Shown: positions 1 to 64,000 of the stretch, piece by piece
How positions within the stretch are numbered: the stretch's first letter is position 1
Layout of the letters: every line of letters starts with the position of its first letter
Source of the DNA: Octopus vulgaris
Lineage: Eukaryota
Assembly (NCBI GenBank): GCA_951406725.2
Contig: OX597818.1
Coordinates: 55,428,001 to 55,492,000 of the forward strand
Length of the DNA: 64,000 bases
Direction of reading: 5' to 3'
Program-made: the position numbers and the translations under genes
The notes under the pieces: model-generated
What the model was told of the DNA's origin: nothing
Seen by the model: the letters and a program-made list of their open reading frames with translations, nothing else
Databases searched by the model: none

Positions 1-283
1 TTTTTGTGACATTTCTCGTTCCTCTCAGACGTGCCTGGGTGACGTTTTCTCCATATTTTTCTGCCTTAATGGGATGCCAGTTCTCTAATGAGTCTTCACA
101 GCTCTTCTCTCTCCAACGTATGATTCGCTTCACAAATTTATCTCGCGAGGCACACAGTGCAGCCTTATACACACGCACAAACGCACCACACACGTACGAA
201 TACACTCGTACAAATATACATATATGCACGCACGTATACATACACGCATGCATGCATACACACACTGGTTATGATGATTTCTT

Positions 284-316
<33 letters not shown>

Positions 317-492
317 CGTTTAAATATTTGTTGTGCAAGATTTTTTATGTGAAGTCGTGTGTTGAAACAGATATTGTTATATTTCGGAATGGTCATATTG
401 CCAGTTTAGCCAATAAAAACACACGCACTATATATTTGGTGTTATTTTGCTTCAGTGATATTTATTTTTTACATTAATCTTAATCTTATTTC

Positions 493-537
493 GGCCAAAG
501 TTCTTTCGTCACACTCCTGTGACCGCATCAGTGGTCC
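493..537 (-). ncRNA. Variant type-I hammerhead motif (inverted pLTR copy)
   Basis: Reverse complement of 2008-2052. Confidence 0.6.
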
Positions 538-651
538 TTTGTTTTCTTCTCACTTACTTGTGTCTCTCCTTACTAACCGTCAGCCATTTTGTATTTCTAT
601 TGTATGTCTTCATTTGCGCATGCTTATATCTCTATGTGCGTCTATATTTTG

Positions 652-1476
652 ATGGCAGACCTCGTCAGAATAATGAGAAATGTGTCACGCATGTGCGAGC
701 CTACAGAATTAAAGAGACACATACAGTATTTCATTCACCGCATGCAGTTCTCAGGTTACAGCCATAAAGAAAGGATCAGAGTATACAAAGGAGCCATGAA
801 GAAATTTGATAATATATTATGTAATGATAGGAATGGGATTTGCCCACTCTATAGGAACAAGTCATGGAACACTATAGAAAGGACAAAAAAGAAAATAAGG
901 AAGGCCAACTCTTGGTATGATAGCCATAAATACCAGAGTGTCATGTTCGTTGACACCACCCCTGGAGGTGAACTAGCGTACCGCTTTAGAAGGACCCTAG
1001 ATAAACTTAAACTAAGAATTAAGGTTGTTGAAAAGCCAGGCAACCCTATCAGATCTATAATTGGTAGAACCTATCCTTTTAGTAGAACTCTCTGTACGGA
1101 TAACTATTGCACTGTATGTAGATTTAGCCCACAAACGAACTGTAAAGCCAGAAATGTGGTCTATAGTATAAGATGTATAGAGGGAAGATGCAGTAACAAG
1201 ACAGTAACATACGTAGGGGAAACTGCAAGAAGCATTGGTGAGCGGGTGAATGAACATTGGAGACAACTCAAGGAAGGTAAAAGCTCATCGATTCTGTACC
1301 AACACGCCGAACAAGAACACGGGGGATCAATCAATAACATAGAGATTAAGATATTGTCCACACATAGAACAGATGCAACAATTAGACAAATTACAGAAGC
1401 TACACATATAATAGAAAATAAACCTAGCCTGAATAGAAAACTAGAATGGAGCAATAGCGCACACCACAACATATGA
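652..1476 (+). pseudogene. PLE polyprotein C-terminal part: RT thumb, Cys-rich linker, GIY-YIG endonuclease (Neptune/Naiad-like)
   Basis: Open frame with linker CTDNYCTVC...NC, then VVYSIRC...[16 protein letters not shown]...[13 protein letters not shown]. The first ~21 codons of ORF 589..1476 come from the inverted pLTR, and the RT core is missing. Confidence 0.9.
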
Positions 1477-1660
1477 CAATAGTGGATCCTGCAAACATAA
1501 TAAATACACAGGTAATTAAAGAAATAGAAATGAATATCTATATGTATGTATATGTGTATATATATGTATATGTATATGTGTATATGTGTGTGTATATATG
1601 TATATATATATATGTATATGTATATGTATGTATATATATATATATGTATATGTATATTCT

Positions 1661-1695
<35 letters not shown>

Positions 1696-2007
1696 CTCGA
1701 TTAGATTTATTATTATTATTACTAATATTGTTGTTATACATACATACAAGCATATGTAATGATAATAATGGGTGGATGTAAACACATGAACAAAATTAGA
1801 ACAAAAGCAACAACAACAAAAACAAAATACAAATTACAAGAATGTATATAACCAGAAGATACAAATATTACAGACATCCCCCCTCCACACTAAATAAACA
1901 TAGACGCACATAGAGATATAAGCATGCGCAAATGAAGACATACAATAGAAATACAAAATGGCTGACGGTTAGTAAGGAGAGACACAAGTAAGTGAGAAGA
2001 AAACAAA

Positions 2008-2052
2008 GGACCACTGATGCGGTCACAGGAGTGTGACGAAAGAACTTTGGCC
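2008..2052 (+). ncRNA. Variant type-I hammerhead motif in 3' pLTR
   Basis: CCA-CTGATGCG-GTCAC(aggagt)GTGAC-GAAA-GAAC-TT-TGG. Stems I, II and III are in correct topology; A9 is replaced by C. Confidence 0.6.
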
Positions 2053-2166
2053 GAAATAAGATTAAGATTAATGTAAAAAATAAATATCACTGAAGCAAAA
2101 TAACACCAAATATATAGTGCGTGTGTTTTTATTGGCTAAACTGGCAATATGACCATTCCGAAATAT

Positions 2167-2218
<52 letters not shown>

Positions 2219-2298
2219 TTTATTTAAAGCATATTACTCTACCACTGGTATTTGAGTACTCTTTTTTCCACCTTGTTTCACATTTATGTGTTTACTCC

Positions 2299-2334
<36 letters not shown>

Positions 2335-2440
2335 AGATGAATTTCAATTAAATATACTAGAAGGAATCTTCTGTTCCACAGTATTTTTGTGACTCTCCAA
2401 CCTGTTCTTAGTGTTACTTGCACAGACGTACACCAATATA

Positions 2441-2999
2441 TTGGGTTGTCCGGAAAGTTCGTGCCGATTTATAGTAGTTTGCCTTTCGACTTATTTTAGA
2501 ACATGGTTGAGTCCATAAAATAGGATTTGACTACACCTCCATTTAGAGCAAAGTTTAAGCTATCTTTTCCTGAAAGAAGTTTTTATGTTCCTATAACCTG
2601 TGTTAATTTCTGTAACCCTTTAAAATGGAAGATAGGAAAGTTCATTTTCGGCACTTGATGCTTTGGGAACCACACAAAAATTGCTGCAGCTCGGCTGAGA
2701 TGTGTTACCCCACTCTCCATATTCACCAGGTATTGCTCCTTCGGATTTCCACTTATTCAGGTCTCTGCAGAATGGTAAAAATTTCAATTCCTTGGATGAC
2801 ATAAAAAGATACCTTGATGAATTCTTTGCCATGAAACTACCTCAATTCTGGGAAGAGGGTATTTTCAAGTTAAAGGAAAGATGGAGACGCATTTTGCAAC
2901 AAAATGGTTCATATTTGGTTGATTAAAAATGTAGTGGCAAGTATTTATTGACTTTTTTCTTTCCTTTAAAAATCGGCACGAACTTTCCGGACAACCCAA
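2441..2999 (+). mobile_element. Internally deleted mariner transposon
   Basis: TIR ttgggttgtccggaaagttcgtgccgattt with its inverse at 2970-2999, and TA on the left. ORF 2702-2926 encodes LPHSPYSPGIAPSDFHLFRSLQN, the mariner YSPDLAPxD motif. Confidence 0.92.
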
Positions 3000-3176
3000 A
3001 ATATATAATATATTAAGTGATAGAGCAAATAGAAAACCGTCTGGAAAAAAAATGCAGCAGCGATCTGCAACGGTAAAAATTAAGGTTTCATGTAAAACGG
3101 GAAGATTTTTCTCTCCTTCGTCCTGTCAAGTTTTCTCCTTCCTTCTCTCCTTCCTTCTCTCCTTCCTTCTCTCATC

Positions 3177-3216
3177 TTTCCTTTAAAAATTGGCACGAAC
3201 TTTCCGGACAACCCAA
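3177..3216 (+). mobile_element. Orphan right end of the same mariner family
   Basis: ctttaaaaattggcacgaactttccggacaacccaa+TA repeats the right TIR of 2441-2999. Confidence 0.8.
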
Positions 3217-4082
3217 TATATACATACACGTACACACACATATACGCGCACACACAGATACACACGAGGCACGAGCACGCATATATACGTACGCGCGTGC
3301 ACACAACCACATGCTAAGCAGCATGAGAATAAGAGGCAAAATCAACACCAGATGTATACGAACTCTCAACACCGACGTTTCGAACATGTATATAGAAATA
3401 GGTAGGGTATTTGTGAACCCAATTTTAGCGGGTCACAACTGGAAGGTAACCAATCCAAGACGATGTTGCACGTTAGGGGGTCACGTTTTACCTTGGGCCC
3501 TACTCGCGGTTTTAGCTTCCAGCTGCAATGATTTGGAGATCATCAGCGTCTTGAATATGGCCAGGTCTTTTGTGATTAAGGGCCCAGAATAGCCCTTAGA
3601 TTTGCCTCTCCCTCCTCCAGACTCCCAAGCCTATTCAGACTTTTACAGTAAACCCAAAAGTGTCACACTTATAAAAGTGATGTCCGTGGCGAACCAACCT
3701 CTCCACCACTACTGCTACTTACTTTACCGGTCTCTTTTTGCCGAACTGTTGGGCAGTGGAGACTGGTTAATATCGCTTGTCAAGTGGTGAGAGGCAAACA
3801 CACACAAACGCACCATGCGTTCCCTCAGTTTCACTCACAAGGCATTGGTCTGTTTGAGTATGTAGAAAAAGACATTTTCTCAAGGTGCCGTGCAGTGGAA
3901 TAGAAACCGAAACATGATAACTCGGCTTTCTTAGCCACACTGCCGTACCTGTAAACACTTTACGTACATCTTTATCAAACAATTATACCATTAAATCCAT
4001 ACTAAGCAGCTTAAAAGTTAAACTATTCAGTTTAACGCTCATATCAGCCCCAGCCCAGGGTGAGACTCTCTCTCTCCCCACA

Positions 4083-4156
<74 letters not shown>

Positions 4157-4268
4157 CACACACACTCACACACACACATATTCTATTACATTTTTCAGCC
4201 CTTAAGTTGTTGCTATGCTGGGGCACCAATTGGCCACACATAAGGTATGCACTCTGCTTATTCACTGA

Positions 4269-4363
4269 TAGGCTGCAAATTTGCGCGGTGTGGATGACTG
4301 CTTCATGACATCCCCACCGGACGCGTTATGGGAGTCATCTCCACCGCGCTAAACCGCAGTCTA
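4269..4363 (+). ncRNA. Candidate pri-/pre-microRNA hairpin
   Basis: About 35-bp stem: taggctgc/gcagtcta, gcgcggtg/caccgcgc, gatgact/agtcatc, ttcatgac/gttatggg. 15-nt apical region, five G:U pairs (plus-strand specific), CNNC (CGAC) at 4365-4368. Unique within the window. Confidence 0.55.
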
Positions 4364-4455
4364 CCGACGAACAAGCGAAGCACATACATTATGTGTGTGG
4401 CCGCTGCTTCTGATTCATATTTGAATTTATTTCACGCCCACCACTCAACACATAT

Positions 4456-4630
4456 GGCGATGAGCTGGCGGATTCATTAGCACGTCGAGCAAAATACTTA
4501 AGAGTACTTCTTCCGGCTGTTCATGTCGAGTTCAAAACCCACCGAGGTCAACGTTGGCTTTCATCTCTTCGGAGTCGATAAAATAAAGTATTGCTCAAGT
4601 AATGGGGCCCGATTTAATCGACTTGTCCCC
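4456..4630 (+). mobile_element. Diverged SINE family B copy
   Basis: ggcgatgagctggcgga...gagttcaaa...gaggtcaac matches the family B head seen many times in the window. Confidence 0.7.
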
Positions 4631-5150
4631 ACTCCCGTCAGCATTCCTGACCTAGAACCCTGTAACGGGCCGGCATCCTTTTCAGCGATTTTGTTCTGAT
4701 GTCGGCCACTTAATCGCCAAAGAAAGAAAGAAAAATACACATTCTTTAATCTTTCTTGCAAGTGTTTATTCACAACCCTCGTGTGTTTACAGTATTTTTT
4801 AATTTCATTTCTGTTATTGACATCTCGTCCTCTCTCTGTTACTGTAAAACAGCTCACTTCAAAAATAAAAAATAAAGAAAATTCAAATTCAGATTTTTAC
4901 AGACTGCAAAGCATGCATTTTGAGAAAAAATTTTACTTTGGCAAAATATACAAGCATCCTTGACATAGCATACAATATGACAATGTCAAATACTAGGTTG
5001 GTGACAATTATTGGATTAATCCATAAACTGTTGGATTTACTAGTTACAGACGAACTGAAAAAGGGCCAGCGAGGGGGGTGGGTCATCCAAATTACTGTAA
5101 ATAGTCAAATCGCCAACAAATTACCCCCATGCAGTCTAAGGAAAGCAATG

Positions 5151-5767
5151 GGATCTTTTACCTTTTGACCTACAGATTTAAAACACAATTTTTTGTAATT
5201 AAACACTTTCAAACTGGTACAATGTGTCATATAAAATATCTTTTACTGTTAGTATTTTTGAGAAAAGCTTATATTTACGAAGTTATTTCACGTTAAAGTT
5301 GTCCTGTTTCGGTAATTTCAACCAATCAATGATGTGTATTCAGCTGAATAAAATTACTGCTGCTGTTTGGCAACAAGAACTTCCGGCGGTGTATATGTCG
5401 TTTGTCACTGTTATTTATGACAACCTTAACCCTACCCCCCCCCCTCCAACCCTAACCCCTTAAAGCTAAAACCAGTACAAACGCACGAACGATAAATAAC
5501 AGTGACAAACGAAATATACACCGCCGGAATTTGTTGTTGACAAACAACGGCAGTAATTTTATTCAGCTGAATACACGTCATTGATTGGTTGAAATTACCG
5601 AAATATTACAACTTTAACGTGAAATAACTTCCTAAATATAAGCTTTTCTCAAAAACGCTAAGAGTAAAAGATGTTTTATATAACACATTCTACCACTGTC
5701 TGAAGTTTGAAAGTGTTTCGTTACAAAAAATTATTTTTTAAATCTGTAGATCAAAAGGTAAAGATCC
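5151..5767. mobile_element. Long-TIR MITE (GG...CC ends, 8-bp TSD; Merlin- or Mutator-like)
   Basis: About 265-bp inverted arms (ggatcttttaccttttga / tcaaaaggtaaagatcc). Exact TSD AAGCAATG at 5143-5150 and 5768-5775. Confidence 0.9.
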
Positions 5768-6799
5768 AAGCAATGTAGTTTTGCTAGACTAGAATTAAAC
5801 ATTTACAGAAAATAAGCACATATTTATTGTACAAAGAAAAATAGGGTTTTTTTTACCACCAAAATCTGGATTTGCTATGGAGATAATGATAAAGTTGAGC
5901 CAAAAGTCCACAAAAATGGAAAGACTCTGCATTATAATTTCATATAATTTGTTGATAATATCTGTAATTATTTAGTGTTTATTATATATATATATATATA
6001 TAATAGAAAGACAAAGGAGCAGGAATTACATCATCAACTTCATTAGCTTACAGTTGTTTCTGCTATAGAACCAATGTACCCAGAGCTGCATGCTTGTGCC
6101 ATTAATATGAGATGCATGATTATTTTGGAAAGTATATGTATATTGAGCCCTAACAACTGATTATTAGTATACCTATGCCTAACCGAAATTTCTGTGTGTG
6201 TGTGCAGCGCAGTTGTAGCGCTTCTCAACCATATGGTTCTGGGTTCAGTTCCACTGCGTGACACCCTGACTAAGTGTTTTCTATTATAACCTCGAGCCGA
6301 TCAAAGGCTTATGAGAGAATTTGGTAGGCGGAAACTTAAAGAAGTCCTCGTGTGTGTGTGTGTGTGTGTACATATACACATACCCATACACACGACCGCA
6401 TCGAAAGACGTTGAAAACTATAGGGACGATGCTATGGCGTTGGTAATATCGGAGAAAGTGTTGCATGTTGTTATAAGGAACAATTGTGTGAGTGTGGTCA
6501 GCAAAAACAATCCCTTAAACTGACCAGTATTGATCACCCCCTCCCTTTCTTTGACCCCTTCCCTTCTTAAGCATCCGCAACAACCGCTTTACTACCCTGT
6601 CCTACCATTACCATTCCGTACTCTGTCCTCGCTCTCATGGACTAAAGGCCATAGAACTACACTATTCTAGATATATAAAAGAGAGGATGGCATGGCTGGA
6701 ATGCCTTTGATTTTAGGTTTGCTCAGTCAGGTTTCACTCGAGATTAATCAACATGAACTTCCATAACATTCTATATCTCGCTTCTTTAACCCCGCGAGT

Positions 6800-7120
6800 A
6801 GGCGCATGGCTTAATGGTTTGGGTACTCGGCTCACAATCGTAAGGTGGTGAGTTCGATTCTTGGTGGTGTGCGTTGTGTCCTTGAGCAAGATACTTTATT
6901 TCACCGTTGCTCCAGTCTACTCAGCTTGGCAAAAATGAGTAGTACCTGTATTTCAAAGTTGCCGACCCTGTCACCTTCTGTATCGCGCTGAATCTCCCTG
7001 AGAAATATGTGAAGGGTACGCGTGTCTGTGGAGTGCTCAGCCACTTGCACGTTAATTTCTCGAGCAGGCAGTTCCGTCGATCGAATCAACCGGAACCCTC
7101 GTCGACGTAACCGACAGAAC
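6800..7120 (+). mobile_element. Older SINE related to family C
   Basis: tRNA-like head (tggcttaatgg A-box, gttcgattc B-box). Its 3' half is shared with family C; a similar copy lies at ~39520-39805. Confidence 0.75.
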
Positions 7121-7764
7121 ACCAGTACTTTTTTCTCCCCCTCTTTAACACCAGGAGGCTTTACACTGAGCCAAACCAACCACGACATTGCGAGTGTATG
7201 AACATATGTGAAATACAACTCACAAAACGACGAGTTTAGAAAATGGAAGCTGGCCGATTCTTTAATTCTGTAGAAAATCTGCTTCATTTGGTTAGCTTTC
7301 TTTTTTTGTCTTCGTTGATCAGCTGGAGACATCTGTTGGGAACGAGGGTGCTTTGACCTAGTTGGCACCGAGCAATCACATGGTGAGCATACGAGTTTAT
7401 CGTACGACTTATGTAGTTTCAGCTGCAATAAACAGCGCTACGGCAAGTGACTAATGGCTGCTGTGACATCTGCATCTGATTTTGTCGGCGAGTTTTCTGT
7501 CCTTCGCATCTTTCGAACTTTTTTTCCTTTATTTCTTAGCCAGATGCTGTAAGAAACACTTTTGTCTAGCAGAGTCAGTTCATCTCTGCTGTCAACAAAT
7601 TAATGAATCAACGGGGAATCTTTATGTGGTGGTATCATCTACTAGAAATAGCAGCTAAATTTTCTTAAAATCACGTCCTAAAAATAGAGATAAGTTCTAG
7701 ATACATCATATTAGTAGAAAATAAAATGTGTTAAAGCTTCTTTATTTGCTCGATTTGCTAATTT

Positions 7765-8140
7765 TCTTTTCCACTCTAGGCACAAGGCTCGAAATTTGAG
7801 GGGAGGGGGCCAGTAGATTAGATCGACCCCAGTACGCAACTGGTACTTAATTTAGTTCTATATTTAAGAGATGAGGAATTATGTACATTATTTACATTCG
7901 ACGGATATTTGTCCTCATCTTGTTTGTTGTTAACGCAACGTTTCCCCCAAGACATCTGATGAAGGCTGGAGGGTATATCATCCGAAACGTTGTGTTAACA
8001 ACAAACAAAATGAGGAAAAATATCTGTCGAATGTAAATAATGTAAATAATGGTACTTAACTTATCTACCCCGAAAGGATGAAAGGTAAAGTCGACCGCTA
8101 AGCATATCGCCCGGCGTGCTACCGTTTCTGCTCGCCGCCT
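7765..8140 (-). mobile_element. SINE family B interrupted by a hammerhead-bearing palindromic insert
   Basis: Family B sequence at 7765-7853 resumes at 8050. tggtacttaa is duplicated at 7841-7850 and 8050-8059. Confidence 0.8.
7951..7996 (+). ncRNA. Minimal type-I hammerhead ribozyme
   Basis: GACAT-CTGATGA-A-GGCTG(gagggtatat)CATCC-GAAA-CG-TT-GTGTT. Intact core, palindromic ACGT stem III, one mismatch in stem II. Confidence 0.8.
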
Positions 8141-8428
8141 TGCTAATATTGCCTTACTCAATTTGCTAATATTGTCTGTTTCCAACTAATCCCTGGTTGT
8201 CGGCTAAACAATCTAATGCAATCCATTGATGCTGTCCCCGCCAAGTTTAAGACTACACTACATATGGCTTATAAGTTAATGAATATTTTTGCCACAGGGG
8301 TAACAGCTATATTTTTGAGCACCCAAGTGAAGCACGGTCTAAGTACCATCAAGACGATCTTGACGGTACTTCTTTCATAGTTCAGGTTTTGGCTTCACAG
8401 AGAAGAATAATCAAATACTCATTACATA

Positions 8429-8593
8429 GGCGTAGGAGTGGCTGTGTGGTAAGTATCTTGCTTACCAACCACATGGTTCTGGGTTCAGTCCCACTGCGTG
8501 GCACCTTGGGCAAGTGTCTTCTATAGCTCGGGCCGACCAAAGCCTTGTGAGTGGATTTGGTAGACAGAAACTGAAAGAGGCCCGTCGTGTATA

Positions 8594-8650
<57 letters not shown>

Positions 8651-8870
8651 ATATGTTTGTGTGTCTGTCTCCCCCCAACATTGCTTGATAATCGATACTG
8701 GTGTGCTTACGTTCCTGTAACTTAGCGGTTCTGCAAAAAGAGACCGATAGAATAAGTACTAGGCTTCCAAAGAATAAGTCCTAGTGGTCGATTTGCTCGA
8801 CTAAAGGAGGTGCTTTAGCATGGCCGCAGTCAAATGACTGAAACAAGTAAAAGAGAGAAAAGAGAAAGAG
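8429..8870 (+). mobile_element. tRNA-derived SINE family A (full length)
   Basis: Head ggcgtaggagtggctgtgtggtaag...gggttcagtccc, internal (TA)/(TG) tract, tail gactgaaacaagtaaaagag. More than 15 copies in the window; resembles described octopus tRNA-SINEs. Confidence 0.9.
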
Positions 8871-9169
8871 AAATAGGCCCTCGATTGCTAAATGTTCTGA
8901 ACCTTGTTGCAGGCATTCCAGGCTACTCCCTTGCATGTAAAAAATGTTTTTATTGCCTGCAAAATAGGAGCCAATTATTCTTGAAATCACCGACCTCCTT
9001 GAAATGTTGGAACATTTGGGGAATGGCTTTCATCTTTACTAAAAGCAAAGAGGAAATTTATAGACATTCCATCATTTCTCCCATTATTGCGCAACATAGA
9101 AGAGAAGACTTTGTTGATCATCGCTCTCATTCTGAACAGCAGGCCACATCAGATGTTATATTTTTCGAT

Positions 9170-9486
9170 GGAGGCGCAATGGCCCAGTGGTTAGGGCAGC
9201 GGACTCGCGGTCATAGGATCGCGGTTTCGATTCCCAGACCGGGCGTTGTGAGTGTTTATTGAGCGAAAACACCTAAAGCTCCACGAGGCTCCGGCAGGGG
9301 ATGGTGGTGATCCCTGCTGTACTCTTTCACCACAACTTTCTCTCACTCTTTCTTCCTGTTTCTGTTGTACCTGTATTTCAAAGGGCCGGCCTTGTCACTC
9401 TCTGTGTCACGCTGAATATCCCCGAGAACTACGTTAAGGGTACACGTGTCTGTGGAGTGTTCAACCACTTACACGTTAATTTCACG
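9170..9486 (+). mobile_element. tRNA-derived SINE family C (3'-truncated)
   Basis: ggaggcgcaatggcccagtggttagggcagc...gtttcgattccc head; near-identical to 9861-10250, 25650-26030 and 57304-57691. Confidence 0.9.
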
Positions 9487-9860
9487 TACATTTGTCCCCC
9501 CAACATCGCTTGATGTCCCCTTAACATCGTCTGTGTGTATATGTTTGTGTGTCTGTGTTTGTCCCCCGAACATCGCTTGACAACCGATGCTGGTGTGTTT
9601 ACGTCCCCGTCACTTAGCGGTTCGGCAAAAGAGACCGATAGAATAAGTACTAGGCTTACATAGAATAAGTCCCGGGGTCGAGTTGCTCGACTAAAGGCGG
9701 TGCTCCAGCATGGCCGCAGTCAAATGACTGAAACAAGTAAAAGAGAAAAGAGAAAGAGCCTAAGTTCAAATTCCGGTGGTGGTAGTACCTCCAACACCGA
9801 TCACATTGACTCTCCCTACAACAAAGGGGCGACGACACGCTAACATCACTTCATTCACAA

Positions 9861-10250
9861 TGGATGGATGGAAGCACTCCGTCGGTTACGACGACGAGGG
9901 TTCCGGTTGATCCGAATCAACGGAACAGCCTGCTCGTGAAATTAACGTGTAAGTGGTTGAACACTCTACAGACACGTGTACTCTTAACGTAGTTCTCGGG
10001 GATATTCAGCGTGACACAGAGAGTGACAAGGCCGGCCCTTTGAAATACAGGTACAACAGAAGCAGGAAGTAAGAGTGAGAGAAAGTTGTTGTGAAAGAGT
10101 ACAGCAGGGATCACCACCACCCCTGCCGGAGCCTCGTGGAGATTTAGGTGTTTTCGCTCAATAAACACTCACAACGCCCGGTCTGGGAATCGAAACCGCG
10201 ATCCTATGACCGCGAGTCCGCTGCCCTAACCACTGGGCCATTGCGCCTCC
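9861..10250 (-). mobile_element. SINE family C (full length) with TSD
   Basis: TSD acttcattcacaa at 9848-9860 and 10256-10268; short (TCCA)n tail. Confidence 0.92.
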
Positions 10251-10619
10251 ACACAACTTCATTCACAAAGAAAGATTACGAACGACAAAACATCTAATTG
10301 AGGAGTTAGGAACTTATTTTTTCTAAACAAACTGTAAAGAATGCGTGAAAATATGAAGAAAAAAAAGACCCTGATAAAAAGATAAAACCAGAACGCAGTT
10401 GTGCTTTGAATACAACATATGTAATGGTGTGTGTGTGCGTCTGTCTATATTCGTAACGCACGTGTGTGTGTCTGTGTGTTTGTGACTGTATGTGATGAAT
10501 GTGTAGTGTGTTACATGTTGCTCCAGGGGTAATTCTCTAGAGATCTCCAATCTGTTGCACCGAGAGTACTGATTATAACAAAACTTTCGTCATTCACCAA
10601 AACCTTCTCTTTCCCTCCA

Positions 10620-10789
10620 CACACTCACATATGTTTGTGTGTGTGCGTGTGTGTGTGTGTGTGTTTGTGTGTGCGTACGTGCGTGTGTATGTGTGTGTGT
10701 GTGCGTACGTGCGTGTGTGTGTGTGTGTGTGCAAACAGCTCATATGTGTGTATATACACACATATATTAATGTATGTTTGCATACAAAT

Positions 10790-10824
<35 letters not shown>

Positions 10825-11263
10825 GTACACAGACAGACGTGTAACATATATTAATCTATGTGTGCGAATATATAAGGATTTTGTACGCATACACACGCAC
10901 ACACACACACATACACACATACACGAAGTACGTATATGTTTAAACACATACCAACACATACTTTCATAGACACACAAAATTCAAGCTTACAGATGCACAT
11001 ACAAAATATATACACATACATACACACATACACATGCATACATAGACACATACATACATGCATACACACATACATACATACACACACACACACATACAAA
11101 CAAAAATACCTACATATATAATACATACATACATACACACATACATACATACATACATACATACATACAAACAAAAATACCTACATACATAATACATATA
11201 TACATCCATCCATCCATCCATCCATACATACATACATACATACATATATAATACATACATACA

Positions 11264-11299
<36 letters not shown>

Positions 11300-11413
11300 T
11301 ATATATAATACATACATATATATATATATATAATACATACATATATATATAATACATACATATATATATATAATACATACATACATACATACATACATAC
11401 ATACATACATACA

Positions 11414-11442
<29 letters not shown>
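10620..11442. repeat. Compound (TG)n/(TA)n/(CA)n/(CATA)n microsatellite field
   Basis: Directly visible. Confidence 0.95.
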
Positions 11443-11444
<2 letters not shown>

Positions 11445-11459
11445 GCAGTTACAAAAAAT

Positions 11460-11960
11460 GCCACGCATGTCCGCCCCCGCCATTCGAGCCATCTCCACCG
11501 CTGCAATGGTGTCACGCCGTTAGGTCGATGAAGCCTTTACATATTTTGATAACATTCGGCTTCTTCCTGTCGAAAATGGTTTTCAGCTCGCGTCCTTCAG
11601 TGGTACACGTTGCCCTCACAACTGGTGAACTCCACGTAGTTCGACAGCCGGGTTTATTCTGCGCATACCGTAATCTAGAGTGGCACGTACGCACGCACGC
11701 ACGCACCCCCACTTTCTCTCTCATGCACATCCACACGCATGTTTTTTTGTTGTTTTTTTGTTTTGATTTTTTTTAATGCTTTAGTGAGCAGGAAGGAGCT
11801 GTGTTCTGTGACCTTTGCAAGTCCCCCGAAACCGCTGAGATTGATGTGGTTGATGTACGGTTTGAACATCCTGTAAATCGATGTCGACAGCCAAATAAAA
11901 AAAAAAAAGGAGGTTGGTCGAGAGCTCCAGAACGTTGACATTGGTGGGGTGAAAGGGTTA
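11460..11960 (-). mobile_element. Possible decayed L1/Tx1-like ORF2 C-terminus
   Basis: Weak protein-level resemblance only (CQRSG... zinc-knuckle-like segment, terminal ..MARMAG); frameshifted. Confidence 0.3.
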
Positions 11961-12109
11961 GGACAGTGTTTCTCAACGAGGGTCTACATGACCTTTGCGG
12001 GTCCGTATAAGATTTTGTAGTTAAACTTTATCTGCAATAACTTGGTTATGCTGCTTCACCATTCAAAATATTTCAACAACTTTTTTTTGTTATTCAATTC
12101 CTAACAATA

Positions 12110-12483
12110 TCTTTATATATAAAAGTGAAGTTGTGTGTCTGTCTCCTACGATTTAGATTCCTAACTACTCCCACATTTTGCGGTGCAGTGTAGTTGTGAT
12201 TCATATCGAGCCCTTCTGGGTATTAGTGCGCGTCTACGATGAGTCTACGATTTAAAAAAAAATTTACTATAATTTTTTCCCATTTTTAATGCATTTTGTT
12301 GCTATTATATAAGGGAAGTAACTCTCTAAAAATGTATTATTAAATCTCAGAACGTAAAAAGCTACAGTAACACCCGCCTTTGTGGTTAGCCATATTGAGA
12401 TGGCTATTATACTTTACATCTCTAAAAATGCTTATATAGTTATTTCCCTTACAAACCCGAGCAACGCCGGGCGATACTGCTAG
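12110..12483 (+). mobile_element. Non-autonomous Helitron
   Basis: 5' TC, 3' CTAG, subterminal hairpin cccgagcaacgccggg, inserted between A and T with no TSD. Nested in a hAT-MITE remnant starting at 11964. Confidence 0.9.
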
Positions 12484-12534
12484 TCTAATCATAAAAATAA
12501 AGGATTTTTAGTTATTCAGTTATTTAAGGACATG

Positions 12535-12790
12535 CTCCAAGCTCTGGCCAATGGGCGTGCACCTTCATCTCTGTTTTGTCTGTCGCTACTCTAACTGCCT
12601 GTTCCTTACAGCTAACTGATCTTGTACCTCTTCCATTTAACTACATCCCACCCACTCGTCTCTCCACCTCTTTGCTGCCCCCACCTCCAAATCTCCCGGC
12701 TTCGCACTAAGTATTATGGTAAGTCCTTCTTTACCAAAACCTCATCCCTCTGAAATCTTCTCCATGTTTCATGTCTTTCCTGAAAGTGTT
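12535..12790 (+). mobile_element. Decayed CR1-group LINE ORF2 C-terminus
   Basis: Translates as LQALANGRAPSSL... and LRTKYYGKSFFTKTSSL*NLL, matching the SFFPRTxxLWNxLP terminal motif. Confidence 0.6.
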
Positions 12791-13401
12791 ATAGCGGTGT
12801 AGGTAGATAGGTAGCTGAATGGTCTCCCTTGCAAGAAAGGTCATAGAGTAACCTCCCTTTTCTAAGCTTCTCGAAGCATCGTTGTCACGAGGCGTGACCC
12901 TTAATTGATCAAGAAGCTTGGCGTTTCTCTTGGAAGTTTCTAGAATATCTAGCGTTCCATCAATAAAAACAGCTTGCTAACCCTGCTCTTTGCTTCTTAG
13001 TCGATTTGACTTAGAGCCAATCACTTCGTTGCTTTGTCCGTCTATTTTTTTTACGCCCCATGACTGAAAGCCACCTTCGCTGTTGTTCTCCATTTCCTAT
13101 CTCCGATTACTTCATTCAACTAGCTTCTACAATTTGATTCCATGTATCATCATCGATAGAAGAATTAAATATATTTTCCTGTAGTAAATATATAGATTTT
13201 GTATTTATTCCTTCGTCTCTGTTTGAATTCTTGTAATAAGATACACGCAGCCACATCAACACATTGTACTGTCTATATATTTCACTACAGTGTTGACCAA
13301 GTAACATTAAACGAAACATTGACAGCTTTAGTTTTACTCGCAATGTTTCTAAAGCCATCATCATGTCAAAAAAAAAAATCTTTATGTAAATCTTATTTAT
13401 A

Positions 13402-13572
13402 GGTGTAGGAGTGGCTGTGTGGTAAGTAGTTCGCTTACCAACCACATGGTTCTGGATTCAGTTCCATTGCGTGGCACCTTGGGTAAGTGTCTTCTACTAT
13501 AGCCTCGGGCCGACCAAAGCCTTGTGAGTGGATTTGGTAGACGGAAACTGAAAGAAGTCCGTCGTATATATG

Positions 13573-13641
<69 letters not shown>

Positions 13642-13860
13642 TTGTGTGTCTGTGTATGTTCGTGTGTCTGTGTTTGTCTCCCTAGCATTGCTTTACAACC
13701 GATGCTGGTGTGTTTATGTCCCCGTCACTTAGCGGTTCGGCAAAAGAGGCCGTTAGAATAAGTACTAGGCTTACAAAGAATAAGTCCTGGGGTCGATTTA
13801 CTCGACTAAAGGCGGTGCTCCAGCATGGCCGCAGCTAAATGACTGAAACAAGTAAAAGAG
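13402..13860 (+). mobile_element. SINE family A (full length)
   Basis: Matches 8429-8870. Confidence 0.92.
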
Positions 13861-14188
13861 TATATCAGAGATTACATTATCCGATGCATCCCTTTTTTAA
13901 GGCACTAAGGAATGATCTGAGGGGAACTTGGCAACTATTTCTAGCGGGTCGAGTAACATTGATTGTTCTGTACATCTGTTGTTCTTTGGCTTCAAGTCAA
14001 CTCTGATTGATCAGGCGTATAACCAGAAGAAAACCCAGTTGTGACCATCCTTCTTTTTTTAGGGTTATATTCCGTTTACATTATCGAATTATTTACATTA
14101 AATTTTCTAAGATTACATTATTTAATGTAGCTTGTGCAAATGCGAGAGGGAAGGGTATGATTTATGGGAAATATGGCTGCTATATATA

Positions 14189-14410
14189 CTCTTACTCTTT
14201 ACTCTTTTACTTGTTTCAGTCATTTGACTGCGGCTATGCTGGAGCACCGCCTTTTAGTCGAGCAAATCGACCCCAGAGTTTATTCCTTTGTAAGCCTAGT
14301 ACTTATTCTCTCGGTCTCTTTTGCCGAACCGCTAAGTTACGGTGACGTAAACACACCAGCATTGGTTGTCAAGCGATATTGGGAGGACAAACACAGACAC
14401 ACAAACATAT

Positions 14411-14441
<31 letters not shown>

Positions 14442-14614
14442 CACATATATACGACGGGCTTCTTTCAGTTTCCGTCAACCAAATCCACTCACAAGGCTTT
14501 GGTCGGCCCGAGGCTATAATAGAAGACACTTGCCCAAGGTGCCACGCAGTGGGACTGAACCCGGAACCATGTGGTTGGTAAGCAAGCTACTTACCACACA
14601 GCCACTCCTGCGCC
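14189..14614 (-). mobile_element. SINE family A (full length)
   Basis: Reverse complement of family A. Confidence 0.92.
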
Positions 14615-14645
14615 TATATCTAGCAAATGTAACGACTGTATAAAG

Positions 14646-14991
14646 CAATGGTTTTCAACTGGAGTCCATATGGCCCCCTGGGGTCCATATAAAATTTTGT
14701 GGGGTCCACGCAACAAAATAGTAAATAGGGATCCACAATATTACTTTAAGGGCCCCTGAAAAAATTTTGCTTTATATTGGTATGTTTTGCAAGAAACATC
14801 TAGGTTTCTTTCTCTAACATTTTACATGGTTCGATCTACACAGGTTAATGAGTGACGAAGGAAATAGGAATTTTGGAAGAAGTTTCTATGAAACTAGTTT
14901 TTAAACATCAGATGGCTATGGGAGCCCACCAGAATACAATTGTAACCAAAGGGGTCCCTAGATAAAAAAAAAAAATGTTTGAGAACCCCTG
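14646..14991. mobile_element. hAT (Charlie-like) MITE
   Basis: caatggttttcaac / tttgagaacccctg ends; 8-bp TSD gtataaag/atataaag. Homologous to 59446-59801. Confidence 0.85.
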
Positions 14992-15087
14992 ATATAAAGG
15001 TTCTCATATTCTGGTGTTCGCCAGAGTGGAAGCAGGTGATCTCTGAAGACTTGTTTACAGTGCGTCATTTGCCGTAGCTTTACGCTA

Positions 15088-15392
15088 GGCGCAGGCGTGG
15101 TTGTGTGGTTAAAAAGCTCGCTTTAGAAGCGCGTGGTTTTGGGTTCAGTCCCATTGCGCGGCACTATGGGCAAGTGTCTTCTATTATAGCCGACCAATGA
15201 CACCTGAGTGAATTTAGTAGTTGTAAACTGCGTGAAAGTGCGTTGTGTGTATGTGTCCACACTGCTAAACAAACGTTGTTGGTTTGTTTACGTCCCCGTA
15301 ACTTAGCGTTTTGGCTAAGTCCCGGAGTTGATTTCTTCGGCTAAAAAAACCTTTTAGGCAGTGCCCCAGCATGGCCGCAGACCAATGACTAG
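15088..15392 (+). mobile_element. Diverged SINE family A
   Basis: ggcgcaggcgtggttgtgtggttaa head through the cagcatggccgcag tail. Confidence 0.8.
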
Positions 15393-15428
15393 AAGGTAGT
15401 CATTGGTGATGACTACCTTCTAGACTAA

Positions 15429-15845
15429 GGCGGCGAGCTGGTAGAAACGTTAGCACGCCGGGCGAAATGCTTAGCGGTATTTCGTCTGCCGTTACGTTCT
15501 GAGTTCAAATCCCGCCGAGGTCGACTTTGCCTTTCATCCTCTCGGGATCGATAAATTAAGTACTAGTTACGCACTTAGGTCAATGTAATCGACTTAATCC
15601 GTTTGTCTGTCCTCGTTTGTCCTCTCTGTGTTTAGCCCCTTGTGGGTAGTAAAGAAATAGGCATTTCGTCTGCCGCTACGTTCTGAGTTCAGATTTCGCT
15701 GAGGTCGACTTTGCCTTTCATCCTCTCGGGGTCGATAAATTAAGTACCAGTTACGCACTGGGGTCGATATAATCGACTTAATCCGTTTGTCTGTCCTTGT
15801 TTGTCCCCTCTGTGTTTAGCCCCTTTGTGGGCAGTAAAGAAATAG
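15429..15845 (+). mobile_element. SINE family B dimer
   Basis: Head ggcggcgagctggtagaaacgttagc, then two tandem body units. Flanked by the 18-bp duplication aggtagtcattggtgatg. Confidence 0.9.
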
Positions 15846-17000
15846 GTAGTCATTGGTGATGTACAACGCAACCCAGTGTTTGGGGGACAAATGTAGCTTC
15901 GTGATGTCCCAACTATTTCTCTGTAGATGTGTTTTCTTACGTTTGTCATCTCTTTTCTTAGGATGTTGTTTTAGTTGTGTTCTGGGTGTCTCTCATATGT
16001 TTTTTGGGGTGTTGCGGTGGTTATTTCATGTGGTTGCAGAAACTGTGGGCGTTGTAGCTTGTTGCAGCAATAGACTGTGTCCCTCGCATGTCCAGCTGGT
16101 TTCATATTTTTAAAAATTTCCATCCCGCTGTGCATGTTGTTCATAGGTGGGATGTGTTTGCGACCCTTTTTTCTGATGAATGGTGCGTAGCTCTCTCTAC
16201 TTCGTTGTAGGTGTTAAATGCAGAGAGAAACAGGCAGATACGGCTTGTGTAGTCTACGATGGCTCTATAGTGTACCGTTTATACAGTATTAGGGTTGTTT
16301 CTGTTCTGTTGGCCATCTGTGCAACCTGTGTCTGCTATGAGTACGACTGCGCGTTGTTTTACTTTATTTTGTCATCTATGCATTATGGGGCGGTGTAAGG
16401 TGGCGAGCTGGCAGAACTGTTAGCATGCCGGGTGAAATACTTAACGGTATTTCGTCTGTCTTTACGTTCTGAGTTCAACTTCCGCCGAGGTCGACTTCGC
16501 CTTTCATCCTTTTGGGGTCGATTAAATAAGTACCAGTTATGCACTGGGTCGATATAATCGACTTAATACCTTTGTCTGTCCTTGTTTGTCCCCTCTATGT
16601 TTAGCCCCTTGTGGGCAATAAAGAAATAAGAAACGTTAGCACACCGGGTGGAATACTTAACTGTATTTCGTCTGTCTTTACGTTCTGAGTTCAAATTCCG
16701 CCGAGATCGACTTCGCCTTTCATCCTTTTGGGGTCGATTAAGTAAGTACCAGTTGCGTAGTGGGGTCGATCCAATCAACTGGCCTCCTCCCCCAAAATTT
16801 CGGGCCTTGTGCCTAGAATAGAAACTATTACGAGGCGGGGTTTTTTGTAACCCCGAGTATTTTTGTGTGTTGTTGAGGGCGATGCTTGGTTACATTCGAT
16901 GTTGTTTGGTGTTGCCAATGAGAAGGGTGCTATGGAATAATTGGTGCTACTTTAAGAGGTGTTTTGGGGCCAGGTTGGGTTGCACGTCACCAATGACTAC
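15845..17000 (+). mobile_element. Decayed TIR DNA transposon, possibly Merlin/IS1016-like
   Basis: 28-bp imperfect TIR gtagtcattggtgatgtacaacgcaacc / ggttgggttgcacgtcaccaatgactac. Internal FFGVLR and SDEW (16172-16183) resemble Merlin WVFGG and SDxW motifs. A SINE B copy is inserted at 16398-16825. Confidence 0.5.
16398..16825 (+). mobile_element. SINE family B dimer
   Basis: Two body units; the second ends in the alternative ggccttgtgcctagaataga tail. Confidence 0.88.
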
Positions 17001-17863
17001 TTTTCACTCCTTTAAATCATTGGTCTACAGCCATGCTGGAGCACTGCCTTAGTCAATAAAATCGACCCCCAGTATTTATTTTTAAAGTTTGGTACTTACT
17101 CTATTGGACCCTTTTGCCAAACCACTAAGTTAAAGGGACGTAAACGAGAAACACAGGTTGTGAAGAAGTGGCTGCGTGCGCAAGCACACACACACATACA
17201 TTAATATAAGACCGGAATAGTTGTGCACTAGTTTCTAAAGAATGGCAGGAAGTCTGAGTGTGATTTTATTTGTGTGTGGGGCCTTGTAGGAAGAACGCGC
17301 AAGGAGTCTTGAGTCTGGGACTCATACAGCCGGTTACTCGGTTCCATGGTGAATAAGTGACCGAGATCACAATACCCCATCACCACCACCACCACCACCA
17401 CCGAATGTGACCCCAGTCCAACGCAGGGTTTATTTATTTACACAACTTTGCCTTGAAATCGAAACAAAGATCTGAAGATCGTGAGTGCAACAGCCAAACC
17501 ACTGGTTCACGTACCTCCACAACGTTGTGTAGCTTAAAGAATGATTTAACAGATTCTGGTAATATCAGGTTGAGTAAAAAGTAAGCAACGTTTTGAACCA
17601 TGAAGAATTTGTACCGGATTTTTGCAGAGTTTTGAATTTTTTAAAAACATTTAAAACATAGGCGTAGGAGTGGCTGTGTGTTAAGTAGCTTGCTTACCAA
17701 CCACATGGTTCCGGGTTCAGTCGCACTGCGTGGCACCTTGGGTTAGTGTCTTCTACTATAGCCTCGGGCCGACCAAAGCCTTGTGAGTGGATTGGTGGAT
17801 GGAAAAAATCCAAACTTACAGGGAAAAATTCAATTTAGTATTAAATCAAATTTCACAATATAA

Positions 17864-17902
<39 letters not shown>

Positions 17903-17907
<5 letters not shown>

Positions 17908-18098
17908 GAAAAACCACTATTATGTAATTCAAACAATGATAGACAGAAATTAAATCATACAGAAAAAATAAATATATTATAAAACATACAACTAGATCAC
18001 AAAAAGTACAGTTATATGTTTTATAATATTTTTATTTTTTCTTTATGATTTGATTTCTGTCTATCATTGTTTGAATTACATAATAGTGGTTTTTCTCT

Positions 18099-18100
<2 letters not shown>
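17903..18100. repeat. AT-rich foldback element in a microsatellite
   Basis: ttagagaaaaaccactattatgtaattcaaacaatgatagacagaaat is perfectly inverted at the right end; arms about 90 bp. Confidence 0.88.
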
Positions 18101-18152
<52 letters not shown>

Positions 18153-18161
18153 AAGAAAAAA

Positions 18162-18281
18162 GAGGCAGTTAGAACTTTGAATAATTATTTATGAGCGTTC
18201 GTTTAACCGAACTCTTCTTGAAGAGTTCGGTTAAACGAACGAAAGCTCTAATAACGAATTATCCAAAATCCTGACTGCCTC
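18162..18281. mobile_element. Palindromic PLE-pLTR derivative pivoting on a hammerhead core
   Basis: Arms meet at ctcttc-tt-gaagag. The right arm reads (T)TGAAGA-GTTCG(gttaaa)CGAAC-GAAA-GC-TC. Confidence 0.75.
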
Positions 18282-18509
18282 CTCTTTCTCAATATACAAT
18301 ATCTGTACACCACTCCAAACATTCTATACATACATACATACAAAAATACCCTGTTGTTGATGTTAAAATTCCAATGAAAGAGCCTTGGATCTAGATTATA
18401 AATTGGTTCTTTCTCTATTGGCAAGAAATCTTGAAATAAACTTAATGACATCCATCCATCCATCCATACATACATACACACACACACATATATATATATA
18501 CTATATATG

Positions 18510-18546
<37 letters not shown>

Positions 18547-18579
18547 AAAATCGTAATGGCTGCAATGGTTCCTTCAAAT

Positions 18580-19444
18580 CCTCGACGTGTACGTGAATAA
18601 CTTTGTTTGACCGTACGGCTATTACATTTTGACATTCCCTTGCAATTTTCTGTCGTCCGATAGATGGAAGTGTTCAAGGTCGTGTTCTATACAGAGGGTA
18701 CATATCTTGCGTTGTGTGTTCCTGGCTTCTTTATACTGTTTTGGAGAAAGATTTCGGTAAAATATTTGAAGAGAGAATTTGCTGGCTCTTGAAGTGTGAA
18801 TTTGTTACTTGATGTTGTTATTCTGATACGAGGTGTGGCGTGTCTTATCGGTGCTGCTAATTACCTTTATAGCGTTTTCTTTTCTTTTTTTTTTTTTCAT
18901 ATGAGTGTAGTTTATGTCGAACACAAGTGTTTGCCAGGCTTCTGTTTTTCTTTGGATAATCTTTTGCGTTATTTATGAGTTTAGTAGCTTTGCCAAAGGA
19001 GGAGAAATAGTTGGCGGAGATTTTCTTTTTACAGTTGAATCACCTTCATTGAAAAATCTCATCTGGAATTGAATCCGATCCAGAAGTTTTGCCACTGGGA
19101 GAGCATCTTCAGCGTTTGCTGGGACTCTGACAATGTTGGTGAGACAGCTAGCTCTTAGTTAATGGGTGTTTGGAGAAATATGCTTTTAGTTTCGTACTAT
19201 TACTCTTTCACTCTTTTGCTTGTTTCAGTCATTTTGACTGCGGCCATGCTGGAGCACCGCCTTTTAGTCGAGCAAATCGACCTCGGGACTTATTCTTTGG
19301 AAGCCTAGTACTTATTCTGTCGGTCTCTTTTTGCCGAACCGCTAAGTTACGGACACGTAAACACACCAGCATCGGTTGTCACGCGATGTTGGGAGGACAA
19401 ACACAGACACACAAACATACACACACACACATACATATAAATAT

Positions 19445-19488
<44 letters not shown>

Positions 19489-19900
19489 TATATATATGCA
19501 TATATACGACGGGCTTCTTTCAGTTTCCGTCTACCAATTTCACTCACAAGGCTTTGGTCGGCCCGAGGCTATAGTAGAAGACACTTGCTCAAGGTGCCAT
19601 GCAGTGGGACTGAACCCGGAACCATGTGGTTTGTAAGCAACCTACTTACCACACGTAATATATTCATCTTTGTTCATGGTGGAATCGGAGTTGTTAGAGT
19701 AAGCAAGGTAGAGACGGCGTTTCTCACCTAGACTTTGTTTCTCGTATCAATTTTTGATAAACCAATCCTTGAATGAGCGCGGGACCACAGTGTTGTTGAT
19801 AAGTTCTCTATATCTTAGCCTGCAAATTTCATTTCTTTCTGTCAAGGCAAGAGAAAGGATGTCAGGCGTTTTCTGATATGTTACACGGCGTAGTATGCTC
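18580..19900 (-). mobile_element. Possible highly decayed Penelope-like ORF (split by a SINE A)
   Basis: Minus-strand fragments KICTLCIE and GMSKCNS resemble the PLE C-terminal CxLCxxEK...SKCRH pattern; many stops and frameshifts. Confidence 0.3.
19200..19654 (-). mobile_element. SINE family A
   Basis: Reverse complement of family A; head slightly truncated. Confidence 0.9.
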
Positions 19901-20252
19901 GAATAGTTAAGTTCATTTCGCAACCACGAGATCTTGGTTTCAATCTCTCTGGGCGGCGCCCTAAATGTCACTTACTATGGCTTCGAATCAAGTTACATAT
20001 TGTCGTTGAAACTGGGTTGACGGAAACTGCATAGAAGCCCGTTGGGTAAATCATTTGTAATTCAAAAAGGTACATCTTTGTCCCTCACTGTATCACTTTG
20101 AATCTACCTGAGAATTTCCGTTAACGATGTGCAGGGCAACGGAATGCTTAGATTCTTAAACGTTGATTCAGGTGCAACTAATTCAGTTCAACGAACAACT
20201 CCCATCGTCAGGAGAGAAATCTACCACCACCACCACCACCACCACTACCATC

Positions 20253-20291
<39 letters not shown>

Positions 20292-20292
20292 T

Positions 20293-20648
20293 AAGTGCAG
20301 GTGTGGCTGTGTGGTAAGAAATTTGCTTTCCAACCACATGTTTCTGGGTTCAGCCCCATGCGTGTCACCTTTGGTGTGTCTACTTCTACTATATCCTCGG
20401 ACTGGCGAAAGCCTTGTGAGCGGATCTGGTAGACGGAATCTAAAAGAAGTCCGTTATATACGTGTGTGTGTGTGTGTGTGTGTATGTGTGTCCACCGCTT
20501 AACAAACTGTGTTGGTGTGTTTACGTTCTCGTAACTTAGCGGTTAGGCAAATGAGATCGATTGAATAAGTGAGAGGCTTTAAAAAAATGTAAGTACTACG
20601 GGTCATACATTCGACTAAAAATCCTTAAACGCTGTGCCCCAGCATGGT
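20293..20648 (+). mobile_element. Diverged SINE family A
   Basis: gtggctgtgtggtaag head through gtgccccagcatgg. Confidence 0.8.
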
Positions 20649-20783
20649 AGTACATATATGCTGATAGATAGACGGACGGACAGACAGACAGACAGACTGA
20701 CTGACTGACTGACAAGTAGGTTGGTAGGTAGGTAGGTAGGTAAGTAGGTAGGTAAGTAGGTATTGGCAAGCAGGCAAGCAGGC

Positions 20784-20861
<78 letters not shown>

Positions 20862-21174
20862 GATAAAAAGGTGCAATTGGCACATTACAACATAATTCCT
20901 TCATAAATTTCGGAAGCAGACTAAAGTATTTATGCAACGCTCGTGTGCAGACGACCGTAACATTGCCATTATGGCGCGCAGTCAGCCATAACAATGTAAC
21001 CGGGTTGGCGCTCTAAATACATTGAATAGATGCATTGAAGACGACCGACTGCAGTTTAAGAGATAAGTTGTATCGGTTTTCATAATCGGTATTGATTATC
21101 GAGAAGTTATTGTTCCGGTTTTGCTTTCATTTTATTATTTTTATAAATTAATGCGGTTTTTGCGTAACTTAGAG

Positions 21175-21614
21175 CAGTGGCGCTCAAAAACTATTTTTTA
21201 ACTATGGGCCCCTTTGATTCTTATTTTATTCCACTAGACCCCCCCCCATAGCTTTTTGATGTTTAAAACATCCTATTATATTCTTGTAATTAAATATTAG
21301 GAATTGTAAGGCAGCGAGCTGGCAAAATCGTGAGCATGCCGGTCATAATGCTTAGCGGCATTTCGTTCGGCTTTATGTTCTGAGTGCAAATTCCGCCGAG
21401 GTCGACTTTGCCTTTCGTCCTGTCGGTGGTCGATAAAATAAGTACCAGTTGAGTACTGGGGGTCGATGTAATCGACTTAACTCGTTCCTAAAATTGCTGG
21501 CGTTGTGCCAAAATTTGAAACCAATATTAATAGGGATTTATTGCATATAAATTTGAATAGCAAAATCTAATAGGGACTCTTAAGGGTCAAATGAACCCCG
21601 GATGAGAACCCCTG
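21175..21614. mobile_element. hAT MITE with nested SINE B (21310-21525)
   Basis: cagtgg... / ...gagaacccctg ends; TSD acttagag/agttagag. Confidence 0.75.
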
Positions 21615-21759
21615 AGTTAGAGGATGAGGGGAAACACCCACCATAATTTTCAGGGCTCGCGTAATGGTGGCGGAGGAAGGGAGCAAATTATCCTCAGACT
21701 AGAAACCCGGCCCAAATTACTGGACCAGAGTAGAAATTTGTTAAAAGGTACCCCAATAA

Positions 21760-22320
21760 GATGTGTTGGTGGTTGTAGCGATGGTATCTAAACGGGTGTT
21801 GTGACGATTGTACCACCCTGGGTATTTGATTGATGTTGTAAATGGATTGCTACAGTTTGGGTGGTAGTAGCTACGGTATTATAAGTGTGTTGTTGTTTTA
21901 GTCGTGAAGGTGATGTTGGCGGTGGTTAGGATTTAAGTGGTGCTACTAGTTGTAGAGGCAGTAGTTGGTAGTGGTGACGGTGTGTTAATGGTAGTAGTGG
22001 CTATGGTGGTGTAGTGACGGGGCAGTTGGTAGTGTAGATGATGGTAGGGATTATTTTAATGGTGGTGGTGTTGGTGGGAATGGTGTTGCGGTGCTAGTAT
22101 TATTGTTGATAGTGTAAGTGGTAGTTGATGGTAGTAGTTACGTAGGTAGTTGTAATGATGTTGGCAATGGTTTGGCATTGGTGGCGATGGTATCGTTGGT
22201 GGTGGTCAGGTGGTGGTCAGGTGGTGGCGATGACGGTGGCGGCAGAAATGGCGATGTAGCTAGAGGCACTGGTAGTAGTAGTAGTAGTGGTGATGGTAGA
22301 GGTGGTGGTGGTAGTAAGAC
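21760..22320. repeat. Degenerate (GGT/AGT)n low-complexity tract
   Basis: Directly visible. Confidence 0.85.
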
Positions 22321-22890
22321 TGTTTCTAAAAAGCAGACACTATCAGCGAAGTGCAACAGCTAACTTGCTCATGCACCGTTGTTTTGTTAAAAGGGTGTAT
22401 GCGCAACATGCAGACTACCGTTAATTAAAACACAGGTGTGAATAAAAGTGAAAAGGAGGCGGTGTGTGGAGGAGGAGGATGGAAGCAGGTATATTTTTGG
22501 TGTTTGTGCGATATCTCGTCCAAGCTGATGTTGATAAGGTGTGTTACTTGCACATGGCATGAGCGTCTGTTTTCGTTTGTTACCTGACGTACATAAAAAG
22601 GGATGCACCTGTAAAACCTTGAAGAGTCTGCCATTGTTGAGGAGCGGTGGCGCAAAGGTCAGCCAGTTTACTTTCGATATTATTTTTGTATCGAGAGTTG
22701 CAAGTACTTGCGTTTTAAAAAGTGAAGGCATATTATATCATAAGTTCGCGTGGAAACTGCTTGGTTTTGGGTTCAATCCCACTGCGAGACACACCGGGCA
22801 AGTGTGTTGTAATTAGACCCTTGGGCCGAGGAATGCCTTGTGAGCGAATTCGGGTGACAGAGACTGTGTGGAAGCACGTCGTACATACAT

Positions 22891-22936
<46 letters not shown>

Positions 22937-22944
<8 letters not shown>

Positions 22945-23045
22945 GGGAGTATAACTCCAAACTTACAGGGAAAAATTTGTTATTATATATATATATATAT
23001 ATATAATATTGGAGTATAACTCCAAACTTACAGGGAAAAATTTGT

Positions 23046-23098
<53 letters not shown>

Positions 23099-23131
23099 GT
23101 GAGTATAACTCCAAACTTACAGGGAAAAATG

Positions 23132-23137
<6 letters not shown>
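22937..23137. repeat. Three ~45-bp units interleaved with (TA)n
   Basis: gagtataactccaaacttacagggaaaaat occurs three times; the same core is also at ~17808-17830. Confidence 0.9.
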
Positions 23138-23198
<61 letters not shown>

Positions 23199-23301
23199 CA
23201 TACATATATATATATATATATGTATGTATGTATATATATATATGTATGTATATATATATATGTATGTATATATATATATGTATGTATATATATATATGTA
23301 T

Positions 23302-23342
<41 letters not shown>

Positions 23343-23366
23343 TGTATGTATATATATATATGTATG

Positions 23367-23402
<36 letters not shown>

Positions 23403-24578
23403 TATGTGTATGTATGTATATATATATATGTGTATGTATGTGTATGTATGTATGTGTATGTATGTATGTGTATGTATGTATGTATATGTATTTGTATATA
23501 GATGTATGTATATATATATATATATGCGTGTGTGTCCCACCATAGTTTGACAATCTGTGTTGGTTCGTTTACGTCCCCCTAACTTATCGGCTTAGTAAAC
23601 GAGATCGACAGATTCAGTGTCAGGCTTTAAAATAGTGTGGCCGATTTGTTCAACTAAATCCTTCAAGGCGGTGCACCAGCATGGCCACAGTCCAATGACA
23701 AACCTATATATTAATTAGAAAACATAGCGGACATCCTCCTGGGTAGTGCTCAATACATATTACATAAAGCAAATGTAGAGTTAATATACATTTGTATAAA
23801 TGATAACGCTATCTATGTTTGTATGCGCATGTATTATGACGCTTACTATGGCAGAAACATCCCCTCAGTCATCCTATTGTTGCCCTTTTCAGACCCCCAC
23901 TTTTTTTAATGGCGTGTCAATTTTGGAAAAAATTTTCATTCTAGTGATTATCTCCCCTTGTCATTTGAAATTGAGTGTAAACGTCAGTAAGCGATTGTTC
24001 GACCATCCTGAAAGCGGAGATAGTTTCACGAAATCAGATATATATCTTGTATAGTATTTAATGTACCTCCATGAGCCTGTTGCGCAAAGACATTCCGCAA
24101 TGTTTCTAGCTCTTTAGCCGTTATCAGTGGGAAATACCGAATAGGGGTAACTCTGGGCAGATTTAAAGCCGTAGATTGAACTAAAACACAGCCAGCAATA
24201 TTAAATGAGTTGCGCTATTAGACCGCCCTTTCGGCAGAAATTCAGCAGTATCAGCGCCAGGATGTGTTTAACCATAAGCGAACTTTAGGCCACATTGGGT
24301 AGATATGGTGTGTTTATACTTTATACTACAAGAGAGCATTTTTTTATCTGTAGCAACTGCAGTAAATTCGCTTTTCGAAACTGAAATACATCACAAATAT
24401 ATTTTAACTAACAAAGTTCGCTTATGCCTAAATACAGCTTGCGTTGATATTGCTTAATAATAATACTGTGTTTAAAAAGCTTACATCCTAATCCATAAGC
24501 TCTTTAGGCAAATATCGTCAGCTACGTCGTACAGTTAAATTATTTTGTGCGAGGAATCTAGTTGACGGAAACTGTACA

Positions 24579-24985
24579 GGCGGCGAGCTGGCAGAAACGT
24601 TAGCACGCCGGGCGAAATGCTTAGCGGTATTTCGTCTGCTGTTATGTTCTGAGTTCAAATTTCGCCGAGATCGACTTTGCCTTTCATCCTTTCGGGGTCG
24701 ATTAAATAAGTACCAGTTACGCACTGTGGTCGATGTAATCGATTTAATCTGTTTGTCTGTCCTTGCCTGTCCTCTCTGTGTGTAGCCCCTTGTGGGTAGT
24801 AAAGAAATAAGTATTTCGTCTGCCGTTACGTTCTGAGTTCAAATTCCGCCGAGGTCGACTTTGCCTTTCATTCTTTCGGGGTCGAAAAATTAAGTACCAG
24901 TTACGCACTGGAGTCGACTTAATCCGTTTGTCTGTCCTTGTCTGTCTCCTATATGTTTACCCCCTTATGGGCAATACAGAAATAG
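24579..24985 (+). mobile_element. SINE family B dimer inserted into a SINE A remnant
   Basis: TSD ggaaactgtacag on both sides. Confidence 0.9.
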
Positions 24986-25018
24986 GAAACTGTACAGAAG
25001 CCTGTCGTATGTATTTTA

Positions 25019-25105
<87 letters not shown>

Positions 25106-25357
25106 GTCTTGGTGTCAATATGATCGACTAAACGCTTCAAAGGGACATCCCAACTTGGTCGTAATCGAGTAATTGAATCCATTAAAAGAATTTTACAAAT
25201 ATTTAACTACAGACAAGCAAATGTGACCCCGCAATGCTGTATATATAAATAGCGTTTACGTTTGTTTACGGCATGTATACATGCGCACACTGGATACTGC
25301 ACACTCAACATATTTTATTCTGTAGTTGTAATGTATGTAATATATATTTATAAATGA

Positions 25358-25438
<81 letters not shown>

Positions 25439-25649
25439 CACACTCATACACACACATCAAAATACACATGCATACGTATACACTCGCATACACACACTAT
25501 TACACACAGATATGTGTGTGTGCGTGTATCGTCTGAACATCTGTTGCCTCCTGTTTAACCTGAGTATTTACTCACCACACATATCTCTACTAGAGGTATA
25601 TCATAGAGAGGAGAAATATTATACATGGACGTTTCTATATTTGTTAAGT

Positions 25650-26030
25650 GGAGGCGCAATGGTCCAGTGGTTAGGGCAGCGGACTCGCGGTTGTAGGATC
25701 GCAGTTACGAATCTCAGACCGGGCGCTGTGGGTGTTTATTGAGCGAAAACACCTAAAAGCTCCACGAGGCTCCTGCAGGGATGGTGGTGATCCCTGCTGT
25801 ACTCTTTCACACAACTTTCTCTCACTCTTTCTTCCTGTTTCTGTTGTACCTGTATTCACAAAGGTCCAGCCTTGTCACACTCTGTGTCACACTGAATTTC
25901 CCCTGAGAACTACGTTAAGAGTACACGTGTCTGTGGAGTGCTCAGCCACTTGCACGTTAATTTCACGAGGAGGATGTTCCGTTGATCAGATCAACTTGAA
26001 CCCTCGTCGTCGTAACCGACGGAGTGCCAC
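25650..26030 (+). mobile_element. SINE family C
   Basis: Full-length match to family C. Confidence 0.9.
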
Positions 26031-26109
26031 GATATTTGTGAAGTTCGCATGTCGTGAAGAGGCAAGAATCTTTGCGTTTTGAGTAAAACTCTTCAGCGAG
26101 GAAATAACG

Positions 26110-26480
26110 GCTGCAGGTATAGCTGTGTGGTTAAGAAACTAGAATTGTAACCGCGTAATTTCAGGTTCGGTCTCACTACGCGGCACTTTGGACAAATGTC
26201 TTCTACTGCAGCGCAGGGCCGATCATTGCCTTGTGAGTGAATTTGGTAGACACAAACTTCGTGGAAACCCATCGTGTGTGTGTGTGTATCTGTGTGTGTA
26301 CCTTCCCTGCTTGACAGCAGATTTTGGTTTGTTTATGTTCTCGTAACTTGTTGGTTCAGTAAAAGAGATCGATAGAATACTTACCAGACTTTAAGAAAAG
26401 TACTGTGGTCGATTCGTTCGATTAAGCTTTTCAAGGTGGTGCCCCAGCATGGCCGTGGTCCCATGAATAAAATAAGTAAG
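26110..26480 (+). mobile_element. Diverged SINE family A
   Basis: Head and tail motifs recognisable. Confidence 0.78.
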
Positions 26481-27094
26481 ACAGAGACAACATATTGATA
26501 ATACAGTCATAAGTACGACGGACACAACATTTTATTGCCTCTACCATCTTGCTTTCCTTGAAACGTCAGTATTCTCGATGGCAGAATATTTTTCGTCCTG
26601 ATAAAGTGCTTTTACACGAAACATCAAGCTTCTCGTTTTACTACGCCGCGAAAATTTATTTGAATTTACGGACTTCGTTAAATATTATTTACTAACACAG
26701 ATCATTAATCGTTTCATTGGGCTTTGGTTTTCATTTGCTGTAGACTGTGAGTACTTGACTTAGCGAGTTAATCCGTTCTTAAGTATCGCTCATAAATCAC
26801 TAACTTCTAAACACACACATACACACACATTAAAATACATAAGACAGGCTTCTGTAAAGTTTCCTATTTCTTTATTGCCCACAAGGGCTAAACATAGAGG
26901 AGACAGACAAGGACAGACAAAGGGATTAAGTCGATTACATCGACCCTAGTGCGTAACTGGTACTTAATTTATCGACCCCGAAGGGATGAAAGGCAAAGTC
27001 GACCACTGCCACCACAAAGGGTAACACTCTAAGTTGATGCTTCGTTATCTTTCGCCTGAGTTCAAATTCCGCCGTGTGGTGTGTGTGTGACCGC

Positions 27095-27460
27095 AACACT
27101 AGCAAATGCTGGAGCAGTTGCCTTTTGAGAGGTCTTACGTTTGCGTTCACCAGGATAGATCCTCGACGACAGTGTGGCTTAATCATGAGGGTTGTCGTTC
27201 CTGTTTCAGGAGGTGAGATGTGATAATCTTTGCTTGATATGTGCTGTGATTGTTGATACATACCGTCGAAGGAGACAAGACTGCCATGTCGCTATTGGCA
27301 GATGCTTTCAATGTCTGCTCATAGAATCAGTGCAGTTTTGACATGTGGTGTCTAGATTGCATGTGGATGATGCATGGTTGGGGAAAGGTTAGGGAAGAAT
27401 GGAAGAGAACATCTGTGGAGGAGTGGGCGTTGTTGAAGATGACTGAGTGCATCGTTAATG
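27095..27460 (-). mobile_element. Decayed CR1-group LINE reverse transcriptase fragment
   Basis: Minus strand gives IND... and ADIESICQ*RHGSLVSFDGMYQQSQHISSK, matching the DLxxIxxWGxxNLVxFNxxKTQxxxISxK pattern. Confidence 0.55.
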
Positions 27461-27849
27461 TAAGGGGGGATGTGGGGGCTCGACCTGCAAGAAACAGCAA
27501 CTATATCTCCCAGAAGTCACATCCATTTATCTTACATAAAAATGAACTTATTGTATACAGAGCTCAGGTGCACCACGACTCATCAGAAATATTAACATCT
27601 TGAGGGATGTAGTGTTCCAACAACTAACAACTCATGCGAGTAGTTTATTTGATGCTTCAGCAAGTCTGAGCGTGAAAAAAATATTTCCGAAAGTCATGGG
27701 TGTTGTGTTGCTTTTTGATTTTGTGAGCATGTCCACGAGTGTTGGATGTATGGAATTCAAAAAAGGTTTCCCTAGGTTGTTGTTGGAAAGATGGTGGATA
27801 ATGGGGCTCACAATTATTAAGACACATTAGTTAAAGTAACCCCTTATCT

Positions 27850-28142
27850 CTTACCTTTTACTAATTTCAGTCATTAGATTGGGGCCACACTGGGGCACCG
27901 CCTTGAAGAATGTTTAATAGAAGGAATTGACCCCAATACTTTATTTAAGCCTGATACTTATTCTATCGATCTCTTTTGCCGAACCGCTAAGTTACGGGGA
28001 GTAAACACACCAACACCGTCTACCAAATCCACACAGAAGGCTTTGGTCGGTCAAGGGTATAGTAGAAGACACTTGACCAAGGTGTCACGTAGTGGCACTG
28101 AACCCGGAACCATGTAGTCAGGAAACAAGCTTCTTATCACAC
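27850..28142 (-). mobile_element. SINE family A with internal deletion
   Basis: Reverse complement of family A lacking the central microsatellite. Confidence 0.8.
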
Positions 28143-28532
28143 AAAAAGAGAAAATGGGATGGTCACGGCAGGAACGCCTTCGATCATAGGTCGGGTAACA
28201 GATTTTATTTCTATGAGGTCCCTCGATCAGCTGGAAAAGTACCTAAATCAAGTTAAACTAAGGTAAAACAGTTTTGATGCTGAAGGTGATGGCTGGAAAA
28301 TCTTTTATCAGGCAAGACCGGGACAGCAGGCTTCAGTATCGTTAAACAAGTATTTCTCGAGCTATCAAATCTCTAGGCGGTATCTAGACCTACTAGAAAT
28401 AGTAGCAAACTCCTTCAACTCGCACCTTACAGTCTAAAAAAATGTTCTATAGTTGTATTTCAAATGCGTCAAAAGAACCTTAATCAAAGATCTACTCGGT
28501 CATTACCAACTTGGAACTAAATAAATAACCTT

Positions 28533-28880
28533 TGTACGCTAGACACAAGGCCTGAAATTTTGAGGGAGGGAACTAGTCGATCACATCGACCCCAGTACTC
28601 AACTGGTACTTATTTTATTGACCCCAAAAGGATGAAAGGCAAAGTCGACCTCGGCGGAATTTGAACTCAGTACGTAGCGGCAGACGAAATACGGTGAAAC
28701 ATTTCGCTCGACGTGCTAACGATTCTTTTCTACTCTAGACACAAGGCACTAAATTTTTTTGAGGGGTGGCAGTCGATTAGATCGACCCCAGTACGCAACT
28801 AGTACTTAATTTATAGACCCTGGTATGATGATAGGCAAAGTCGACCTCGGCGGAATTTGAACTGAGAACGTAAGGAAAGA
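28533..28880 (-). mobile_element. Two tandem SINE family B copies
   Basis: cacaagg...atcgaccccagta...aaagtcgacctcggcggaatttgaac occurs twice. Confidence 0.85.
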
Positions 28881-28926
28881 CTTGAAAAATTGGACAAAAA
28901 CATTTTTCTTAAGAATAAATTTTTAA

Positions 28927-28959
28927 TGTCATGATTAGCGAAAGCGAAACCAGTCGACA
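28927..28959 (+). ncRNA. 33-nt hammerhead motif with A3-U8 in place of C3-G8
   Basis: TGTC-ATGATTA-GC(GAAA)GC-GAAA-CCAG-TC-GACA; GUC cleavage triplet. Confidence 0.7.
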
Positions 28960-29295
28960 AACATAATATAAAATATATTAAAAATTATATCAAAACTATG
29001 TATAGTGTGTGCAGTTTCCTTCTTCAATTTCTTATATATATATATATAACTTACCACGCAGGGATAATCGAAATTCCTCCTATGTTTGTGAATCTGTGTC
29101 CCCCCCCCTACAAAGCTTGACAACTGATATTGCTGTGTTTACGTCCCCGTAAATCTAGAGGTTCGACAAAAGACACCGATAGAATAAGTACCAGGCTTAC
29201 AAAGAATGAGGCCTGGGGTCGATTCGTTCAACTAAATGCGGTGCTCCAGCATGACCGCAGTCAAATGACTGAAACAACAGAATAACAGAACATCT

Positions 29296-30190
29296 TCATC
29301 ACCACCACCACCACCACCACTATTACGAAACCCGCCGCCACCATCAACCGCACCAGCATCACCGCCGCCACCACCACCACCACCACCACCACCACCATCA
29401 TCATCATCAACAACAATAACAACTCTACTTTTACCACCCACACTCTGCAGTATTAATTACAACCAGCTCTGACCTGATATTTCTGTTATCAGAGCAAGGC
29501 AGGTGACAGGTGCTGGGTTAGACTACTCTGACCATATGGTGCTGATGGTGGTGATGATGATGGTGGTGGTGATGATGATGATGATGACTATGATGGTGGT
29601 GGTGGTAGTGGTGGTGATGTGGCGGTGATGATGTTGCTGCTGCTACTATAATGCTCTGCGTGTTGGTGATGCTGCTGGTGAAATGATGATGATGATGATG
29701 ATGGTTTTCTTGGTGATGCGGGTGCTCGCGGTACTAGTGATAATGGTGGTGGGGACTGTGGCGGTATTGTGGTGATGGTGGTGGTGGTGGCAATGATGGT
29801 GATGATGATGATGATGTTAGTAGTAATAATAGTGGAGTTAGGGATGTGGTGGTGGTGGTGGTGGCAATGATGATGATGATGTTAGTAGTAATAATGGTAG
29901 TGTTAGTGATGTATTGTGGTGGTGGTGGTGGTCTGATGGTTGTGGTAACGGTGTTTGAGTATTGATGTTGCCGCTAGTGGCGTGAATAATGTTGATGATA
30001 GTGGCGTCGGTGACGTATTGGTATAGGTTGAGGTGGTGATACTGGTAGTAGTGATGATGGTGCTGGTGATAGTGGTGGTGGTGGTGGTGGTAGTGGTGGT
30101 GGTGGTGGTGGTGTATTCTTGGTGATGGTGTGAAAGTGTTGATCCAGTGTGGTAGTGGTGAGAGTGATAATGAAAACATGACATGAGGTA
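29296..30190. repeat. (CCA)n followed by (GGT/GAT)n trinucleotide fields
   Basis: Directly visible. Confidence 0.9.
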
Positions 30191-30682
30191 TGTAAGTAGC
30201 ATACGTGCATGACACTTGTCTGCGGAAGTTTAAAGAGATAAAGGCTTGATATAAAGAGCACCGTCTTAGCAATATTACAGGCCCCTCGGACAAATCAATG
30301 CACTGGGCCCTAAAGTATTTAACAAACCATAAAATAATTGGGCCCCTTGACCCGTGAGAACCCCTCCCGGACGCATCAATACACAGGCTTCTATTGTATT
30401 ACTGTATGTGTATGTATGTGTTTATAGTTTTATGAATGAAAGCATTTAAAGCTGGATCGTAATCTGGGTGGAAGTTAATTCGAGTAAAGATTACGTATCC
30501 ATCTAGAGATTAATATCGACTCAGACAGCACGATGAACATAAGTGTACGGATTTGATATTTTTGTCTCTGAATACACGCTGTCTCTCGGTGTATTTATGT
30601 GTATAATATACATACAAACATACACACATACGTGTGCGCGTTGTGTTGTGTGTGTGTGTGCTTCCTTCATCTTATATATTTG

Positions 30683-31270
30683 GGATCTCTTCAGTTTGGC
30701 TCACAGATTTGAAAATTATATTTTTAAACTAAACTGTTTGAAACTTCGTATACTGGTGTAATTTCTCACGTTGAACACGGTTTACTTTCAACATTTTTGA
30801 CAAAATTTCGTATTTTAGAAGTTATTTCGTTTTCAGTTGTTGTATTTGGGTAATTTTAACTGATCAACGACGTGTATTCAGCTGAAGAAACCTACTGCTG
30901 TTTGCGATTGTGGAAGAGCAAAAACTTCCGGGTCATCAAGCGTGTAATATGCAACACAGGCAGTAAACAAAAATAAAATGAACAGAATGGTGAAAATATC
31001 ACATGCAGTAAGTAAAAATATCCATGCGTAAGCCAAAAAACACGTCCAAGCTAAAGAACATATCTAATAATCCACACGTGATTGAAAAATACATTTAGTA
31101 GAGATGACCCGGAAGTTGTTGCTCTTCGATTACTATCGCATACAGCAGTAGGTTTCTTCAGCTGAATACACGTCGTTGATTGGTTAAAATTACCCAAATA
31201 CGAGAACTTTAACACGAAATAACTTCTAAAATACGAAATTTTGTCAAAAGTGTTGAAAGTAAATGTGTTT
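30683..31270. mobile_element. Long-TIR MITE related to 5151-5767, right end truncated
   Basis: Begins ggatct and shares tgtattcagctgaa...actgctg...acttccgg. Inverted arms at ~30780-30937 and 31103-31265. Confidence 0.82.
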
Positions 31271-31906
31271 ACTTTAAGTTCTACATAGAGATTGTATTTA
31301 CAAAGGCTGTATGGGCTGGACATTTTTATTGCCTGAAAATCCCAGCTTTTCGAAACTACGATGTACATATTAACAGATACTTTTTTTATAATTATAGATG
31401 CTAGTATAAATTTATAATTTGAGTAGAGAAACGTGTGCTTCGAAACAGTTGTCCGTAAATATTTTTTTCTTCGTCGAATTTGGAAGAAATGTTTACACTT
31501 GCAAAGCAGCTGACCTCTATATCTGGGCAAATTTTATCCCTTTTAGTCCCGAATATTTATATTGGGATTTTTATACCTGAATTTCGAAGAGGTTTTGAAT
31601 GTTCTCGTAATATTCCCTGCTAGGATGTAATGAATGCATTAGAAATAGTCATAGCTGTCCCTGATGAATTCTTTCCTACGGTGGAATGAGACAACTGGGC
31701 GTAGCTGTTTAGGTGCTGGCAATTTGGCGTGGCTGACTGCACATTCAGACTGTTCTGGCGTCAGAGCTTTTTGACGATGGAGGTAAATACGCACGCCGAA
31801 ATACACGTAGACAGACGAAAAAGAAATGGGAGAGAAAGAGACATAATAAGTTGATTGAACACGAATAACAGGAACTCTCCCTTTCTTAATACACACTGAA
31901 AATTAT

Positions 31907-32250
31907 GGAGGGAGGGGAGAGACAGACAGGGAGAGGGGGGAGAGAGGGAGAGGGAGGAGAGAGATGGAGAGACAGACAGAGGGAGAGGGAGGGGAAAGAG
32001 GGAGAGACAGACAGACATAGGGAGAGAGGGAGACAAAGCGAGAGAGAGTGAGAGAGAGCGGGAGGGAGGGAGGCAGAGAAAAGAGGGCGCGAGGGAGAGG
32101 AGAGAGGGCAGAAGGGAGAGGAGAGAGAGGAGAGCCGGGGAGAGAGAGGGAGACAGACAGAGGGGAGAGGAAGAGAGAATGAGAAGGCGAGAGAGAGGGA
32201 GAAACAGAGGGAGACAAAGAGGGATTCAGAGAGACCTAGACAGACAGATA
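31907..32250. repeat. GA-rich polypurine tract
   Basis: Directly visible. Confidence 0.9.
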
Positions 32251-32593
32251 CATTAACACGTCTAATAAGTCAGGGTCGAATAATCGGCTCCACAACGGCA
32301 GCGCCAGAACATCTCACACTCTTTGCTTCGATGTTATTCTATTTATTGTTTTAGCAGAAGCATCACGCAAACCTGGCATGTTGTTGCAGGATGACATCTT
32401 TCAGCAGCTGCTCAACACCTGTGTTATATTTTCTACAACCTTTTCGGTCGCATTATGTGTGCTTAAGAGCTTCACTATCTGATTCGAGAAATATTTCATT
32501 GCGAGAAATCTGATGTCGGAGTGAAAAAACCAACTTCTTTTAAAAGTGATGTCATGTTTCTGCCAATAGTCCAAGAGAAGCTATACTCTAGGG

Positions 32594-32812
32594 CAGTGCT
32601 TTTCAAACTTTTTGCTGGAGCGGAACCCCAAGGAAACATTCCACTGGCTCGAGGAACCCCTGTGCAATAATTTAATAGTCTTATGCACACATATCTGCAC
32701 AGGAGAATTAAAAATTACTGCCGATTTTAGCAGTTTTGTAACTTCTTGCGGAACCCCTAGACTGTACTGGCAGAACTCTAAGGTTCCGCGGAACCCTGGT
32801 TGAAAACCACTG
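32594..32812. mobile_element. hAT (Charlie/Buster-like) MITE
   Basis: TIR cagtgcttttcaa / ttgaaaaccactg; exact 8-bp TSD CTCTAGGG. Confidence 0.92.
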
Positions 32813-32883
32813 CTCTAGGGCATAATCCTTAAATCATCGGGAACACCATTTTTGGTGTGCAGTGTTTTTCCTCCGGATCTTTC

Positions 32884-33028
32884 AGGCGCAGGAGTGGCTG
32901 TGTGGTAAGCAGCTTGCTTACCAACCACATGGTTCCGGGTTCAGTCTCACTGCGTGGTACTTTGGGCAAGTGTCTTCTACTATAGCCACGGGCCGATCAA
33001 TGCCTTGGGAGAGGATTTGGTAGACGGT
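32884..33028 (+). mobile_element. SINE family A 5' part, truncated by a pLTR-like segment
   Basis: Family A head ends abruptly at ggtagacgg. Confidence 0.85.
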
Positions 33029-33152
33029 AACGAGACGTCCGCATGAGATTGAACATGTATATAGTTCTACCAATTACATTTGGGGTTATACTTCAAAAGT
33101 CTTCGTTTTGGCACGGACGTCTCGTGTACTGTTCTTATATTTTGCTATGACG

Positions 33153-33208
33153 ATCACACTGATGAGTTGCGGACATTCTACGTAAGTGACAACGAAACTG
33201 GTTTGTGT
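33153..33208 (+). ncRNA. Type-I hammerhead ribozyme with canonical core
   Basis: CACA-CTGATGA-GTTG(20 nt)CAAC-GAAA-CTGG-TT-TGTG. Confidence 0.82.
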
Positions 33209-33355
33209 TGAATCTTTATATTTTGTATCTTTTCATTTGTCTTGCTCACTTACGTTCTGGCGTTTGCTAAATTTTCTAGAGAACATTCCTTTCTTAGTGG
33301 TAAGACCATAGGGAGTCTACTTCTAGCATATGGATGTCCACTTAGTGGTCATCAC

Positions 33356-33435
<80 letters not shown>

Positions 33436-33851
33436 ATATGTATGTGTGTGTGTGTGTGTGTGTGTGATTGTGAATATATATACACACAAATGTATGTATG
33501 TATGAAGTTTACTTTTGCGTTAGATGTAACACCAACAAAAAATGTATTCTATCCGGTAAGGGATAAATATTATTTAATGCATGCATACATAGCTCATAAA
33601 TATATACGTGTAAATTAAAGAATATGTGTGTTTATATATTTATATCATATATATATATATACACATATGCATTTACGTGAATCTGTGTATATATATATGT
33701 ATATATGTGTGTGTATGTGAGTAAAATTAAAATGCGTTTATATATTATATTATGTACACACTGCAATATAATATCTTATATAGAATATAATCCATATAAA
33801 GAGGTTATAATATATACGTACAGTGTGTGTGAATGTGAACGAATGTGTATG

Positions 33852-33917
<66 letters not shown>

Positions 33918-34494
33918 ATGTCCGTGTGTCTGTATGTATATGCATATATGTACGTATATGATTATATCTGTATGTGTATGTACGTATGCATGTATGTATA
34001 TGTGGGTGTAAGTATTCGATAGCCGTGCTCGCTCTGACCGAATTTATTAAGGCGTCGACGAATAGAAACGACAAAAGTTTCTTGACTGTGCGTGTGCGCG
34101 TGCCTCTATGCGTATGTGTGTGCGTATGCGTGTGCGTGTGCGTGTGCGTATGTGTATCTGCGCGTGCGTCCGTATGCGTACGCGCCAGTGTGCATGCGTG
34201 TACGTGTGTCTCTGACGTCTGCTGTTTGGTTGACGTTACGATCGTCTGCTAAGCTTTCAGGGATTGGTAAGCTACACAAAGATTATCATCATATCATTGG
34301 GATTTTCCCAGAATTGTCACACAGTTCCCTCATAGGCTGATGTTATTGAAGCAAATATTTCCCATTGGCTATTCTTCAACGTTTATTTCCATTATATTTC
34401 TAAAGGTCCGTTTTTTCTAGTCAAGTAAAACACAATCTTTTCCCTCTCAATTGGCTGAAAACGGTTGACGTCTTTCATTCTCAATGTCTGCTCT

Positions 34495-34578
34495 ATTGTT
34501 GTTGTAATTGGTGCTGCTGTTGTTGTTGTTGTTTTTGTTGTTGTTGTTGTTGTTGTTGTTGTTCTTCTTCTTCTTCTT

Positions 34579-34651
<73 letters not shown>

Positions 34652-34836
34652 TTTTTTCTTCTCATTTTCCTTATTCTTCTCCTTATTCTTTTTCTTCTCA
34701 TTCTTTTTCTTCTTCTTCTCATTCTTCTTCTTTTTTCTTCTCATTTTCCTTATTCTTCTTCTCTTCATTCTCCTCCTCCTCCTTCTACTCATTCTTTTTC
34801 TTCTCCTCCTCATTCTTCTTCTTCTTCTTCTTCTTC

Positions 34837-34912
<76 letters not shown>
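34495..34912. repeat. Compound (GTT)n(CTT)n(ATT)n microsatellite
   Basis: Directly visible. Confidence 0.95.
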
Positions 34913-35079
34913 ATCTCCTTCTCGTTCAAGCACAAATGGGAAGTCATTTTTTAAACTTAACGACAGCAGACGAATGATCAGTACTGACTTCATGAAGACA
35001 AGGAGAACGACGGGCGACAGCAACAACAACATCATCAACAACAACGACAACAACATTAACAATAATAATATTATTTTCT

Positions 35080-35518
35080 TACTGTAGGCACAATGCCTGA
35101 ATTTTAGGGGTAGGAGGCTAGTCGGTTACATCGACTCCTACTGTTCATCTGGTACTTATTTTATCGACCCCAAACAGATGGAAGGTAAATTTGACCTCGG
35201 CGGAATTTGAACTCGGAACGTAAAGACGGACGAGATGCCGCTAAGCATTTTCCCCAGCGTCCTAACGATCGTACCAGCTCTCCGCAATAATAATAATAAT
35301 AATAATTCTTTCTACTGGAAGCACGAGGCCTCAAATTTTGGGGGGAGGCACTAGTCGATTAGATCGACCCCAGTGTTTCACTGGTACCTAATTTATCGAC
35401 TCCGAAAGGATGAAAGGCAAAGTCGACCTCGGCCGAATTTGAACTCACAACGTAACGGCAGACGAAATACCGCTAAGCACTTCGCCCGGCGTGCTAACGA
35501 TTCTGCCAGCTCGCCGCC

Positions 35519-35519
<1 letters not shown>
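35080..35519 (-). mobile_element. Two SINE family B copies embedded in (TAA)n
   Basis: Reverse complement of family B; the second ends ccagctcgccgcc. Confidence 0.88.
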
Positions 35520-35568
<49 letters not shown>

Positions 35569-37424
35569 TGTCCTGATACATTACCAGGCAGTGGATCTCA
35601 TGGCTTCTGATCTCAACTGATTGGAAGTGTTTTCATGTACATTGTTTTGTCTTGGTATAAAAGATGGGCTGCAGCAAATATTCTGCTCAATACCACAGCT
35701 TTGCTTGTCAGTTGTTTGACCTTAACCAGCTGAACATATCCCTTGATAGGTATTTGAGGCTTCGTATATTTTACCCCAGTGTCACTCTGATGACATACGC
35801 TGCTCTCTCACTCAACAGTAATAATAATAATAATTATGACTTCAAATAATCTTTTTTCCCACTACCTTTCCTCCTTCCATATATTGTTTCATTCTTTTAT
35901 TTTCCTTTTGATAAAGGGCTTGTGTCCAAAGCGTCAAAACTCTTTCTCTCCATTTTAAACGTTAAGCTAATACATTTCTTAAATATTCTCTCTCCTGTGT
36001 TGTCTTCCTGTTTCCTTTTCTTTTTTCCTTAATGTCATACATGTAGTTGTGTGTATATATCTATGTATGAGTATATAAGGATCTCAGTCGTTCGATGAAG
36101 AAGATTCAGTTGTCCATTAACTGAAACTTTTTCCTGAAATAAAGGAGGAGAAAGAAAGAAATTAACAGAAAATTAAGATTGGAGAAATATAGTTCGATAG
36201 ATGCATGGGAATAAAGCTTAAAAGCGTGGAAATAGATATATGTAGTGGAAATTAAATGTAAGGCAGTTCAAGGTGGAATTTTATAGAGTGGTAGAAATTA
36301 CTTATAGGAACTAAAGGTATATTTTTGCTAATGTTTGCAACGATAAACGCGTTCTTTAAGCGGGTTTACAAGAGAATCCTCCGAGAACAGAATGAGATAT
36401 TGTTTTTCGTTATAAAGCGGACAAAAAGATTTACCTTTATCATATGGAAAGGATCTAGTTAGAATATTCCATTCCAAATCAAATTATTTATTATGTTCCT
36501 TTAGAGACCAAATTAATTTACTAAGCCCAGTATTGTTTCGTTTATTGATATGTATAAATGTAGAATAATGGTTAGATATTTTCGACAACTAAGATGAAGA
36601 ACTGGCATCTGAACCGAAAGTAACTTTACATTGACATATACGTGTATGTGTGTATGTATGCGTGTGTTTGTGCGCGCGCACGTACTCATTGCTGGGACAC
36701 GAACTCTTTGAAGTTTAGTTAATGAAATCGCTACTTTTGTGTCGCTACTTATTTTAGCTTGCTAGTTATTTTATCGATATCTATTTGTCAAACCGATTAG
36801 TTATGTGGTTCTGGTTTGTCACGACAGTCGTGATCAACTTAGGACGCGATTCAAAGCAACTTCCTATGTTTTCGATATAATATTTATAAATGCTCTATAT
36901 AAAATACGTCTATATATATTCTAGAATTCTTACACTGCAACACAGACACAAACGCGCGCGCACTCGCATACTTATACATTGTATGTGGGTGGTTGAATGC
37001 TTGTGATATTTGTTCCGCACGAGTTGCACAGGTATTCCTTTGTCCCAATCGCTTTTGTTAACAATGCAGTGAGCTGATGTTTGTAAGCCTTTAACCAAGA
37101 AAAGCATTGTTCACAAAATGCAATATAAAATTATACATACATACATACATACTGCAAATATTTTTCTTTTATTGAAACCGTACTGGCGGGTGCACATGCT
37201 TCTTAAATTCGCTCGTATGCTTTTGTTAAGCGCCGAGAAGAAAAAATAAGAAAGAGTTATAACAAACTCTACATACTTGTGTTAAATCACATAAAATCTT
37301 TTAATGAAAAAAATCCATTGAAGTGTGCAATGGCGACGTCCTGGGAAGCTTTTTTATTGCTGCTATTCAGCCCTGGGTCCACTGTAATCGAGCATACTTC
37401 TCATAGGATATGTTCTGACTGCAA

Positions 37425-38645
37425 GGCGGCGAGCTGGCAGAATCGTTAGCACGCCGGGCGAAATGCTTAACGGTGGTATTTCGTCTGCCGTTACGTTCTG
37501 AGTTCAAATTCCGCCGAGGTCGACTCTGCCTTTCATCCTTTCGGGGTCGATAAATTAAGTACCAGTTAAACACTGGGGTTGATGTAATCGACTTAATCCG
37601 TTTGTCTGTCCTTGTTTGTCCTCTCTGTGTTTAGCCCCTTGTGAGTAGTAAAGAAATAGGTATTTCGTCTGCCGCTACGTTCTGAGTTCAAATACCGCCG
37701 AGGTCGACTTTGCCTTTCATCCTTTCGGGGTGGATAAAATAAGTACCAATTCTTGGTTAAAGGCTTACAGACATCAGCTCACTGCATTGTTAACAAAGGC
37801 GATTGGGACAAAGGAATACCTGTGCAACTCGTGCGGAACAAATATCACAAGCATTCAACCACCCACACACAATGTATAAGTATGCGAGTGCGTGCGCGTG
37901 TGCGTGTGTGTGCGCGTTTGTGTCTGTGTTGCAGTGTAAGAATTCTAGAATATATATAGACGTATTTTATATAGAGCATTTATAAATATTATATCGAAAA
38001 CATAGGAAGTTGCTTTGAATCGCGCCCTAAGTTGATGCAATCGACTTAATCCGTTTGTCTGTCCTTGTTTGTCCTCTCTGTGTTTAGCCCCTTGTGAGTA
38101 GTAAAGAAATAGGTATTTCGTCTGCCGCTACGTTCTGAGTTCAAATACTGCCGAGGTCGACTTTGCCTTTCATCCTTTCGGGGTCGATAAATTAAGTACC
38201 AGTTAAACACTGGGGTTGATGTAATCGACTTAATCCGTTTGTCTGTCCTTGTTTGTCCTCTCTGTCTTTAGCCCATTGTGGGCAGTAAAGAAATAGGTAT
38301 CTCGTCTGTATTTATGTTCCGAGTTCAAATTCCACCAAGGTCGACTTTGCCTTTCATCCTTTCGGGGTCGATTAAATAAGTATCAGTTACGCACTGGGGT
38401 CGATATAATCAATTTAATCCGTTTGTCTGTCCTTGTTTGTCTTTTCTGTGTTTAGCCCCTTGTGGGTAGTAAAGAAATAGGTATTTCGTCTGTCTTTACG
38501 TTTTGAGTTGAAATTCCGCCGAGGTCGACTTTGCCTTTCATCCTTTCGGGGTCGATAAATTAAGTACCAGTTGTGTACTGAAGTTGATCTTATCGACTGG
38601 CTCTCTCCCCAAAAATTTCGGGCCTTGTGCCTAGAGTAGACAAGG
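37425..38645 (+). mobile_element. SINE family B tandem array (one head, five ~184-bp body units)
   Basis: Unit restarts at 37660, 38113, 38297 and 38481. The second unit is interrupted by an inverted copy of 36833-37101. Confidence 0.92.
37750..38036 (-). repeat. Inverted duplication of local sequence 36833-37101
   Basis: Near-identical reverse complement; also visible as twin ORFs 36910..37107(-) and 37753..37959(+). Confidence 0.95.
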
Positions 38646-38994
38646 ATATTTCTGGCTAAACTTTCCGTCTTGTGAGGGGTATATAGAATTTCATAATCAA
38701 ATAGGCCTCTTCTTCATTGAAGTCCGTAGAAAATCATTTGCGGGAGATTTAGTTGTTATTTCTCGTAGGTTGAGTGACTACATAGAGCATTGATTTTCAA
38801 TCATCTTTTACTAATGAACTTCTTTGATTACTATTTTATTCTTACAGGAACCCCTCCCCCCTAGCCATTCGATATTTAAAAACTAGTTTTATAGATACTT
38901 CTTTCAAAATTGCTATTTTGTTTTTCACCCATTCACTTGTATGGGGTTGAAATTGCATTCACTGGGAGAACATGTTTCGGTGGCTGGAAAGATA

Positions 38995-39397
38995 TCTTTA
39001 TATATAAATGTGAGGTTGTGTGCTGTCTGTCTCCGACTATTTAGATTCCTAACTACTCCCACATTTTGCGGTGCAGTTTAACCAAAACCGGGTATCTTAT
39101 AGTCGGGATTCATATCGAGCCCTTCTGGGTATTAGCGTGCGTCTACGATGAGTCTACGATTTTAAAAATAATTTACCATAATTTTTTTCCATTTTAATGC
39201 ATTTTTTCGCTATTATATAAGGGAAGTAACTCTCTAAAAATGTCTACGATGAGTCAACGATTTTGAAAAAAATTTACCATAATTTTTTTTCCATTTTTAA
39301 TGCATTTTTTTTTGCTATTTTTTGGCTATAACTCTCTAAAAATTCTTATATAGTTATTTCCCTTACAAACCCGAGCAACGCCGGGCGATACTGCTAG
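38995..39397 (+). mobile_element. Non-autonomous Helitron
   Basis: A|TC...CTAG|T with the same 3' hairpin as 12110-12483. Confidence 0.9.
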
Positions 39398-40147
39398 TTA
39401 AATGATAAAACGTTAGAGAAAGAAATCTGGTTGTGTCCTGCAATAAATACATTTAAATCCAAAAGTTTTCATGGACCCTAAAAATACTACTGTGAATCCC
39501 CAGTTTACTACTTGCGTAGACCCACAAGATCATGAGCTCAATTCCCGGCGATACGTTGTGTCCTTGAGCAAGACACTTTATTTTCACATTGCTCCAGTTC
39601 ACTCAGCTGGCAAACATGAGTAGTACCTGTATTTCAAAGGGCCAGCCTTATCACACTCTGTGTCACAATGAATCTCCATGAGAACTATGTTAAGGGTACC
39701 CATGTCTGCGGGGTGCTCATCCACATACACGTTAATTTCAAGTGCAGGCTGTTCTGTTAACCGGGTCAACTTGAACTTACCTCGTCGTAACCGACGGAGT
39801 TCCAATCAATATTCCTAATAAATATCATAAATAGTTAACTTTCTTACACTTTCTTTTCATATTCCTTGCGTTCATTTACTGTCCAGAAATCTTACACCCA
39901 GCCCCGTTTCTGCCGTCCCTGTACCCCCTCCAATAACTGCCCTTCCTCATCCTATCCAAAGTCTCCAGAAAACTCGACTCGACGTCAGATTGTCTGAAAC
40001 TAACTCCAACACTCCCTTTTTTTTACATCCCCCACCTCCCTTCCTTCACTGCACCACCCCCCACAGACTTTCATCACCGAAGGAAGTGATTTAAATTACT
40101 TACAAGACTTTCTCTACTTCAAACATGATTCATTCCTTGTCTCTTTC

Positions 40148-40368
40148 CTTCTTCTTCTTCTTCTTCTTCTTCTTCTTCTTCTTCTTCTTCTTCTTCTTCT
40201 TCTTCTTCTTCTTCTTCTTCTTCTTCTTCTTCTTCTTCTTCTTCTTCTTCTTCTTCTTCTTCTTCTTCTTCTTCTTCTTCTTCTTCTTCTTCTTCTTCTT
40301 CTTCTTCTTCTTCTTCTTCTTCTTCTTCTTCTTCTTCTTCTTCTTCTTCTTCTTCTTCTTCTTCTTCT
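40148..40368. repeat. Pure (CTT)n, about 73 units
   Basis: Directly visible. Confidence 0.97.
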
Positions 40369-41637
40369 ATGTATGTATGTATGTATGTATGTATGTATGT
40401 ATGTATGTATGTATGTATGTATATATGTATGTATATGTATATGTATGTATGTAACGAAAGTAAGCAAATGGTAATTCCATCCAGTCGGAATCTCAGAGGA
40501 ACGGTCTTTTAATGGCACCTTATCCTCCTCTGTGAAGCTATTCGCTCCAGTGACATCGGATGGCACTTGTTAGTAAGTGATGAAGCGTGGAAAGACACGG
40601 TTTCTTTTGAATATCAAACACTCATAAAGATTAAATAGAACATTTCGCATGAAATACTGGCACCATTTTAAGATTGATTTTCAATATTATGGTATTACTA
40701 ATCTAACGGTCGTTCCGTCCTGGACACCGTTTCGGGGATACGCATTCTTTGTGCTCCCACCCCACGCATCCCAGAATAATTTGGAGGCTTATTGCTGGTT
40801 GTACCGACAGGTGGAGACTGCTACATATTTTTCGAACAGACCCCCTCCATTTAGGGTTCCAACTCGTTCCTTGTTAACCCGCGTAATAAAATAAATAAAT
40901 AAATAAATGTCTGTCCTTGTTTGTCCCTTCTGTGTTTAGCCCCTTGTGGGTAGTAAAGAAATAGGTATTTCGTCTACCGTTACGTTCTGAGTTCAAATTC
41001 CGCTGAGGTCGACTTTGCCTTTCATCCTTTCGGGGTCGATAGATTAAGTACCAGTTGAGTACTAGGGTCGATCTGATCGACTTGCCACTTCCTCCAAAAT
41101 GTCGGGCTTTGTGCTTAGAATAGAAACGAATATTGCTGACCATGTACTAAAACTTGAAATGATATTAATGCCGGTTATCAAGACAGCTTTCTGCTGGAGA
41201 AAGTCATTACGTGGTCACCGACCTGCTAAACATAGAAACCCAAAAACCTTCAAATTACGCTCAACTGTCTTTAAGATACGTTAGATGATATCGCTTTAAG
41301 TATTCTAATTCTGAGAAAAAATACAGGATGGCCACACTTGGAATGCATTCGGCGATCCTTAACTTATTTTTCAGAAATCTGTTAAGACTTCCAGTTGTCT
41401 GTGTGTGTGTGTGTAATATATATAATGTATATAAAGCTTGTATTTGTATGTATAGTACGTGTGCATATATATTTGTAGATGCAGGATGTACGGTTTCATA
41501 AAGATCCGCTTGACACGTTGGAAAAAACCCACAGTTGAAAACAGGATGTTTTAGTAGCAACACAGCTGACCTCTACTTTCTTTTTCTAATCAGGTTCTTT
41601 CGAGCCAGTGGACGGCCCTGTATGTAGTTGCTCGAGG

Positions 41638-41866
41638 GAGGCGAGCTGGCAGAAACGTTAGCAAGCCGGGCGAAATGCGTAGCCGTATTTCGTCTGCCGT
41701 TACGTTCTGAGTTCAAATTCCGCCGAGGTCAACTTTGCCTTTCATCCTTTCGGGGTCGATAAATTAAGTACCAGTTACGCACTGGGGTCGATGTAATCGA
41801 CTTAATCCGTTTGTCTGTTCTTGTTTGTCCCCTCTGTGTTTAGCCCCTTTTGGGTAGTAAAGAAAT
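41638..41866 (+). mobile_element. SINE family B monomer with TSD
   Basis: 17-bp TSD tgtatgtagttgctcga. Confidence 0.92.
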
Positions 41867-42114
41867 ATGTATGTAGTTGCTCGATATCCTAAAAGTAGCA
41901 ATGAAATCTTACATATTAATCTTTTAATCCTAAATCATGTAGATATGATTTTTAATTGTATCTGGTATTGGTGTCCTCATCCCGGAGTTCAAGGATTTTA
42001 AGGAATTGTAGAACCACCTGTTAACCACCATCGTTCCCAGGTCTATTCTGACCTGGAGTCAGGACACCTGTCACTGACTCAGGTACGGTACCACTAGCAT
42101 GTCACGGAATTGTC

Positions 42115-42691
42115 AGGCGTGGCTATGTGGTAAGTAGCTTGCTTACCAAGCACATTGTTTCGGGTTTAGTCCCACTGCGTGGTACCTTGGGCATGTGTCT
42201 TCTACTATAGCCTCGGATCGACCAAAGCCTTGTGAGTGGATTTGGTAGATGGAAACTGAAAAAAGCCCGTCGCATATATATGTGTGTGTGTGTGTCTTTT
42301 TTATTCTTTTATTTGTCTCAGTCAATTGACTGCGGCCATGCTGGAGCACCGCCTTTAGTCGAACAAATCGACACCAGAACTTATTCTTTGTAAGCCTAGT
42401 ACTTATTCTATCGGTCTCTTTGCCGAACCGCGAAGTTAAGAGGACGTAAACACACCAATGTCGGTTGTCAAGCGATGGTGGGGAACAAACACAGATACAG
42501 ACACACACACACACACACATGTATATATATACGACGGGCTTCTTTCGTTTTCCATCTACCAAATCCACTCACAAGGCTTTGGTCGGCCCGACGTATAGTA
42601 GAAGACACTTGCCCAATGTATCACACAGTGGGACTGGACTCGGAATCATGTGGTTGGTAAGCAAGCTACTTACCACACAGCCACGCCTTCA

Positions 42692-42747
<56 letters not shown>

Positions 42748-42810
42748 ATACTTGCATACATACATGTAATGTATATGAGTATATGCATATCTATACGCAT
42801 GTAAGTAGGT

Positions 42811-42891
<81 letters not shown>

Positions 42892-43125
42892 GCAGACAGA
42901 TAGATAGATAGATAGATAGACAGAGAGACTGACAGACTAATATTTAGATAGATAGATAGATAGATAGACACGTGCTTAAGAAGTTTGGTTTGTGTGTGGT
43001 GGTTCGGCAAAGGGAACTGATAGAATAAGTACTAGGCTTACAAAGTATAAGTCCTGGAGTCGATTTGATCGGCTAAAGGCGGTGCTCCAGCATGACCACA
43101 GTCAATTGGCTGAAACAAGTAAAAG
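42115..43125. mobile_element. SINE A cluster: plus 5' part, full minus copy (42297-42690), plus 3' part
   Basis: Family A matches on both strands, separated by (TA)n/(GATA)n. Confidence 0.82.
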
Positions 43126-44440
43126 ACTGTGTGTGTACACATACACATGTAGTTGTCTCCACCCGCACCCCCAACAACCTACAAGCCATCCAGCATATGT
43201 TTTTTAGATCAACAACACCCTCCTGGATACCATTCTACCGAATGACCAACATCGTCAGTGACCAAAACCCAGTGACCACCATTCCTTCTTCCAGACTCCA
43301 ACCACTCAACACCACTCCCCAACCTCACCATCCATTAAAAATAACTTGTTAATTCCCCAAAATTAATAACAAACAAGTATGTTTTCCCAATCACCACCTT
43401 CGTTTCTTCCCCCACCATCCACACTTCCACCACAGCCAGACCACATAATCGTTTTCGATTAGAATTTGTTCCCATCCCGGACTATTACTGTCTCCAGATA
43501 CATTTATACCAATTAACCCCCCCCCCCCACACACACACCCTAATGTACCCATACACACCCTTAATAGAATTAAATTCACAAACAAACAAGTGTGTTTATT
43601 TAATTTCTCTGCCACCCTACCAAAACAAAAATCATTCCAACGGCAGTAGACATCTTACAAATTCTATCTAACTTTATTTTTGTCTTTTTGTCGGCGGCCA
43701 TAAACCGTATGTCCAAAATGCACTTTATATATCGTAACTGCATCCTCTTAATCAACCAGTATATACTCTTAATCTATCACATACGCCCACATAAATGTAT
43801 ACGACAAAAAGCAGAATAGAAAGAAAGAAAAACTCATAAAAAGACGTGATACTAGTGTACTTAATGCCATGTGCGACAAATAAATAAATAAATAAATACA
43901 TCAATAAGTAGATAAATAAAATTTAATTATAACTTCCTCGTTAGAGAACGTAAACAAAAGCCTAGCGGCAATTCGGCAATTATTAGTGGTGCTCTTAGAA
44001 AGGGGGAGATAATTTCAAGAGAGGAATTACTGATAAGATTTGTGTGTGAGTGAGTGTGTCTGTGTGGGGGGGGTTAAGTCTATGTGTGTGTGTGTGTGCG
44101 TGCAGGTGTATGTATGTGTGTATGTGAGTGTGTGTGTGTAAGTCTATGTGTGTGCGTGCGTGCACGTGTGTGAGTGTATGCGTGCGTGTATGTATATATA
44201 TATGTGTGTGTGTGTATGTATGTATATGCGTGTGTATGTGTATATGTGTGTGTGTGTGTGTGTGTTTACTGCATTCAGTTAATTAAGCTTTAACTTAATT
44301 GTCCAAACTGATACTTCTAACTCAATTGATTTATATCCCTTAGCTCATTTTAGTTGGGAATTTCCGTTTATAATGTAATATAATATAATATTGTCTTGTA
44401 TGATATCATATATATACATGCATATGTGTGTTTATGTATG

Positions 44441-44486
<46 letters not shown>

Positions 44487-44637
44487 AGTGAGAATTTACA
44501 AAAAATAACAAAAGACGAAGAGGGGTGTGTAAACAACAAGTAGATATATTAGTTTAACGCTCGGGAAGTGAGAAAGTATTTTACGTTTCGAGCCTACGCT
44601 CTTCGGCAGAAAGGAACACAGAAATAAACAGGGAAAG
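44487..44637 (-). mobile_element. pLTR-like short repeat with A6C-variant hammerhead (44578-44613)
   Basis: Minus strand TTT-CTGCCGA-A-GAGC(gtag)GCTC-GAAA-CG-TA-AAA; homologous to 47370-47520. Confidence 0.7.
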
Positions 44638-44642
44638 ACCAA

Positions 44643-45041
44643 ACATTCACGGTATCTAAATGCAATGATAGCCGATGTGGCACATGCCAATTCATACATA
44701 CCGGTCAATATATAAACACAAAAACCGGGAAAATATTCACAAACGCGAATATGAACTGCAAAAGCAGAAATTTAATTTACTGCATCAAATGCCCAAATTG
44801 TGAAGAAATATATGTAGGTCAGACGGGAAACGCACTATTAGAACGCTCACGTGTACACCGGCAACAGATTAGAGACCCAGAGGTCCGTCAGATACCTTTG
44901 AGTAACCACCTAGCAACATGTGGTCGGAAAATATATATAATATTTCCATTCTACAAATTACACAGCCCAAGTGAAATCGAGAGGAAAATCAGAGAAAAGA
45001 ATTTTATTGATAAATTCGAACCCAAGCTAAATAAGCAATAA
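44643..45041 (+). pseudogene. PLE Cys-rich linker and GIY-YIG endonuclease (5'-truncated, Neptune-like)
   Basis: In-frame KCNDSRCGTC...MNCKSRNLIYCIKCPNCEEIYVGQTG...R..VH...REKNFIDKFEPKLN. Confidence 0.9.
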
Positions 45042-45535
45042 TAATAATACTTAGAGGTATTACTTCCACTGCTACGACCATGACCACTAACAACAACAAC
45101 AATACTAAAGGTGATCAAGACGAAGATAGCAGGAAAATTATCTTATTTAGGGTTAAAAGTTCTATTGCCACCTCCATCACCACTAGCAACAATAATTAAG
45201 GTGCTGACAACGATGATGATGACAATTGAAATATAAAAATATAAAAATCTCTGACAAAGGATATTTACAACATTTCTAAAAATAACCCAACAATTGCTGC
45301 TTCGGCCAGGGTCAAGATACAGGACTCTTGACCTGTCCAACAAAGCGTGATGCCTAAACCAATCAGCTCAACCAACCAATCAGCTTAAGTAATTGAGTGA
45401 TACTACACACTGATTGGTCAGAATACAGTTTGCAAAACCTAGCACTCTGGAGCCTACCCAGCTGTATTTATAGCACAGAATCACTCATCTTGCTACAGTC
45501 AAAAATTGTGAAGCATGACTGTCAACACTACTACA

Positions 45536-45580
45536 TGAACCCGAAGATTGCAGAATTCAATGCATGAAAGTACTAGTTCA
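45536..45580 (+). ncRNA. Hammerhead motif (U4C variant) in the 3' pLTR of that PLE
   Basis: TGAAC-CCGAAGA-T-TGCA(gaattcaa)TGCA-T-GAAA-GTAC-TA-GTTCA; palindromic AGTACT stem III. Confidence 0.75.
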
Positions 45581-45742
45581 ATCAGAATGAATATTTAACA
45601 TTCTACTATTTCATTTTATTTTATTCAATTATAATATATTATCTTATAATATATCATTATAAGATTGTAAATAAAACGTGAAAATCAGACAAGGTTGGAA
45701 TTCTTTTTATTAATATATTCTTCTATACACAATCACACACAC

Positions 45743-45782
<40 letters not shown>

Positions 45783-45808
45783 ACACGTATATATATATAC
45801 ACATTTCT

Positions 45809-45949
45809 TTATTTTTCTTAACGAAGAATATTATTGATAGTGACCTCAAAATTTTGGCTAGTTTAGCCATCATCGGACTGTAGTCCGTCGATGGCTTAAC
45901 TGTTGGAAATTTCGAAGTCACTGTCAATAATATTCTTGTTTAAAAATAA
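45809..45949. mobile_element. Old palindromic element pivoting on a decayed hammerhead
   Basis: Arms 45824-45879 / 45882-45937. Minus strand reads CCGATGA-T-GGCTA(aac)TAGCC-AAAA. Confidence 0.65.
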
Positions 45950-46020
45950 CAATTTGTACTCTACGAAAGTATAGAGTAACCCATCAGATTAAAGTAAAAT
46001 TGTTTTTATCATAACTTAAC

Positions 46021-46051
<31 letters not shown>

Positions 46052-47000
46052 TGTATGTATGTATGTATGTATGTATGTATGCATGTATGTGTGTGTATGT
46101 GTGTGTGTGTGGAGTGAATAAGTGAGTATCGTGTTTTGTTGCTTGTGTTTGAGGCGCACTTATAATCCTTTGTTTATTTTTACCATCGAAAAGCAAAAAG
46201 TTGTGGAAACCGGTTAAGTATTTGAATAAATCTATTACAAAATTTTAAAATGACTTCACGTTTTGAGATTCCGATGCGTTTTCAAATCCCAAAATAAATT
46301 CTCCCACACACACACATATATATATATATATAACTCTGAGACCACCTTATAGTGGAAGCAGCTGTAAGCTAATAAAGGTCATACCAGAATAGTTTTATTC
46401 TTTTGTCATTTCTCTTCTTGTATATATATTAAATGGAAAGTAATTGAGAAATTCATACCTTATGTAAATGGATCAAATAAATGTAGACTTTGTTTGGCTG
46501 AAATAGTGCGTATCCTGTTCATATCAAAGATCCCAAACTCTCTACTGAACTCCAGGTTAGAAATGTTCAGTAGTTGCATGCATATGTACAAATATATTTT
46601 GAAGAATTGGAAATCTCCGCCTATTCCTGGATGACTTGATATCTTTCCAGCCTTATCATTTAAGGTCTAAGGAGGATAACTCTTTTGCCTCTTTACCTTT
46701 TATTTTAGATATTTGGTTTCTGTTTTTCGTTTTCGGCTTTTCGTTTTCTATTGTTTACTATCTGCGTTTTCTATATGCTGTCTTCTCAGTTTTTTCGCAT
46801 TTCTTCTATGATTCAACTTTTTTTTTTTAGTTCGTTATGATATGCGGTTTGCGTCTGAAAAATATATTTGAGTTCTCTTAACATATGAAACTATTAGTAG
46901 CGCTTTAATATATGTATTGTGACCTTTAAATAAATAATATTTATCTCTCACCAGATGGGGGTACTTTTTCTGTTGAATTTTCTACCACGGATCAGAACAT

Positions 47001-47031
<31 letters not shown>

Positions 47032-47094
47032 ATAGATAGATAGATACACACGTACACATGCGCACGCACACACATTCTTACATATATATATACA

Positions 47095-47332
47095 CAGGGT
47101 GTTCAAAAAGTCTCTTCGCAGTAAGTATTTAATGGTTTTCGGGCGATTCTTGTACACTGATCCTTAACTTGCTCCCCAGAAAAAAAAAACGTGTCTGGCG
47201 GTGTTAAATCAGTTGATCTTGGTGGCCAAAGTGCCTTCGAAATAATCCGTTCACCGAAAAACTCTTGAAGTAAAGCCATGGTGATACGCAGGATGAAAAA
47301 ATTCACTGCGGAGACACTTTTTGAACACTCTG
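47095..47332 (-). mobile_element. Tc1/mariner-superfamily deletion derivative
   Basis: TIR cagggtgttcaaaaagt / actttttgaacactctg+TA. Encodes FFGERIISKALWPPRSTDLTPPD (WPPRSPDLTP motif). Confidence 0.88.
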
Positions 47333-47369
47333 TATGTATGTACAGTATGTATGTAACAAACACATCTTT

Positions 47370-47520
47370 TTTTTACTCTCCTTGTTTTTTTCTGTGTCCC
47401 TTTCTCGAGAAGAGCGTAGGCTCGAAACGTAAAAGACTTTTTTCAATTCCTGAGCGTTATACTAATACATCTGTTTGTTTTGTACTCCACCTGACTTCGT
47501 CTTTTGTTTTTCCGTGAACT
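47370..47520 (+). mobile_element. pLTR-like short repeat with degenerate hammerhead (47400-47435)
   Basis: CTTT-CTCGAGA-A-GAGC(gtag)GCTC-GAAA-CG-TA-AAAG; stems intact, core damaged. Confidence 0.65.
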
Positions 47521-47528
47521 CCCCCCCC

Positions 47529-47592
<64 letters not shown>

Positions 47593-47870
47593 GTATATAT
47601 ATGTATGTAGAGAACAGGATCTATTACGTGCCATCACCATTAATTTTCTTTACATTATTTATATATGCGTCATCTAATTGTTTAATGAATATTCTCAATT
47701 TTTCAACGGTCGTTGATGTTAGGGTTGTGACGTCACCACACCAAATATCTGTGGAAAAGATTATTAGTTATTTGTTTTATTATTAAAATGTACCCTCCTT
47801 GGTGTATCTGAAGTTTAAAACCAAACTGACTTTCTCCTCTGGATTCTTCGGATTTATTACACAACTTTAA

Positions 47871-48280
47871 GGCGCAGGAGTGGCTGTGTGGTAAGTAGCT
47901 TGCTAACCAACCACATGGTTGCGGGTTCAGTCCCACTGCGTGGTACCTTGGACAAGTGTCTTCTGCTATAGCCCCGGGCCGACCAATGCCTTGTGAGTGG
48001 ATTTGGTAGACGGAAACTGAAAGAAGCCTGTCGTATATATGTATATTTATATATGTGTGTGTGTGTTTGTGTGTCTGTGTTTGTCCCCCTAGCATTGCTT
48101 GACAACCGATGCTGGTGTGTTTACGTCCCCGTCACTTAGCGGTTCGGCAAAAAGAGACCGATAGAATAAGTACTGGGCTTACAAAAGAATAAGTCCCGGG
48201 GTCGATTTGCTCGACTAAAGGCGGTGCTCCAGCATGGCCGCAGTCAAATGACTGAAACAAGTAAAAGAGTAAAGAGAGAG
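47871..48280 (+). mobile_element. SINE family A (full length)
   Basis: Matches family A. A 5'-truncated copy follows at 48597-48745. Confidence 0.92.
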
Positions 48281-49391
48281 TAACTATTGAAGTGCAAAAC
48301 GCTCCTCACGATCGCAGGTTCGTGAGATGGTTGTGACCTGTAAACAGTTTTAAGTAGGAACCAGAAAGAGAAGTATGAACACCCAATGAGCGTGTGCACA
48401 CTGGATTATTTGTTAAACGGAAGAAAAGAATAGAAACGCAATGCGCAAGTCACATCATGCTTTATTTTGCTGTTTTAATTATGCAGATTGCACCATGTTT
48501 CTGTATTCGTTTCCTTAAATTTTCTTCGTGTTGGCAGAGGAAAAAAATATTAAGAAACGCAGAAAAACGAAAGAAATGTTTATATTGAGAAAGGAAATAC
48601 GTCCCCGTCACTTAGCAGTTCGGCAAAAGAGACCGATAGAATAAGTACTAGGTTTACAAAGAATAAGTCCTGGGGTCGATTTGCTCGACTAAATGCGGTA
48701 CTCCAGCATGGCCGCAGTCAAATGACTGAAACAAGTAAAAGAGTAAATATATATATATATCTTTGACACCCACTCCTTCTTCTCCCCTCTCTAATTCCTT
48801 CTTTCTCTCTCTTCTCCCCCCTTTGTTGCCTTCGTCCCTCTTTTTTCTCTCTCTCTTTGTTTTCTTTACCCCCCTTCCTTTCTCTTTTTTCCGTCACGTG
48901 ACCGCTGGCCAAATCAGCCTTTTGGCCTCCGACCAGCGTCGTGAGAACATCGTTGTATTTGTTTGCCGAAAAGGCATTTTTTCCAAAATACGCCAGCTAA
49001 ACTTGTTGTACTGTTATTAGTCGTAAGACACCTGCTGTTTTCGCCCTGTTTTTTTACCATTATTGCTTTTTGTATTTCATTTTTGTTTTTTGTATTTCAT
49101 TATTGTTTTTTGTATTTTATATTCGTGTGGCATCGTCCGTTTTTTCGTATACATTCGATCCTTCTTCCAAGAAATCTAATGCTCGTAGCTTAGTTTTTCC
49201 TTGGGGCTGGCCGGATCGGAGCGATCTCAAGATTAATGAGCCGAAATTGCTACGATGATCCGGTTCTTGACTGAAGATTGAGGGCTTCGAATGTCCCGTC
49301 CGTGTTTTTTGTATCGTCTTTTTGTGTTTTGCGTTCTTGTCCCAGTTTGTATTTTTCTACATATAATAATTATATATATATACATATATAT

Positions 49392-49441
<50 letters not shown>

Positions 49442-50701
49442 GTGAGTGGGCAAAGGAGAGAAGGGCACCTAACCAATTTATTGGGAGTTACCTGAATGGA
49501 TCAAAACAGTTTGAATCAAATTTGTTGGTAATCTTGAGTTTCAAGCGTAACGCTAGTGGTCAGGTATTTTGAAATTGAATGACAGAAGTTGATTGTTATT
49601 ACCGTAAGGTGGGCTGCGGTTGGTCGAGGAAGGTCACGCGGTATCGTGGTTTGATGACCACGTGGAGGACAGGAAATAGACCGCATGGCGATTAGGAAAT
49701 CGGTCAGGTTGTTGGCGGGGGTAGTAGGAAGGAGCAGCATGTGCAAGTATATAGTTCTATATGTGGCTGTGTGGACGCGCCGCTCTTATGGTTTTGCGTG
49801 CATGTGTGTATTGATGCAAGTGGGCGCATCTGTACATGGACGTTCACTTCTGTCCCCTCCACTGACACACACGCTTGAACGCGTGCGTGTTCGTCCAAGC
49901 ATGTGTGTGTGTGTGTGTGCTGGTCAACTTTCTCTTTTCTCTTACTAATTCTGTTTTTAAATCCATTTGAGGATTTCTTCCAGGCGTTAATCCATCACAC
50001 CCATGTTTGACCGAAAGATGCTATTTATTGTCTTCGTCTATCGTTACTTTCGTACGTCCACCCTGCATTATTTTGTTTGCTCGAACCCTAATTCTATGCA
50101 AATCTTGCGGGTGCCGCCGAAATACGATGTTCCCAGTCTTATCGTTAACGGCACGAAACTGCTTATTAGTATTTTTCGTCGATAACTAATGAAGCATTTG
50201 GGTCCATGTGTCTGTCCTACGTGTATGTTTTGTAGTATTTCGTGCATTTTTCATTAATATATTTGCCACAGACTTTCCAGAAGAACCTATGTGTAGATGT
50301 ATATATATATAGATATACATGTAATATGTACACATATATACATGCACTAGCACCATGACCCGGCAAAGACGGGTCATAATGCTAGTATATATATAGGAAT
50401 GGCTGTATTGTAAGAAGCTTGCTTACAACATGGTTCTGGGTTCATTGCCACAGAACTAAACTAACAGAACATCGCTATACTTCGCACCGGCATAGGTCGC
50501 CTGTGCTTGAAATTGTCGTTTGTGCAGTGAGTACGCGTCGTCTGCTTCCAGGAAGAGTACCACTGCTGCCTCTGTTCTCCGCCTTTTGCGTAGGTGTGGT
50601 TCGACATCGAAGCCGGTGCACTCGACTGCTGTCCGCTGTGGCTAATAATAGTCGCTAAACAATTACATTGACAGGGCGTGTTAGTATGGAAATCTCTATA
50701 G

Positions 50702-50769
50702 ATATGCAGCTCCTTACTTTTATCTCGAGGGACTACAGCTATTTGTGGCAATATGTACACACATACATG

Positions 50770-50846
<77 letters not shown>

Positions 50847-50859
50847 GTGTATGTACGTA

Positions 50860-50907
<48 letters not shown>

Positions 50908-50973
50908 TGTATGTGTGTACACATTGCCACAAGTAACTGTAGTCCCTCGAGATAAAAGTAAGGAGCTGCATAT
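50702..50973. repeat. 68-bp inverted repeat around (TA)n tracts
   Basis: atatgcagctccttacttttatctcgagggactacag... at 50702-50769 is inverted at 50906-50973. Confidence 0.9.
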
Positions 50974-51042
50974 TAATGGCGGTGCCCCAGCATGGCCACA
51001 GCTTGTGAGCTGAAACTAGATAAAAATAAAAAATAAAATAAA

Positions 51043-51075
<33 letters not shown>

Positions 51076-51089
51076 AATGTATGTATGTA

Positions 51090-51140
<51 letters not shown>

Positions 51141-51367
51141 TGTGTGCATGTACATATGTGCGCGTGTGTGCATGTACGTATATGCATATGTATATATAAG
51201 TGCATTAGAGTTGGTTAAATGGTTGCTTGTTATGCATACGCTGCACCTAACGTTTTCTGTATATTTGCATATATGCAACCTTTAGTATGTGTGTATATAC
51301 ATATATAATGTACATATATATATACGCATATATATGTACCCCACCCACATTCTATAGTATGCTGTTG

Positions 51368-51493
<126 letters not shown>

Positions 51494-51498
51494 GTATG

Positions 51499-51558
<60 letters not shown>

Positions 51559-52110
51559 TATAGCATTTATAAATCTGATTCTCTTCGCTATTATTGTGCT
51601 TTTGCGAATCGCTTTTCCCAGAAAAGCTATTTTCGGTATAACAAGAAAAATATTCTAGTTTCCTACCCTCTCGTTTCCTGCTAGTTAATTTTAATTCACA
51701 TTTTTAAACTTGCTAACATAGATTCGAGCACATATGCAAAGTCTTCTACCCAGCAAATTCTTCGTATTTTGCGTTTTTGATTTCTCATCTTACAGTTTCA
51801 AACGTTCGGCCCGCAAGCCCAGTCTATCCGATCCTTGACTCACTTTTATTCCAAAAGGCTTTATTATTAAGAGTGTTGTGGCTCGTTTGAACCATTGTGA
51901 TAAAGAAGCAAAATTACCAAATAGTGAAGTCGGAGGGCTTCTTACACAGCGCAGAGGAAAAGGTTAAAAAACCTTCATATATTTCAGGCACAAAGACTCA
52001 TCATCTTTATTTGTTATATTCTAAAGTATAAAATATTTTGAATGACAACAATGCATTGTAATTCAAACAATGGACTATAATAACTGTTGTAATTTAATTA
52101 TCCATAGTCT

Positions 52111-52149
52111 GATATGATATTTCGGAATAAAATTCCTTCTTCAGATATC
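52111..52149 (-). ncRNA. Minimal type-I hammerhead ribozyme
   Basis: GATAT-CTGAAGA-A-GGAAT(ttt)ATTCC-GAAA-TA-TC-ATATC. Confidence 0.82.
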
Positions 52150-52164
52150 CATCAATTCCTAGGA

Positions 52165-52202
52165 ATATCTGAAGAAGGAATTTTATTCCGAAATATCATA
52201 TC
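52165..52202 (+). ncRNA. Minimal type-I hammerhead ribozyme
   Basis: ATAT-CTGAAGA-A-GGAAT(ttt)ATTCC-GAAA-TA-TC-ATAT. Confidence 0.82.
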
Positions 52203-52648
52203 AGACTATGGATAATTAAATTACAACAGTTATTATAGTCCACTGTTTGTATTATAGTGCATTGTTGTGTCATTCAAAATATTTTATTCTTTACCAACAA
52301 TACACAATGCTTCAAGCGAACTACAATACTCTTCTTGTTATATTCTGTAAAATATAAATCGTTTGCAGTCGAATCGGTGCACCTCAACACATCTTTCGTT
52401 ATCTCAATTAATGAAGATAAAGCTTATGTTTCCATTTACTGAAAGATGTGACTTATTTCACCTTTTCTTTGTGTATACATGCCAAGCCAAACGAAAGTAT
52501 TCTTTTCGCACGTGTTCGTCCGATCTGATTCTTGAGGTATGAATGATATTAAAAGGCATTGCTCCTAAAACTCTACTAACTTTCAATCAAGCATTGACTT
52601 TCTCCAGAGCTGAATGTATTTAAGATGCGTTTCTTAATAAAACTGCAT

Positions 52649-53056
52649 CAGGAGTGGCTGTGTGGTAAGTAGCTTGCTAACCAACCACATGGTTCCGGGT
52701 TCAGTCCCACTGCGTGGCATCTTGGGCAAGTGTCTTCTGCTATAGCCCCGGGCCGACCAAAGACTTGTGAGTGGATTTGGTAGACGGAAACTGAAAGAAG
52801 CCTGTCGTATATATGTATATATATATATATGTGTATGTGTGTGTGTTTGTGTGTCTGTGTTTGTCCCCCTAGCATTGCTTGACAACCGATGCTGGTGTGT
52901 TTACGTCCCCGACACTTAGCGGTTCGGCAAAAGAGACCGAGAGAATAAGTACTGGGCTTACAAAGAATAAGTCCTGGGGTCGATTTGCTCGACTAAAGGC
53001 GGTGCTCCAGCATGGCCGCAGTCAAATGACTGAAACAAGTAAAAGAGTAAAAGAGT
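52649..53056 (+). mobile_element. SINE family A
   Basis: Near-identical to 47871-48280. Confidence 0.92.
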
Positions 53057-53249
53057 ATATATCCCATATGAATACGTTTTTCCCTCTTATTGATCCATTT
53101 ATCCATTTAGTTTGATCTGCATTGCAAATAGGGCTTTTAGAAATAATTGTTCCAATCTGGGCCATAAAATCTAGTTTTTACTTGAATTCGGTCTGGAAAC
53201 TAAACGATTTTGATACCCCTGGCCTACCTATACAGAATTGTGGGGGAAA

Positions 53250-54067
53250 AGCACACATTGTATCAACGAAAGCAATGTTTGGGTACATATTCTGTAAGCT
53301 AGAGGATAACAGCAGCATCGACAGGAAGAGTAGCCTCACCTGAACCTGTAATAGACACATTACATTCCACCTGGAAGGCTATACCTTCGCTATCCAGGAA
53401 CAACAGAAAGCTTCTAACTATTTGTTAAACAAGAGAGAAAAATGATAGCATCAAACCTCCACGTTGAAAATGTCGGCTGTGCTATACCAGAGTGAAAGAT
53501 ATCGTCCATATCATCAACAGCTCAGCCAAAATATTGACAAGATACCACCTATCCTTGAGACACGATATAGTTGTAAAAATTATTTACAATGCTATCTGCA
53601 GGAAGGGTTGCCCTCACAGATACATCAAAAGCATGTCAGAACCAGCTTGTATTCACACTTTGAAAAATTAGGAATGCTGGTGGAAAACTTCAATCAAAAA
53701 CAGCAAATCTCTGCAAGTACAAGACTTGATGTTGTTCTGTGGAAGAGAAAACATAAATCGTGCACTGTTGGAGAGGTCAACTGTCCAGTGATTTGAACGT
53801 ACCATCAGAGGTCCAGGAGAAAGATAACATTTATGGTGAATTAATGCGGCTCTTGCACCCTTACGGCTCTTGTTCCCTGACTGTAAATTTTACTTTGTGT
53901 CCATTATCATAAGGTCATTAGGCTATGTACCGACACATTAACACAAAAAAAACTAGAAATACGAGGTTTTTCAAAGAAAGAGCAAAATGAAGTGACAGAT
54001 TCTCCAAATCCAATCTATTAATGGCACAGTGAAGATTTGAAAGACATTCCACAGAATCTTCATCTGA
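53250..54067 (+). pseudogene. Decayed R4/Dong-like RLE retrotransposon C-terminus
   Basis: HLEGYTFAIQEQ; KCRLC...H...RHD zinc knuckle (53468-53566); RLDVVLWKRKHKSCTVGEVNCP...EKDNIYGEL PD-(D/E)xK nuclease region. Frameshifted. Confidence 0.82.
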
Positions 54068-54446
54068 GATTTTAACGATGTATAGATGCACACACTTGGG
54101 TAAATGCATTGACTGTCAACCAACCCACCGATTCAATCACATATTTACAGACACCAGAATCGCTCTTAAATTATAAAGTCTTGTGCGCTTTGTTTTGTCT
54201 GCGACCAGCTTGAACCCTCTTAAAAAGAACTTAAATCTAAAAAAAAACATACATGCATGCATACATACATACATACATACATACATACATACATACATAC
54301 ATACATACGTGCATACACATATGCAGCCATGCATGCATACATAAGTACATCCATGTATGCATGTATGTGACAGGGAATATATTTGTATACATATAAATAT
54401 GAGTATGTGTGTGTATATATACGTATATATATACGTATATATATAC

Positions 54447-54493
<47 letters not shown>

Positions 54494-54600
54494 CGTGTGT
54501 GTATATTTCTATATTTCTATGTATGTACTCATACAGACATATGGGTGAATGCAGATATATGTGTATGCATATGTGTGCATGAATGTTTATATACATATTC

Positions 54601-54632
<32 letters not shown>

Positions 54633-54731
54633 GTACATGTATGTATGTATACATACACGTATACACTTATATAAATGTATCTCTCTCTTTCCTTCCCTAT
54701 ACACACACACATATGTATATATGTATATATG

Positions 54732-54791
<60 letters not shown>

Positions 54792-55144
54792 TATATGCAT
54801 ACACACACTCATGTATATACATATGCATGTATGTATTGACATTCACAGATGGATGCTGTTTATCCATGTAAGTGGCTTCATATTTACACGTATTCATTGC
54901 TGTTATACTATACAACATCACATATATTACATGACAGATATGTATTTCATACACATGCTCGGGTATATAATTCCACAGCGAGAAAATAGTCATGTGTCTG
55001 TCTGACTGCCTGTCTGGCCGTCTGTCTGGACGAGTGTCTGTCTGGATGAGTGTCTGTCTGTCGGTCTGTCTGTTTAAGCATCTATGCGTGCACCTGTCTA
55101 TATATCCGTCAATATATCTATCTATTTATATTTAGTTCCTTTTA

Positions 55145-55190
<46 letters not shown>

Positions 55191-55301
55191 GTGCATCTCT
55201 CCTCCTCTCTCGATCTCACTCCATTTGTATAGACACTATTCTACATACATATATGTATATGCATATATACAATCATACATATGTGTGAATATATGTTAAT
55301 A

Positions 55302-55351
<50 letters not shown>

Positions 55352-55416
55352 ATTCAAAATGTGACCGCGATTTTTTTTTCTCCGTCTTCCCTTCTCTGGA
55401 TTTTTCCTTTTCTTAT

Positions 55417-55451
55417 GTTTCTGACGAAGAACTCCGCTCGAAACGTAAAGC
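55417..55451 (+). ncRNA. Minimal type-I hammerhead in a pLTR-like short repeat (~55360-55552)
   Basis: GTTT-CTGACGA-A-GAAC(tcc)GCTC-GAAA-CG-TA-AAGC. One stem II mismatch; downstream cctgagcgt..taatac is shared with the 47370 family. Confidence 0.72.
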
Positions 55452-55551
55452 CATCCTTCTTCCCTTCCTTCCTGAGCGTCCAGTAATACTATATTTGTTC
55501 CACGTCCTCGCGTTGTTGTGTTTTCTCTTTGTGTTTTCATGTTTGGATTAA

Positions 55552-55624
<73 letters not shown>

Positions 55625-55902
55625 CATACATATACTCACATATATGCATACCTATACACACACCTGCACACACACACACACACACGCATATTCATATACT
55701 ACACACACACATAGTGTACTTGTGCCGTCATGTTTTACGGCATATTTTCAGAAATGAGCGGACATTGGTATTTAATAAATACATCGACGTGACATACATT
55801 TCATCTATTTTCTTATAGACTCGCTACACCACATTATATATCGCTGGACAAGCTTCAGTGTTTATTTACCAAACGTAGAATGTTTGTCCAAAATCATTCC
55901 AT

Positions 55903-55933
<31 letters not shown>

Positions 55934-57303
55934 ACATAAAATCTCCCAAAACTAGACGTTAATATCTAAACTTTATCTAAATCTAATTAGGTTACCTATG
56001 AAGAAAAACCAACCGATACGAAAGTGATTTCCACAAACTATGAATTCCACAGAATGAAGGACAAATCAGAATGATAAAACTGAGATATAAGAAATTCACA
56101 ATCGAGCATGACAAATCTATATTTGCAACATCAGCTGCCAAACGGATATCGCTGTGGTTTCGACACCTGGACAGTACCATTCAATCCGGCGATGTCAACA
56201 GCGTTAAAAATATAAACGCTGCCCAAGAATCCGCTAGCTTATTACTACAAGTGCCAACATCAGAGTAAACAAATAGTAATAACTTAGAGCTACAGCATAG
56301 TTCTCATAAAACACAAAACGTACTCCAAAACATTCAAACACTGCAGCAAACATAGTCCTCTTGTTTTGTTTCTGTTGTGGAAGGATTCCGACCCCCCCCC
56401 CCAGGTGACTAAAAGTGGACTGACGCATTGCTATAAAAAAGACAACTGTCGAATCGTCAGCAATTGATTGTAAGCAATTGATTGGGAAAGCAGTTCACTG
56501 TGAGCCGTTAACAGAAGCGTTTAATCTCATGTAACAGTAATCGTAGGGCGTTGTGTGAATACTTTCCTTCCTCTTGCTTCGTTAAATTATATATCAGTAG
56601 TGAATCTTGCAAGTATAAAGTGGATTCGATCCACTATAGCCAAATTTAAATTAACAGTTCAACAGAACTTTTCTCACGGTAAAACAATAGTTTTTCTGTG
56701 ACATTTGCCAGATTGCCTTAGCTTGGCCGAAATATGTCTTCATCACTTGACCCTTTCTAACCTCTTCTACTTCACCAAAAGCTAGAATAGAGATATCACA
56801 GTACCACCAACGAAGCCCATCGTTCTCAACGATATATCTTTCCTTCTGGATAGTTATAAAAGCAAGAACCCGCAAACAAAAGACAGTTAGTCACTTAGTG
56901 ACGACTCAACCAGTGGTCACTCGGTGACAACTGAGTGAGTCGGCTCGTGACAACTCAATCAGTTAGGGAACGGACTGCTAGAATCATGATCACAAGCAAG
57001 GCAGCTACTAAAGACAATAGTCAGAGAAATGAAATTTATTGTCAGCAACAATGAGACACCTTCGCATGACTCTATAACTTTCACTAACTCTAATTCTGTT
57101 CTCTTACAACATCATGCTATCGCTATCTGTGGATTAACTACTAACAACGTGTACACAAAAACTATACAAAGAAAAATTCTACCACATCTAACTTTCTTTC
57201 ACATGATTTTATAATCTGCCCAACGAGGCAAGGTAGTTTCAACGTAACGGTAAATAAATACTTTCTTAAAACTTCATGCATTGTCCATCTTTCACATCCT
57301 ACA

Positions 57304-57691
57304 TATATGGAGGCACTCCGTCGGTTACGACGACGAGGGTTCCGGTTGATCCGAATCAATGGAACAGCCTGCTTGTGAAATTAACGTGTAAGTGGCTGAG
57401 CACTCCACAGACACGAGTACCCTTAACGTAGTTCTCGGGGATATTCAGCGTGACACAGTGAGTGACAAGGCCGGCCCTTTGAAATACAGGTACAACAGAA
57501 ACAGGAAGTAAGAGTGAGAGAAAGTTGTGGTGAAAGAGTACAGCAGGGATCACCACCATCCCCTGCCGGAGCCTTGTGGAGCTTTTAGGTGTTTTCGCTC
57601 AATAAACACCCACAACGCCCGGTCTGGGAATCGAAACCGCGATCCTATGACCGCGAGTCCGCTGCCCTAACCACTGGGCCATTGCGCCTCC
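57304..57691 (-). mobile_element. SINE family C (full length) with TSD
   Basis: TSD cacatcctaca. Confidence 0.92.
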
Positions 57692-58284
57692 ACATCCTAC
57701 AACATGCCGTTATAATAACAAATTTTTATCGTTACAACTGCTGACTCCGTCATTTCATATTATTCTGTACCTAATTAATCTTAACCGTTACATATCCAAC
57801 ACCAGGATATAAAAGTTTCTCAATCTACATCACATCACAGCCCATAAAAAAAAAAAATCCTTAAAGATGTTTCAGCCCGAAAGCTGCGGCCATGCTGGGG
57901 CACCACCGTTGAATGTGTTACACTAGTATGTGAAACCACCTCTGACACGTGGCACTTGATCAACAAGGGAGTTCGGCGCCGTTGCCCGCATCTGTGTTTC
58001 CTGCCGAGAGGTAGGTTCAACTGGAACCCCTGACAAGAAGAGATCCAGTTTATAAGATTGTTACGGTGAAACATATCTACATAAGAATATACAAATTTTA
58101 TTCAATATCCGTTCATTTCATATATTTCCAATGGAAAGCTGCTCCTATCCTTTTGGAATCGAGAATCATGCGTCCGTCCATTCAAAAACTAAATTCTTTC
58201 TGTTTGCACATTGTGTCTCACTTGAGTTCATCCAACAGCATTCGGCTTTTCGTACTTTAGTTCTGACAGTGCAAGCTTCATATT

Positions 58285-58334
58285 TCAGACAGACAGACAG
58301 ATAGATAGGAAAGTAGACAGACGGACAGACAAAC

Positions 58335-58421
<87 letters not shown>

Positions 58422-58565
58422 CTGACAGACAGATAGATAAACAGATCGATAGATAGATAAACAGATAGATAAGATAGACACAGATAGAGAAATAGACACA
58501 AACAGATAGATAAGATAGACAGACAGATAGATAAGATAGACGCACACAGACAGATAGATAGATAG
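58285..58565. repeat. (GATA)n/(GACA)n microsatellite
   Basis: Directly visible; similar tracts at 20665-20865 and 42810-42968. Confidence 0.95.
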
Positions 58566-59445
58566 CACTGTATCATAGTAAATGTACTTAGACCGTTGAA
58601 TAGTATGATGCGGCGGCTTTTATCAGAGAAAATCTCTTCATAGATACGTTGTATTTAAAACACGATACGCGTTTTAAATGACTGACGAGAAGCTCAGACC
58701 CGTTTGTCCCTGCTTACGGCTTTACAATGTCATGCACTTTGAAACTTGTTAAGGGAGAGAGAGGAAGGTAAAAGGAGAGAGGGAGAGAGAGACTGGAGCC
58801 AAATTGTGAGCGAGGTGATCTAGAGTTATCTCTCTTTAATTCGTTTTGGGGAGAAATTCATTTGAGTCATGTTTCGGATGCGATCTAACCACACCAAAAG
58901 ACTTGAGCGGGTCACAAGGATCAAACATTTCACGGTGAAATAGCTAAGCACTTTTAAGCGTCGCTAAATAAAAAGAAACCAAAGACATACATTTAGGGTG
59001 TTCCCTATTTATTTAATACTTGACAATGTTCAGCACACCCTGATTCAACACCTAAAAATAAGGAAACCACGACAGAGTCGTCGCCCAATTTAAAGAGAAG
59101 TAACGTCAAATCTCACTTAAATCACATCCCTGTGTTAGTTTTGCAAATAAATAAGATGGTTGGGTGTTGTAGCGCCATCTGCGTTGTGATTTCGAAAGAG
59201 AGGTGTGTGTGTATTTGTGACGTCAAAGCTGTGCCTTTTCTAGATTGTTTTAGGGTGCGTACAGGAGGGTGATTGGCCTGTCTAATGTTTCTTCGTTTGA
59301 GGCTGTTGAACTTCAAAATTCTAATTTTGCGCAGATTCGGATACATACAGAAAATTTGGCGTTTCTGTTACAAGAAATTGTAGAGGTTAGTAAGTGCATT
59401 TATTTATTCAGTATTTTAGCTCGGTGCTTGTAAAACTGCTTAGTC

Positions 59446-59801
59446 CAGTGATTCTCAGCCGAAGTCTATATGGCCCCTAACCGTCCATATATAACTTTTA
59501 GGGGTCCATGCAATAAAATAGTATATTCGAGATCAGCATTAGTCTTTTAAGGGCCCTTGAAAAAAAATTCCTTTAGATTTATGTATTGGTATGTATTGCA
59601 AGAAACAGCTGGGTTTCTTTCACTAACATTTTACAGGGTTCAATCTACACAAGTTAATGTTTGAAAAACTAAATAGGAATTTTGAAAGAAGATTCTTGTA
59701 AGGTAATTTTTAAGCATCGAATAACTATGGGGATCCACCAAAATAAAATAGTAATCAAGGAGTCCATAGATGTAAAAAAAAAAAATAGTTGAGAACCCTT
59801 G
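59446..59801. mobile_element. hAT MITE
   Basis: cagtgattctca / tgagaacccttg ends; TSD gcttagtc/gcctagtc. Homologous to 14646-14991. Confidence 0.85.
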
Positions 59802-59984
59802 GCCTAGTCGTAAGTCCTCAAGTTTTTAGATTTTTCTCTTGCGTTCCAGTGTCACTTAAATAAAAAGGCAAAAAAAAAAAGCTGGGGATAAGATCTTCCT
59901 CAAAGTGAAAGGTCCATATTTTTTTTTTATTTGTGTTCATGTATTTTTTGTGTGGTTTTTGGTGATTGATTTTCGAGAAATCTA

Positions 59985-60864
59985 CCAGGTCTGTTCAATA
60001 AGTATCCGGACTGTTGCCATAGTAACGAAGCTAAAGCACGCAGAGTGAAGCCACTTGGTGAAGATTGACCTTAAATTCTGCTGTGCATGCGCACTAAGTT
60101 TTAACGTTCTCGCTCTCTTCTGCTGTTTACAGCAATGCTTGGAAGGAAGGTGTGTAGCGTGTGATCGTCGCAGTTGACTAAGACTGAGAAAGTTTTCATG
60201 GTGATACCTGCTCAGAAGCCTACACAAAATTGCACAAAGTGTATGGAGATGAGTGTAGAACCGCACACAGATGTACAAGTGGTTCAGACGTTTCCAAGAT
60301 GGCCGAATAAGGGTCGATAGTAACGAACGTTCTGGGTGACTCGCGACCAGTAGAACTGAGAAAAACATCGCAGATGCGCATACAGCTATGAGGGGAAATC
60401 GAGGAATCACCATCCGTGAGTTATCAGAGGATGTGCAGATTAGATACGGTTCAGTTCAGTCCGTTATCACCAAATATTTGGGTATGAGACTCGTGTCTGC
60501 CAAATTTGTGCCAAAACTGCTTTCAGCTGACCAAAGAGACACTAGGGTCTCAGTTGCACAAGATCTCACTGATTGTGTCGAGAACGATGAGAACTTCTGG
60601 AAAACTTTTCGTAGGCCCCTGAGCAGGTATCGCCAAGCTTTTGGCAAAATTTGATGCAGATTCTCTGTCGTGGTCAATGCAACGATCGCACGCTACACAC
60701 CTTCCTTCTAAGCACTACTGTTATCAGCGGAAGTGAGCTAGAACTTTAAAACTTAGTGCGCGTGCACATCAGAGTACAAGGTCAATCTGTGCAAGCGGCT
60801 TCACTCTGCATGTTTCAGCTTCGTTACTATAGCAACAGTCCGGATACATATTGATCAGACCACG
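59985..60864 (+). mobile_element. Mariner derivative with ~200-bp TIRs and N-terminal transposase remnant
   Basis: TA-flanked with long inverted arms. Encodes YKWFRRFQDGR...ITIRELSEDVQIRYGSVQSVITKYLGMRLVSAKFVPKLL (HTH and WVPxxL-like motif); no DDD domain. Confidence 0.9.
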
Positions 60865-60909
60865 TATAAGAGCATTTGTTTGGTGTTACTGTGTTAGTAT
60901 ATCTTTTTC

Positions 60910-61260
60910 CTTTTACTTATCTTGATCATTAACTGCGGCCATACTGGGGCACTACCTTGAAGAATTCGTTGTCGAATGAATCAACCCATGTACTTAATTT
61001 TTCTTTTAAGCCTGGTACTTATTCTATCGGCCTCTTTTGCCAAACCGCTAGGTTACGCGGGCGTAAACTCGCTTAAACTGGTTGTTAAGCGTCGGTGAGG
61101 GACAAACACAGACACTCACACACATACACATATATATATATATGACGGGCTTCTTCCAGTTTCCGCCTCCCAAATCCACTGATAAAACATTGATCGGTCC
61201 GTGGCTACAGTTAAAAAACCCTTGCCCAAAGTGCCACGCAGTGGGACTGAACCCGAAACC
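60910..61260 (-). mobile_element. Diverged SINE family A
   Basis: Reverse complement of family A. Confidence 0.8.
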
Positions 61261-61318
61261 ACTAACAATTTATCGGGTCGGTGCCACAGCATGGTCGCAA
61301 TCTAATGACTGAAGCAAA

Positions 61319-61705
61319 TCTTTATATATAAAAGTGAAGTTGTGTCTGTCTCCTACAATTTAGATTCCTAACTACTCCCACATTTTGCGGTGCAGTTTAA
61401 CCAAAACCGGGTATCTTATAGTCGTGATTCATATCGAGCCCTTCTGGGTATTAGCATGAGTCTACGATTTAAAAAAAAAATTACCATCATTTTTTTCCAT
61501 TTTAATGCATTTTTTCGCTATTATATAAGGGAAGTAACTCTCTAAAAATGTCTACGATGAGTCAACGATTTAAAAAAAAATTTACCATCATTTTTTTTCC
61601 ATTTTTAATGCATTTTTTTTTGCTATTTTTTGGCTATAACTCTCTAAAAATGCTTATATAGTTATTTCCCTTACAAACCCGAGCAACGCCGGGCGATACT
61701 GCTAG
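61319..61705 (+). mobile_element. Non-autonomous Helitron
   Basis: A|TC...CTAG|T; third copy of the family. Confidence 0.9.
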
Positions 61706-62126
61706 TAAATGATAAAAGACAACAGGTAGTTTCGTTCTTAGGAGATTTGACCAAAGTGGTCTTTGTCCCGATGGAGATTTCTCATCGGTTCCAACGCATA
61801 TTATCTCGGGGGACTAACTTATTGAACGAGTTTTCTTTTTTTTTTTTTTTTTTTTTTTCGTGAAGACAGTATTGTATGTTTTGAAAGTGATTTAACTATT
61901 ATTGTTAACAGGTCAAGCTACTACGTAAATAAAACCCGTGTGATTTTCTTTCGCGGTTAATAACATGTGTAACAGAGCAGTTCGTGTTTCGAGGGCAGTG
62001 TTCGATTTAAATCTACAAAAGGCCACCTTTCTTCCTGTCTCTTACAAATTTGTAGCTTTGTGTTAAAACTAGGTATAGTTGTTGTTATCATTATTATTAT
62101 TATTATTGTTGTTGTTGTTGTTGAAA

Positions 62127-62815
62127 AGGCGACGAGCTGGCAGAAACGTTAGCACGCCGGGCGAAATACTTAGCAGTATTTCATCTGTCGTTATGTTCTG
62201 AGTTCAAATTCGGCTGGGGTCGACATTGCCTTTCATCCTTTCGGGGTCGATTAAATAAGTACCAGTTACGCACTGGGGTCGTTGTAATCGACTAGCCCCC
62301 TTCCCCACCCACCCCTTAATTTTTCAAGGCCTTGTGCCTATAGTAGAAAGGATTATTTTTTTATTATTGTTGAAGGCGATGCGCTGGCAGAATCGTTAAG
62401 GCGCTGGACGAAATGCTAAGCGGTATTTCGCCCGTCGATACGTTCCGAGTTCAGATTTCGCCGAGGTCGACTTTGCCTTTTATCCTTTCGGAGTTCATAC
62501 AATGAGTACCAGCTAAGTACTGGGGTCGATGTAATCGACCTTTCTCCACCCCCAAATTTCAGGCCTTGTCTATCGTAGAAAGGATTATTACTAGCGCTTA
62601 TAAGGCGGGAAACTAGCAGAATCGTTAGCGCGCTGGACGAAATGCTAAGCGGCATTTCGCCAGTCGCTACGTTCTGAGTTCAAATTCTGCCGAGGTCGAC
62701 TTTACCTCTTTCATCCTTTCGGGGTCAACAGAATAAGTATCAGTGAAAAACACTGGGGTCGATGTAATCGATTCACCCCCACCTCCCCCAAGCTGCCCTT
62801 GTGACTAAAATTTGA
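62127..62815 (+). mobile_element. Three successive SINE family B copies
   Basis: Heads at ~62128, ~62374 and ~62604, each with the ccttgtg..tagtagaaagg-type tail. Confidence 0.85.
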
Positions 62816-62832
62816 AATAATAATAATAATAA

Positions 62833-63176
<344 letters not shown>

Positions 63177-63357
63177 TTTTTTATTATTATTATTGTTATT
63201 ATTGTTATTATTATTATTATTATTGTTGTTGTTGTTGTTGTTGTACGGATTTTATTCTTCCTAGCTCATAAAAGGGGCGATCTCTTTTCATGGGTCATGT
63301 CGTTGTTGTTGTTATTGCTGCTGGTGATGGTGATGATGGTGGTGGTGGTGCTGACCC

Positions 63358-63388
<31 letters not shown>

Positions 63389-63544
63389 ACATGCCAGCGT
63401 TGAGGCCTAATTTTGCTTTCTTCCCTTTTCCTACCAATGAGTGTATTCGGGGGCATTGCGTTCATCTTGAAAAAAAAAAAAAAGATTCAGGCACATTCTG
63501 ACAGCAGCGGCAACAACAGCACTCTCATGACAACAACAATAAAA

Positions 63545-63832
63545 CTACTACCACCACTATTACTACCACCACCACCACCACTACTACTACTATCCCCACC
63601 ACCACCACTACTACTACTACTACCATCACCACCACCACCACCACCAACACCACTACTACTAACACCGCCACCACCACCACTACTAACACCGCCACCACCA
63701 CTACTACCACCACCACCACCACTACTACCACCACCACTATTAATACTAATACCACCACCACCACCAATACTACTACCACTACCACCACTACTAACCACAC
63801 TACCACCACCACCACCACCACCTCCACTACTA

Positions 63833-63893
<61 letters not shown>
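63545..63893. repeat. (CCA/CTA)n trinucleotide field
   Basis: Directly visible. Confidence 0.95.
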
Positions 63894-64000
63894 AGTATTA
63901 GTAATTATGGTGTTGTCTTAGTCAGCCCTAATAAACTCGACCAATGATCTTATGTTGTTGCTATTATTGTTCGTGGTGGTGGTGGCGGCGGCGGCAGTGG

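Follow-up and report, generated by a model that had tools for sequence, protein, structure and literature searches.

A near-palindrome with two opposed hammerhead motifs in Octopus vulgaris as the probable stump of a Penelope-like retrotransposon insertion

Within a 64,000-nucleotide stretch of Octopus vulgaris DNA (hereafter the window), two identical hammerhead motifs lie on opposite strands around the middle of a long palindrome. The unit to which they belong, 52023-52334, is probably the dead-on-arrival stump of one Penelope-like element (PLE) retrotransposon insertion, with ribozymes that are predicted to be inert in their present place. It likely represents an already published type of by-product, here in a form in which nothing of the ORF is left and the entire insertion is a 312-bp near-palindrome. 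An ORF-bearing copy of the parent family was found neither in the window nor in metagenome or viral collections, so the PLE identity rests on the anatomy of the unit. A single locus neatly illustrates an insertion by-product that is already known, and carries little weight alone. As a class, such stubs record both reverse transcriptase start sites, the nick stagger and the junction within 300 bp. Counted across a genome, they could tell twin priming from self-priming, a question still open for PLEs, and reveal whether, cleavage aside, the hammerhead contributes structurally to insertion.

Anatomy of the unit

The 312 bases of the unit comprise an inverted arm, a 16-nt centre, a direct arm and a one-sided extension, as outlined in Table 1. 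The left arm (52022-52148) aligns with the right arm (52165-52293) over 129 columns with 5 substitutions (left/right 52027/52288, 52056/52257, 52058/52255, 52063/52250 and 52070/52243) and one 2-nt indel (52269-70). Folded as RNA, 52020-52295 reaches -177.9 kcal/mol (z = -32), a value equalled by none of 200 shuffles, with a stem of about 128 bp. An earlier note on this DNA had recognised the palindrome and its long hairpin, putting the latter at ~120 bp, but had drawn the edges at 52028..52287 and had missed the tail and the 12-bp repeat. This direct repeat flanks the unit on both sides. Its 12-mer has no occurrence in the 64-kb window other than those at 52011 and 52335, and over the space searched the chance of such a repeat is about 4e-4. 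About 41 extra bases separate the right arm from the right copy of the repeat and have no counterpart on the left.

Table 1 Features of the unit 52023-52334 and junction offsets of the hammerhead-bearing head-to-head units in the window
Feature	Position	Strand	Remark
Left 12-bp direct repeat, likely target-site duplication	52011..52022	+	last base common to arm end
Inverted 5'-truncated copy of the pLTR end, without tail	52023..52148	-	outer end mirrors the family's first 3' end (52293)
Minimal type I hammerhead	52111..52149	-	C3 at 52144; predicted cleavage between 52116 and 52115
16-nt centre	52149..52164	+	upstream part of the element itself; supplies the 5' strand of distal stem I
Native perfect 12-bp palindrome	52155..52166	.	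directly at the junction, overlaps stem I
Native minimal type I hammerhead	52157..52212	+	core CUGAAGA from 52169; predicted cleavage after 52197
Direct arm, 3' part of the pLTR, very abundant repeat family	52165..52293	+
One-sided 'tail' of ~41 nt	52294..52334	+	stops at the family's second 3' end
Right copy of the 12-bp direct repeat	52335..52346	+
Head-to-head unit	371-2174		offsets from C3, inverted arm inner end / direct copy 5' end: -118 / -1364
Head-to-head unit	7878-8050		offsets, likewise: +28 / -11
Head-to-head unit	18147-18296		offsets, likewise: +3 / -1
Head-to-head unit	45809-45952		offsets, likewise: about -4 / -6
Head-to-head unit	52023-52334		offsets, likewise: -4 / -20

This arrangement carries the features of an insertion by an EN+ PLE. 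A type I hammerhead sits in the terminal repeat, and a head-to-head inverted, 5'-truncated copy stands at the 5' end, the orientation being given by the upstream continuation in sequencing contigs. The tail, for which 30-40 bp at one end only would be expected, measures 41 nt, and the short target duplication and AT-rich or (TA)n target are represented by the 12-bp repeat and by a (TA)n-rich consensus behind 52332. Published PLE insertions have lost their 5' part. Many carry an inverted copy there, likewise 5'-truncated, together with a tail of 30-40 bp at one end or the other, which is ascribed to endonuclease resolution (PMC8557442). Inverted pLTRs with a 31-bp tail and 8-10-bp duplications have also been described, their junction palindromes being interpreted as self-priming (PMC3846280). 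Like these units and those of PMC11167929, the present one combines a hammerhead-bearing 5'-truncated pLTR and its head-to-head inverted copy with a one-sided tail of ~40 nt, a short duplication, an AT-rich target and a junction palindrome; it differs from them in its extreme truncation. The PLE parentage proposed in the earlier note is thus supported by the insertion anatomy. Its suggestion of an undescribed element class is not supported, as the anatomy has been published (PMC8557442, PMC3846280) and dual hammerheads on opposite strands were noted already in 2014 (PMC4209133).

The left flank (51960-52005) is itself a moderately repeated piece and contains a degenerate minus-strand hammerhead-like motif. 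In three of four sequencing runs, 52005 is joined to 52303 by one single-copy contig, with 35 other letters between them in the two runs where these are shown.

Hammerhead motifs

A strict minimal-hammerhead scan of the 64 kb returned exactly two matches, +52169 and -52144, and 40 block shuffles gave no match at all, which bears out the claim of two intact-core hammerheads on opposite strands. The cores are identical and separated by 24 nt. On both strands the order is stem I, CUGAAGA, an unpaired A, a 5-bp stem II closed by G-C, GAAA, UA, UC and the cleavage site. In the plus-strand motif, stem I is built of 6 distal pairs, an internal loop and 4 proximal pairs, and the core is followed by the unpaired A, the 5-bp stem II, GAAA and a palindromic minimal stem III. 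The minus-strand motif has 5 bp in its proximal stem I, the fifth pair being supplied by the junction. The minimal hammerheads of PLEs have a core of the form CUGANGA...GAAA...UH, an unpaired base after A9, a G10.1-C11.1 pair, a palindromic minimal stem III and a stem I of 4-5 bp, and all of these are found here; the intact core, the unpaired base before stem II, the G10.1-C11.1 pair, the 4-5-bp proximal stem I and stem III likewise match the minimal type I motifs of PMC4209133 and PMC6765202, the latter a review. The motif is a predicted ribozyme, and its 5-bp stem II is shorter than the 7-8 bp of the Schistosoma motifs. The opposite-strand dual motifs of PMC4209133 lie 100-700 bp apart, in contrast to only 24 nt between the cores here. 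In the same work a single minimal motif did not cleave, and dimers cleaved weakly.

For the direct arm taken alone, the ribozyme fold is computed at -7.4 kcal/mol and the free minimum at -8.4 kcal/mol, and a constrained fold places 52157-52162 in the distal part of stem I. In the minimum-energy fold, the catalytic CUGA (52168-52172) pairs with a downstream complement at 52201-52205. Lying 1 kcal/mol below the ribozyme fold, this pairing could possibly act as a built-in off state. The isolated stem III dimer duplex has an energy of +0.2 kcal/mol. No Rfam hammerhead model was present among the 150 of 157 matches listed or among all five matches of a second scan; a match to MIR5512 (66 bits, vs a gathering score of 139) reflects only the hairpin shape. 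A pattern made from the hammerhead region had no matches in metagenome and viral contig collections.

The parent repeat family

The 1061-bp stretch 51570-52630 was compared at 80% likeness with the contigs of 4 of 24 runs (organisms A, B, C and F), all from DNA or unlabelled runs. Each run yielded 1454-2012 matching contigs, and the summed depth over arms and tail, which is not a copy number, was 5e4-5e5 (X1, X3, X12) vs 32-82 on the unique flanks. The arm sequence is a very abundant repeat family. Nine listed rows of loose ends, with 18-34 contigs each and spread across all four runs, lie before 52148, 52151 or 52159, and these contigs continue into one common upstream consensus (24 rows listed, beside 873 further rows). 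Because this continuation is shared by all four runs, the 16-nt centre can be read as native sequence of the element and the plus arm as the direct copy, and the folding of the lone arm, with 52157-52162 in stem I, agrees with a native centre. The 16-bp spacer of the earlier note (52149-52164) is therefore right in length but is not foreign, being part of stem I. Two other readings of the centre were rejected: a fold-back that has no spacer, pivots on the middle of the 12-bp palindrome and has lost 8 nt from one arm, as the centre is native family sequence, and a native minus arm, with its 5-bp stem I, as the upstream continuation shows the plus arm to be direct. Members of the family differ in the length of the stem II loop and in the cleavage base, variation of the sort expected if the motif is a maintained one.

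The family has two recurrent 3' ends, 39 nt apart. Loose ends behind 52293 are listed for three of the four runs (23-26 contigs each), and loose ends behind 52332 are found in all four (48-71 contigs each) and lead into the (TA)n-rich consensus. The inverted arm extends to the mirror position of the inner end and no further. This bears on the possibility that a plain truncated PLE copy was inverted and duplicated later by replication template switching, a process that does create hairpins (PMC8794818), or that the inner perfection is an artefact of assembly polishing. The centre is bridged by no contig listed for the locus, so the perfection of the inner arms is that of the assembly; yet the left junction is bridged by one contig (X1 record 2, 51817-52077, 1 difference), both arms lie inside the target duplication, and the end of the inverted arm is a 3' end common to the family. 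Polishing, moreover, could account for perfection and not for a palindrome, and we regard this alternative as very improbable.

Contigs, although they show junctions poorly, also bear on the idea that the whole palindrome is amplified and mobile as one non-autonomous unit of the MITE or retrozyme kind, always with the same centre. As the reference is palindromic, a skip from left arm to right arm was read as a head-to-head junction elsewhere in the genome. Among the best 15 of 31 joints, each is represented by one contig per run at about single-copy depth and at differing places, and the readable head-to-head joints (52098-52216, 52143-52248, 52099-52147 and 52150-52209) are unlike each other and unlike this locus. 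The sides of these joints are short (24-40 letters where given), the other joints are ambiguous, and an amplified unit with the same centre would yield no joint; the listed joints are unique and single-copy, and copies with an identical centre are not counted by contigs. For a fixed unit speak the high copy number of the arm sequence and one other contig that crosses the centre with a similar pivot (X1 record 3, 52101-52233, 19 substitutions and 9 gap letters; 1 of 32 pieces listed), and the contigs could miss more. Nevertheless, each listed row has 18-34 contigs that carry the native centre on into upstream sequence, the two ends do not match as the symmetric terminal inverted repeats of a MITE would, there being ~41 extra bases on the right only, the readable joints among the best 15 of 31 differ from one another, and the same-strand tandem hammerheads of non-LTR retrozymes are absent. 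Amplification as a fixed unit is accordingly improbable, and the check proposed earlier, shared spacer vs unique spacers, leans towards independent inversions, with the one similar pivot as a reservation.

Like non-LTR retrozymes (bioRxiv 10.64898/2026.07.22.740005), the unit is short, non-coding, PLE-related and equipped with a type I hammerhead, but its motifs lie on opposite strands and form no cis dimer, unlike the same-strand tandem repeats with at least two hammerheads of those elements. Palindromic MITE-like repeats such as Xenopus Harbinger (PMC5625713) resemble it in folding on themselves over 200-300 bp and in being an ADAR substrate if transcribed. In the present unit, by contrast, the two ends are unlike, the arm forms the terminal part of a longer repeat and the centres vary, and it is not a DNA transposon with terminal inverted repeats.

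No empty-site allele was seen among the best 15 of 31 joints, the left flank being barely covered in X12. A joint from 52290 to 52026, with 10 letters between, looks tail-to-tail and is carried by one contig each in X1 and X3.

Proposed mechanism of insertion

The anatomy and the family ends together suggest a scheme of two nicks and two cDNAs. The reverse transcriptase/GIY-YIG protein of the PLE would nick both strands of an AT-rich target, 12 bp apart, and each nick would prime a cDNA on uncleaved element RNA, one at the inner start site (52293) and one at the outer (about 52334). Both cDNAs would stop after only 130-190 nt, near the ribozyme, and could be joined via 1-3 nt of microhomology beside the native 12-bp palindrome. 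The outcome would be a tailless inverted arm, a tailed direct arm and a target duplication. Later the arms would have decayed, with the inner 78 bp likely re-homogenised by arm-to-arm template switching. The two arms reach 33 and 49 nt beyond the cleavage site in the 5' direction, from which an uncleaved template follows. Work on another PLE places the tail between two reverse transcription start sites, with both target strands cut and extended, and describes the PLE protein as a predicted dimer, ribozyme cleavage as unneeded and unprocessed RNA as the main template (PMC11167929).

The same object could be produced by snap-back self-priming, in which one cDNA folds back beside the native palindrome and is copied outward, and resolution of the hairpin by the endonuclease at the inner 3' site then lets only one arm keep the tail. 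Such a route is a variant within the PLE-stub identity and holds about a third of its probability. Self-priming has been argued from palindromes at inverted junctions (PMC3846280) and the tail has been attributed to endonuclease resolution (PMC8557442); here, too, the junction falls within 6 nt of the native 12-bp palindrome, and a 3-nt fold-back register fits. The route needs an extra step, however, for the inverted arm to end exactly at the family's recurrent inner 3' end, which corresponds to an end mapped to a reverse transcription start site in another PLE (PMC11167929), and the junction does not coincide with the middle of the palindrome, the easiest place for a snap-back. We therefore consider self-priming somewhat unlikely. 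Twin priming is preferred by a modest factor because it explains directly why each arm starts at its own family end, for which snap-back needs an extra cut. In a search of the PLE literature, with subscription papers outside its scope, 'twin priming' was named for PLEs nowhere in the texts as available.

The perfect inner arms

All six differences between the arms fall within the outer 51 columns, and the inner 78 bp are identical, as the earlier note had seen. Such an exclusion from the inner 78 of about 130 columns has p of about 0.004, and a perfect inner zone is therefore not predicted by neutral decay alone. The outer differences look private to one arm when set against the family majority among the rows listed (52058 and 52063 in the left arm, 52243 in the right). 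In the inner zone both arms carry the same minority bases, for example at 52099/52214, again among the rows listed, with 36 further rows. Age can be gauged from a contig of organism F that begins within the tail, at 52307, and continues into the right flank with 20 substitutions in 324 bases (6% flank divergence), although its 28 letters on the element side are below the 31-letter threshold. This suggests that the insertion may predate the split from organism F. An old insertion with a perfect core would likely owe it to homogenisation between the arms, and template switching can perfect hairpin arms without selection (PMC8794818; PMC8604942). When this was checked, about 4 shared private changes were expected and at most about 2 candidates were found (p = 0.2).

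Alternatively, the inner stem could be held perfect by selection, the unit being kept as the self-silencing or siRNA-producing module that the earlier note proposed. The perfection of the inner 78 bp despite a seemingly old insertion would fit this idea, and so would the antisense small RNAs against PLEs documented in rotifers (PMC3846280) and the heavy editing of palindromic repeats, and of Penelope in lizard, the octopus being an extreme editor (PMC5625713). Template switching, however, yields perfect arms without selection; the inner-perfect gradient is seen in only two of the six inverted units of the window (the other is 18147, p = 0.02); and with so many copies of the family a single locus would add little. 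The 150 longest of 249 open frames, a set that would miss short exons, contained no recognisable host exon, and the sole frame among them over the Pfam curated cut-off is a GIY-YIG fragment (44628-45038, E = 1.4e-6). Selection for such a module is thus quite improbable.

Read-through transcripts

On both strands the antisense arm would be transcribed before the ribozyme, as had been pointed out earlier together with the sequestration of the ribozyme in the hairpin. The calculation agrees: the probability of stem II in the full unit is ~1e-15 to 3e-15 on either strand, and it is likewise ~1e-15 to 3e-15 in a plus transcript that ends just after stem I. Each strand has one motif, and the locus offers no same-strand dimer partner. 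Both ribozymes are predicted to be dead in place. With the antisense preceding the ribozyme on each strand, the read-through product would be a hairpin of ~128 bp and not a cleaving ribozyme, and such a hairpin would suit ADAR or Dicer. The long stable hairpin typical of an siRNA or miRNA hairpin locus is present, and stubs of this kind are candidates for the origin of the long dsRNA that undergoes heavy editing in octopus.

Junction position and other inverted units in the window

Five hammerhead-bearing head-to-head units were compared for the position of their junction (Table 1). Both of its ends lie within 30 nt of the core in four, and the exception is 371-2174. The pivot at the ribozyme that the earlier note had seen as shared with 7884, 18162 and 45809 stands to that extent, but is not established as an architecture, as the count is drawn from a biased sample: units were recognised by their hammerhead, and short stubs must pivot near the 3' end, from which the ribozyme of the 52023-52334 family is only 125-165 nt away. 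Contig junctions of this family are spread over 52148-52248. The strict scanner was too stringent for the degenerate motifs at 2014, 7956, 18218, 45541 and 45885, which were read by eye. The palindromes 17903-18100 and 4235-4397 have no intact core to fix the register and were left out of the count, as were further inverted pairs, among them 9169-10251, 42115-43126 and 24853-27004, which resemble oppositely oriented repeats of the SINE type.

A pivot of PLE insertions that is linked to the ribozyme is plausible. Going further, the ribozyme might be a preferred hinge for PLE insertion, scattering self-repairing hairpins of ~130 bp through the octopus genome and feeding both ADAR editing and small-RNA silencing; in this extended form we hold the idea to be unlikely. 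Short inverted repeats in or beside the hammerhead would let two cDNAs of the same polarity, made from opposite nicks, pair with each other. If so, truncation and inversion would cluster at the ribozyme, hairpins would be numerous and silencing would target the parent family. The PLE literature that was searched (subscription papers again outside the scope) held no measurement of junction position relative to the ribozyme.

Six further regions of the window with hammerheads or palindromes were aligned locally with the arm, and only low-scoring AT-rich matches appeared; the six regions are treated as putatively different families. The longer example, 371-2174, is a 5'-truncated PLE with a GIY-YIG frame (577-1476) between inverted 279-bp hammerhead-bearing repeats that differ by one base. 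In each of its hammerhead cores, +2014 and -531, position 9 is C where A would be expected. The frame itself has a weak GIY-YIG match (E = 6e-4); over 66% of the query it shares 96% identity with an RT-domain containing protein of Octopus vulgaris, which in turn has a weak match to Pfam RVT_1 (E = 0.004). Confirmed relatives of the 577-1473 protein numbered zero among 355 and 16 candidate stretches from metagenome and viral collections. The ORFs 577-1476 and 44628-45038 both belong to families other than that of 52023-52334.

A second fold-back stub, 7851-8049, has a 10-bp target duplication (7841-7850 and 8050-8059) and 27 extra bases on its inverted side, that is, on the opposite side from 52023-52334. 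It contains one whole hammerhead, +7956, and with its duplication (7841-8059) it presumably sits inside a SINE-like repeat. The units 18147-18296 and 45809-45952 are decayed double-hammerhead palindromes of other families, with centres of 2-4 nt just 5' of the core, and at neither was a target duplication found. In 44480-45700 the GIY-YIG fragment 44628-45038 is accompanied by variant hammerheads at -44609 and +45541, which BLAST does not match to each other.

Further inverted structures in the window include the 198-bp palindrome at 17903-18100, which is without an intact core and has a 16-nt centre that looks like a hammerhead's 3' half. A match of 16 nt links this palindrome to the arm of 52023-52334. 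A MITE-like element at 5151-5767 has terminal inverted repeats of ~270 bp and an 8-bp target duplication, with related arms at 30781-31263. The decayed palindrome at 4235-4397 has a 33-nt centre and no hammerhead, and the palindrome at 50702-50973 is centred on a (TA)n tract.
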